Part shown: piece by piece, positions 1 through 64,000 of the stretch
Layout: each line of letters starts with the position of its first letter
Numbering within the stretch: the first letter of the stretch is position 1
Assembly: GCF_963921235.1 (NCBI RefSeq)
Contig: NC_086108.1
Span: forward strand, 14,818,001 to 14,882,000
DNA from: Mobula hypostoma
Lineage: Eukaryota
Direction: 5' to 3'
Length of the DNA: 64,000 bases
Notes under the pieces: generated by a model
The model's input: the letters and a program-made list of their open reading frames with translations, nothing else
What the model was told of the DNA's origin: nothing
The model's database searches: none
Program-made: the position numbers and the translations under genes

Positions 1-200
1 CTTATCCCAATGACCTGCACCAGCACCAAAGCCCTCCATACCCGTACTACCCAAACTTGTCTTAAACGATGAAATTGAGCTTGCATGGACATGTTCAAAA
101 CCCTCTGAGTGACGATATTTCCCCTCGGGTTCCCCTTAAACTTTTCACCTTTCACCCTTATCCCATGACCTCTGGTTGTAATCCAATCCAAACTCAGTGA
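1..200 (-). mobile_element. CR1 LINE 3' fragment
   Basis: Reverse complement resembles the CR1 RT C-terminus/3' UTR copies elsewhere in the window (ccttaaacttttcacc...ccatgacctctggttgta). Confidence 0.7.
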
Positions 201-477
201 AGAATATGAATGATGTCAGAAGCTGGGAGGTGAGAGATGGAAGTGAAAAAGGATAAAGATGATAGAATCTGATACGAAAGGAAGATGGAGCGTTGACTAA
301 TGAAGGAAGTGGGCAGGGGAACCAGTGGGAGAAATCTATCATATTCCACCTTCTTCAGTCCTTTTTCACTTCCACCAATTGCATGCCAGATTCTAACATT
401 ATTTCTACCCTCTTCACCCCTATCACCACTCTTCACATGGACCCACCTATCACCTGCCACCTCCTGCCCCACCCCTT

Positions 478-1269
478 TTGGTGGCAAAAATAGGAAAACA
501 GATTATTATCTGAATGGTGGCCGATTAGGAAAAGGGGAGGTGCAACGAGACCTGGGTGTCATTATACACCAGTCATTGAAAGTGGGCATGCAGGTACAGC
601 AGGCGGTGAAAAAGGCGAATGGTATGCTGGCATTTATAGCGAGAGGATTCGAGTACAGGAGCAGGGAGGTACTACTGCAGTTGTACAAGGCCTTGGTGAG
701 ACCACACCTGGAGTATTGTGTGCAGTTTTGGTCCCCTAATCTGAGGAAAGACATCCTTGCCATAGAGGGAGTACAAAGAAGGTTCACCAGATTGATTCCT
801 GGGATGGCAGGACCTTCATATGAAGAAAGACTGGATGAACTGGGCTTGTACTCGTTGGAATTTAGAAGATTGAGGGGGGATCTGATTGAAACGTATAAAA
901 TCCTAAAGGGATTGGGCAGGCTAGATGCAGGAAGATTGTTCCCGATGTTGGGGAAGTCCAGAACGAGGGGTCACAGTTTGAGGATAAAGGGGAAGCCTTT
1001 TAGGACAGATTCGGAAAAACTTCTTCACACAGAGAGTGGTGAATCTGTGGAATTCTCTGCCACAGGAAACAGTTGAGGCCAGTTCATTGGCTATATTTAA
1101 GAGGGAGTTAGATATGGCCCATGTGGCTACGGGGATCAGGGGGTATGGAGGGAAGGCTGGTGCAGGGTTCTGAGTTGGATGATCAGCCATGATCATAATA
1201 AATGGCGGTGCAGGCTCGAAGGGCTGAATGGCCTACTCCTGCACCTATTTTCTATGTTTCTATGTTTCT
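478..1269 (+). mobile_element. CR1 LINE, 5'-truncated (RT C-terminus plus 3' UTR), well preserved
   Basis: ORF 300-1076 contains RDLGV..LYKALVRPHLEYCVQFWSP..RRLRGDLIETYKIL; ends in (TTTCTATG)n tail. Confidence 0.95.
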
Positions 1270-2374
1270 CCTCACCTTCATCTTCCAGTCCTGATGAACT
1301 TATGTCAACTGACCTTTTCCCTCCATGGATGCTGCCTGACCCACTGAGTTCCTCCTGTGTGCTGGATTGCGTTGATAATTGATAGTATGCATGCACCCAC
1401 TACACGCTGTTGATAAGCCTTGTCCTTGTGAGTCACATTACTTTAACTTTTGTTCTCCTGTTTATAAAAAGAAACAACAGGCTGAGGCAGTGCCAAGGGA
1501 TCTGGTCTGAAGGAGAATCACTGACCTTGAAACTGTTCCCCTGGCAGCTCATCTGCACCAGAGTCTGGTGACAAGAGCTTCTTCCTGACGTATTCCATGG
1601 TGACTCAGAAAAGTAAAGATATGAATTGGGTCTACAGGAAATCAGGACCATTATGATCTAGCTCTGCTGGAGGAGAGTGCGTGGAGATAAAGACGAAGGG
1701 ATTAGAACTGAGTGCCCACGGCAAGATAAAGTGAGTCACAGTATTGCAGGAGTTGATTCTGCAGGCCAAATTGCCTTTGTATTGTGTTGCTCCAGATTGC
1801 AACACTTTTTTCTATGTCTCCATGGTTACATCCACTGTCAAATTATGAGACCAGTACTTCCACAGATGCGTTTCCACCAGTGACATGCATTACAACTGAA
1901 GCACAGCTGAAGTCCTTACTGGCCATGCCTTGGCCAAGCGACAGGGCAAAGCCGGGGTAGCTTGTTGGCACATCCTGGATCTCGGGACCGGATATCTGGC
2001 CAGTCAGATCAGGAACGAAGCTGTAGCCTCAGGGTCCTCAGGAGGCTGTCAGAGCTGGAACGGCTGGAGCTTTAGAGATCTCCGTCTCCCTTCACTTGTT
2101 TGCTTTTGTCAGACATGAACCAAGAGGTAGTTGTGTGCTATGCCTTGCTAGAGGAGCACTTGGTGGCAAGGAATGGAGGTCATGTTCACTGCTCCAGAGA
2201 ATTCTGCCTCCTGCAAAATCAGCTGCTGAAATCCCCTCACTCAACACTGCCAGCCTGTCCTGATGAGTTTATTATTGTCAAAGTGTGACGTCCATAGAGA
2301 ACGTTCCATACAAAAGTCCATCGAGGGGCAGACTATCATCTATAGAGAAAGTGCAATCTAGGTAGAATGGCAGA

Positions 2375-2630
2375 TCAAGGGTTCATGTTTAGTACAAAAT
2401 AGGTCCATTCAGGAGTCTGATAGTAGGTGTGATAGAAGCTGTCTTTGAGCCTGACGGTACATGATCCCAACCTTTTGAATCTTCTCAGTGGGAGAGGGTG
2501 AAGAAGGAATGACTCGGGTGGGAGGGGTCTTTGATTATGTTGGCTCCTTTCTGGAGGCAGTGAGAAGTACAGACAGAGTCCGTGGAGCTGGTTCGTGTGA
2601 TGGACTGGGCTGTGAGCACAACTCAATGTC
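2375..2630 (-). mobile_element. Rex1/Babar-like LINE 3' fragment
   Basis: C-terminal motif TVRLKDSFY, matching other Rex1-like copies in the window. Confidence 0.65.
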
Positions 2631-2900
2631 TCCACAACCCCTCCACTAACTGTCTGGCACTCTGGTTCCCATCCACCTGCAACTCTAGTTTAAACCCCAC
2701 TATGCAGCATTAACAAACCTTCCCGCTAGTATATTAGCCCCCACCCAGTTTCAGTGCAAACCATCTCTTCTGTACAGGTCCCACCTGCCCTGGAAGAGAG
2801 CCCAATGATCCAAAAATCAGAAGTCCTTCCTCCTCCTTAGCCACATGTTAAACTGTATGATCTTCCCATTTCTGGTTTCACTAGTATGTGGCATGGATAG

Positions 2901-5148
2901 CTGGGAGCTTAATATCCAAGGATACTCAAAGCACAGGTAGGTAAGCAGACAGAGTGGAGTTGTTCTGTTGGTAAATAATGAAATCAAATCCTTAGAAAGA
3001 AGTGACATAGCTTCAGAAGGTATAGAATTGTTGCGGGTGGAGCTAAGAAACTGCAAGGTTAAAAAGACCCTGATGGGAGTTATATACAGGCCTCTGAACA
3101 TTAGCAAAGATGTGGCTCTAATTACAGAGGGAGATAGAAAATACACATCAAAAGGGCAGTGTTACAATAGTCATGGGGGATTTCAATGTGCAGGTAGGTT
3201 GGGAAAATCAGGTTGGTGCTAGATCTCTAAGGGGGAGTTTGTAGAATGCCTATGAGATAGCTTTTTGGAGCAACTCATGGTTGAATTGAATCTTGAGCAA
3301 TGAACCGGAATCAATTTGAGAGCTTAAGGTAAAGAAACCCTTAGGGGAAGAGTGATCATAATATGACAAAATTCTCCCTGCAATTTGAGAGGAAGAAGCT
3401 AAAGTCAGATGTATCAGCATTACAGTGGAGTAAAGGAAATTACAGCAGCATGAGAGAGGAACTGTTCAAAGTTAATTGGAAAGGGACACTAGCAGGAATG
3501 ACAATAGAGCAGCAATAGCAGGAGTATCTGGGAAAAATTTGGAAGGTGCAGGATAGATACATCCCAAAGAAGAAGCATTCTAAAGGCAGGATGATGCAAC
3601 CAAAGGTATTTTCTGATATATAAAGAGTAAAAGAGAGACGAGTAGATACTGTACTGCTGGAGAGGTAGTAATAGACGACAAGGAAATGGAGGATGAGCTG
3701 AATAAGTATTTTGCATTAGTCTTCACTGTGGAAGACACTAGTTGTAGGCCGAAAGTTCAACAGTGTCAGAGGGCAGAAGTGAGTGAAGATGCCATTACTA
3801 GGGAGAAGGTGCTTGGGAAACTGAAAGGTCAGAAGGTAGATAAATCACCTGGACCAGATGGTCTACACCCCAAGGTTCTGAAAGATGTGGCTGAAGAGAT
3901 TGTGGAGGCATTAGTAATGATTTTCAAAAGTCAATATATTGTGGCATGGTTCTGGAGGACTGGAAAATTACAAATGTCACTCCACTCCTCAAGAAGGGAG
4001 AGATGGAAGAAAGAAAATCATTGGTCAGTTACTCTGACCTCAGTGGTTTGGTAGATGTGAGAGTTGATAAGTATGTAGTTTCAGGGTACTTGGAGGCACA
4101 TGATAAAATAGGCTGAAGTCAGCATGGTTTCCTTCAGGGAAAATCTTGCCTGACAAAGCTGTTGGAATCCTTTGAATAAATAACAAGCAGGAAAGACAAA
4201 GGAAAATCAGAAGATATTATGTACTTGGATTTTCAGAAGGCCTTTTGACAAGGTGTCACACAAGAGGCTGCTTATTATTACAGGAAAGATGCTAGCATAG
4301 ATAAAGACTAGCATGGCTGTCTGGCAGGAGGCAAAAAGTGGAAATAAAAGGAGCCTTTTCTGGTTGGCTACCAGTGACCAGTGGTATTTCACAGGGGTCT
4401 ATGTTGGGACCACTTCCTTTTACGGTATATGTCAATGATTTGGATGATGGAAGTGATAGCTTTGTGGGCAAGTTGCAGACAATATGAAGATAGCTGGAGG
4501 GGCAGATAGTGTTGAGGAAGCAGAGAGGCTGCAGAAGGACTTAGACAGATTAGGAGAATGGGCAAAGAAGTGGCTGATGGAATACAGTGTCGGGGAATAT
4601 ATGGTCATGCACTTTGTTAGAAGAAATAAAAAGATAGACCAAATTCTAAATCAGGGGTAGGCAACCTACTAGATCCGGCCCGCGAAGGTATTTTGACCAG
4701 CCGGAGAGCAATTTTTCCTTATTCTGAGTGTTTCACGCAACCACACTGATGGACATGCATGGTGTCTTGTTACACTGGCCCCAGGTGGGATCTCATTGAA
4801 ACATCAAATGTTGAAATGCCTCAATAGACTGGATGTGGGGAGGATGTTTCCTACGGTGGGGATGTCTAGGACCAGAAGGTTCAGCCTCATAATAGAGGTG
4901 CAACCATTTAGAATAGAGATGTGGAGGGGTTTCTTTAGCCAGAGAGTGGTGAATCTGTGGAATTCATTGCTACAGGTAGCTGTGGAGGCCAAGTCATTGG
5001 GTATATTTATGGCAGAGGTTGATAGATACTTGATTAGTCGGGCATTATGAGTTACGGAGAAAAGGCAGGAGAATGGGGCAGCGAGGGAATTGGAGCAGAT
5101 TCAATGAGTCAAGTGGCCTAATTCTGCTCCTATATCTTATGGTCTTAT
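2901..5148 (+). mobile_element. Degenerate CR1 ORF2 (APE end, RT) plus 3' UTR
   Basis: GVIYRP, DKSPGPDGLHPKVLKDVAEEIVEAL, YLDFQKAF, FFSQRVVNLWNSL; tail TCTTATGGTCTTATG. Confidence 0.92.
4652..4785 (+). mobile_element. hAT-like DNA transposon/MITE left-end fragment inside CR1
   Basis: Starts CAGGGGTAGGCAACCT followed by ATCCGGCCCGCG, typical of hAT termini; no right TIR seen. Confidence 0.5.
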
Positions 5149-5885
5149 GAGTAGCAATCCTGAGATCATAACCCTGGAGGACTTATCCTTTAATTTAGCA
5201 CCTAACTCCCTGAGCTCACTTTGCAGAACCTCGACCATCTTCCTACCTATGTCATGGGTATCTGTGTGGACCACGACCTCTGGCTGCTCAACCTCCCACT
5301 TAACACTGCTGAGGACCCGATCTGAGATGCCTCAGTACCATCTAGTAGTCTCATTCTCATTTTTGTTCACAAAACCTCGTTTCTGTTCCAACTAACAAAT
5401 CCCCAATCACCACAGTTCACCTCCGCTCTTCCCTCCTGACCCACAGAGCCAGACTCAGTGCTAGAGATTTGACCACTGTGACTTTCCTCCCCGTGGAGTA
5501 ATTTAACACAATTTACCTCAGAAAAGGTATTTTTAGTGATGTATTTACCCCAGTACCCCATGTGTTAAATTATCGCCGCAAAGAGTGAAGGGGCAAGCAG
5601 AGGTGAAGCAAGCTCGGGGGACGAGCCGCGACGGTGTCGCAGTTAGAGCTCCGACGTTCATTCAGCTGGCCCAGGAGCTGGCGAGGTTAGATCACTCTGG
5701 GTGCTGTAAAGAGTAGTCGGGGCCTGGGCATAGAAGCTCCGACGCTCATTGAACTGGCTCAGGTGCGAGGCTGGAAACACACTACCGGGGTGGTGGTAGA
5801 TGCAGATACATTAGAAACATTTACGGGACTCTTAGATAGGCACATGGATGAATGAGAAATGGAGGGTTATGCAGGAGGAAAGCAT

Positions 5886-6095
5886 GTGGTTAAGGCGTTC
5901 GTCTAGTGATCTGAAGGTCGCTAGTTCGAACCTCAGCTGTGGCAGCGTGTTTGCGTCCTTGAGCAAGGCACGTAACCACACCTTGCTCTAGTGTCTGTGC
6001 GAGGAGGGGCGCCCCACACAGACTTACAATCTGTGCCTTGTAAGGCATGAAAATGCTCGACGCAGGCCTCTCATGGTCTGAGTCGACGTTCCCCC
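5886..6095 (+). mobile_element. tRNA-derived CORE-like SINE inserted in a CR1 3' UTR
   Basis: A-box GTGGTTAAGG, B-box AGTTCGAACC, core GTCCTTGAGCAAGGCACGTAACC; TSD AAAGCAT at 5879-5885 and 6096-6102. Confidence 0.85.
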
Positions 6096-6749
6096 AAAGC
6101 ATCAGATTAATCTTAGAGTAGGTTAAAAGGTCAGCACCATCTCAAAAGCTGAAGGGCCTTCACTGAGCTGTTCTGTTCTATGTTCTATTTAAACTTCTGT
6201 AATGTGAACCATTAAACTTATACTGGCCCATTCACATATTCTGAAAGATAACATTGAATACCCAATTAGATTCCTAATATGATCCTAATTTTAGATAGTT
6301 ACTTCTTGTGACAGATAGCGAATGATTCTAATTAGACTTTTTGAGGAAGCAGCTGGTTTGCCCACCCTACTGATATCATTTCCCCCTTGCTTCTCCATGC
6401 TTTATAAGAATCATATTGCAATTTTTCATGTCATTCACCTTTAATTTCCCTCTAACTTTCAGATTTATCCCCTTGCATGTAATGTCTGATGGATATGTGT
6501 TGTATAGCCACATCTTTGCTTCTGTGCCACTCCAGCTGTGGAGCGTGCCTGCATTATCCTTTCCCCAACTGCACAATCCCATGATCCAGGCTGTAACAAA
6601 GAGCCCTTGTGATCTGAACCAGATCCTCACGGATTTCACCCACATGACTTTATAATCATCTCAGAGACTCACTGAGACTTTGCAATGTTTTTCCTTTACA
6701 GTGTTTTGCTTACAGACAATCCCACTTTCCATCTCAGCATCTGTGCAAG

Positions 6750-7250
6750 TGAATAGTTCTCTGAAAGCGGTGTCACCAATAGATATGGTAGCATGCTGGC
6801 CTTCATCGGTCAGGGAGTTATGAAATTCTGTTGCAGTTATACAAGATGTTGTTGAGCCTTCACTTAGAGTATTGTGCACAGTTTGCTCACCCTGATACAG
6901 AAAAGATGTTATTAAATTAGAAAAAACGCAGACCAGGTTTATGGGGATGTTACCTATGTCTGAGTTACAAGGAGGTTGCCTTGACTAGGACTTTATTCCC
7001 AGGAAAGTAGGAGATATAAATATATAACATTACAGAGAGATACAGATATAACATTATATATAGAAATATATGACATCATGCAGGATGTAGACAGGTCTTT
7101 TTCCCCTGGGAGGCGGTCCTAAAGACAAGAGGGTATAGTTTTCAAACGTTAAAAATGGACATCAGGTACATCTTCTTCACCTAAGGATGGTGCATATTTG
7201 AAATGAACTGCCAGATTGAGGTGAGCACATTAGCAACATTTAAAATCCTT
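6750..7250 (+). mobile_element. Highly decayed CR1 RT 3' fragment
   Basis: Remnants of LEYCAQF and RKDVIKLE coding sequence. Confidence 0.7.
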
Positions 7251-7393
7251 GGAGTTATAGAGTGATAGAAATTTACCACATAGAAACAGGCCCTTTGGCC
7301 CATCTAGTCCATACTGAACCAGTAAAACTGCCTAGTCCCATCAACCTGCACCCAACCCAGTCCTCCATACCCTTCCCATCCATGTACCTATCA

Positions 7394-8165
7394 ACGTGCT
7401 GGAGGAACTCAGCAGGTCAGGCAGCATCCGTGGAAAAGGTCGGTCGACGTTTCGGGCCGGAACCCTTCGTCAGGACTGAAGAGGGAAGGGGCAGAGGCCC
7501 TATAAAGAAGGTGGGGGGGGGTGGGAAGGAGAAGTCTGGTAGGTTCCAGGTGAAAACCATTAAGGGGAAAGTTACAGGGGTGGGGGAGGGGAGGCAGGGA
7601 GGTGATAGGCAGGTAAGGTGAAGAAGGAATAGGGGAAAACACAATGGGTAGTAGAAGGAGGCGGAACCAAGAGGGAGGTGATAGACAGCTGGGGGAGGGG
7701 ACAGAGTGAAATAGGGATAGGGGAAGGGAGGGGGAGGGAATTACCGGAAGTTGGAGAATTCTGTGTTCATACCAAGGGGCTGGAGACTACCTAGACGGTA
7801 TATGAGGTGTTGCTCCTCCAACCTGAGTTTAACCTCATCATGGCAGTGGAGGAGGCCAGGTATGGACATATCTGAATGGGAGTGGGAAGCAGAATTGAAG
7901 CGGGTGACTACTGGGAGATCCTGTCTGTTTTGGTGGACGGAGTGGAGGTGTTCGATGAAGCAGTCCCCCAATCTGCGTCGGGTTTCACCGATGTAGAGGA
8001 GACCGCACCGGGAGCACCGGATGCAATAGATGACCCCAGTGGACTCACAAGTGAAGTGTTGCCTCACTTGGAAGGACTGTTTGGGGCCCTGAATGGTGGC
8101 AAGAGAGGAGGTGTAGGGACAGGTGTAGCACTTGCGCTTACAGGGATAAGTGCCAGGTGGGAGAT
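7394..8165 (-). mobile_element. Penelope-like element 3' part (GIY-YIG endonuclease plus terminal repeat)
   Basis: ORF 7741-8067: FTCESTGVIYCIRCSRCGLLYIGETRRRLG..LEEQHLIYRLGSLQPLGMN. Confidence 0.93.
7440..7479 (-). ncRNA. Minimal type I hammerhead ribozyme motif, core intact
   Basis: Minus strand UCAGUC-CUGACGA-A-GGGU(UCCG)GCCC-GAAA-C-GUC-GACCGA. Confidence 0.8.
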
Positions 8166-9285
8166 CAGGTGGGTGCTCCTGGCAGCTTGGTCCACACTTT
8201 CACCACCCTCTGAGTGAAGAAGTTTCTCCTCATGTTCCCCTTAAACATTTCACCTTTTGTCCTTAACCCATGACCTCTAGTTGTAGCCTCACTTAACCTC
8301 AGTGGAAAAATCTTGCTTGCATTTACCCTGTCTATACCCCTCATAATTTTGTACATTTCTATCAAGTTCTCTCTCAATCTTCTACATTCTGGCAAATAAA
8401 GTTCTAACTTATTCAATCTTTCCTTATAACTTGGGTTCTCCAGCCCCAGCAACATCCTTGTAAATTTTCTCTGTACTCTTTCAACTTTGTTTACATCTTT
8501 CCTGCAGGTAGGTGACCAAAGTTGCACACAGTACTTAAATGTAACATCCCATCACCTGTGATCAATACTTTGATCAATGAAGGCCAATGTGACGAAAGCT
8601 TTCTTTACAGCCCTATCCACCTGTGACAGCACTTTCGATAAATTATGTACCTGTATTCCCACACTCCTCAGTGCCCAACCGCTGACTGTTACAAGACCTA
8701 CTCTGGCTGGTCCTCCCAAAGTGCAAAACCTCGCATATGTTCACATTACACTCCATCTGCCATTTTTCCACCCAGTGCAGATCCCACTGTAAGCTTTGAT
8801 AGTCTTTCTTGCTGTCCACTAGACCCCCAATCATCTGCAAATTTGCTGATCCAGTTCACCACATTATCATCCAGATCGTTGCTGTAGATGACAAACAACA
8901 AAGGACTCAGCACCGATCCCTGTGGTACTCCACTGGTCATAGGCCTCTAGTCAGAGAGGTAATCGTCTTCTGCCACAAAAGCCAATGTCTAATCCAATTT
9001 ACCACATCATTTTGAATGCCAAGCAACTGAACCTTTTTGACTAACCTCCCATGCGGGATCTTGTCAGATGCTTTGCTTATATTCAACATCCATTGCCTTG
9101 TCTTCATTAACATTCCTGGTAAATTCTTTGAAAACTCTATGACAGGTCAGACGCGACCTACCAGGCACAAAGCAATGCTGACTATCCCCAACCAGTCCCT
9201 GTCTATCCAAATAGTCATATATCCGGTCCCTTAGAATACCTTCCAATAACTTTCCCACTGCTGATGTCAGGCTCACCGGCCTATA

Positions 9286-9585
9286 TATAGGCATCCATTA
9301 GTCTCGTGAGACCATGGATTTGCACCTTGGAAGGCTTCCAGGGCACAGGCCTGGGCAAGGCTGTATGGAAGACCGGCAGGTGCCCATGCTGCAAGTCTCC
9401 CCTTTCCACGCCATGTTGTCCAAGGGAAGGGCACTAGGGCCGATACAGCTTGGCACTGGTGTCATCACAGAGCAGTGTGTGGTTAAGTGCCTTGCTCAAG
9501 GACACAACACGGTGCCTCAGCTGAGGCTCGAACTAGAGACCTTTCAATCACTAGACTGACGCCTTAACCACTTGGCCACGCGCTA
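9286..9585 (-). mobile_element. Full-length tRNA-derived CORE-like SINE
   Basis: Same head and core as 5886; 13-bp TSD TCACCGGCCTATA at 9273-9285 and 9586-9598. Confidence 0.88.
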
Positions 9586-10029
9586 TCACCGGCCTATAAT
9601 TTCCTGGTTTATTTTCAGAGCCTTTCTTAAACAGCGGGCAATATTACCTATCCCCAAATCCTCCGGTAACTCACCTATGGTTATGGATGATTTAAATATC
9701 TCCACTAGGTCCTTTGCAATTTCTACACTTGCCTCCCACAGAGTCCGAGGGAGCACTTTGTCGGGCCTTGGGGATTTATCCACCCTAATTTGCCTCAGGA
9801 CAGCAAACACCTCCTCCTCTGTGATCTATTTAGGGTCCTCGCTGCTTGTTTGCATCACTTCAATAGGCCCTGCGTTTGTCTCCTGAGTAAATATAGATGC
9901 AAAAATTTCACTTCAGATCTTCCCCCCGCCCCCACCCCTTTTGGCTCTATGCTTAGATTACCATTCTGATCTTAACATATCTGTCGAAGCCCTTAGGGTT
10001 CCTCCTTCACCTTGTCTGTTAGAGCAATC

Positions 10030-10385
10030 TCCGTGGGCAAAGGAAAGGCTTCAAAGATAACATCAAACTGGGGCTGAAGGAATTCAACATTACATCTAAA
10101 AGCTCGGAAGACAATGCACTCATTAGATGCACCTGTAGGAAATCAGTCCAAGAGGGAACTGCACTAGATGAGAGTGATCTCCGCTGTGCCGCAGAAAACA
10201 AGCTGCAGCTGTGAAAGGAGAGAATAAACAACCAAAAGGCCTGACCACTAACCACAGTTGACACTTACTCGTGTCCACACTGCATGATGTGTGGATACCA
10301 GATTAGTCTCCACAGCCACCTGAGGAGCCACCAATAGACAACCCCTGGGACAGAGACAGCCAGGGAAGTATCCTGCAAACAGTGA
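10030..10385 (+). mobile_element. RTE-clade LINE 3' fragment
   Basis: GQRKGFKDNIK...CPHC...IGL.SHLRSH-like C-terminal zinc-finger remnant. Confidence 0.7.
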
Positions 10386-10419
10386 CTGATTGCCTACATG
10401 AGCCCTGATAAATCTATCA

Positions 10420-10950
10420 GGCAAGGTTCCCCCTTAAGGAAACCACTCTGACTTTGGCCTATTTTATCATGTGCTTCTAAGTACTGCAAAACCTCATCCT
10501 TAATAATGACACAAAATCTTACCAATCATTGAAGTAAGGCTCACTGCCCTAAACGTTCAGTATTTTTTCTTCCTCCCTTCTTAAAGAGTGGAATGACATA
10601 TGTGATTTTCCAGTCCAGGAAGGATGTGGAAGCTTTAGAGAGGTACAGAGAAAAATTACCAAGATGCTGCCTGGATTAGAGTATGTAGCTTAAGAGGAAA
10701 GTTTGAATGAGCTAGGGCTTTGTTAGTATTCATTTTGAGATACTGAGAATATAAGAGCAACAACCTAATGTTAAGGCTTTATAGGGCTCATGCTCGGAGT
10801 ATTGTAGATAGGCAGATGGTTGTAAGAAAATTGGAGAGTTATGGTCTGTGTAGGAGGGAAAGGTTAGTTTGATCCTGGAGTACATTTATATAGCTCAGCG
10901 TTATGGGCCAAAGGGTACTGTGCAGTACTGTTTGGTCTATGTTCTACTTG
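10420..10950. mobile_element. Short decayed CR1 fragments, both strands
   Basis: Similarity to CR1 RT (RKDVEALE, PLFKKG) and 3' UTR copies. Confidence 0.6.
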
Positions 10951-12364
10951 TAGAGAGAGAGACCATCAACAGTTTGGGTCAGAGTTGGAAAGAGAGAGAT
11001 GTGATGGTGGAGGGATGTGTAGAACAAAGGCAGTGTCTGTCATAGGACATGTTAAAGTGGGTAAGTTGCCAGCTAATTCATCGACTGACTATATATGGAG
11101 AGAAAAAACAAGAGAGCAGATGGAAATGGTTCTTATCTATCCAATATTTCATGAGAAACACCACTTAACCATCCATCTGGGACAAGCCTTCTGGACTCAA
11201 AGAATGACGTGCTCTTTCTCCCCGTGTGCATCGATCATTTCTGCCTGCCATCCTTTGTCTTGTCTCTGTGAATTGACACCATTATTGCAGAACTACAGTC
11301 AGCCACAACATGCACAGCCAGGGTGGTCCCATCGGCCTCACATTCTCACTTGTGTTACTTCTCATTTCACTAACATGTTTTTCTTTCTCAGATCTGACAG
11401 AGGGGCCCTTATCTGAACAATTAACTTTCTCTTTCCACTGATGCTGCCTGCCCTGCATAGTTTCTCCAGTGCTTTCCACTTTCTGTTCTCTCCATGATTT
11501 TAACCTTCTCGGTAATTCCCAGCACATCACCATCAACCACTCATTACTCAGAGACAGTGCTGGTAACTGTCCCCATTTTAAATTGTCCCGTCATATACAG
11601 TACCTTCTTTTGTTCTGAACATCCTTCACCTATGAAACACTACCTGCATCTCTATCTTTCCCAGTTTGGAAGACAGCCCGCTAACTGATTTTATCTCTGC
11701 GCAGAAGCTGCTGAGTCTTCTCAGCAGAATGTCTTCTGGTTTTGGGTGAGAGCTTTGACAAACCTCATTTTCAGAGAAGCTTCATCCCAGCAGACAGAAT
11801 TCAGACGATTTGAGGCAGCAGCCTGCACTGAGTGAAACTGCTGAGGGCTTTACTGCAGATGGCAGGGATGATAAAGGGACATAGGAAAAATTTAAAAAAA
11901 TCTTTCTCCCTCTTAAAAAGAGTTTAAACCATGCGTTAATGACTGCAAGAACAGTGATGCCAACATAATCAGATGGCCAGTAATCACAATCTTAGAGCCA
12001 TGTTATCGAGCACTTTTCTGTGCAATACAAGAAGACATCTACTTTGTTCATAATAAACAAGGACACAGTGTACCCGTGGGAAACTGCTACAGAACACAAC
12101 ACTTAGTTACTAATGGTTCATTCTATCCCCCACCCATGTTTCTCTGCAAACTTTAAGCTGACTCAGGACATCAGTGGGACATTACTGTTCCGGCATCGTC
12201 TGATCAGAGCCAAGAGCAAAAAGTAAAGCAGCCAGTTGTTTTGAAACCTTTCACCTATTTAAAGTATCGTCAGAGCCAACAACAGAAAGGAAAGCAGCCA
12301 GTTATTTTGAAGCATTGCCCTTGCTGAAGTTGCCCTGAAACTCTGTTGGCTGGACTGCTTCATA

Positions 12365-12680
12365 GGACATAGAACAATACAGCATAGGAACAGGCCACTC
12401 GGCCCACAATGTTTTGCCGAGCCAATTAATTTATGAATCAAATGGCCAACTAATCCTTTCTGCCTACACAATGTTCATATCTTTTTATTTCACTCACATT
12501 CATCCGCCCATCTAAAATCTTAAAAGACCAATGTCTCTGCCTCTGCCACCACCCCAGGCACCCACCACTCTCGGTGTAATAAACTTGAACCTCACACCAC
12601 CTTTGAAATTACCCCCTCTCACCTTAAATGGTATTAGACATTTCAACCCTGGGAAAAAAGATACAACTTCCTTGTTAGAT
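12365..12680 (-). mobile_element. Decayed CR1 3' end
   Basis: catagaacaatacagcataggaacaggcc tail in reverse orientation. Confidence 0.65.
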
Positions 12681-12970
12681 AGCTCCCTCAAGTCTTGTCA
12701 GTGCAAGAACAGTATTTTTCAAAACCTACCTTTTACTTACAAGCAGCAGTTTCTGTAGACAGGCGTTACATGAGGATATACCTGTGGGCCCAGATATAAA
12801 GCAAAATGCACACACAGAACCAAGAGTCTTGTGCACTCCTATATGCTACCCATCAGCTCCAGTTTTAAGTGCATACTCATTTAAGCATTCTGTCTTCCCT
12901 TTCCCCACCCACTAAGCCTGAAAGCATGCACCAATATCCTGTTGTTCAAAGCTGTTTGATAATCCCCCAA

Positions 12971-15900
12971 TGTTGCAATACACACCCAATCGCGCTAGAT
13001 TCTAGACCTTAGGTGCTCTAACTCCCCCGAATATGGTGTGGCCCTCTTAGGGATTCAGGACTGTCCTGCCATTGGCAGCCATGTTTTGGCACCAGGTTTT
13101 CAATATTTAAGGAGCAGCTGAATAGGATTGCTCAATCTCAATTCTACTCGGATTATTGTCTAGCATCTAGTTTAGTAAATTGTTCTCATTTCAACCTCGC
13201 ATGGTGTCTCGATTCCAGCCTCGGATATTCCAGCAAGAGGATTTCTAGACAGAGCCTGGAGATACACGACCTCCAGGTCGCCGTGTGCCAACTTTCACGA
13301 GATGGAAACTAGAATCACTCAGGTGAGGCTGTCAGTCGCTCTGCAGAATCAGCACATCTTCCGACCCCAGAGAGATTAGATGGTGAACCAGGTTCTTGTC
13401 ACGGCTTCCTCACTCAATGCTCATTAGTGTTTGAACTCCAGTCGTCCCAGTTCCCTGTGGAGTGTGGAAAGGAGACCTTCATGATCTCTCTCCTGATTGG
13501 GAGAGCCCTGGCCTGGACCACCACATGTTGAGAATGAAGACCGGAGATTTGCTTGGATTCGGAGCAATCTATGACCACCCTGAGGAGAGTGTCCCATCAT
13601 CCCACTGGAGGTAGCCAAGCCTCGAACCATCTGATGAAGGTGTGTCAGGGCAGATGGTCAGCGGCCGACTATGCTATCGAGTTTTGGACTTTGACCCAAG
13701 AGAGTAGCTGGAACGGGAGGGCCTTGGCCACTCTATACCAACACAGTCTCAGAGATGAACTAAAGGGTGTCCTTGCCTTAGGAGAGCCAGCAGAGGACTT
13801 AAGAGTTCTAACTGACTGGTCCATCCACCTTGATAATCATCTGGTAGAGCGAAAGTGGGACTACTTCGAGAGGTTGAAGAGATCGCCCAAGCCTGAAGAC
13901 ATCGCATCCCAGTTCCACTTCACGATCTTGGACAATGACCAACCTGACTCCTGCTCAGGATCCTGTCGAGCCCATGCAAGTCGGCTACACAAGACTCTCC
14001 ATTGATGAGAGGCCCCAGAGTCAAAGTCAAGGTGGCTGATATTACTGAGGGGAAGTAGGTCACCTGCAGGGCGAATGTTTGAAGCCGCACCCATCGGGAG
14101 AACTGCTAAGACCATCCAGTGTTGGGAGGACTGTGACGATAGCAGCCACTATTCCCAACCCCACAGATTCTGATGTCACGTTGAAGGCGGAGATCTCCTG
14201 GGGTAAGAGTCGTAGAGAGATGAATGCTTTTGTGGTCTCTGGGGTAGTTGATAATCTCTTGGTCTTGGGAACTGCCCTTCTGTTTGACATACCATTGCAG
14301 GAGTTTAGCAAGTCCATGCCCCCAGCTGTCTTGAATGGCCGTCCGCTAGGGTCCAGACAGATCCAACAGCAGATAATGGATTTGCAGATGAGGATTGAGG
14401 ATCATGTAGAGGATATTACTTTGATTCATTGATTTGCCTCTCATACCCCTGATCCTTGGCTGTCCCAGGAAGGGAGGATCATAGCTTGGTCCAGTCATTG
14501 CAAGAGCGTGTGTTTTCGGCATGGTATTCCGACCACCAGACTGTCCTGAGACCAATGACCGATGAGGGGACAGACTTCAGTTTGGGCTAACCTGAAGCCT
14601 TCAAGAACAAACAAGCCAGCTCCAGCCAGCAGGCCAACAGGTCAAGTTGGGGACACACTGGAACAAGAGAGGAGGGATCTCTAGTTCAGGAGCAAATCAA
14701 AGAAGTGCTCAAGCAGTCGAGAACTCTAGCAGAACCCTAAGGGATCCAGCCACTAGGTCCCAACTAAGGAGCCTCAGGAGTCGTCCTCGAAGAAGGGTTT
14801 GGAGTTAATTGGGTTTCATCCTCTCCATTGGCAATCTCAAGATGGACCCTAGTAAGGCCCAGGCAGTCAGAGATTGGCCACAACCATCCACCATGAAGCA
14901 AGCACAATGGTTCCTGGGATTTGCCAATTTTTACTAGAAATTTATCAGGAACTTCAGCTCGGTGGCAGCTTCACTGACAGCACTAACCATGAGATCCATG
15001 GGCCCTTTTGCTTGGACTACTGAAGTGGAGGGTGCCTTCACAGAGCTCAAACCATGGTCATGACAACTTCCCTTTTTGTTGCACTAACCCGGACCTTCCC
15101 ATCATCGCAGAGGTAGGTGTCTCGGACGTCGGAGTTCTGTGCTGATGTCTCAATGGTCACTTTCGGACGGTAAAATACACCTGTGTGCATTCTTCTTCAG
15201 GTGGCTATCCCTGAAGAATTCACATGGGTGGCTATGACATTGGGAATAGAGAACTGCTTGTGGTCAATTTGGCTTTGGAGGAATGGTGTCACTGGCTTGA
15301 GGGAACCAACAACCCTATTATTATGTAGACAGACCACAAGAACCTGGCTTATATTCAGGAGGCCAAGAGTCCGAATTCCAGGCAGGCCAGGTGGTCCTTG
15401 TTCAATAACTGCTTTAATTTTGTCTTTTGTCAAGGTCAAAAAAGCAGAGACCAGATACCTTGTTCCATCAATTCGATGAACCCGAATGAGCCCCAAGCCA
15501 AAATTATAGCACCAATTCATTTGGGAATTGACGCTCTTGTTCGCAAGGCCCAGGCACAAGGGGAGACTCCTAAGAATGGCCCTCTGTCAGCTGTCCATCC
15601 CAAGTTCCATCCGGTCTCAGGTATTTCAATGAGGACATGCATTGAGAATGCCCACCTGCACAGGGATTGCCAGGACCCTCGAGTCATCGAGGGGAGATAG
15701 TGCTGGCCTGGAATGGCGAGAAAGGTCCATCCATACATAATGGTATGTGAAGTGTATGTCTGGAACAGGGAGTCCCATACCCTACATCAAAGGCTCCTTC
15801 ACCCCCTGCCTGTTCCGGATAGACCATGGGCGCACATCTCCATGGACTTTGTCACAGGTCTTCCTCCTTCCAATCAGAAAACCACTATCATGGTAATTGT

Positions 15901-17035
15901 TGATCGTTTTTCGAGGGCCTGAAGATTATTTGCCTTGGGCAGACTATCCTGCACCAGTGCCAGCCAAAATTGTTCTGCACCAGGTCTTCAGCATCCATGG
16001 TTTTCCGGTGGACACAGTGTCAGGTCGCAGTCCACAATTACATAATGTTTTTGGAGGTCGTTCTGTAGGTTGACTGAGCCAACAATTAGTCTTTCCTCTG
16101 GGTTTCATCCACAGTCCAATGGCCAGATGGAGTGAGTGAGCCAAGAAGTCTGGCCTCAGAAAGACCAGATGATGTGGGCAGAGGTCACCCACAATACTTT
16201 ATGGCATTCGGCGCATGGGATATCTCTGTTTGAATGCCAATTTGGGTAATCTTCAACACTCTTCCTGAGCAGGAGGCTGAGGTTGGGATTCCCACAGCCA
16301 GAGATCTTGTCTGACGCTGCAAGGAGAAATGGACTAGGGCAAGAGAGATTTTGTTGGCCTCTACCAGAAAGACTGAGGTGAAGGCTAACTGCAAGAGAAG
16401 ACAGGGACCAGCTTTGCAGCCTGGGTAACAGGTCTGGCTGTCTACTCAGGATTTACCTCTCTGGGTGGAGTCTTGGAAATTGACACCCAAGTTCTCTGGA
16501 CCCTTCAAGGTTCTCAAAGGAGTTAACCGGGTGGTTTATACTTTGCAGCTGCCAAAGACCCTCAAAATCAATCCCACTTTCCACACTTCCAAATTAAAAC
16601 TTGGAAACACCAGCCCTTTAGCCCCTCTGCCATCAGTCCCACTACCACCCAGGTTTGTGGATGGGGAATTGGTACGTCTTCACCATGAAAAGAATTTTGG
16701 ATTCACGAACTGTTCGAGGTGTTGGACTGGGAAGGATTTGGACCCTAGGCTCAGTGCTGAGTTCCTGAAAGGGACATCTTGGACCTGGCTCTCATCCATG
16801 ACTCCATCACCATCTCTCTGAGCAACTAGGCGTGGGGTTGGTCCTGTTATGATATGCACCCAACCGTGCCAGTTTCCAGGGCTTAGACACTCTAACTCTT
16901 CGAAATATGGCCAGCTGGGGCAGCTCCTTTAAGGATTCAGGACCGTCCTGCTAATTGGCAGCTGTGTTTTAGCACCAGGATTTCAATGTTTATGGAGGTT
17001 CAGTGCTTAATCATCAGCTCTACTTGGATTACACA
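12971..17035 (+). mobile_element. Ty3/Gypsy LTR retrotransposon relic, Sushi-like (chromovirus), with two diverged LTRs
   Basis: LTRs ~12971-13155 and 16845-17035; gag LPTPERLDGEPGSCHGFLTQCSL and SAADYAIEFWTL; RT end [23 protein letters not shown]; integrase PWAHISMDFVTGLP..IVDRFSR and GPFKVL..INPTFH. Confidence 0.9.
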
Positions 17036-17089
17036 ATAGTGGGAGAAACAAGAGTGAAGTTCTTATAACGCAATCAGTCAGTATTCTTA

Positions 17090-18010
17090 AGATGAGAATT
17101 TTGCTGACCTCATGTCATGTTTTGATGAAGGCTTATAAAACTTCAGTTAGGACACATATGGAGCATTGTGTATCGTTTTGGCAGCCCCATTACAGGAAAA
17201 CTGTTGAGGCTTTGGAGAGACTGCAAAAGTTTACCAGGATGCTACCTGAATTGGAAAATATGAGCTTTAAGGAGAGGTCAGGCAAACTTATTTTTTACCT
17301 GGAATATTGTAGGCTAAGGGAACATGTTTATAATATTACAAGAGGTATAATTAAAATAGAGTCTTTTTCCAGTCTTGTCAAATACTAGAGGACATGCATT
17401 TATGCTGAGAAGAGAAAAGTTTCAAAGAATCGTGCAGGAAAAGGTCTTTTTTTTTTAACAGAGTAACAAGTGCCAGGAATGGACTGCCAGACGTAATGGT
17501 GGAAGCGGGTATGACAGTGGCATTTAAGAAGCTTTTAGACAGACAAATAAATGAAGTAATATGGATCATGTATAGACAGAAGATAGAAACATAGAAACAT
17601 AGAAAATCTACAGCGCAATACAGGCCCTTCAGCCTACAATGCTGTGCAGAACATGTTCTTACTTTAGAAATTACCTCAGGTTACCCATTACCCTCTATTT
17701 TACTAAGCCCCATGTACCTGTCCAGGAGTTTCTTAAAAGACCCTATCGTATCTGCCTCCACCGCCGCCGGCAGCCCATCCCACGCACTCACCACTCTCTT
17801 CATAAAAAACTTGCCCCTGACATCTCCTCTGTACCTGCTTCCAAGCATCATAAAACTGTGCCCTCTCATGTTAGCCATTTCAGCCCTGGGAAAAAGCCTT
17901 TGACACGCTCAATGCCTGTCATCATCTTACACAACTAATATTTGGTTTAATTCAATATCATGTTCAGCAGAGACATGTTGGACATGAAGGGCCTGTTCCT
18001 TTATGTACAG
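17090..18010 (+). mobile_element. Decayed CR1 3' end
   Basis: AYKTSVRTHMEHCVSFWQPHYRK; its 3' UTR is split by the next feature. Confidence 0.8.
17582..17935 (-). mobile_element. CR1 3' end nested in a CR1 3' UTR
   Basis: (ATAGAAAC)n tail; RGHSF..RGKFFMKRVVSAW. Confidence 0.88.
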
Positions 18011-18105
18011 TTGAAAGGGGAATGTGTAGGGGCCCTTCCTTAGGGCTGGGAAAGGGAATAGGACAAGTTAGTTCTCATGAGAGAGAGCTGGGGAAGTTTG
18101 TAGAA

Positions 18106-18745
18106 CGAAGAGCAGAAGAGCTGACGGGATGGCGACGCGACGCAGCACTCGCAGCTCTCCGGTGAAATTATATCATATCTATTATATAGAGGCCGTGGAC
18201 AATTCTGATTTGATAGAGATAGACGTGAGAAGCATAGAAGAACATCTGGAGAAACTTCTGAAAGGCCCGGTTCGCTGCCGCTGCTACTGCGCGATCGAGA
18301 ATCTCCGGAGGGAAGGCCCAAAAATCCCCGGCTTTGCCTGCTGCTGGCGACCGAGGCTGAGGTCGAAGCATCTGGCAGAGATCGTGCTCGGTACTCGGTG
18401 TCGGAGGGCTGGTCGGAGGCTCGAAGTTTTCGGATGACTCAGAGTCGGACTGTGGTCGGGCATGGCAGGGAGAGTTTTCTTCCTTCTCCCATCTGCATGA
18501 GATGTGGAACTTTCGAGAGACTTTGAATTTTTTTACTGTGCCATGGCCTGTTCTTCATCAAGTTATGGTATTGTTGCACTGTTGTAACTATATGTTATAA
18601 TTACGTGGTTTTTGTCAGTTTTTCAGTCTTGGTCTGTCCTGTGTTTCTGTGATTTCACACCAGAGGAATATTATATCATTTCTTAATGCATGCATTACTA
18701 AATGACAATAAAAGAGGACTGCATGTCCTCATAATCTAATCTAAA
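18106..18745 (+). mobile_element. Putative non-autonomous LINE-derived retroposon, CpG-rich
   Basis: 5' GATGGCGACGCG start, non-coding body, AATAAA followed by AATCTAATCT tail. Confidence 0.55.
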
Positions 18746-18829
18746 AACAGTATCTACACATGGCTGAGTCCAATACGTTAATGGGGACATTTACCAAAGC
18801 CAAAGTCACTTTTTTTGTCTGTGTAACAT

Positions 18830-19212
18830 CTTGAGGGGCCTGACTCTCAGGCCGAGGCCCTTCATTGGCCAGGGTCGACCATGGATGTCGATACACAAAC
18901 CAGAGCTGTACGAGCAAGCTGTTTCCAAATGAGTAGACTCCCCATCTCCACACTACTATGTATCCAAAGAAATGGTACAGGCCAGTACAGATTGGCAGCA
19001 GCATTGTTGCAGAAGTTGTCAGTCAACATTGAACTCAACTTAGGACTGCCTTAGTGACTCCAGCTCTAGATTGTTCCTCAGGGTTTACTCCCAAAGCCTT
19101 CCCCAGCAGTGGGTATAGTACAAAGCAGAGGAGGTTTGAGATCAGTTTTCAGACTCCTGGATGAGCTGCCAACCATGGCTGACGAGTCCCATCTGCCTGG
19201 CTGTCAAGCCAG
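18830..19212 (-). mobile_element. RTE 5'-UTR-derived short element
   Basis: Minus strand GGCAGATGGGACTCGTCAGCC..GGCAGCTCATCCAGGAG..CTGATCTCAAACCTC resembles RTE 5' UTRs; ends CCATGGTCGACC. Confidence 0.55.
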
Positions 19213-19239
19213 ACTTTATGAATATGAAAAGAGAAACTG

Positions 19240-19720
19240 AGTGAAGATGATGAAGGCAGAAACACTGAGTCATCTGAAGTTGGAGAATTTGATTTTGAGC
19301 CTTACAGGTTGCAATGTTCCCTAAGGGGGAAGATGTGGTGTGTTCCTCAAGTTTGCAATGTGTCTCTCTGTGACAGTGAAGGAGATCACAGATCGATAGG
19401 TCAGAGTGAGATGGTGGCTCAAAGTGCCAATCGTTGAGAAGCTCAGTATCATTGCTGTAGACTAAACACAAGTGGTAACCAAACTGTATTTGGCTTCCCC
19501 AGGATAAAGGAAGCCACACAATGGACATTGATCACTAGATGGGAAGAAGAAGTGAACCGCTGGAGGGTGGGATGGGAGGAGGTGAAAAGGCCAGTGCTGC
19601 ATTGCTTGAGAAGGTGTGATGAGATGGGATTGGTTCACAGCTATGGTGAAGAGGTGCAGGAAGTGTGTGTCTAGTGCCGAAATCTCATTGATGTTGCTTG
19701 CATTGTCACCACATGATTGA
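19240..19720 (-). mobile_element. Old Penelope-like GIY-YIG fragment
   Basis: SHSDLSICDLLHCHRETHCKLEEH aligns to the 7741-8067 peptide. Confidence 0.7.
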
Positions 19721-19829
19721 GACTCGGTTATGAACAGACAGTAAATGTTGGCATTCAGAACATAGAGCATGGAACAGTACAGCACAGGAACATACCTGTC
19801 TGCCCACAGTTGTGCCAAACTAATGACAC

Positions 19830-22800
19830 ACAAGCCAAAGTACAGCAACAGCTACTTACCACCAAGGCAGTAAAGAAATGGTCTCCAGAGGCCATCGAGG
19901 TCTTGAAGAGCTGCTTTGAGGTTACTATAAAATATAGGAGCAGAAGTACGCCATACGGCCCATCGAGTCTGCTCCGTCATTCAATCATGGGCTGATCCAA
20001 TTCTTCCAGTCATCCCCACTTCCCTGCTTTCACCCCATATTCTTTGATGTCCTGGCTAATCAAGAACCTATCTATCTCTGCCTTAAATACATTCAATGAC
20101 ATGGCCTCCACAGCTGCTCATAGCAACATACTCCACAGATTTACCACCCTCTGACTAAAGTAATTTCTCTGCATCTCAGTTCTAAAAGGACGTTCTTCAA
20201 TCCTGAAGTCATGCCCTCTTGTCCTGGACTCCCCTACCATGGGAAATAACTTTGCCATATCTAATCTCTTCAGGCCTTTTAACATTCGGAATGTTTCAAT
20301 GAAATACCCCCTCATTCTCCTGAACTCCAGGGAATACAGCCCAAGATCTGCCAGACGTTCCTCATACAGTAGCCCTTTCATTCCTGGAATCATTCTCATG
20401 AATCTTCTCTGAACCCTCTCCAATATCAGTATATCCTTTCTAAAATAAGGAGCCCAAAACTGCATACAATACTCCAAGTGTGGTCTCACGAGTGCCTTAT
20501 AGAGCCTCAACATCACACCCCTGCTCTTACACTCTATAACTCTAGAAATGAATGCCAACATTGCATTCGCCTTCTTCACCACCAACTCAACCTGGAGGAT
20601 AACTGTTAGGGTTTCTCGCACAAGGACTCCCAATTCCCTTTACATCTCTGCATTTTGAATTCTCTCCCCATCTAAATAATATTTTACCCATTTATTTCTT
20701 CCACCAAAGTGCATGACCATACACTTTCCAACATAGTATTTCATTTGCCACTTCTTTGCCCATTCCCCTAAACAATCTAAGTCTCTCCGCAGGATCTCTG
20801 TTTCCTCAACACTACCCACTCCTCCACCTATCTATGTGTTTTGTGAACCATATGGGCAAACTTACTGATTGCTCACTGGCTACATCAACTTCTGTGTGGA
20901 CACTGTAATACCATCAAGGACTATTTGCTGCTTCCCTAACAACAAACCATGTGCCACCAGTGATCTGAAGACTCTTCTCAACCACAAGGAGAGAGCCTTT
21001 AGATCAGGAGACAGAGAGGGATTGAAACGTGTGCAGAGGGAGCTAAAGGAGAAGATCAAGCTGACTAAAGAGGAATACAGGAGAGAGCTGGAGAACAAGC
21101 TTGGGCAGAGGAGCACACAGGAGATGTGGAGAGGCATGAAGAATTCACTGGCTTCAATCAGCTTAGCTGTAGAGCCTTCAAATGCAGCCATGAATGGGCT
21201 GATGAGTTAAAACAATTCTTAAAAGGTTTGACAATTGCCCTCCTGTTCACACCCCCTCAGCACACCAGTCCAGGTGCAGAGGCACCCAATGCTTCCTCAA
21301 CTCCAACACTTCCCCTCCCCACTTCACTTCAACACATGGGTAAACCTCACAGACTACCCCTGTCTACACCCCTCCTTCCCCTCCATCTACCATCCACACT
21401 CCACATACCAGCTGCCACCATCTCGATCATTACCTCCCCCAGCCCCCACCTCCACCAACTCCCCAGTCATTATGGACTCTCCGTCACTACTGAGCAGGTG
21501 AGAAGGGCTCTAGGGAAACTCAGACATGGCAAAGCATTGGGACCATATGGTGTGACCCAGGGTCCTGAAGGAGTGTGCTGAGTAGTTGTGTGGAGTTCTG
21601 CAGTGCATTTTCAGTCTGAGTCTCAGCCTGGAAAGAGTCCTGACTGTGTGGAAAACATCATGTTTGGTCCCAGTACCCAAGAAGGGCTGACCAGAAGTCT
21701 CAAATGACTACTGTCTTGTGACCCTGACCTCACACGTCATGAAGACCCTAGAGAGGCTGGTCCTGGCTCACTCTGACTCCTTCTCAGATCAACCCTCGAT
21801 CCCCTGCATTTTGCCTACCAGGAGCACAGGAGTTAATGATGCTGTCCTGCTGAACAGAGCCTACTCCCATTTGGATAAGCAGGGCAGCACTGTGAGATCA
21901 TGTTTTTTGATCTCTCAAGTGCCTTCAATACCATACAGCCCTCATTGCTGGGGGGAAAGCTCTGTTCAGTGCAGGTTGACACTTCCATTATATCCTGGGT
22001 AATGGACTACCTGACTGGCAGGCCAGTTTGTGTGGCTTCAGAGCTGTAAGCAGCAGTGTGGCCCCTCAGGGGACTGTATTGGCTCCCTTCCTGTTTACCG
22101 TGTATACCTTGGTCTTTAGCTACAACATTGAGAAATTCTCTGATGACTCAACAATAGTTGGGTGTATAAAGGAAGGGGAAGAGGATGAATGCAAGGTCTG
22201 GTGGAAGATTTTATCGAATGGTGCAAACTGAATCATCTGCCGCCCAACAATAGTAAGACAAAAGAGCTGGTGATGGACTTTAGAAAGACCAAGCCTGCAC
22301 TACTCCCACATGGATGTGATGACAACCTACAAGTAGCTGGGGGTGCGCCTGGATGACAGACTTGAGTGGAGCGCCAACACAGAGGCTGTGTACAAAAGGG
22401 GCCAGAGTCGCTTCAGGAGGTCCTGAGAAGACAGAGGTCCTTTCGAGTATGCGGGCCTCTCCTTCACATGTTCTACCAGTCCGTTGCCACCAGTACAATC
22501 TCCTATGCAGTGGTGTGTTGGGGCAATGGCATCAACATGGGTGATGCCAACAGGCTCAATGAACTGATTAGAAGGGCTGGCTCTGTTATAGGGATCAAAC
22601 TGAACCCACTGGAGGCTGTGTTAGAACAGAGGACTCTGGAAAGTCCTGTCAATTCTGCACAACGCTTCTCACCCTCTGCATGCCACCTTGGCTGAGCAGA
22701 GGAGCACTTTTAGTAACAGACTAAGATAACTGCTCTGCTCCAAATAGCGCGATAAGAGGTCATCCTCACCCTTGGCCACTGGGCTCTATAATGAGTCATC

Positions 22801-23187
22801 CTATAGCTGGGGAAATGACAACCCCCTCTTGTTAGACTGTTATTAACCTCTGTTTACCAGAGCTCTGTTAAGCTCGGCTTAACTCTGTTTACCATATCCC
22901 GTTAACGCGAAAACCCTGTACAATACCACCATCACTTCTTATCTGGACGGTGTGAATGTGCACCCATTACTGTACAAAATTATGATGATTCTTACACTAC
23001 CATCTTATCAGTGTGAACTTGGAAATCTTGTAAATCTTGTCATCTTGGACGTGTAAATTTTGAACATCTTATTTTTGAGGTAACTTTTTTTATTCTTTCT
23101 TACTTCTCTTCTAACATTTGTACATCTGTGCACTTGTAATGTTACTGTGACACTGTAATTTCCTTTGGGATCAATAAAGTATCTATC
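19830..23187 (+). mobile_element. Rex1/Babar-like LINE (RT to 3' end), frameshifted, with nested CR1
   Basis: KKWSPEAIEVLKSCFE, LTGYINFCVD..FPNNKP, LTSHVMKTLERLV, APQGTVLAPFLF, KFSDDS, FYQSVA..YAVVCWG; tail GGGATCAATAAAGTATCTATC. Confidence 0.88.
19927..20832 (-). mobile_element. CR1 3' part nested in the Rex1-like element
   Basis: ORF 20118-20633 LYKALVRPHLEYCMQFWAPY..FSQRVVNLW. Confidence 0.93.
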
Positions 23188-23189
23188 CA

Positions 23190-23680
23190 CCTATAATTCA
23201 ACTAATCCCTTCTGCCTGTAGTATAAGGGCCTCTATTGTATCTGTCTCCACCACCACCCCCGGCAGCCAATCCTATGCACCCACCACTATCTGTGTAAAA
23301 ATAAAAGCCCAAAATACCTCAGCCCCCGCCAGTCCAGAGATAACAATCCAAGTTCATCCTCCCTTTCCTTATCGTTCATGCCCTCCTAATCCAGGCTAAA
23401 TCCCATTAAACCTCTCCTGTATTCTCTCCACTACCTCCACATCCTTCCTATAAAGGGGTGACCAGCACTGAGTGCAAAATTCCCAATGCAGCCTAACCAG
23501 AATTTTATAAAACTGCAACATAACATGCTGACACTGGAACTCAGTGCTCAACTAATAAAGACAAGAATGTCATATGTCTTCTCTACCATGTGTAGCTAAT
23601 TTCAGGGAGCAATTGACTTGGACTCTAAGATCCATCTGAAGATTAACACTGTTAAGGGTCCTGCCATTACTGTGTACTTT
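23190..23680 (-). mobile_element. Decayed CR1 3' part
   Basis: Reverse-strand remnants of LQFYKILVRLHWEF and 3' UTR. Confidence 0.65.
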
Positions 23681-23759
23681 CAGTGACACCCACAATATAT
23701 GAATGAAGAAATTACATAACGGAACTTCATCAATTGTTTATACGTCAGAATCGAGAAAT

Positions 23760-24130
23760 TAGTCCTTCTGGTCAAGGATACTTTGAGCATCCTTAAGGAA
23801 GGTGAATTCTTGGAAAGCATCTGGCCCAGACAGTTTACTGAAGATCTGTACTAATCAACTGGCTGGAGTGTTTACTGACACCTTCAAACTCTTGCTTCAG
23901 CAGTCTGAGGTACCACCTGTTTCAAGCAGGCTTCAATCATACTGTTGCCCAAGAAGAACATGGTAACCTGTCTCAATGACTATCATCTGGTCACACTTTC
24001 ATCCACTGTGAAGTACTTTGAGAGGTTGGTCATAAAACGTATCAACTCCTGCCTGAGGAGTGACCTAGATCTGCTACAATTTGCCTACCATCACAACAGG
24101 TCAAGAGCAGATACCAGTTTATTGCCAGTA
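23760..24130 (+). mobile_element. Rex1-like RT fragment
   Basis: PKKNMVTCLNDYHLVTLSS..KYFERLV..LDLLQFAYHHNRS. Confidence 0.8.
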
Positions 24131-24971
24131 TCCCCATTCCTGCATTTTTCTTTCAATTAGTTTCTGAAGTTACTAACCATAATAATGGTGATGAGGAAGT
24201 TTTCCAACAAACCTGAGATGACTACCTACCTGTTGAAGTGCAGCTCATTTTTCTTCAAAAGGGAAACAACGAATATGGCCATGGGTTCATGAACAGTGAG
24301 TACGGGATGATAATAATAAACCAAAAAATTGAAGAAATAGCTGGCTGTATCTGCATCATACATTTGATGCGTTTGACTGCACAACAGATAAATGGATGAT
24401 GTATACCGAATAAATTGAGCAATATTTTGAAGCAAATTAACTACCCAATGAAAAACCAATGTCAGTGTTACTGAATGCAATGGGTGGAAAAGCATACAGT
24501 TTGTGAACCAGCCAAACTGTGCTTTGTTGATATCATAAGCGTAATATAGGAACATTTACGTAGAACCGAAAACATTGATAATTGCCAGAAAACTTTAGGT
24601 TTCATAAGCAGAATCAAAAGGAAGGAGAGTCATTTCAACTTACGTGGCTATATTGAAAAAAATTGTCCAAACATTGTCAGTTCAGTGATCAGCTTAATGA
24701 TGCGCTAACAGATCATTTAGTTTGTCGAATCTTACAAGAAAGTATTCAAAAATGGCTCCTGACTAAAGCACAACTCACATTTAAAAGAGCAGTTGAAATT
24801 GTTGCATCAATGGAAACAGCAGACAGAGACGCAATTGAGTTGCAGTCAGGAATGAAAGTAAGCTTGAACAAAATTGCAATGTCTAAACTGAAACCTGCCT
24901 GGCCAAACAAATCATGTTACCACTATGGCAGGGGCTCACATACACCAGACCAATGTTGGTTTAGAGGCAAA

Positions 24972-25278
24972 ACTTTATACTTTATTGTCGCCAAACAATT
25001 GGTACTAGAACGTACAAACATTACAGCGATATTTGCTTCTGCGCTTCCCACTCCCTTGATTACAAATATTAAATATTAAAAATAGTAAAAATTAGTACAC
25101 ATTAAAAATTTAAATCATAGTTCATAAACAGAAAATAGAAAAATGGAAAGTAAGATAGTGCAAAAAAACTGAGAGGCAGGTCCGGATATTTGGAGGGTAC
25201 GGCCCAGATCCGGGTCAGGATCCGTTCAGCAGTCTTATCACAGTTGGAAAGAAGCTGTTCCCAAATCAGGCCGTATGA
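24972..25278 (-). mobile_element. LINE (Rex1-like) 3' end inserted in Gypsy gag
   Basis: Minus strand RPDLGTASFQL (C-terminal SF motif region), AT-rich UTR, AATAAAGTATAAAG tail. Confidence 0.6.
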
Positions 25279-25631
25279 GAAAATACAACAAAATAGAACA
25301 CATACAAAGAAGACAGACAAAAATAAATGGAAGTGAAAAAGATAAAAAGTCAAGCTGCAGTTTCAAAAAGAGCCCTAATCTGCATGCTGTTGATGAAAAA
25401 TCTGATAATGATGAGAGTGACACAGGACTGAGTAGCCTTAAGATTTACCATGTGAAAACTAACAGGAGGCAAGCAATGTGGCTTACACCAGAAGTGAACG
25501 ACAAATTAATTAAAATGTATTGGATCCTAACTCAGCTGCTTCAGTCATTCTACAAAGAAGTCTGAACAGCATTTCAAAGATACTGAACTGAGGCCTGCAG
25601 ATATCCAACTAAGAACTTAAACTGGAAAAGA

Positions 25632-25897
25632 GGCACGGTGGCATAGTGGTTAGCGCAAGGTTTTATCGTTCAATTCCCACTGCTGCCTGTAAGGAGTTTG
25701 TACGTTCTCCCTGTGACCGGGCGGGTTTCCTCTGGACTGCCCCCACAGTCCAAAGACGTGCCGTTTAGTAGGTTAATTGGTTATTGTAAAATGTCCCATG
25801 ATTAGGCTTGGATTAGATTGGGAGATTGCTGGGCAGTGTGAACCAAAGGGCTAGAAGAGCCTGCTCCACACTGTATCTCCATAAATATAAATTTTTA
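25632..25897 (+). mobile_element. V-SINE-like tRNA-derived SINE
   Basis: GGCACGGTGGCATAGTGGTTAGC head; V-domain GGAGTTTGTACGTTCTCCCTGTGACC..GGGTTTCCTC..CCACAGTCCAAAGAC; possible TSD AAAAGA. Confidence 0.82.
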
Positions 25898-27039
25898 AAA
25901 AGATCTCCTGTGAGGATGACATTCGTAACAGTGAAATACAACAACTAACAGCCCACATTGGGCTTTTATGTGGCAAAAACAGGAGGGCCAGCATTGTAGG
26001 GCTGTGATTGGCTGAAACAGCTACAACTTGATTGGAGATCCATCCACCATTTGCATGTCACATCCCCCGCAACAGAATCAACTCAAAGCAAATTAAGAAA
26101 GGTTCTGAATGATGCCACAGCAGTGTTCAAGGATGGCAATGGGAAACTCAAACATATCAAGGGTAAAATAGTGTTAAATGAAAATGCCAAACCCAAGCTT
26201 TACAAAGCACGTCCAGATCCTTGTACCATCTGTGATAAAGTAGTCAGTGAGCTAGATCACATGGAGGCAGAAGGAATTCTTTCCACAGTTGAATGAAGCG
26301 CATGGGCAAGGCCAGTGATAGCAATAACCAAGAAGGAATGGTCCATCTGGATCTATAGTGATTTTAAGGTTACCTGTACTGAAAGTAGGTCAATACCCTC
26401 TGCCCAGGATAGAGGATATCTTAGCAAACCTTTCTGTACGGGAACACCTCAGCAAAGTGGACTTAGCCAAGGCCTACCTCAGAGATGGGGATGGAGTAAA
26501 ATTCCAAAGTGTTTCTGACCATAAACACACACAAAGGGCTTTATCACTACAATGGGCTTATTTCTGGAGTAGCGTCTGCTCCTGCACTGTGGCAGAAAGC
26601 TTTGGACTAGATTCTGCAAGGCTGCCCAAGGACTTAGTGTTATCTAGATGACATCATTTTACTGGTGAGGGTAACAAGGAACATCTCCAAAACCTCAGGA
26701 CAGTGTTAAAAAGTTTAGAAGATTATGGGTACAGAGCACAATGTGACAAGTGTGAATTCTTTAAGCCAATCATCACTTACTGTGGTCATACCATTGACGC
26801 AGAAGTTTTACACAAATGTGGTGAAACACTTCAGGCAGCAGTGAATGCCATGAAGCCAAAGGACGTGTCAAATACTATTAATAGATTCCTGCCAAACCTG
26901 GCTGCTGTGCTCCACCCCTTGAGCTCCCAATCTGTAGTGAGAAAGGGCAATGGACAAAGCGGTGTGAGGTGGCTTTCCAAAACGCAATGGAAATGATGAT
27001 GTCAGACCCTACAGATATCTACCACTCCATATTCTCCAG

Positions 27040-27552
27040 TTGACAGGTTTAAACAGCTTATCCAGATGCATTGGTATGGCAACAGCTCTGTCTAAGATCG
27101 CAAGAAAATAAAGAGTTGTGGACACAACTCAGCACATCACAAAAAACTATGGTCTCTGTCCACACTTCGTACAACCTCGGTAAAACAGACAACATAATCA
27201 AAGACCCTTCCTACTCCAACATAATCTCTTCTCCAATCTCTCCTTCATGCAGAATATATAAAAACCTAAAAGCATGTACTACAAGGCTCAAAGACAAGCT
27301 TCTATCTCACTGTTATAAAACTGTAGAACAGACTTCTTGTATGATGAAATTGACTCTTGACCTCACAATCCACCTTGCACCTAATTGTGCCCCCGGACTG
27401 AACCTTCTCTGTAACTGTAACACCACCTTCTGCCCTCAGTTGTTGCTTTTCCCTTGTACTACCTCAATGCACTGAAGTGGTGAAATGATCTGCATGGATG
27501 ACATAGGCTTTTCACTGTAGGTAAGTACATGTGACTTTAATAAACCAATTCC
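27040..27552 (+). mobile_element. Rex1-like 3' end
   Basis: KACTTRLKDK motif; AATAAACC tail. Confidence 0.65.
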
Positions 27553-27689
27553 TAGATATCATTTACTGAGACTCTGATTGTTACCTTGTCCTGGACATCC
27601 CTATCCCACAGTATACAACACAAACTATTAACTATGTATGGCAAACTATTAAACTGTGGCAAACTAGATTAGTCATAGAGTCATCTAAT

Positions 27690-28310
27690 CCATGCAAACC
27701 ACTTAAGCTGCTTAGTCCTATTGATCTGCATCTGGACCATAGCCGTCCATATCACTGTCATCCATGTACCTATCTAAACTTCTCTTAATCATTGAAATAG
27801 AGCTCACATGTAACATGTGCACTGGCAGCTCATTCCACACTCTCACCACCCTCTGAGTGAAGGTAGTCACCCTCATGTTCCCCTTAATTTTTTCACCATT
27901 CACCCTTAACCCATGACCTTTGGTTGTAGTCCCTCCCAACTGCAGTGGAAAAAACCTGTTTGCATTTACCCTATCTATATCCCTCATAGTTTTGTATAGC
28001 TTTATCAAATCTCCCCTCAGTCTTCTACGTTCTCAAGAATACAGTCATAACTTATTCTTTCCTTATAACTTAGGTCCTTCAGACCTGGCAACATTGATGT
28101 AAATTTTCTCTGTACTTTTTCAACCTTATTTACAGTTTTCCTGTAGGTGGGTGACCAAGGCTGCACACAATACTCCAAATTAGGCCTCACCAATGTCTTA
28201 TACAACATCAACATAACACTCCATCTCCTGTACTCAAAACTTTGATTTATGAAGACCAATGTACCAGAAGTTTTTCTTAGGACCCTATCTACCTGTGATG
28301 CCACTTTCAG
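27690..28310 (-). mobile_element. CR1 3' part
   Basis: ORFs 28017-28304 and 27718-28008 (LVRPNLEYCVQ, FTQRVVRVWNELP). Confidence 0.9.
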
Positions 28311-28743
28311 TGAGAGTTGGTATGACTCTTGCCCCCATAGTAACTAGTAACAAGTATACTTGATGGTCTCAAAGTCATATTGAGACCAAATAGGTAAAGA
28401 TACGGATGTGACATGTATGTAAAATGTGTCATAATGTCCAGTGCAAGAGAAGAGAGGAAAATTCCATGAGTGACAAATGCACCACCGTCAAAGACAAAAC
28501 CTCAAATATTACCACACTAGGCCGGCTTGACCTACTGAAGAGATGAAACATATTCAGGAAGGTCACCCGGTCAAAGCAACAGGAGCAACACATTACCCCT
28601 ACCAATGCTAAATTCATTTTAATTTCTCACATAGCCAGTTAGAGATAACAGATAGTGCAAATGTAGGTCCACATAGCAACATGCTTTCAAGGTTGCGTAG
28701 TGACTTGGATTGTGGATCATCTGTTGTAGGGCCTTTTACTGCC

Positions 28744-29060
28744 TTTATTTATTGATTGATTGATTGAAATACAGCAAAAAATAGTAAAAATTAGTAAATA
28801 TTAAAAATTTAAATTATAAATCATAAATAGAAAATAGAAAACTGCCGAGCAATCCCCAGTTTAACGCAAGCATAATCACGGAACGGTTTGCAATGACCAG
28901 TTAATCTACCAACCAGTACATCTTTGGACAGTGGTAGGAAACTGGAGCACCCGGCGGAAACCCACATGGTCACGGGGAGAACATGCAAGCTCCTTACAGG
29001 AAGCGGAGTGAAATGAACCCAGGTCGCTGACTCGCTGCTACTGTAAAGCATTGTGCTGCC
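28744..29060 (-). mobile_element. V-SINE-like SINE
   Basis: Reverse V-domain (GGAAACCCACATGGTCACGGGGAGAACATGCAAGCTCC) and (TCAA)n tail. Confidence 0.8.
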
Positions 29061-29300
29061 CTTTAACTGGAACCCACTTCGGCTTTGATCACTCTGAGCA
29101 GAGGATGTACGTTAGGGATTGCTGTGCATGTGAGATCCGTCAGGTGTTATGGAAGTAGAAGATACCAGTGCAATCAGAATCACACTTATCACTGACATAT
29201 ACACGAGGAATTCTGCAGATGCTTGAACCATTAACTATTTCAAAATGTTAGCTGGAAGCAGTAATCAGTTTGACATTAAAAGGATAGCTGTATAAACAAA

Positions 29301-29454
29301 ACAACAGGAATTCTGCAGATGCTGGAAATTCAAGCAACACACATCAAAGTTGCTGGTCGAGTCCTGACGAAGGGTCTCGGCCTGAAACGTCGACTGTACC
29401 TCTTCCTAGAGATGCTGCCTGGCCTGCTGCGTTCACCAGCAACTTTGATGTGTG
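29301..29454 (+). mobile_element. Minimal Penelope-derived insertion with inverted repeats and hammerhead motif
   Basis: 16-bp TSD TAGCTGTATAAACAAA (29285-29300, 29455-29470); 21-bp perfect inverted repeat 29337-29357/29435-29455. Confidence 0.88.
29360..29395 (+). ncRNA. Minimal type I hammerhead ribozyme motif
   Basis: AGUC-CUGACGA-A-GGGU(CUCG)GCCU-GAAA-C-GUC-GACU; predicted cleavage after C29391. Confidence 0.8.
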
Positions 29455-29604
29455 TAGCTGTATAAACAAACTGTTCTGCCATTTTTCAGCCTATTTTTCC
29501 AGCTGATGCAAATCCCTCTGCTAGCCTTCCTTACCGTCTACTACAAATTTGCTGATCCAGTTAACCATATTAACATCCAGATCATTGATATAGATTCATT
29601 TTTT

Positions 29605-30192
29605 TTTAAATTTTGAAATCTACAGCACATTACAGGCCCTCGGCCCACAACGTTGTGCCGACCATGTAGCCTACTCTAGAAACTGCCTAGAATTTCCCTA
29701 GTGCATAACCCTCTATTTTTCTAAGCTCCATGTACCTATCTAAGAGTCTCTTAAAAGACCGTATTGTATCTGCCTGCACCACTGCCACCGGTAGTGCCTT
29801 CCACTCATCCACCACTCTGTATGTGAAAAACTTACTTATGACATCCCCTTTCTATCTGCTTCCAAGCACCTTAAAACTATGCCCCTCATGTTAGCCATTT
29901 CAGCCCTGGGAAAAAGCCTGTGGCTACTCACACGATCTATGCCCCTCATCATCTTATACACCTCTTTCAGGTCACCTCTCATCCTCCATCACTCCAATGA
30001 GAAAAGGACAAGTTCACTCAAACTATTCTCATAAGGCTTGCTCTCCAATCCAGGCAACATCCATGTAACTCTCCTCTGCACATCCTTCCTGTAGTGAGGT
30101 GACCAGAACTGAGCACAGTGGGGTCTGACCAAGGTCTTATATAACTGTAATATTACCTCACGGCTCTTGAACTCAGTCCCACGGTTGATGAA
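29605..30192 (-). mobile_element. Nested CR1 3' end
   Basis: [21 protein letters not shown] plus 3' UTR interrupting the host CR1. Confidence 0.85.
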
Positions 30193-30567
30193 TGTATCAA
30201 CAAACAACAAAGAACCCAGAACTAATCCCTGTGGCACACCACTAGTCATAGGCCTCCAATCAGAGAGGTAACCATCCATTAACACACTCTGGCTTCTACC
30301 ATAAAGCCAATGTCTAATCCAATTCACTATCTCATCCTGAATGCTGAGTACAGAATCTTCCTGTCCAGCCTCCCATGTGGGACCTTGTCAAATGCCTTAC
30401 TAAAATCCATGTAGACGACGTCCACTGCTTTGCCTTCATCCACTTTCCTAGTAACTTCCTTTAAAAGCTCTAGAAGATTAGCTAGACATGACCTACCATG
30501 CATGAAGCCATGCTGACTATCCTTAATCATCCATGTCTATCCAAATACTTACATATCTGGTCTCTTA

Positions 30568-30863
30568 AACCATAGAAACTACAGCACAGAAACAGGCCTT
30601 TTGGCGCTTCTTGGCTGTGCTGAACCATTTTCTGCCTAGTCCCACTGACCTGCACACGGACCATATCCCTCCATACACCTCCCATTCATGTATCTGTCCA
30701 ATTTATTCTTAAATGTTAAAAAGAACCCACATTTACCACCTCGTCTGGCAGCTCATTCCATACTCCCACCACTCTCTGTGTGAAGAAGCCCCCCCTAATG
30801 TTCCCTTTAAACTTTTCCCCCCTCACCCTAAACCCATGTCCTCTGGTTTTTTTCTCCCCTTGC
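30568..30863 (-). mobile_element. Nested young CR1 3' end
   Basis: Nearly identical to 44328-44623. Confidence 0.88.
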
Positions 30864-32715
30864 AATACCTTCCAATTTCTTTCCCACAACTGATGTCAGT
30901 CTAACCAGCCTATAATTTCCTGGTTTTTGTTTAGAGCCTTTTTTAAGCAATGGAACAATATTGGCTATCCTCCAATCCTCTAGTACCTCTCCTGTCACTA
31001 ATGATGTTTTAAATAACTCTACTAGGGCCTCGGCCATCTCTACGCACCTCCCATAGGGTCCAAGGGAACACTTTATCAGGCTCTTAGGATTTATCCACCC
31101 TGATTTGCCTGAGGGTAGCAAACCCCTCCTCCTCTGCAATCTGTACAGAGTCTATGAAGTTGATGCCAATTTGCCTCACTTCTCTAGACTCTGTATTCGT
31201 CTCCTGAGTAAATACGATGCAAAAAAAAAATGTTATTTATGATCTCCCCCATCTGTTTTGGCTCCACACATGGATTACCATTCTGGTCTTCCAGAGGACC
31301 ATTTTTGTCCCTTGCAATCTTTTTGCTCTTAACATTCCCCTTCACCTTGTCTGCTAGAGCAAATTCATGCCTTCTTTTAGTCTTCCTGATTTATTTCTTT
31401 CATTTCTTGTATTCCATAAGCACCTCATTTATTCTTACATGCCTATTCTTGCTATTCACCTCCTTTTTTCTCCTAATGAGGCCCACAATATCTCTTGAAA
31501 ACCGAGGTTCCCTAACAGCACATACAAGTTTTGTACACCCAAAATTTCGTTTTTGAAAGCCTCCCATTTTCCAAGTACTCCTTTGCCAGAAAACAACCTG
31601 TCCCAATCCACACTAGCCAGATCCTTTCTGATACCATCTAATTGGCCTTTCTCAGATTTAGAACCTCAACCTGCAGACCAGTCATATCTCTTTGCATATT
31701 TATTTTGAAACTAATGGCATTGTGGTCACTGAATGCAAAGTGTTCCCCTACACAAACTTCTGTCACCTTCCCTGTCTCTTTCCCTAATAGCAGATCCAGT
31801 ATTGCACACTCTTTCATTGGGACTTCTATGTACTGATGAAGGAAACTTTCCTGAAAACATTTGACAAACTCTATCCCATCTAGTCCTTTTACAGTATGGG
31901 ATTCCCAGTCAATATGTGGAAATTAAAAACACCTACTATAATAACATTATGGTTCTTGCAACAATCTGCATCCTCTTTACAAATTTGTTCCTCTAACGCC
32001 CTAGGACTGTTGGGTGGTCTGTAATAGAGCCCCATTAATGTGATAATATCTTTCTTATTCAACCCATAATGCCTCACTGGTTGACTTCTCCAGTCGACCC
32101 TGACTGAGCACTGCCGTGACATTTTCCCTGACTAGTAACGCCATCCCTCCTCCTTTAATCCCTCCCACTCTGCCTCGTCTAAAACAGCAGAACCCCGGAA
32201 TATTGAGCTGCCAGTCCTGTCCCACCTGCAACCAAGTCTCACTAATGGCTACAACGTCACAAATCCAGGAGTTGATCTATACCCTGACCTCATCTGCCTT
32301 TCCTACGATACTCCTTGCATTGAAATATATGCAGCTCAGGACACTAGTCGCACCATGCTCAATCTTTTGATTCCTGACTTTGTCTGAGGTCTTACCAACA
32401 ACTGTCTGCACAACCTCTGCACTAACTGTTCCGGCATTCTGTTTCCCATCCCCCTGCAACTCTCGTTTAAACCCCACTGTGCAGTATTGACAAACCCTCC
32501 TGCTAGGATATTAGTCCCCCTCTAGTTAAGGTGCAAACTGTCCCTTCTGTACAGGTCCCACATTCCCTGGAAGGGAGCCCAATGATCTAAAAATGTTATG
32601 CCCTCCCTCCTACACCAGCCCCTTAGCTGCGTACTAAATAGTATAATCTTCCTAGTTCTGGCCTCTCTAGCACGGCTAACAAACCTGAGATCACAACCCT
32701 GGAGGTCCTGCCAGG

Positions 32716-33270
32716 TGTAGTGGTGTAATGAAAAACTTATTTGCAGCAGCATCACAGGCACAGAGCAGTAGAGACCAACATTCAAAGTAAATAAACATAA
32801 ATTAATCATAAACTAAACGCAATTTCTCCAGGAAAGAACGCAAGTATAAGATAAGAAGGTCCACTTTAGTACAAAGTGATCAAAGAGTCATTGTATTGCT
32901 AATGTCAGAGATGTACTAGATGGTTCAGGATCTGAATGTTAGAAGGGAAGGAACTGTTCTTGGACCTGCTGATATGGGACTTCAGATTTCTGTACATTTG
33001 CTCAATGGTAGCTATGAGAAGATGACATGGTGGAAAACATCGATGATGGATATTGCCTTTGAGGTAATGCCTGTTTTAGGTAGGATTAATTGTGGCTCTG
33101 AATCTGCTACTCTCTGCAGTTTCTTACATTACTGTGCATTCGAACTGGTGTATCAGATTGTGATGCAATCAGTCGGGACGCTTTCAGTAGTACATCTGTA
33201 GAAACTGTCAGTGTTCGATAACAAGCTGAAACTTGTTAACCTCTTAAGAAGTAAAAATGCTGGGGTGCCT
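32716..33270 (-). mobile_element. Old Rex1-like 3' fragment
   Basis: Resembles the reverse-strand Rex1-like 3' region at 42005-42600. Confidence 0.55.
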
Positions 33271-34954
33271 TCCTTGTGATTTCATCTGCATGTCACCCCA
33301 CGATCAACCAGAACTTCAGCATTTGGCTGCAAAATTCCTCATGGGCCACCTTCTCCTGCTCCTTCTGCCATCTTCCTTTACCAGATGCAGTAATAAATTA
33401 TGAATTGTCATCCTTGATTTATACCCCCCACACTATCTCTGATCTCCTCATCTTGCAATCCACCAAGAGTTAGCACCACTGACATGCATTTCTTTCTCCA
33501 CCAGCAGGGCTGTATCTCATCCAGATCCAGCAACCTAGCCCTCCTGCTCAAGTCTTTCAGTTACCCCCTTCAATTAAGACAGCCCTTTGTTCTCTGATTG
33601 AGAAAGCTGCTGTTTGTTGGTCTCTCTAGTGGTCCGGTGTCACATTCCATTGTGTCCCTGTGGGTGTTTGCGCTGCTGGTGTGGAGTATTACACATTTCC
33701 TCATCAAAATTCAGCCTCAGGAAGGGAATCCATGTCCCTGCTGATGAAAGTGCATCTCAGGATACAAGTAGCATGTTCTGTTCTCACGGGAAAATCAGAC
33801 TTTTGGAAGACTAATTTGTTTTCTGAGTACCAACAGGAGAAAGTTAAACTTTCTACAACTCTCCTGATACAAGCAGACAAAGAAGAAGGCCAAATTTTCG
33901 GTCAGAATCGACCCTTCAGCCAAATTCCTCTGTTGTCCCACACAGTAGCACTACAGAGCCACCTTGACCACAGCCAATCTGCTGGTCATGGGTCAATCAG
34001 TAGAGGGAAAGGAACTGTTGATGCTTTGGATTGAAATCCTGTAGCAGAACTGATCACTTGTGTCTCTGAAACACCTTGCTGGAACTGCAAGATCCTGCAA
34101 TTCACCTCGGCCCCAGCATACTCTCTAACAGAGATGTTGTGCTCGGAGAAGATCATGGGTTCTGGGCTATATAATCCAAGCAGGAACAGGGGGAGCGCTG
34201 CACAGTCAAAGCTGCACCATTCACCACGTGATGAGACTAAAGGCTGGCTCCTCCGAACTGGGTATAGAAGGGAATCTGACTTTGAGACATTCAGTCATAA
34301 TCCTCTGGACGGTAGCTTCACACCATTGGCTACTCAACCGAGCAATATACCCAAAGCCCAGATCAGTAGTTCTTCTCATTCCAGACACCACACCCCCTCC
34401 CCACTTGCCCTGGGACCATCCATCTTATCTATGGCCCTTACAATTTTATGACTCTATAATGTAACTCCTGAGGTGGCTTTGCTCCAGGGAAAACAGCCCG
34501 CATCGGGCCCCAGAGGCAATTTCTCTGCAGAATCTGCTCAATCATTGGATTAGGTTTTTTGACCAGTGCCATATTACTGTCTGTAGGATTGCACTGTCCA
34601 CAGATTGTGTGGCGTGCTTCTTGTGGCATGTTAGTGCCATCATTTGATTGGTTGTAAAGTGAGCAAGGCCCATAGATATGAGTGGAAGGTGGTTTCTTTA
34701 TGGCACCTTTGCAGGTTAAAACAAAACCAAAAGTAGGAGAGGCTAGCTGACTGATGGAGCACCAGTATCTTGATGGTACCATGGTCAAATGAAGAAAGAG
34801 TTCAAATCCCACCATGGAATACCCACATGGAAAAAGGATCTAGTGTTTTCCCGATGTATATGACAAATAAACTCTTCTCGGGTCCCCAGCCGGGTACAGC
34901 TATTGATTATAAGTGGCGTTTTGATGACAAACTCTGCCATCTTCCATCCTGAAA

Positions 34955-35468
34955 TATTCGTTCAGCTGGTATTCGACACACCACAGGCTCTCTCTCTCTC
35001 CCTAATAAAGGAAAAGAGATGTTTCCATTTCACAGTGAGAGGCAAGACATAAAAAACAGCTCGCTGATTTACGATGTTAGAAGTACATTGCGTTGCTTTC
35101 TCCGATCTCTGTGCCCAAAGAACTCAGGTCTCTGGGCACACAGCCAGCAGCCAGCTTGCTACTTTCGATTTTGCGTCTCCCACGCCACACTGATTCCCTG
35201 CAGAGGCACTGACCTTCGGTCCACCCATTTCCAGAGCCACAAAATCCCGGAAACCCAAAGGCCGCATCCTTGGCATATCGACTAGCGGCCAGTCGTGAAA
35301 CCCTGAGAGCAGGTCCCATGCCCACAAAGAATCGTTGTCAGCGTGTAACTCCAGGTCAGGGTCTTCAAAAGGGAAAAATAGAGACATTGAAGATGGAAAT
35401 AGATCTGTTTCTGAAGATGCAAGCGAAGGAGTCGCCGTTAGGCACCATTGTCTCTCCTAAGCTTCTTC
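34955..35468 (-). mobile_element. Putative non-autonomous LINE-derived element, 5' part
   Basis: Minus-strand start GAAGAAGCTTAGGAGAGACAATGGTGCCTAACGGCGACTCC; relatively CpG-rich, non-coding. Confidence 0.4.
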
Positions 35469-36249
35469 AATGACTAATTAACCTACCACCAGTATATCTT
35501 TGGATTGTGAGAGGAAACTAGATCACACAGAGAACTTACAAACTCCTTATAAATGGCTCTGGAATTGAACTCTGAGCTCTGGAACAGCCTGAACTGTCAT
35601 AATGTGACGCCCTACATTTTTCCTCTGGCCGGACTCACCGGGCAAATGGGAAAGTGTCAATAAATAGTGTGCTGCCAGGGGCATTGTGACCATCACAGAC
35701 ATTGCAGGATGAATAATGCTTTGGCCCCTCATCACCTTCCCTTCTGTGGCAGTATGACTGAAGCTGGAACAAAGGGCGCCCTGGCGTAGGTGGAAGGCAG
35801 TGCAGAGAACGTAGCAGGGAGCAGTTCATCCCCACACTGAGTAAACAGGCAGGGTTGCATCAACTTTGATCTATGTGTGCAGGGTTAACTGTCACCAACC
35901 AAGCGACCAGAAAAGATGAGGAAATCAAAAAAGGCTTGTTTACCGCCCATGTGTGTGTGTCTGAGGCAATGCTGGGTTTATCTCAGCCTACGGATCCTTG
36001 TGTAAAGGAAACTCCCGGCTGACCAGCACAGTGCAATATTAGCATTCGTCAGAGGATCAGACATGGTGCTCACAGACTGCTGGTGAAATGGGCCCAAGCA
36101 GTGTGCAGATACTCACACAGCTAGGAAACAGGAGGCGGTGTATTCAATTGTCGAATCAAACTCGTAGGAAGAGGTTGGTCAGCTGACCATGCTGACCCCC
36201 CCCCCCCACCTCAGGTCTCTCAGCAGCAGATTGTTTCATTTCTCATGGC

Positions 36250-37150
36250 TGTGTGGCACAGCCGATAGCGCCGCTGCCTCAGAACGACAAAAACTGGGTT
36301 CAATCCAGTGCTGTGTGAGTTTTCTGCCAGAAAAAGCGGTATCTCATTTTAATTCCACTTCCCATTCCCATTCCAATATGTCTATCCACGGCCTCCTCCA
36401 CTGTTGTGATGAGGCCACACTTAGGTTAGAGGAACAGCAGCCCATATTCTGTCTGGGTAGCCTCCAACCTGATGCCATGAACATCTATTTCTTGAACTTC
36501 CCCTTCCCCTTTCACTTTTCCCCATCTGCTTTTTCCTTTCACCTTATCTCCTTGCCTGCCCATCGCCTCCCTCTGGTGCTCCTCCCCCATCTTCTTTCTT
36601 CCATGGACTCCTGTCTTCTATCAGATTCTCCCTTCTCCAGCCCTGTGTCTCCTTCACCAATCAACTTCCCAGCTCTTTACTTCCTCCCTCCCCCTCCAGG
36701 TTTCACCTATCACCTTGTGTTTCTCTCTCCCCTCCCCACACCTTTTAAATCTACACCTCAGCTTTATTTCTCCAGTCCTGCCGAAAGGTCTCGGCCCGAA
36801 ACATCGACTGTGCTTTTTTCCATAGGTGCTGCCTGGCCTGCTGAGTTCCTCCAGCATTTTGTTTGTGTTGCTCGGATTTCCAGCATCTGCAGACTTTCTC
36901 TTGTCTGTGTGGAGTTGGTTTGTTCTTGTTGTGACTGAATGGGTTTCCTCCTGGTGCCCCAGTTCCCTCCCACTTCCAAAGGATGTGCAGTTTATTGCCC
37001 TGAGTATGTAGGGGACAGGTAGAAAGTGGGGGAACTGATGGAAATGTGGGGAGATTAAAAAAATAGGATTAGTGTAGGGTCAGTGTGAACGGGTCATTGC
37101 TGGTCAGTGCAAACTTGATGAGCTAAAAGGACTGATCTGTACTATATCTA
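36250..37150 (+). mobile_element. V-SINE-like SINE split by a Penelope insertion
   Basis: Head 36250-36320; V-domain and tail resume at ~36905. Confidence 0.7.
36322..36904 (+). mobile_element. Penelope-like 3' end (GIY-YIG C-terminus plus terminal repeat, degenerate hammerhead at ~36773-36810)
   Basis: HFNSTSHSHSNMSIHGLLHCCDEATLRLEEQ..LGSLQPDAMN; imperfect TSD CTGTGT(G)GAGT. Confidence 0.88.
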
Positions 37151-37397
37151 TGACCCTACCCAGATACCCCTTGAGTTGAAGGTCAGCTCGTACACCCATC
37201 CAGATCACAATTCACTGTCCTCTTTAAATCAGTCTCCCAGCAGAGATTCCATTGGTGGGCTCTGTCTGTGGTTTGAGCTGCCCTACTGTAAGTACTGTTC
37301 CCCGCCATCGACGCCACCTGATTTACTGAGGACCCTCAGCATCCTATGTGTGTTGCTCAAGATTTCCAGCATCTACAGAATCTCTTGTGTTTATGAT

Positions 37398-37950
37398 TGG
37401 CCGTTCCATATATTGACCACTCTCTGGGTGAAAAAGTTGTCCCTCAGGTTCCTGTTAAATCTCTCCACTCTCTTTAAGCCTATACCCTCTAGTTCTTGAT
37501 TCACCAACCCTGGGAAAAAAAGGCTATACACATTGACCCTCATGATTTTGTACACCTTTACAAGGTCACCCCTCATTCTCCTATGCTCCAGTGAATAAAG
37601 TCTTGACCTGCTTATCCTCTGTCCGTAACTCAATCCCTTGAGTCCCAGTAACATCCCGGTAAATCTCCTCAGCACACCTTCCAGTATCTTTCCTATAGCA
37701 TAGTGACTAAAACTGGCATGATATTCCAAATGCAGCCTTACCAAGCTCTTGTACAAGTGATGTCAGTCTCTCTCGACCTGGCAACATCCTCATAAATGCT
37801 CTCCACACTTGTTCACTTTAATAACATCCTTCCTATAAAAGGGCAACCAAAACTGAACACAATTTCCAAGTGCAGACATAACAGTGTCCTGTCTAACTGC
37901 AATGTGAATGCCAGTCCGTTACACTCACTGCCCTGAATGATGAAAGCTTG
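37398..37950 (-). mobile_element. CR1 3' fragments
   Basis: YKSLVRLHLEY..RRMRGDLVKVYKIM..FFTQRVVNIWN. Confidence 0.85.
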
Positions 37951-38129
37951 ATATCATTTAGATCATCACCATGGGCACCAAGGGCAGCACAATAGAATAG
38001 AATAGAAAATAACTTGTCATGAGTACTGGAGTACTAATGAAGCTGCTATTCCAGTCCGTGCAAAACAGATATTTACAATGCATGCCATGCAGCTTACTTT
38101 TTAAAAAATTCCTCCATTTGCATGCAACT

Positions 38130-38385
38130 GATTAGCACAACGCTTATCAGTGCAGGCAACCTGGGTTCATTTCTCACTGCTGTCTATATGTTCTCCCCAT
38201 GACCGTGTGGGTTTCCTCCAGGTGCTCCTGTTTCTTCCCACAGTCCGAAGGCATACCGGTTGGTAGGTTAATTGGTCATTTTAAATTGTCCAGTGATTAG
38301 GCCAGTATTAAATCAGGGAATTGCTGGGCAGCAAGGCTCAAAGAGCCGGAAAGGCCTAATCTGTGCTGTATCTCAATAAATAAAC
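38130..38385 (+). mobile_element. V-SINE-like SINE
   Basis: GTTCTCCCCATGACCGTGTGGGTTTCCTCCAGGTGCTCC..CCACAGTCCGAAGG; (AATA)n tail. Confidence 0.8.
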
Positions 38386-38389
38386 AATA

Positions 38390-39592
38390 TGTCCAAATCA
38401 GATTCCATCTCATTGGCTTCTCATTCAACCCTGGAACATCACAACATCAGGAGGTTCTTTATTGACTACAACTTGTCACTCAATATTATGATGCCCTCAA
38501 AACTAATCAATGAGCTTCAAGACCCTGGCTTCAATACCTCCTTGTGCAATTGGATCTTCGATTTCCTCACCTGCAGACCCCGGTCATTTTGGATTGGCAA
38601 CAAATTCTCCTCCATGTTCTCCATCAGCAACGATACGCCACAAGGCTGTGGCTCAGCACAGCTCCAAAGCCTTTTTCAAATTTGCTGACGACACCACTGT
38701 CATTGGCCAGATCAAAGATGGTGACAAATCAGCATATAGGAAGGAGATTGAAAACCTGTCTGTGGTACCACAACAATAACCTCTTGCTCAATGTCAGCAA
38801 GATCAAGGAACTGATTATTGACTTCAGGAGGAGGAAACCAGTTGTCCATGAGTCCTCATCGGAGGATCAGAGATGGAGAGGGTCAGCAACTTAAAATTCC
38901 TCAGTGTTATCAGTTTGGAGGACCTGTCCTAGGCCCAGCACATAAGCGCAATTACAAAGAAAGCACTTCTACTTCCTTAGACGTTTGTGAAGATTTAGCA
39001 TGGCATTGAAAAATTTCTCTAGATGCATGGTGGAGAGTATATTGACTGGCTGCATCATGGCCTGATATGGAAACAACTCTTGAATTGAAAATCATATAAA
39101 AAGTAGTGGATACAGCCCAGTCCATCACAGGTAAAGCCCTCCCCAACATTGAGCACACCTACAGGAAGCATTGTCACAGGAAATCAGTATCCATCATCAG
39201 GAACTCTACCACCTGGGTCATGCTCTCTTCTTGCTGCTATCAACAGGAGCCTCAGAACTCACACCACCAGGTTCAGGAGGAGTTATTGCCCCTCAACCAC
39301 CAGGCTTTTCTGAACCAAAGGAAATAACTTCACCTGCCCCATCACTGAAATGTTCCCACAACTTATGGACTCACTTTCAAGGACTCTTCATCTCATGTTC
39401 TCAATATTTATTGCTTATTTATTTATTTTTTGTATATACACATTTTTTTGTTTTCTGCACACTTGTTGAGTGTCCAAGTGGTCTTCCATTTATTCTATTA
39501 TGGATTTACTGAGTATGCCCACGTGAAAATGAATCTTAGGATTGTATATGGTGACATATATGTACTTTGATAATAAATTTACTTTGAACTTT
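38390..39592 (+). mobile_element. Rex1-like LINE (RT to 3' end), decayed
   Basis: SLCNWIFDFLT, PQGC, FKFADDTTVIG, LNVSKIKELIIDFRR; tail GATAATAAATTTACTTTGAACTTT. Confidence 0.87.
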
Positions 39593-39869
39593 CATGTCCT
39601 CTTTCATCTCCAGAAATGTGTGCCCCAAATACATCTCTGCCCTGAATGAAGACATAAAGATTTTGTCTAACCTCCTTGGTTTTGAACACTACCCCTATAG
39701 AGCCCAGGATCATTCAATGTCCAAACTACTTGCCCTACACCTAAATTCTATGCAGCTATCGCATATCTGTTCTTGCTCATCTTCAAAATAATTTCTTGCA
39801 GCTTGTTTAATTTTACACCTAAAACCAAGCCAAAAATTTAATTTAGAAGCAGAAAAAGTGGAGGGATGG

Positions 39870-41460
39870 GCCATTATCCTCTTTGAGCCAGTGCTACTAC
39901 TCAATATGATCATATCTAACCCTCTGACCACATTCCCACTCTCTCCATACCTTGATGCTGTGCATCCAGCTATTTACCTCCTTAAATATATTCAGTAATG
40001 TGGCCTCATGGGAGAGAATTCACCATCTTCATAGCAAAGGAATTTCTCCTCACCTTGGTCTTCACTGTTTTACCTGATATCCCAGAGATGATTCCTGGTT
40101 CTCAATCGCCAGCAAGGAAGCAATTCCCCGCATCCAGCCTACCTGGTACTGTCTGCATTTCAGGGGATGAAAGTGGACATGGTGACCAAAGTTCCCCTCT
40201 GACTCTTCTAAACTTTAACATCTTAACAGAAGGCATGCACTTAAGGTGAGAGGGGGAAAGTTTAAAGGAGGTGGTGGGACAAGTACTTTTTACATTGAAT
40301 GGAGGGTGCCTGGAATGGGTTGCCACAGATACTGGTGGGAGCAGATCGTGGTTTTTAAGAGACTTTCAGCCTCTTTCCTTCCTGATCTCCCCCTTCCCTT
40401 TCTTCCATGGTCTTCTACCCTCTCCTATCAGATTCCCCTTCTCCAGCCCTTTGTCTCTTTCACCAATCAACCTCCCAGCTCTTCACTTCACCCCTCCCCC
40501 ACCTCCTGGTTTCATCTATCACCGACCACCTTGTACTTCTTCCTCCCCTCCCCTTCCCCCACTTTCTTGTTCTAACTTCTCATCTTTTTTTCCAGTCCTG
40601 ATTAGGGGCCTCGGCCTGAAGCTCGACTCTTTACGATGCTGCCTGGCCCACTGAGTTCCTCCAGTGTTTTGTGTGTGTTGTTTGGAATAATGTGTTCAGT
40701 TTTGATCACTGTGCTACAGGGAAGATGCTGCAAAGTGTGCTGAGCAGATTTACAAGGATGTTGCTGGGACTCAAGGAACTGAGCTATGGAGAGTCAGGAT
40801 TTTATTCATTGAGCACAGGAGAATGAGGGGTGATCTTAAACAGGAGTATAAAATCATGACGGGCAGAGATAGGGTCAATGTGTATAGCCTTTTCCCTCAG
40901 GGTTGGTGAATCAAGAACTAGAGGGTATAGGCATAACATGAGAATGGAGAGGTTTAACAGGAACCTGAGGGACAACTTTTTCACGCAGAGAGTTGTCAAT
41001 GGAACAGCAAATCATAAACATAAGGGATTTTGCAGATGCATGAGCAACACACATAAAATGCTGGGAATACTTTGTAAGTCAGGCAGCATCGATGTTTTTG
41101 TGCCAAGATCCTTAATCAGGTTTGATGAAGAGTCTCAGTCCAAAACATCGGCTGTTTATTGCAGTCCATGGCTGCTACCTGACTTGCTGAGTTCCTCCAG
41201 CATTTTGTGTGTGTTGCTCAATATATAGAATGCAGTGCCTGGAAGTGGTTGAGGCAGGTATAGTAAAAGGTACGTGCACGGGTAGATTAATAGAAAAATG
41301 CAGAGGGATATGGACCAGTTGACTGAAGGGTTTATTTTCATGCTGAGTCACTCTATGGCTCTATGAGCAGGCTGAAAAGATTTAGATGAATTTGGAATTG
41401 TTTTCAGTACAGACATGAAGGGCCGAAAGGCCTGTTCCTGTGCTGATTTATGTTCTAGTA
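39870..41460. mobile_element. Mosaic of CR1 3' fragments and Penelope terminal-repeat remnants (40360-40690; inverted pair 41010-41220)
   Basis: CR1 GESRTRGY..FFTQRVVN; GATGCTGCC..CTGAGTTCCTCCAGCATTTTGTGTGTGTTG repeats with decayed hammerhead cores. Confidence 0.75.
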
Positions 41461-43220
41461 CAGCTGACACAATTTCTCCTCAAACCAAGATATGGTCTGA
41501 TAAACCTTCTCCCTCCATTACAACCTTTGGACAAAAGGTCAGCTGTTTCTAGACAAGAGACGGACTTTTAGACTAGAGTGAGGGAGTAGAATGCTATCTC
41601 TGTTTACTTGAATGAACAAGTTAAACTCATCTGAAGGGTTGTATCATATCATCTCCAGACCATGATGTGGTCTGTTACTTACCCATCTTCATATCCTTTT
41701 GACAAATGTCCCTTACACCGCAAACGAGTTGTTAGCTGCAGTCTATCCAGTTTGGGACCTGTGGGAATGTTTAGAATTACCAGTCTCTCACACCACAGAA
41801 AGCAAGAGTGTGCTGTTTGTGGAATGCCGCTGGCAGGGAATCCGAAGCCAAAGGTCATAAATCTGGTCGATCCACTGAGAGATCAGGAGAATCCCTTCAC
41901 CCAGAGAGAGGAGAGAATGTGCAATTCACTACTGAGTAAATGAGGAGACCAGAGCAGACATTTAAAATATCACCAGAGTGAGACGAAGAAGATAGTGTGT
42001 CATAGTCAGAATCAGGTTTAATATCACCGGCATGTGTTGTGAAATTTGTGAACTTTGCAGCAGCAGTTCAATGCAATGCATGTTAACAGAGAGAAAAAGA
42101 AAACTGTGAATTACAGTAAGTGTGAATGTCTATTAAATAGTTAAATTAGTAGTCAAAGAAAATAGGAAATTAAAAAAATGTAGTGAGGTCGTGCTCATGG
42201 ATTCAATACCCATTCAGAAATCAGATGGCAGAGGGGAAGAAGCTGTTCCTGAATCATTGAGTGTGTGTCTTCAGGCTTCTGTACTCCTACCCGATGGTAG
42301 CAGTGAGAAGAGGGCATGACCTGGATGATAGGAGTCCTTAATGATGGAAAATGTTTCTGTGAGGCACCGCTCCTTGAAGATGACCTGGTTACTATAGAGG
42401 CCACGATGGAGCTGGCTGGTTTTATAACTCTCTGTAGATTACTTCAGTCTTGAGCAGTAGCCCCCCATCCCCCATACCAGATGTGATGCAACCAGTTAGA
42501 ATTCTCTCCATGGTACATCTGCAGAAATTTACGAGTGTTCTTGATGACATACCAAATCTCAAACTCCTAATGAAACATAAATGCTTTCTTGCCTTCTTTA
42601 TAGTTGTATCGATATGTTGGGTCCAGGTTAGGTCCTCAGAGATATTGACACCCAGGGAACTGAAATTGCTCACTCTCTCTACTTCTAATCCTCCTATTAG
42701 GGCTGGTTGTGTTCCCTTGCCTTACCCTTTCTGAAGTCCACAATCAGTTCTTTGGTCTTACTGACGTTGAGTACAAGGTTGTTGCAGTGACACCACTCAA
42801 CCAGCTGGTATAGATGGCATTTGAGCTGTGCCTTGCCACACAGTCATGGGCGTAGAGAGAGTAGAGCAGTGAGCTAAACACACACCCCTGAGGTGCGCCA
42901 GTGTTGACTGTCAGCGAGATTGAGATGTTATTTCCAATCTGCATCAATTGTGGTCTTCTGGTTAGGAAGTCAAGGATCCAGTTACAGATGGGGGTTCTGT
43001 AGCTTTACAATCAGAATTGTAGGAACGATGGTGTTAAATGCTGAGCTGTAGCCAATAAACAGCATACTGATGTAGGTATTTGTATTGTCCAGGTTATCCA
43101 AGGCTGTGTGGAGAGCCAGCAAGATCGCATACAACTTAGACCTATTGTGGCAATAGGCAAATTGCAGTGGGTCCAGGTTGTTGCTGAGACAGGAGTTGAA
43201 TCTAACTATAATGAACCTCT

Positions 43221-43353
43221 TTTTCATTCATAGCTTGACACACCAGACAGTCAGCCATTCTTGTCTGACGTGTAATGTCAGAATTGGTCTCCTTTCGGAT
43301 TAACCGGGTCACCGTATGAACGTTCTTGATTCGACCCCTGTTTTTTTACGAGC
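43221..43353 (-). mobile_element. 133-bp retroposed insertion of unknown family
   Basis: 13-bp TSD ATAATGAACCTCT (43208-43220, 43354-43366); minus strand ends ATGAATGAAAA. Confidence 0.75.
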
Positions 43354-43455
43354 ATAATGAACCTCTGAAAGCACTTGATCGCCGTAGATGTGAGTGCTAT
43401 TGGACGACGGTTGTTAAGGCAGCTCACCCGGCTCTTCTTGGGCACTGGTATAATT

Positions 43456-44008
43456 ATTGGGGTATATGGGGTGTCAGGGAGGGGTAGCACCTCTGGTGGG
43501 GGAACGTATCGCATCCTTCTCAGGGCAGTTTGTCCCCTTTGGTCCCCACCTGGCACTCAGCTCTCACCTGTGGCTCCCCGTAGCTGTTTGCATACGACAG
43601 CAGCCACACCCTGGGCAACGGCTTCAATAAGTCGGCTAAACCAGGAGAGGATAGCCGACGGGTCTCAAATCCTCGGTGAGATAGGGAGTTGTCTATCCCA
43701 GCATGTGAAGACAGACTCCGGCGGATTGAGCGGACGAGACCAATGGAAGGTCCAATGGTCAAGAATGCGGTCACTGCAAGCGTCGTGGAACATGTAGAGC
43801 AGGACAAGACACAGAAGATGTCCTGGTCATCCACTGCACCTAGTCCTATCTCCAGCCGTCTCGACTCTGTCTTGCCACTGGATCCAGATGAGAATTGGGA
43901 AGAGAGAGTGAGTCTGACGCTGCGCAACTCTCCCTCACTTAAATCCAAATCACACGCTAGTCTCGACACCATCATAATGGTGTCGAGGTCCTCATCGATG
44001 GACGAACA
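43456..44008 (+). mobile_element. Non-autonomous RTE-type short element
   Basis: 10-bp TSD TGGTATAATT (43446-43455, 44009-44018); RTE 5'-UTR-like GACTCCGGCGGATTGAGCGG; perfect 11-bp 3' hairpin. Confidence 0.8.
43468..43649 (+). ncRNA. Putative HDV-like self-cleaving ribozyme
   Basis: Hand-folded P1 GGGGUGU/ACACCCU, P2 CUCACCUG/CAGGAGAG, P3 GGC/GCC, P1.1 CC/GG, P4 CGGCUU/AAGUCG, J4/2 GCUAAAC. Confidence 0.7.
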
Positions 44009-44318
44009 TGGTATAATTGTTGCCCTTGTGAAGCAGATGGAAACTTCTGACTGGAGCAATGAAAAATTGAAAGTGCCTTTGAATACCCCAGCCAATTGAT
44101 TGGCACGGGTTTTCAGAGCATTACCAGGCACTGGGACCTGTCACCTTGCGAGGGTTCACTCTCCTGAAAGACAGCCTGATGTACAGTTTTTACAGCAGGA
44201 AAACAGGTCCTTTGACCCAACTGCTCCATGCTGACCAAGATTCCCCGTGCAACCTAGACCCATTTAACAAGTATGGCCCATAAAACCTTTCCAATCCATG
44301 TATCTGTCCAAATGTCGT

Positions 44319-45065
44319 ACCATAGAAACCATAGAAACTACAGCACAGAAACAGGCCTTTTGGCCCTTCTTGGCTGTGCCGAACCATTTTCTGCCTAGTC
44401 CCACTGACCTGCACACAGACCATATCCCCCCATACACCTCCCATCCATGTATCTGTCCAATTTATTCTTAAATGTTAAAAAAGAACCCTCATTTACCACC
44501 TCGTCTGGCAGCTCATTCCATACTCCCACCACTCTCTGTGTGAAGAAGCCCCCTCTAATGTTCCCTTTAAACTTTTCCCCCCTCACCCTTAACCCATGTC
44601 CTCTGGTTTTTTTCTCCCCTTGCCTCAGTGGAAAAAACCTGCTTGCATTCACTCTATCTATACCCATCATAATTTTATATACCTCTATCAAATCTCCCCT
44701 CATTCTTCTACGCTCCAGGGAATAAAGTCCCAACCTATTCAACCTTTCTCTGTAACTGAGTTTCTCAAGTCCCGGCAACATCCTTGTAAACCTTCTCTGC
44801 GCTCTTTCAACCTTATTTATATCCTTCCTGTAATTTGGTGACCAAAACTGAACACAAGACTCCAGATTCGGCCTCACCAATGCCTTATACAACCTCATCA
44901 TAACATTCCAGCTCTTATACTCAATACTTTGATTAATAAAGGCCAATGTACCAAAAGCTCTCTTTACGACCCTATCTACCTGTGACGCCACTTTTAGGGA
45001 ATTTTGTATCTGTATTCCCAGATCCCTCTGTTCCACTGCACTCCTCAGTGCCTTACCATTAACCC
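44319..45065 (-). mobile_element. Young 5'-truncated CR1 with uninterrupted RT C-terminal ORF
   Basis: ORF 44395-45036 (213 aa) RDLGIQ..LYKALVRPNLE..FFTQRVVGVWNELP; (TTTCTATGG)n tail. Confidence 0.95.
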
Positions 45066-45687
45066 TGTCTTATTAAAGTTGTTGTTGTACTTGCTTCAAC
45101 CACTTCCTCTGGCAGCTGATTCCACCTTTGCAAAAAAACTTTGCCCCCATCTTCCTCTCAAATCATTCCCCTATCTCCTTAAAGCCATGCCCTTTCGATC
45201 TTGTTTTCCCCACTCCAGGAGGAATGTAATTGGTACAGAATTCACAACCACTGACATTGACTTGGAGTTCACTTTAAGAGACAGGTCAGACATGACGATG
45301 TAATTATATAAAGTATTGTTACTGTGCTTCTGTGTTCAGTGTTTGGAATACGTTGTTACAGTTTTTCTTAAACAAAAAGTCTCATGCAGATTTATTTGCA
45401 AAAACCTACATTCGTGACCCCGATACTCTAGGATGATTCCAGAGTTATTGAACATGTCAGCCAATGCAGTCGCTTTGAAACTGCCAGAGTTTTGGGAGCA
45501 AAATGTCGTCACTTGGTTTGTACAATCTGAGGCCCAGTTCGCGCTGTGAGAAATCACCGTTGATGACACCAAGTTTTCTATGTGGTAGTGTGGCTCAGCA
45601 ACTCCATGGCTATGAGAGCGGTAAGTCTACTAGAACACCTACCTGAACACGATAAATACCAATTGCTGAAAACTCACCTCTTACAGA

Positions 45688-46194
45688 CACTCACAACATG
45701 CTGGAGGAACTCAGCAGGTCAGGCAGCATCCATGGAAACAATGAGTCGACGTTTCGGGCCAGAACCCTTCATCAGGACTGTAGGGGGAAGGGGCAGAGGC
45801 CCTATAAAGAAGGTGGGGGGAGGGTGGGAAGGAGAAGCCTGGTAGGTTCCAGGTGAAGAACCAGTAAGGGGAAAGACAAAGGGGTGGGGAAGGGAGGCTG
45901 GGAGGTGATAGGCAGAAAAGGTGAAGAAAGAATAGGGGAAAACACAATGGGTAGTAGAAGGAGGCGGGACCATGAGGGAGGTGGTAGGCAGCTGGGGGAG
46001 GGGGCAGCCTTCTCCTTCCCACCCTCCCCCCACCTTCTTTATAGGGCCTCTGCCCCTTCCGCCTACAGTCCTGACAAAGGGTTCCGGCCCGAAACGTCGA
46101 CTCATCATTTCCACGGATGCTGCCCGACCTGCTGAGTTCCTCCAGTGTGTTGTGAGTGTTGCTTTGACCCCAGCATCTGCAGATTATTTTGTGT
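45688..46194. mobile_element. Palindromic Penelope terminal-repeat insertion in Gypsy gag
   Basis: 14-bp TSD TCACCTCTTACAGA (45674-45687, 46195-46208); ~155-bp inverted arms. Confidence 0.9.
45744..45779 (-). ncRNA. Minimal type I hammerhead ribozyme motif, core intact
   Basis: AGUC-CUGAUGA-A-GGGU(UCUG)GCCC-GAAA-C-GUC-GACU. Confidence 0.8.
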
Positions 46195-47141
46195 TCACCT
46201 CTTACAGATTTTTGGACTATCGGAGTCTGAGCACACCTGGCCTCAGTGATGGAACAGATGGACCACGTGTAGCATCTCCTGTGAAATCACCATCCTTGTT
46301 TTATTTTTAAAGAATTCTTCATGCAGTAAATGCCTGATCAAGTTCATATAGCCCTCACTAATGCACCTGTGAAGGACTATAGAGAGCTTGTTAAAATGGC
46401 TGACATCTACACTCAGCTAGGCAGTGGAGCATCATTCTGCCTCCTTTCCCTGTCTCAATAAGCCTGGTCAGCAAGGCTCCAACATTAGGACATCAGTGGC
46501 TACAGAACAGATGATGCTGGTCCTGTGTTTTTCCCACACACGCTTTGGAACGAACGCTAGGAAGTGCCAAACAGCTTGCAGCTTCGACAGTGCCAGTGCA
46601 TGGGGACATCAGAGATCTGTGAACACTGTGGGTTCCAGCTGCCAAGGATGTCTACTGTTCATTACAGACACCCTTTCAGGCCAATGCTTGCTGTGTGACA
46701 CGGGTGCTCAAGTGAGAGTGCTGCCAGCATCAACTATTGATGAGAAAGCAGAGAATGATAAAACCTCGCTGGAAGCTGACAATGAAAACAGGATCCAGAC
46801 TTACAGGACACAATGGTGACGCTCTGTTTCAGTGGGCTACATAACACATGGGACTTGGTCCTGGCTAAAGTGGCTCGATCTTTGCCCAGTGCAGATTTTC
46901 TGTGTGCCCAAGGGCTAGTAGTCAATCTTAAGAGCTGCCAGCTTGTGGATATCAAGGACACATTCAGCAGGAAAGGTAATTCTAGTTAGGGGCTACCCAT
47001 CAGGTCCCTGTGTGCTCTGAGGACATTCCCAAAACAGCTGTGATAAACCCGTTTGGCCTCTTTGACTTTCTACACATGCTATTTGGGCTGAAAAATGCAG
47101 CACAGATTTTCCAATGGCTGATGGACTCTGTATTAAAAGAC

Positions 47142-47660
47142 AAACAAGAGAGTACTGGAGTGAAAAGCTGAGGACTAGATATGAAAGGTGGGGGAAAGGG
47201 AGTAGGCGATAGGTGAAACTTGGAGGGGGAGGGATGAAGTTAAGAGCTGGGAAGTTGATTGGTGAGAGACAGAAGGCCATGGAAGAAAGAAGAAATTTCT
47301 AGTAATATCTCCACACCATACCCCCCCACACCATTTCCCATCATCCCTGTCTCATGTTATCTCCTTGCCCACCCATCACCTCCCTCTGGTGCTCCTCCCC
47401 CACCCCCTTTCTCCTTTCTTCCATGGTGTTCTGTCTCTTTCACCAATCTACTTCCCAGTCTCTGCTGCATCCCTCCCCCACCCCCCCAAATTTCACCTAT
47501 CGCCTGGCGTTTCTCTCTCCCCTCCCCCAACCTTTCAAATCTACTCCTCAGCATTTTTTCTCCAGTCCTGCCGAGGGGTTTTGGCCCGAAACGTTGACTG
47601 TACTTTTTCCCATAGGTGCTGCCTGGCCTGCTGAGTTCCTCTAGCATTTTGTGTGTGTTG
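47142..47660 (+). mobile_element. Penelope terminal-repeat insertion (partly inverted) in Gypsy RT
   Basis: 16-bp TSD CTCTGTATTAAAAGAC (47126-47141, 47661-47676); degenerate hammerhead at ~47563-47600. Confidence 0.88.
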
Positions 47661-50600
47661 CTCTGTATTAAAAGACTTAGATTTTCTTTTCGTTTTTCTG
47701 GATGACATGCTTCTCGACAGTGCATCCAAATCCGAACACGTAACTCACCTTTGCACATTTTTAAAGCATTTAAGCCAACACAGTTTGATTATTAACCCTG
47801 CTAAATGCCAGTTTGGATTCTCAACCATCGAGTTTCTCAGCCATGGCATCTCTGCCGAAGGTGCGAAACCTCTCCAAGCAAAACTAGCCGCTATTATGGA
47901 TTTCCCACTACCCCGCAATACTTAAAAATTACAGTTTTTAGGCATGGTGAATCTCTATCACCATTTCATTCTGTGAACTGCTGAACTTATGCTCCCCCTG
48001 TATAGTGCGTTGAAAGGTAATACCCCTAATCACATGCTTGACTGGTCAGCGGACATGACCAGGCATTTGATAATACCAAATGAGCTCTGTCTAACGCTCC
48101 CCAGTGCACCTATAGCCATTACCTCTGACATTTCAGTCTATTCTGTGGGTGCTGAGCACAGACAGTTGGTCGGAGTCGTGTGACAGCCACTCACCTTCTT
48201 CAGTTGGCAGAGCTCCATCACCCCCCAAGGAAGTACAGCACGTTTGACCGTGAGCTTCTGTCTGACTGTCCGCCATTTTCGTTTTCTTCGAGAGGGTCAC
48301 CATTTCACAGCGTTCATTGACCACAAACCCCTCGTGCATACAATAGCCAAAATAGCAGACCCTTGGTCACCTGACCTATATATGCAAGTTCACAACAGAT
48401 ATACACCATATCAAGGGGGAAAAGAATGCCTCCCAAGGCCAGCTGTTGAGGCCCTACGCAAGGGGTTGATTACGCTGGCATGGCAGCTGGCAGAGGTCCA
48501 GGCTCATCGCACAGCAGTCACAGGCCTGCGGATGTTCAGGGTAGCTGGGGTTTCTCTCCTGTGCGATGACTCATCTGGTTGCCCTCACCCCATGGTGCCG
48601 ACAGACTGAGGCAAACTGTTCTTGGCTCCTTTCACATCCGGGCCAGAGGGCCTCACCAAAACCGGTTGCACTGAAGCTTGTGTGACATAGCCTTCGAAGG
48701 GACGTGTGTGATTGGACTGCTGTCTGCGTGGAGTGCCAGCAGGCAAAAAATTAACTGTCATGTTCAGACACTATTGGCACATTTTGAGGTCCCTGAGCGA
48801 CAGTTTGACAATGTCAATGTGGACCTTGTTGGTCCCCTCCCCCACCCCCCCACTGTGGTTTCATGCACCTCCTTACCAAGGTGGACCATACCACCACGTG
48901 GCCAGAGGTCGTCCCTCTAGCATCGACAACAGCTCGGGCATTCATCAGCACCTGCATTGCTCTGTTTGGCACTCCATCTGATATTTCCTCTGACTACCGT
49001 CCCCAATTCATAGCAGACCTCCGGGCTGCGATGGCCCAGAACCTCAGGGTAGGCTACATCATACCACGGTGTATCACCCACAGTCCCATGGCCTATGCGA
49101 GTGGTATCACTACACCTTAAGGGCTGCTCTGAGGGCTTCCCTGACGGATTAGTGTTGGCATGATTGTCTCCCGTGGGTCCTGCTGAGGCTCAGACCTGCT
49201 CTAAAAGAGGACCTGCAATCGTCCGCAGCTGAGTTGTTATACTGGCAGCCATTACGAATTCCAGATGATTTCATTCCGGCCACCACGACCGCCTGGTCGG
49301 CTTCTCTATAGCATCCCACCTTCCTCAGTAAATTCAATTACTTTTCATCTATTCCTACCTCCCATCATGGAGTGCAGCTCTCCTGGGTTTCTGTTTACCT
49401 ACATTCCGCCTCGTCTGTTTTCGTCCGCCATGAAACCCCTGAGGCCTCCTTACACTGGCCCATTCCACATTTTGGAATGGGGAGAAAAGACTTTTATCAT
49501 AGATAAGGGGGTAAACCTAAACGAGATTTGGAGGATCCCGCTACCATGTTGACCAGGATACTGATGTATGACATACTGTCACGACATGACAATGAATGTG
49601 TCAACGCATCTCTGGATGTGCCAGAAGCACTTGCTGTTCGTCCTTCCGGGTGGTGGTGAGGGAGGGGGTGCTCATCCGAGCTCCAGGCTCACAATGCTGG
49701 CTTTAGTGAATTTTGGGGTGCCTGGATAGGGCAATGCTGGAAATGTACATAATTCACAACCATCAACATAGAGTTGGAGTTCACACTGAGACATAGGTCT
49801 AACATGATGATATATAGTATTGTTACCGAGCCTTTTGTGTTCAGTTTTGGAGTAAACAATAAATTAGTTGTTACAGTTGTTCTTAAACATAAAGCTCCTC
49901 AGACAGTTATATTTGCGAAAACCTACACTTACCCTATCTACATCCTTCATGAATTTATACACCTTTTTCAGATCCCCTCGCAATCTCTCACGCTCTGAGG
50001 AAAAAGGTTGTAGCCTGTCCAACCTCTGACTATAACTCAGTTGAACTGGCCCTGACACCTTCCTTGTAAATCATTTCTGGACTCTATCCAGTTTAATAAA
50101 TTCTTTGGTTATAGGTCAACCGAAAATCATCAGTGTCCTGGTCAGCTGCAGCAGGACCTCTCAACTTTTACATTCAGCACCCTGACGTATGAAGGCCAGC
50201 ATGCCAAAAGTCCTTGTCTACCAGAGACTTAATTTTCAATGAACCATGTGCTTTTACTCCAAGTTCCCTCTGTCCCACAGCACTCCCCAGGACTCTGCTA
50301 TTCACTGTGAAAGTACTACTTGGATTTGACTTTCCAAAATACAACACCTCAAACATCTCCACTAACTACTTATCAGCCCAGTTACTCAGCTGATCAAGAT
50401 CCCACAGTAATTCTTGATAAGCATCTTCATTGTCTGCTATACCACCCTGTGTTTGTGTATTCTGCAAACTTACTAACCATACTTTGCATCCAAATGGTTG
50501 ATATAAATGAGAAACAAAATTGTGACCAGCACCGACTCTCGGGGCTCATCACTGGTCACGGGCCCCCAATCTGAGAAGTAATCTTCCACTGTCACCCTTT

Positions 50601-52519
50601 GCTTTCGACCATAATTAACCTCAGTCCAGATGTGCATATACCTTATCTCTCAGAATCCTCCCATGTGAGTTACTTACCACACATGCTAGACTTATTGGCC
50701 AAAGGCTCCCATCTTTTGTTTTGCCTCACTTCTCACATAAAAACACAATATTTGTCATTTATTGAAGAATAAACAATTCTTGGTTCAAGCAGTTTGTTCC
50801 TCTGCCAAAGAATTGTGCAATCACATCTTATATATAGTTCCAGAGCAGCAAACTCCCAACTCAGTTAAAATATTTCAGGAATGATGAAAAACAAATTAAG
50901 TTCTGTCAACACCTTAATTCTATTCCAAATCCTCTTTCTGAAAATTTCTAAATCTCAGTGCAATACTCGTTGGTGGTAGCTAATCCCAAATGGTGTAACT
51001 AACATATAACTAAGAATACAAGGATTAACAGGGAAGCTAAACACTGGTGGACAAAACTCTCTCATTAAGGATCTGCATGACCTTTAGCCCTTCCACTCTG
51101 CCTTGAGTTTCAACCATTTGACCATAACACTTCCATGAAAATCAAAAATTATTTCCAGTCTGTGGATTCCACAAAAGCAAACTGTTCCATAACCCTTGAC
51201 CAAGAGCAAAGTGCCTGTAGCTTTCCATTCTGATCACAACTGATGACATCACTGAGCAGCAGCTGGCTCTGCTTATAGCTTCCTTCAAATCTGATTTGAC
51301 CAAAACTTTGAATCAAATCCAAAAAAATAATCTGTACCAAGGCAGAAGTTCCGAGCAACATACTTCAGCCATGAAAGGGCTTCCAGCAATCAGCTAAGCA
51401 AGTGCTGTGTTGACACCAGTTTCATTCTTGCCCTACTGTTTATGTTGAGAGAACTCGAATCCGGGAGATCATGCTGTGAGAGGCTGACAGTGTAGATCTT
51501 GGCTCAGGGCAACACTGCCAGACCCTATCAGCACATCCTCTATGCTTTTACATAAATAGGATTGGATTGAAGCCAAATCTAACCAGGAAAGACAAAACTG
51601 GAAAGGGATTCTCAGCAGGAGAAGAGAAGTACATCTCTGTTAGCATGGAAGTCAGGAACACACCAAATATCAGCTCAATGTTGCTTCACATCTTGACACT
51701 GCAACATTGCACAGATGTTGAGATGTCCCCTTGCTGAAATGTGCAAAGGGACTGGACACGGATCAGGCATCCCTAAGCCGTTAACAAGTCCCCAATATAG
51801 GGAGCAGTGGGGTCTGCAATAGTCCATTGCCAGAGGATCTGATCAGTTCACTCAGAGCAAAATGTTGGTCTTATTGGCAATGTTACTATGGAAACATAAG
51901 CCGTTCAACCCTTCAATCCTCAGTCTCAGTACACTATTCTTACTCATACCCCTGATGCTAGTTGTGTCCAAAACTCCTCCTCCTCCAGACCCTCTCAGCC
52001 ACTCCACCTCCACTGCACAGGATCAATCTCTTATCATCCAACATTTCTGAAACCTAACTGATGACCTGTCCTGCACACTCGTTCTCCAGCAAGTCTTCGG
52101 TGCTTTGAGACAAGGAGACTAGGAGTCTACATGCTACTCCAGGTGAGGTTGCACTAGGCCCTGTGTGATTGAAGTTAATCTGTTCTTGTCCCTGTGCTCA
52201 TATCCTCTTGCAATGCACCAGTCGTCATCTGAACTACCCGCTGCACCCATGTGTGAGGTTTCGGTGGCCCCTATGCAGGACCTCTTGAACCTTGTGGGCA
52301 GTTTGTGAGGCAAAGACTGCTCCAATGAACAGTGGATGTCCTTGGGTTATGATAGTTCCTGAGGACTGTCCATCATTACAGTAGAGGATCACAGAAACAG
52401 CTGTGATAGGGGAGCAAGAGGCATGGGAAGAGGGACTGCCGGGAGGCCTCACTGACTCAGAGAGTAAGTGAACCTGCTCAGTGATCCCAGCTCTGCTTGG
52501 CTCCACCATAATGTCATCA

Positions 52520-53690
52520 GAATGAGGCCACTCAGCCCATCAGCTCTGCTCCTCGATTCAATCATGCCACTTTTTTTTACAGTCCCATTCTCTGACCTTC
52601 TCCCTGTAACCCTTAACTCCTTTGCCATTCAAGAATCTATCAATCTCAGACTTGGTCTCCAAATCCTACAGATTCACCACCTTCTGGCTGAAGAAATTCT
52701 TCCTCATCTCCTTTCTAAGGGGATATTCTTTGAAAAAGTAACAAGCAGAATAGACAAAGGAGAATTGGTTGATGTTGTGCACTTGGATTTTCAGAAGGCA
52801 CCATACATGAGGCTGATTAACAAGCTATGAGCCTGTGGTATTACAGAAAAGATTCTAGCATGGATAAAGCATTGGCTGATTGGCAGGAGGCAACAACTGG
52901 GAATAAAAGGAGCATTTTCTGTTTAGCTGCCAGTGACTAGTGGTGTTCCACAGGGGTCTGTGTTGGGACCGATTCTTTTTACATTATATGTCAATGATTT
53001 GGATGATGAAATTGATGGCTTTGTTGCAAAGTTTGCAGACAATATGAAGATAAAAGGAGGGGCAGAGAGTTCAAAGGAAGTAAGAGATGGGCAAAGAAGT
53101 GGCAGATGGAATACAGTGTTGGAGAGTGTATGGTCATGCACTTTGGTAGAATAAATGAAAGGGTTGACTATTTTCTAAATGGAGAGAAAATACAAAAAAT
53201 CTGAGGTGCAAAGGGACTTGGGGAGTCCTTGTGCAGGATTCCCTAGAGGTTAATTTGCAGGTCAAGTCTGTGGTGAGGAAGATAAATGCAATGTTGGCAT
53301 TCATTTCAAGAGAACTAGAATACAAAAGCATCCTTTCAGAACAGAGATGTGGAGGAATTTCTTTAGCCAGAGAGTGGTGAATCTGTGGAATTCACTGCCA
53401 CAGGCAGCTGTGGAGGTCAAGTCTTTATGTATATTTAAGGCAGAGGTTGATAGGTTCTTAATTTGTCAGGGCATGAAGGGAACGGAGGTTGGGGCTAAAA
53501 GGGAAAATGGATCAGCCCATGATGAAATAACGGAGCAGATTCCATGGGCCAAATGGCCTAATTCTGCTTCTATACCTCATGGTCTTGTATTCCTTTGTTC
53601 TGAGGCTGTGCCGCCAGATCCAAGACTCTCTTATTAATGGAAACATCCTCTCCATGTCCACTGTATCAGGGCATTTCAGTATCTTTGCTC
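52520..53690 (-). mobile_element. CR1 3' end split by a plus-strand CR1
   Basis: 52520-52724 and 53590-53690 are colinear reverse CR1 3' sequence. Confidence 0.7.
52725..53588 (+). mobile_element. CR1 RT fragment with internal deletions
   Basis: VVHLDFQKA, SGVPQGSVLGP..AKFAD, FFSQRVVNLWNSLP. Confidence 0.9.
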
Positions 53691-54163
53691 ATTCTTGACC
53701 CCTTCTCCCTTCTGGTTCTATCCACCCATTTTACCCATGGGTTCCCATCCACCCCCCACACATCTGGTTCCAACTGTCAGTCACCTCTGTAATGGTTCCC
53801 ATTTTCACCTCCCCTACTGATCAGAGTCCTACTTTGCGTTCCTACTTATCCCCTTTCAGCAGCTCTCTCCAACATTTATCCTCCCCTCCCCCAACTTGCT
53901 CCATCTGTCGTATTTTTCCATTTTCTTCTCTCTCTCACTGTCTGTGTCCATGCATCGTTCTCCCCCCCCCACACCAAATCAGTTCTCCCACCTGCCATCT
54001 TACACCCCTCCCCAGTCCAACTTGGAATTCTTACTCGTCACTCCTCTCCTCTCTAAGTCCTCATGACCCAAAACATTGATATTTCCTTTCACACACACTC
54101 AGGAGAAGACGTACACATGTCATTTGTCACAGTGAAAGGCGTTGTTGCCATCAAATCAAATTA

Positions 54164-54492
54164 ATGATGAGAGGCATTGATCGTGTGGATAGCCAGAGGC
54201 TTTTACCCTGTGCTAAAATGGCAAACACGAGGGGGCATAGTTTTAAGGTGCTTGGAAGTATGTACAAGGGGAACGTCAGAGGTAAGTTTTTCACACAGAG
54301 AGTGGTGAGTGTGTGGAATGCACTGCTAGCGACCGTGGTCGAAGTGGATACGATAGGGTCTTTTATGGGACTCTTAGAAAGGTACTTGGAGCTTAGAAAA
54401 ATAGAGGGCTATGCAGTAGGGTAATTCTAGACAGTTTCTAGAGTAGAACTTTGTGGCCAAAGGGCCTGTAATGTGCTGTAGATTTCTATGAT
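54164..54492 (+). mobile_element. CR1 3' end
   Basis: MRGIDRVDSQ..TRGHSFKV..FFTQRVVSVWN. Confidence 0.88.
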
Positions 54493-54639
54493 TCGATGAA
54501 ATAAGTCAGGGTTATTATGCCAAAGCACCCAGAGGAAACCCACAGAGTCATGGGGAGTACATAGAAACTCCTTTCTGACAGTGGGATGAATTGAATCGAG
54601 ATCAAACAGTTGGTGTTGCACTAACCATAACACTCAGAT

Positions 54640-56375
54640 CCTGCAGTAGCATAGCAACAACATCTCCTCCACAATCCCTACAACCACAAGGCTGTATGCT
54701 TAGCCCCTGCTCTACTCGCTTTGACACTTATGGCTGTGTGGCTAATCTCAGCTCCAATGGCATATTTAAGACAACACCACTGTCAAGGACCAAATCAAAG
54801 GTGGTGATGAATCAGAATATAGGAGAGATATTGAAAATCTGGCTGAGTGGTGCCTCTTACTTAATGTCACCAAGGAGCTATTTATTAACTTCAGGAGGAG
54901 AAAATTAATGGTCCATGGACCAATCCTCATCGACGGATCAGAGGTGGAGAAGATCAGCAACTTCAAATTTCTTAGTGTTATTATTTCAGAGGCCTTTTCC
55001 TGAGCCCAGCACATAAGTGCAATTATGAAGCAAGCACGGCAGCAACTTTACTTCCTTAGGAGTTTGTGAAGATTCAGTATGACACATAAAACTTTCACAA
55101 ACTTCTATAGATGTGTACTGGAGAGTATATTAATTGGCTGCATCACAACCTGGTGCCCTTGAATGGAAAATCATAGAAAAAGTAGTGGATATGGCGCAGT
55201 CCATCACAGGTAAATCCCACCCCACTGCTGTGAACATCTACATGAAGCGTTGTTGCAGGAAAGTAGCATCCATCATTGGGAATACCCATGAACCAGGACA
55301 TGCTCTCTTCTCGCTGCCGTCATTAGGGAGAAGGTACAGGAGCCATCAGGTTAGACATAAACCAGTACAGCACAGCACAGACCACTCAGCCCACAGAGTT
55401 GTGCCGAACCAGCCAAAAACAGCCAAACACCGATCCCTCTTAACTACACAACGTACACATCCCTCCATCTTCCTTACATGCATGAGCCTATACCAACGTC
55501 TTTGAAAAGCCTCTAATGTATTTGCCTCCACAAGGCAGCACATTCCAGGCATCCACCACTGAGTAAAAAACTTACCCCCTCACACCTCCCTCTCACCTTC
55601 AATGCATGCCCTCTGGTATTAAACATTTCTACCCTGGGAAACAGATACTTCCCATCCACTCTATCTATGCCTCTCATAATCTTCTAAATCTCTATCAGAT
55701 CTCCCCTCAGCCTCCACTGCTCCAAAGAAAACAACCCAAGTTTATTCAGCCTCTCAGGCAGCATGCTGGTAAACCTCTTCTACACCCTGTCCGAAACCGC
55801 AACACCTTTCCCACAGTGGAGCAACCGGAACTGTGTGCAATACTCAGGTTGTGGCCTAACCAGAGTTTTATAATGTTGCAACAGGTTCAGGAACATTTAC
55901 TACCCCTCAGCCATCAGACTCTTAAATCATAGGGGATTTAACTTCACCTAACTTCATGCGTCCCATCACTGACATGTTTCCACAACCTATGGACTCACTT
56001 TCCAGGTCTCTTCACTCCATGTCCTCAATATTTATAGCTTATTTATTTGATTGTTTGTTTATTTATTTTTGTATTTTCATAGTTCGTTGTCTTATGCACA
56101 CTGGTCGATCTCCCAAGTAGGTGCAGAATTTCATTGATTCAATTATGGTTATTATTCTTAGTTTATTTAACTATATATATATATAGTAATTCACAGTATT
56201 TTTTTCTATATTTATAATGTATTGCATTGTACTCCTGCAACAAAGTTAACAATTTTCACAACATATGCCAGTGATATTATACCTGATTCTGATTCTGACT
56301 ATGCCCAAAAGAAAATGAATCTCAGGGTAGTATATGGTGACGTATATGTATTTTGATAATAAACTTACTTTGAAC
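54640..56375 (+). mobile_element. Rex1-like LINE 3' part with nested CR1 3' end (55352-55881, minus strand)
   Basis: PQGCMLSP, HALFSLPSLGRRYRS; same tail as the copy ending at 39592. Confidence 0.82.
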
Positions 56376-56589
56376 AGGCAGCCCCTGAGTAAAACCTATT
56401 AGGTCGGCTGCAGGTTGAAAAGTGCCAGCCAGGAATAGTTTGTTGGACTTTTTGCAGACGCATTAGGCGAAGGCAGGGCCAGTCAAAGGCCAGGAAAGGC
56501 AGTGTCATACACAGTCAACAGTCGATATTTTGGGCCATCAGGACTCATGATTGAAGGGTATCAGTCCAAAGCGTCAACGCTGTTTCGAC

Positions 56590-59500
56590 TGCGAGGCGCA
56601 GTAAGTGCTGCGTCAGAGGCCTACTGAAGGTCGGAGTGAGAATAGAAAAGTTGCAGATTTGGGTAAATCTGATCTTTTCTTGGAGGCTCGGACGCAAAAA
56701 GTGTTGGGAGAGAGAGAGAGAGTATAAAAGGAGTAGATTCAGGTAAGGCCCATCTTTTTTGCTGCACAAGCACTGTAAGTGTCAGCATCAGAGGCCTAAA
56801 CTCATCACCAAATAAGAGGAAGGTAGGGTCAGCAGAGCGGCCATGTTCAGAGTGTGCCAGTGACAGAGTGGGAAGGCTTTGGCTTGGCAGGCTTTGGTGA
56901 GAACAGGCAGAGGCACAGATAACAAGAGGTCAGCTTTTTTTTTCAGTTCAGAGTAGTCAGGATGGATTGCTCCTGTCAGGTTTATTTATTTATTGAGAGT
57001 AGGCCCTGTGGGAGTTCAGGATACCTGACAGTTTCCCTGATGACTATATCTGCAGGAAGTGCACCCAGCTTCAGCTCCTGACGGCCTGGCTGTAATGTGG
57101 GAGAGCAAGCTCGAGGATCCGACAAGTGAGACAGGAGACACAGATTTAAAAATGGGTACATGAGGTACATTCGGCTACCTTTTAAATAAACGGACACTCT
57201 GCTAAACCTCCCCGATTTATAAAACTCAAGAAATAAGCATGCTATGAACAGATACATAACAAACCGTCTATGTCTGCAATGCTCTCTCTCAGTGGTCCTT
57301 CAGGACGGGTCGTGAATTCAGGCTCTGTGTTTGGAAGGTAAGAAAGAGAGCAAACCCTCTGCACGTGCTAATTTTTACACCCCCGGGGTGCTCAGAGCTG
57401 GAATGTGCTCTGTGGCGCGTAAGCCAACCAAAGGGAAAAGAGCATTGCAGACTTTAAATGAACCAATCAGCAGGATGGAAGAATAAGCTACACCCTCCAG
57501 AGGACACCAGATCAAGGAGCTGGAGCTGGAATTGGATGTACTTAGGATCATCCAGGAGGCTGAAGACATTATTTGTTTATTATTTATTACAATAAAGCTT
57601 GGAATAGGCTTTTCCGGCCCCTTTGAGCCACGCCGCCCAGCAATCCCTGATTTAACCCTATTCTAATCATGGGACAATTTACAATGAGCAATTAACCTAC
57701 CAACCAGTACGTCCTTGGACTGTGGGAGGAAACTGAAGCACCCGGAGGAAACCCACGCGGTCACGGGGAGAAACTCCTTACCGGCGACGGTGGGATTTGA
57801 ACCTGGGTTGCCTGCACTGTAAAGCATCCTGCTAACCACTTTTGAAGAGGTGGTCACACCCAGAGTACAGGCTTCAGACAGTAGATGGATGACGACCAGG
57901 AGAGGTAAGGGGAATAAGAAGTCAGTGCAGGGTTTCCCTGTGGCCATTCCTCTCAGCAACAAGTACACGATATGTCTTTGGATACTGCTGGGGGAGTAAC
58001 CCAGCAGGGCACGGCAGCAGCAATCAGGCTGGTGACACCGTGACCGGCGCTGTGGCTTGACGGGGAAGGCTAAGGTCAGGTAGTGCTGTAGTTATGGGGG
58101 ACTCGATAGGTAGGGGGACAGACAGGAGATTCTGTGGCCGCAAAGGAGACACCAGGATGGTGTGTTGCCTCTTGGGTGCTAGGGTCCATGACGTATCAGA
58201 ATGGCTGCAGGATATTCTCAAGAGGAAGGGGAGAACAGCCAAAGGTCTTAGAGCATATTGCGCCAATGACACAGGCAGAAAAGAGGAAGAGTCAGTGAAG
58301 AATAAACAGGCAGTGAGTATATAGAATTAGGGGAGAGGCTGGAGAGGAAGACTCCCAAGGTTGTAATCTCTGGATTACTCCCTGTGCCACAGGCTAGTGC
58401 AGGTAGGAACGAGGTAATAGCATAGATGAATGAGTGGCTGTGGAGATGGTGCAGGGGACAAGGGTTCAAGTTCTTTGATCATTGGAACCTTTTCTGGGGA
58501 AGTGGTGATCTGTACAAGAGCGGCAGGTGGCACCTGAACTGTAGGGGAACCAGAATTCAGGCCGGGAGGTTTGCTGATGCTACTTGAGAGAATTTAATCT
58601 AGTTTTGCAGGGGACTGGGAACTGGAGGACCAGGTCAGTAAGGAAAGGATTGGACCCAGAAAGTAGATGTCAGGTGTATTAAATGGCAAAATCAAAATAA
58701 CAGGGATGTTAGGTTGGATAGTTTGGTATGTATATTTTAATGCTAGGAGTATCATAGGTAAAGGGTATGAACTTAGAGCATGGATCAGTACATGGAATTA
58801 TGATGTTGTAGCCATTACTGAAATTTGGTTGAGGGAGGTGCAGGAATGGGTGATTAATGTACCAGGTTTTCAAAGTTTTAGAAAAGATAGAGAAGGAGGT
58901 AAGGTGGGGGTGGTGTGGAGAGTTGCACTATAATTAGGGACAATATCACAACTACACTCAGAGGAGGAGACACTGAGTCCATTTGGGTAGAAGTCAGGAA
59001 TAGGAAGGATGCAATCATACTGATGTGATTGTACTACGGACCTTTCCAATAGCCACCAGGACAGATACGCAAACAGATTAAGGAAATGTGTAAAAATAAT
59101 AGGCTGCTGTCATGGAGGATTTCAGCTTCCCGAATATAAACTGGGACCCTCTTAGTGTAAGGGGTTTAGATGGGGCTGAATTTGTTAAGTGTATCCAGCA
59201 GGGCTTATTAAATCAATATGAGGACAATCCAACACGAGGAAGGGCTGTATTGGACCTGGTGTTAGGTAATGAGTTCAGCCAGGTGAATGACCTTTCAGTG
59301 GGTGAGCAGTTAGGGAACAGTGACTACAACTCCTCAGCTTTCAGGATAGTTATAGATAAGGATAGGTATGGCCTTGCAGGAGAGTTTTAAAGTGGAGTAG
59401 GGAAAATTACGAGGGCATTAGGCAGGAACTGAGTTAATTGGGAACACCTTTTCTCAGGGGAGCCCAGATCAGACAAGTGGAGTGTGTTTAAAGATCAATT

Positions 59501-59862
59501 GCACAGAGTACAAGAAAGGTATGTTCCTGTTCGAAGGAAAGGCCAGGATGGAAAGATTAGAGAACCTCAGATGTTGACAGAGATGAAGGATTTAGTCAAG
59601 AAGAAAAAGGAAAAGTATGTAAAGTTTCGGAAATTAGGATCAAATGGAGCACATGAGGAGTATTAAGAAGCCAGAAAAGAACTGAAGAAAGGAATTAGGA
59701 AAGCCAAGAGCAGCTATGAGAAGCCCTTGGCAAGTAGAATCCCCAGGCATTCTATATATACATCAAGAGCAAGAGGACAACTAGGGAGAGGATGGGACCA
59801 CTCAAGGATAAAAAGGAGAACATTTACTTGGACGAGGAGAATGTGAGTGAGGTACAGTACTT
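56590..59862 (+). mobile_element. CR1 5' half: UTR, ORF1 (zinc finger plus SGNH esterase), APE region of ORF2
   Basis: YICRKCTQLQLL, VMGDSIGRGTDRRFCG, VYFNARSIIGK..YDVVAITEIWL, PTRGRAVLDLVL..GNSDYN. Confidence 0.9.
57570..57840 (-). mobile_element. V-SINE-like SINE in CR1 ORF1
   Basis: Reverse V-domain GCACCCGGAGGAAACCCACGCGGTCACGGGGAGAA and B-box. Confidence 0.82.
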
Positions 59863-60375
59863 AATACATCAAAGTTGCTGGTGAACGCAGCAGGCCAGCC
59901 AGCATCTCCAGGAAGAGGTACAGTCGACGTTTCGGGCCGAGACCCTTCGTCAGGTCTAACTGAAAGAAATTTGAAAGTGGCGGGGGGAGGGGGAGATCCA
60001 AAATGATAGGAGAAGACAGGAGGGGGAGGGATGGAGCCAAGAGCTGGACAGGTGATTGGCAAAAGGGCTATGAGAGGATCATGGGACAGGAGGCCCAGGG
60101 AGAAGGAAAAGGGGGAGGGGGGCAAAAACCCAGAGGATGGGCAAGGGGTATAGTGAGAGGGACAGAGGGAGAAAAAGGAGAGAGAGAGAAAGAATGTGTG
60201 TATATAAATAAATAACGGATGGGGTACGAGGGGGAGGTGGGGCATTAGCGGAAGTTTGAGAAGTCAATGTTCATGCCATCAGGTTGGAGGCTACCCAGAC
60301 GGAATATAAGGTGTTGTTCCTCCAACCTGAGTGTGGCTTCATCTTGACAGTAGAGGAGGCCGTGGATAGACATAA
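59863..60375 (-). mobile_element. Penelope-like 3' end with hammerhead motif (59921-59957)
   Basis: MSIHGLLYCQDEATLRLEEQHLIFRLGSLQPDGMNIDFSNFR; CUGACGA-A-GGGUCUCGGCCC-GAAACGUC. Confidence 0.92.
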
Positions 60376-60423
60376 TCAGGAATGGGTAGTGTAGAAGCCT
60401 GGCAAATAATACAACGCAATATA

Positions 60424-62033
<1,610 letters not shown>

Positions 62034-62043
62034 TAGATCATAT

Positions 62044-62990
62044 TACCATATAACCATATAACAATTACAGCATGGAAACAGGCCATCCCCGCCTTCCTAG
62101 TCTTTGCCGAACTCTTACTCTCACCTAGTCCCACTGACTTGCACTCAGTCTATAACCCTCCATTCCTTTCCTGTCCATATATCTATCCAATTTAACTTTA
62201 AATGACAACATCAAACTCGCCTCAACCACTTCTGCTGAAAGTTCGTTCCAAACAGCTACCACTCTCTGAGTAAAGAAGTTCCCTCTCATGTTACCCCTTA
62301 ACTTTTGCCCTTTAACTCTCAACTCATGTCCTCTTGTTTGAATCTCCCCCATTCTCAATGGAAAAAGCCTATCCACTTCAACTCTATCAATACCCCTCAT
62401 AATTTTAAACACCTCTATCAAGTCCCCCCTCAACCTTCTATGCTCCAAAGAATAAAGACCTAACTTGTTTAACCTTTCCCTTTAACTTAGGAGATGAAAC
62501 CCAGGCAACATTTTAGTAAATCTCCTCTGTACTCTCTCAATTTTATTGATATCTTTCCTATAATTCAGTGACCAGAACTGTACACAATACTCCAAATTTG
62601 GCCTTACCAATGCCTTATACAATTTCAACATTACATCTCAACTTCTATACTCAATGCTCTGATTAATAAAGGCCAGCATACCAAAAGCTTTCTTCACCAA
62701 CCTATCCACATGAGATTCCATCTTCAGGGAACTATGCACCATTATTCCTGGATCCCTCTGTTCTACTGCATTCTTCAATGTCCTATTTTGATTAGTCCCA
62801 CCAAAATGTAGCACCTCACATTTATCGGCATTAAACTCCATCTACCATCTTTCAGCCCACTCTTCTAACTGGCCTAAATCTCTCTGTAAGCTTTGAAAGC
62901 CTACTTCATTATCCACAACACCACCTATCTTAGTATCATCTGCATACTTACTAATCCAATTTACCACCCCATCTTCCAGATCATTAATAT
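62044..62990 (-). mobile_element. CR1 3' part
   Basis: MEFNADKCEVLHFG; RRLRGDLIEVFKIM; (TATATGGT)n tail. Confidence 0.92.
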
Positions 62991-63805
62991 ATCAGTTGCA
63001 GATCTGGGCAGAGAAGTGGCAGATGGAGTTTAACCCAGATAAATGTGAGGTGTTGTACCTTGGTAGGGCAAATGCAAGGAGACAGTACACTGTTAAGGAC
63101 AAGACCCTTAACTGTGTTGGGGCCCAAGTTCATAGTTCCATGAAGATGACTGTACAGGTTGATAAGGTAGTTAAGAAGGCTGATGGAATGCTTGCTTTTA
63201 TTAGCTGAGGCATTGAGTTTAAAAGTCAAGAAGCTATGTTCCAACTTTATAAAGATCTGGTTTGGCTACTTCTTGACTATTGCAGTTCTGGTCACCCCAC
63301 TATAGGAAGGATGTTGTGGCTTCGGGAAGAAGGCAGAGAGGTTTACCAGGATGCTGCCTGGTTTGGAGGTCATGTGCTACTATCACAAGAGGCTGGACCA
63401 ACTTAGGTTGTTTTCTCTGGAGCAGCGGAGGCTGAGGAAGATCTGATAGAGGTTTATAAGATTATGAGAGGCAAAGATAGAGTATTCAGGGAGTATCTCT
63501 AGTTCCAGAGGGCATGCATTGAAGTTGAGAGGGACTACATTCAAAGGGGTATGAGTGATAAGTTTTTTATTCAGAATGGTGGATGCTTGGAATGTGTTAT
63601 GGGGGTAGAGGCAAATACACTAGAGGCTTTTAAGAGATGTTTAGATAGGCACGTGGATGTGAGGAAGATGGAGGGATATGGACATTGTGCAGGTAGGAGG
63701 GATTAGTGTTGGCGGGGGGGGGTGTTTGATTTACTTTTTTGCCAGTTCATCACAACATTGTGGGCTGAGGGGCCTTTTCCTGTGCTGTACTGTTCTGTGC
63801 TCTTT
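62991..63805 (+). mobile_element. CR1 3' part
   Basis: IWAEKWQMEFNPDKCEVL..KKADGMLAFIS; GCCTTTTCCTGTGCTGTACTGTTCT tail. Confidence 0.88.
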
Positions 63806-64000
63806 ATTTCACTCTGTAGATGCTGCTTGTCCCGATGACTTCTCCATTTCATCTCCGCTCGCAGATTATCTGTTGGTCCAGCTTCCTGTATCTACTGTCT
63901 CCTGTCAGTATCCGGTGAGTTGTGGCTCAGTGGGGTGGAGGGTTAGAGAAGGCGCACGGAGATACCTCATTCACACCCGGCTGAAGATCCCTGCAGCCTT

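Follow-up and report, generated by a model that had tools for sequence, protein, structure and literature searches.

Does the short retroposon copy in this 64,000-nucleotide stretch of DNA (the window, to which all coordinates refer) begin with a self-cleaving ribozyme of the hepatitis delta virus (HDV) type and, if so, where would that ribozyme cut? A first-pass annotation had read the 5' end of the copy as an HDV-like ribozyme with an extra hairpin in L3 and a cut before G43468. Our analysis retains the helix order and the core nucleotides in the 5' ~190 nt as well as the retroposon, but not the cut site. On the sequence evidence, we give about even chances to a self-cleaving delta-type ribozyme that would belong to the family as a whole and would cut before nt 1 of the element (43459).

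A dispersed non-coding retroposon family

We found that positions 43459-44009 are a single worn copy of a non-coding, SINE-like non-LTR retroposon of ~550 bp. The best relatives of this copy are 93-94% identical to it. A search of the 3.5-Gb genome with the element gave 4761 candidates, 40 of which were scored, and all 40 match at 93-100% identity; at least seven of these are identical to the consensus-like nt 1-194. A core 24-mer, with up to three mismatches allowed, occurs 2917 + 2931 times genome-wide (0 for the reversed control), corresponding to a family of at least ~5,800 copies. When 30 copies were aligned with their flanks, the element boundaries proved to be sharp, and each copy has its own, unrelated target-site duplication. 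The aligned copies start with GGGGTRTATGGGGTGTCAGGG; at their 3' end, a perfect 11-bp stem-loop precedes ...GGACGAAC(AAC)n. Among 30 loci sampled without selection, the majority are full length and a few are 5'-truncated, with copies beginning at query positions 32 and 68. The hallmarks of TPRT are thus present, namely variable target-site duplications, a defined 3' end, (AAC)n tails and occasional 5' truncation. The sharp ends, the individual duplications and the simple-repeat tails indicate that the element spreads as a non-LTR retroposon. The short retroposon of the first-pass annotation is borne out by these duplications and boundaries and by the high copy number. In the window copy, g43459 can be assigned either to the left duplication or to the element. 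The tail of this copy is a 9-nt deletion variant with a very short repeat, and the deletion is found in 9 of 55 copies.

An older family with the same head is represented by 23 copies, which share about 70-74% identity with the window copy; a CpG-aware consensus based on these 23 copies is called the old consensus below, and that of the window copy's own family the young consensus. The 3' stem-loop at 43962-43987 is presumed to be the recognition site for the reverse transcriptase of a partner LINE. A search for this partner with the 180-nt tail, covering the window and 90 loci (~360 kb), matched only copies of the same family. As for a coding role, Pfam gave nothing for the 89-codon open frame of the element, nor for two flanking frames, and open frames lie on both strands; the coding reading was rejected on these grounds.

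The discrete length, the high copy number and the scarcity of 5'-truncated copies would also suit an ordinary polymerase III SINE, starting at nt 1 with a head derived from tRNA, 5S, 7SL or another small RNA. However, ARAGORN detected no tRNA, and Rfam returned no family for the element sequence at threshold and none, small-RNA families included, even at E up to 10. In addition, a TTTT lies in the young consensus near nt 59-62 and another in the old body. The lack of a tRNA or an Rfam small-RNA head, together with the internal TTTT, argues against polymerase III. The element is probably not a polymerase III SINE, and we regard such an origin as very unlikely.

The 5' domain and the position of the predicted cut

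Recomputing the motif positions, we found all the helices that had been named in the first-pass annotation (Table 1). There, P1 was formed by GGGGUGU at 43468-74 and ACACCCU at 43606-12, with a basal G.U pair, and P2 by CUCACCUG (43563-70) and CAGGAGAG (43642-49), with one A/A mismatch. The extra hairpin at the 3' end of L3 is present, and its arms are conserved in both families. The competing helix UGUGGCU/AGCCACA, raised as a caveat, is also real and is part of the nested minimum-energy fold. J1/2 is 95 nt long. L3 totals 28 nt (8 nt, a 19-nt hairpin and 1 nt) and is not a short closed loop. In HDV, L3 is a short closed loop (nt 20-27), the usual range being 7-8 nt. The core bases are found at canonical spacing, with the L3 U and G five apart, CC/GG for P1.1, and the J4/2 C followed by an A three bases later. 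J4/2 is longer by two bases than the short form C-N-A-A.

Table 1. Positions, in the window, of the retroposon copy and of the helices and loops assigned to its 5' and 3' ends
Feature	Positions	Strand	Observation
Left target-site duplication ggtataattatt	43447-43458	+	11/12 identical to 44010-44021
Retroposon copy	43459-44009	+	Genome matches, 24-mer count, copy boundaries
P1 5' strand, best candidate (first GGGGUGU copy; GGGGUAU here, GGGGUGU in consensus)	43459-43465	+	39/54 copies start here
Second GGGGUGU copy / J1/2 closing stem 5' strand (43469-78)	43468-43478	+	Pairs with 43549-58 in minimum-energy folds
J1/2 variable interior	43479-43548	+	nt 10-103: 18/94 positions differ, old versus young consensus
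J1/2 closing stem 3' strand CCUGGCACUC	43549-43558	+	Minimum-energy folds
P2 5' strand CUCUCACCUG	43561-43570	+	10 bp in consensus; invariant between families
P3 5' strand GGC	43572-43574	+	
L3 proper UCCCCGUA	43575-43582	+	U43575/G43580 spaced as U20/G25; C43576-77 opposite the GG of P1.1
Extra L3 hairpin GCUGUU (43583-88) / GACAGC (43596-601) and one linker base	43583-43602	+	Arms identical, old versus young consensus
P3 3' strand GCC	43603-43605	+	
P1 3' strand (ACACCCU here, ACACCCC in consensus)	43606-43612	+	
P1.1 GG, opposite C43576-77	43613-43614	+	Also in CpG-aware old consensus
P4 hairpin CGGCUU caau AAGUCG (43619-24 / 43629-34, one G.U)	43619-43634	+	Compensatory changes
J4/2 GCUAAAC	43635-43641	+	Candidate catalytic C43636, A43639 three bases on; invariant between families
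P2 3' strand (CAGGAGAGGA here, CAGGUGAGGG in consensus)	43642-43651	+	Two mismatches in window copy
Perfect 11-bp 3' stem-loop CUCGACACCAU / AUGGUGUCGAG	43962-43987	+	Conserved in copies
3' tail	43988-44009	+	Consensus ends ...GGACGAAC(AAC)n
Right target-site duplication ggtataattgtt	44010-44021	+	

The family consensus strengthens these helices: P1 pairs at 7/7 positions (GGGGUGU/ACACCCC), P2 has 10 bp (CUCUCACCUG/CAGGUGAGGG) and P4 pairs at 6/6 (CGGCUU/AAGCCG). Most departures of the window copy from the consensus are accounted for by CpG decay. This includes T43612, a CpG-decay state found in 11 of 55 copies. The cut-site pair in the consensus is G-C (G1-C155), and it has a U by CpG decay in the same number of copies, the window copy among them. 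The G.U pair previously assigned to the cut site thus exists in the window copy but does not hold for the family. Delta-type ribozymes typically, though not universally, have a G.U wobble as their cut-site pair. Mismatched once in P1 (A/C) and twice in P2, the window copy probably has a crippled fold; it is a dead, ~6% diverged relic.

The consensus 5' end is a direct repeat, in which GGGGTGT (nt 1-7) is followed by AT and a second GGGGTGT (nt 10-16). In the exact model of the first-pass annotation, the second of these (43468-74) is the P1 strand and the RNA is cut before G43468. The pairing in this register is perfect in the consensus, and the register is also accepted by the ribozyme descriptor described below. 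However, the 5' ends of 54 near-full-length copies lie at nt 1 (43459) in 39 cases, at nt 2-6 in the other 15 and at nt 10 (43468) in none, so that genomic 5' ends do not pile up at the proposed site, and all 54 retain sequence upstream of nt 10. G43468 is not the 5' end of the element but lies 9 nt inside it. A cut at nt 10 would remove nt 1-9 from the RNA, and these bases, which are the same in the old family as in the young one, could then not be transmitted. The second GGGGUGU pairs instead in the J1/2 closing stem, which is GGGUGUCC/GGACACUC in the old family and GGGUGUCAGG/CCUGGCACUC in the young one; one deletion and two substitutions separate the two, with changes on both strands. The nested part of the fold has -76.2 kcal/mol with P1 at nt 1-7 and -64.7 kcal/mol in the downstream register, which is therefore ~11.5 kcal/mol costlier. 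With P1 at nt 1-7, the cut would fall exactly at the first base of the element. [quoted passage not shown] We consider the downstream P1 and its cut before G43468 hardly credible. A further, weak point against them comes from one contig of another organism, a single loose end with C at nt 16; this base suits the J1/2 stem but would disrupt a P1 at nt 10-16.

With the cut placed before nt 1, the following route can be proposed. The first ~194 nt of the source genes would fold as an unusual hepatitis-delta-type ribozyme. In this fold, P1 would be formed by nt 1-7 (GGGGUGU) with ACACCCC, and the 95-nt structured J1/2 would be closed using the second GGGGUGU. A P2 of 10 bp, a P3 of 3 bp, a P1.1 of CC/GG and a P4 of 6 bp would complete the fold, with the putative catalytic C in J4/2 (GCUAAAC). 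The 20-nt hairpin would be inserted where L3 rejoins P3, which makes L3 an internal loop. Because it has no recognisable polymerase III promoter, the element would be transcribed within longer host transcripts, and the ribozyme, by cutting just 5' of nt 1, would set the exact 5' end. The reverse transcriptase of the partner LINE would then begin copying the RNA at the 3' stem-loop and the (AAC)n tail.

Conservation, folding energy and chance level

Alternatively, the 5' 194 nt may be a leader that is structured without being catalytic and that serves, for instance, as an internal polymerase II promoter or as a protein-binding or stability element. Such a leader would consist of nested hairpins with nt 1 as the transcription start, and the delta-like P1, P1.1 and core bases would partly be a coincidence in G-rich sequence. 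The hairpins in question are the J1/2 domain, a long irregular hairpin closed by P2, and P4. We regard this as a serious possibility, somewhat short of even chances. In the nested optimum (-85.7 kcal/mol), the J1/2 stem, P2 and P4 form while nt 1-10 stay unpaired, as expected for a leader of this kind. The delta fold has -76.2 kcal/mol in its nested part, plus -16 to -20 kcal/mol for P2 and -3.3 kcal/mol for P1.1, pseudoknot penalty excluded. The nested fold competes with the delta fold. At z = -0.98 and -1.05, its stability does not stand out from that of shuffled sequences, which speaks against the leader.

We then compared the old and young consensus sequences. They show no change in nt 1-9 (0/9), and differ at 18 of 94 positions (19%) in the J1/2 domain, at 8 of 91 (9%) in the core from P2 to P2' and at 18 of 76 (24%) downstream. 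The eight core changes are confined to L3 positions 4-5 (CC young, AA old), J1.1/4 (GCAA young, UACA old) and P4. The P4 changes are compensatory, with one pair altered from C-G to G-C and one from U.G to U-A. Unchanged between the families are P1, P1', P2, P3, the arms of the L3 hairpin, P1.1, the L3 bases U/C/C/G, and the C and AA of J4/2. In contigs of three other organisms, L3 positions 4-5 vary as well (AA, UA), and the neighbouring U/C/C/G show no difference among the matches listed. About 20 positions (nt 1-7, CCCC+GG, UCC, G, C and AA) are unpaired in the plain nested fold and essential in the delta fold. These have 0 changes, an outcome expected ~1% of the time at the 19-24% rate of their neighbours by arithmetic on the consensus comparison. 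A non-catalytic leader would leave these positions unconstrained, and their constancy is evidence against it.

Pair counting points in the other direction. In 28 real copies, double changes at the family level occur in P4 only, where one pair is CG in 13 copies, GC in 9 and UA in 3, and another is GC in 13 and AU in 7. No double changes were counted in P2, P3 or P1.1 in these 28 copies; single-copy double-change events number one in P1 and one in the L3 hairpin. Compensatory change is thus seen only in P4 and, between the families, in the J1/2 stem, both of which are helices of the nested fold and agree with a leader. P1, P2, P3 and P1.1 are invariant between the families, so the pseudoknot-defining helices show no covariation.

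An A at nt 6 (43464), which the window copy carries, marks a subfamily of 12 of 55 copies, nine of which also have the linked T at 43976. We found no compensating change in this subfamily: genome-wide, 26 copies have a U at the partner position (150), of which 4 have A6 and 22 G6, without enrichment. The subfamily has spread despite its P1 mismatch, as would be expected of a leader that does not cleave. In the R2 HDV-like ribozymes described in PMC3774820, a quarter have one or two mismatches at the top of P1. The A6 subfamily would therefore be tolerable for a ribozyme, although it is not support for one. A group of sequences labelled 'Family B' had been considered as an independent use of the core without P1. 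This was rejected, as the group is a ~1.07-kb terminal-inverted-repeat DNA transposon carrying a 5'-truncated old copy. Its core is that carried copy and is uninformative on function.

How often would such a fold arise by chance? When the descriptor is as loose as the first-pass annotation requires, allowing an L3 of up to 35 nt and a J1/2 of up to 110 nt, 26 of 3000 dinucleotide shuffles satisfy it, and 980 of 3000 satisfy P1, P2 and P3 alone. GGGGTGT appears anywhere in ~10-16% of 5'-domain shuffles (16,298/100,000 for the G-rich first 100 nt). These rates, with ~1% for loose descriptors, are in keeping with a partly coincidental likeness in a leader. The window copy fails the descriptor because of its P2 mismatch. 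Given the loose-descriptor rates and this failure, a match to a single copy alone proves little. At the level of the family the picture differs. In silico, the delta-ribozyme descriptor accepts the young consensus as well as the CpG-aware old one. With P1 fixed at nt 1, the loose descriptor is met by 2 of 11,429 shuffles, and a strict descriptor (P1 of 7 bp without G.U, P2 of at least 8 bp, P4 of 6 bp) is passed by the family consensus and by 0 of 11,429. Shuffling the 5' domain 100,000 times put GGGGTGT exactly at nt 1 in 534 cases. The precise placement of the P1 complementarity and the result of the strict descriptor both count against a leader with a coincidental likeness. The family-level delta-type match is well beyond chance.

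The sequence has no Rfam match at threshold, as a non-catalytic leader would lead one to expect. The young core alone gave a single match, to RF02682 (HDV ribozyme, F. prausnitzii), at 13.2 bits versus a threshold of 44 (E = 1.7). In this match, GG-GCAAC-P4-GGCUAA of the young family aligns and the 5' half is unaligned. The old-family core had no match in Rfam. This fits the earlier expectation that standard models would miss the variant, since the Rfam models stay below threshold.

Comparison with known delta-type ribozymes

The family departs from the known delta-type frame in its L3 hairpin, in the doubling of the P1 strand and in having G-C as its cut-site pair. To our knowledge, no helix insertion in L3 has been described for a delta-type ribozyme, and a narrow keyword search of the literature found no precedent for one. 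Searches for delta-type ribozymes use descriptors that fix the size of L3. In mosquitoes, RTE-linked ribozymes have a large J1/2 and a normal L3. Only about five nucleotides are conserved among delta-type ribozymes (PMC4870747). The closest comparison for the core is with the genomic HDV and C. briggsae HDV ribozymes, for which the roles of U20/G25, C75, the A after it and P1.1 have been described (PMC13635239). The family shares with them the helix order, a P1.1 of two G:C pairs, an L3 U and G five apart, and a J4/2 C with an A three later (PMC13635239). In contrast to the closed L3 of these ribozymes, L3 in the family has 28 nt with a hairpin, J1/2 is 95 nt, the consensus cut pair is G-C and J4/2 is two bases longer.

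The general plan resembles that of the R2 ribozymes, whose J1/2 ranges from 23 to over 700 nt and whose P4 is variable (PMC3774820). As described for R2, a double pseudoknot lies at the very 5' end, a P1 of 6-7 bp comes right after L3/P3, J1/2 is long, P4 varies and mismatches at the top of P1 are tolerated (PMC3774820). The R2 ribozyme frees the element RNA from a longer co-transcript (PMC3774820). On the other hand, R2 codes for its own protein and is restricted to 28S rRNA genes, whereas the element here is non-coding and dispersed. The same account (PMC3774820) describes no helix inserted in L3 of R2 ribozymes, and cleavage was shown for these, while the ribozyme here is a candidate read from sequence. 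RTE, baggins and some non-autonomous elements are reported as promoter-less elements that are transcribed inside introns and have their 5' end processed by a delta-type ribozyme (PMC6765202). The route proposed here for a promoter-less element with a putative 5' delta-type ribozyme would be the same. In L1Tc and NARTc of Trypanosoma cruzi, one 5' ribozyme is common to an autonomous LINE and its short non-autonomous derivative (PMC3185411, PMC3383444). That ribozyme differs in being a compact 77-nt form in a protist that doubles as a promoter, and as described it is without an L3 insertion (PMC3185411, PMC3383444).

The L3 insertion adjoins the active site and may not be tolerated. A bolder proposal is that the family represents an active new delta sub-architecture. 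In this case, the extra helix would make L3 an internal loop, the duplicated P1 strand would provide a competing pairing that tunes cleavage, and sense intronic copies would also cut host pre-mRNAs. We consider this proposal unlikely. If the element RNA does not cleave, the 5' domain would be the ordinary structured leader of an abundant retroposon. If the ribozyme is active, it would be a natural example of a helix in L3, which would mean that the fold accommodates more variation than has been assumed and that members are overlooked in searches. A vertebrate SINE-like family would then join those elements whose 5' end is set by self-cleavage, and its copies would offer thousands of natural sequence variants for structure-function work.

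Open reading frames in the element and its 5' flank

The retroposon copy in the window carries one open frame, a second lies on the opposite strand, and a third is in the 5' flank (see table). Neither the 89-codon frame nor the 206-codon frame gave a match in a Pfam search. Because the older relative of this young family has stops in the region homologous to the element's open frame, these frames are probably due to chance. The minus-strand frame in the flank likewise had no Pfam match. It includes a stretch of 17 residues that resembles a LINE reverse-transcriptase motif, so the retroposon's insertion site may lie within the remains of an old LINE.

Open frames and tail deletion of the window copy and its flank
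Feature	Window position	Strand	Alignment columns
Open frame in 5' flank, with the 17-residue stretch	43278-43445	-	
89-codon frame, ATG start, open through to the element's 3' end	43743-44009	+	
206-codon stop-free frame, strand opposite to the element	43520-44140	-	
9-nt tail deletion	43997-44003		577-589 (55-copy alignment)

Variation in P4 and the L3 hairpin

In P4 of the candidate ribozyme, the pair at columns 171/182 of the copy alignment is A-U in 7 of the 18 old copies, versus G-C in the old consensus. Since both sides are CpG sites, this could reflect either an old compensated subfamily or coupled decay. In two contigs from another organism (run X16), the L3 hairpin is shorter by one base per side (L017:1630 and 1638): the U-run atop its 5' arm has lost a base, and so has its 3' arm, as if a single U-A pair had been removed.

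Arrangement of copies and subfamilies

A 5'-truncated copy of the old family lies inside a non-autonomous DNA transposon of ~1.07 kb with terminal inverted repeats (TACAGTGGATTCTGGTTAATTGGG...) at L064:1036-2108. The same transposon is found at four further loci (L065, L076, L080 and L081), and it has multiplied in its own right. Elsewhere, two family copies stand head to tail, 576 bp apart (L048/L049; G000:C1:21776707 and 21777283), the second being more diverged (88.7%).

A 9-nt deletion between short direct repeats in the 3' tail is common to 9 of the 55 copies, including the window copy, and these copies form a tail subfamily. In one copy (G000:C5:66443065-66443221, minus strand), the J1/2 domain is intermediate in sequence between those of the old and young families. 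Intermediate subfamilies thus exist, and they could add further covariation data.
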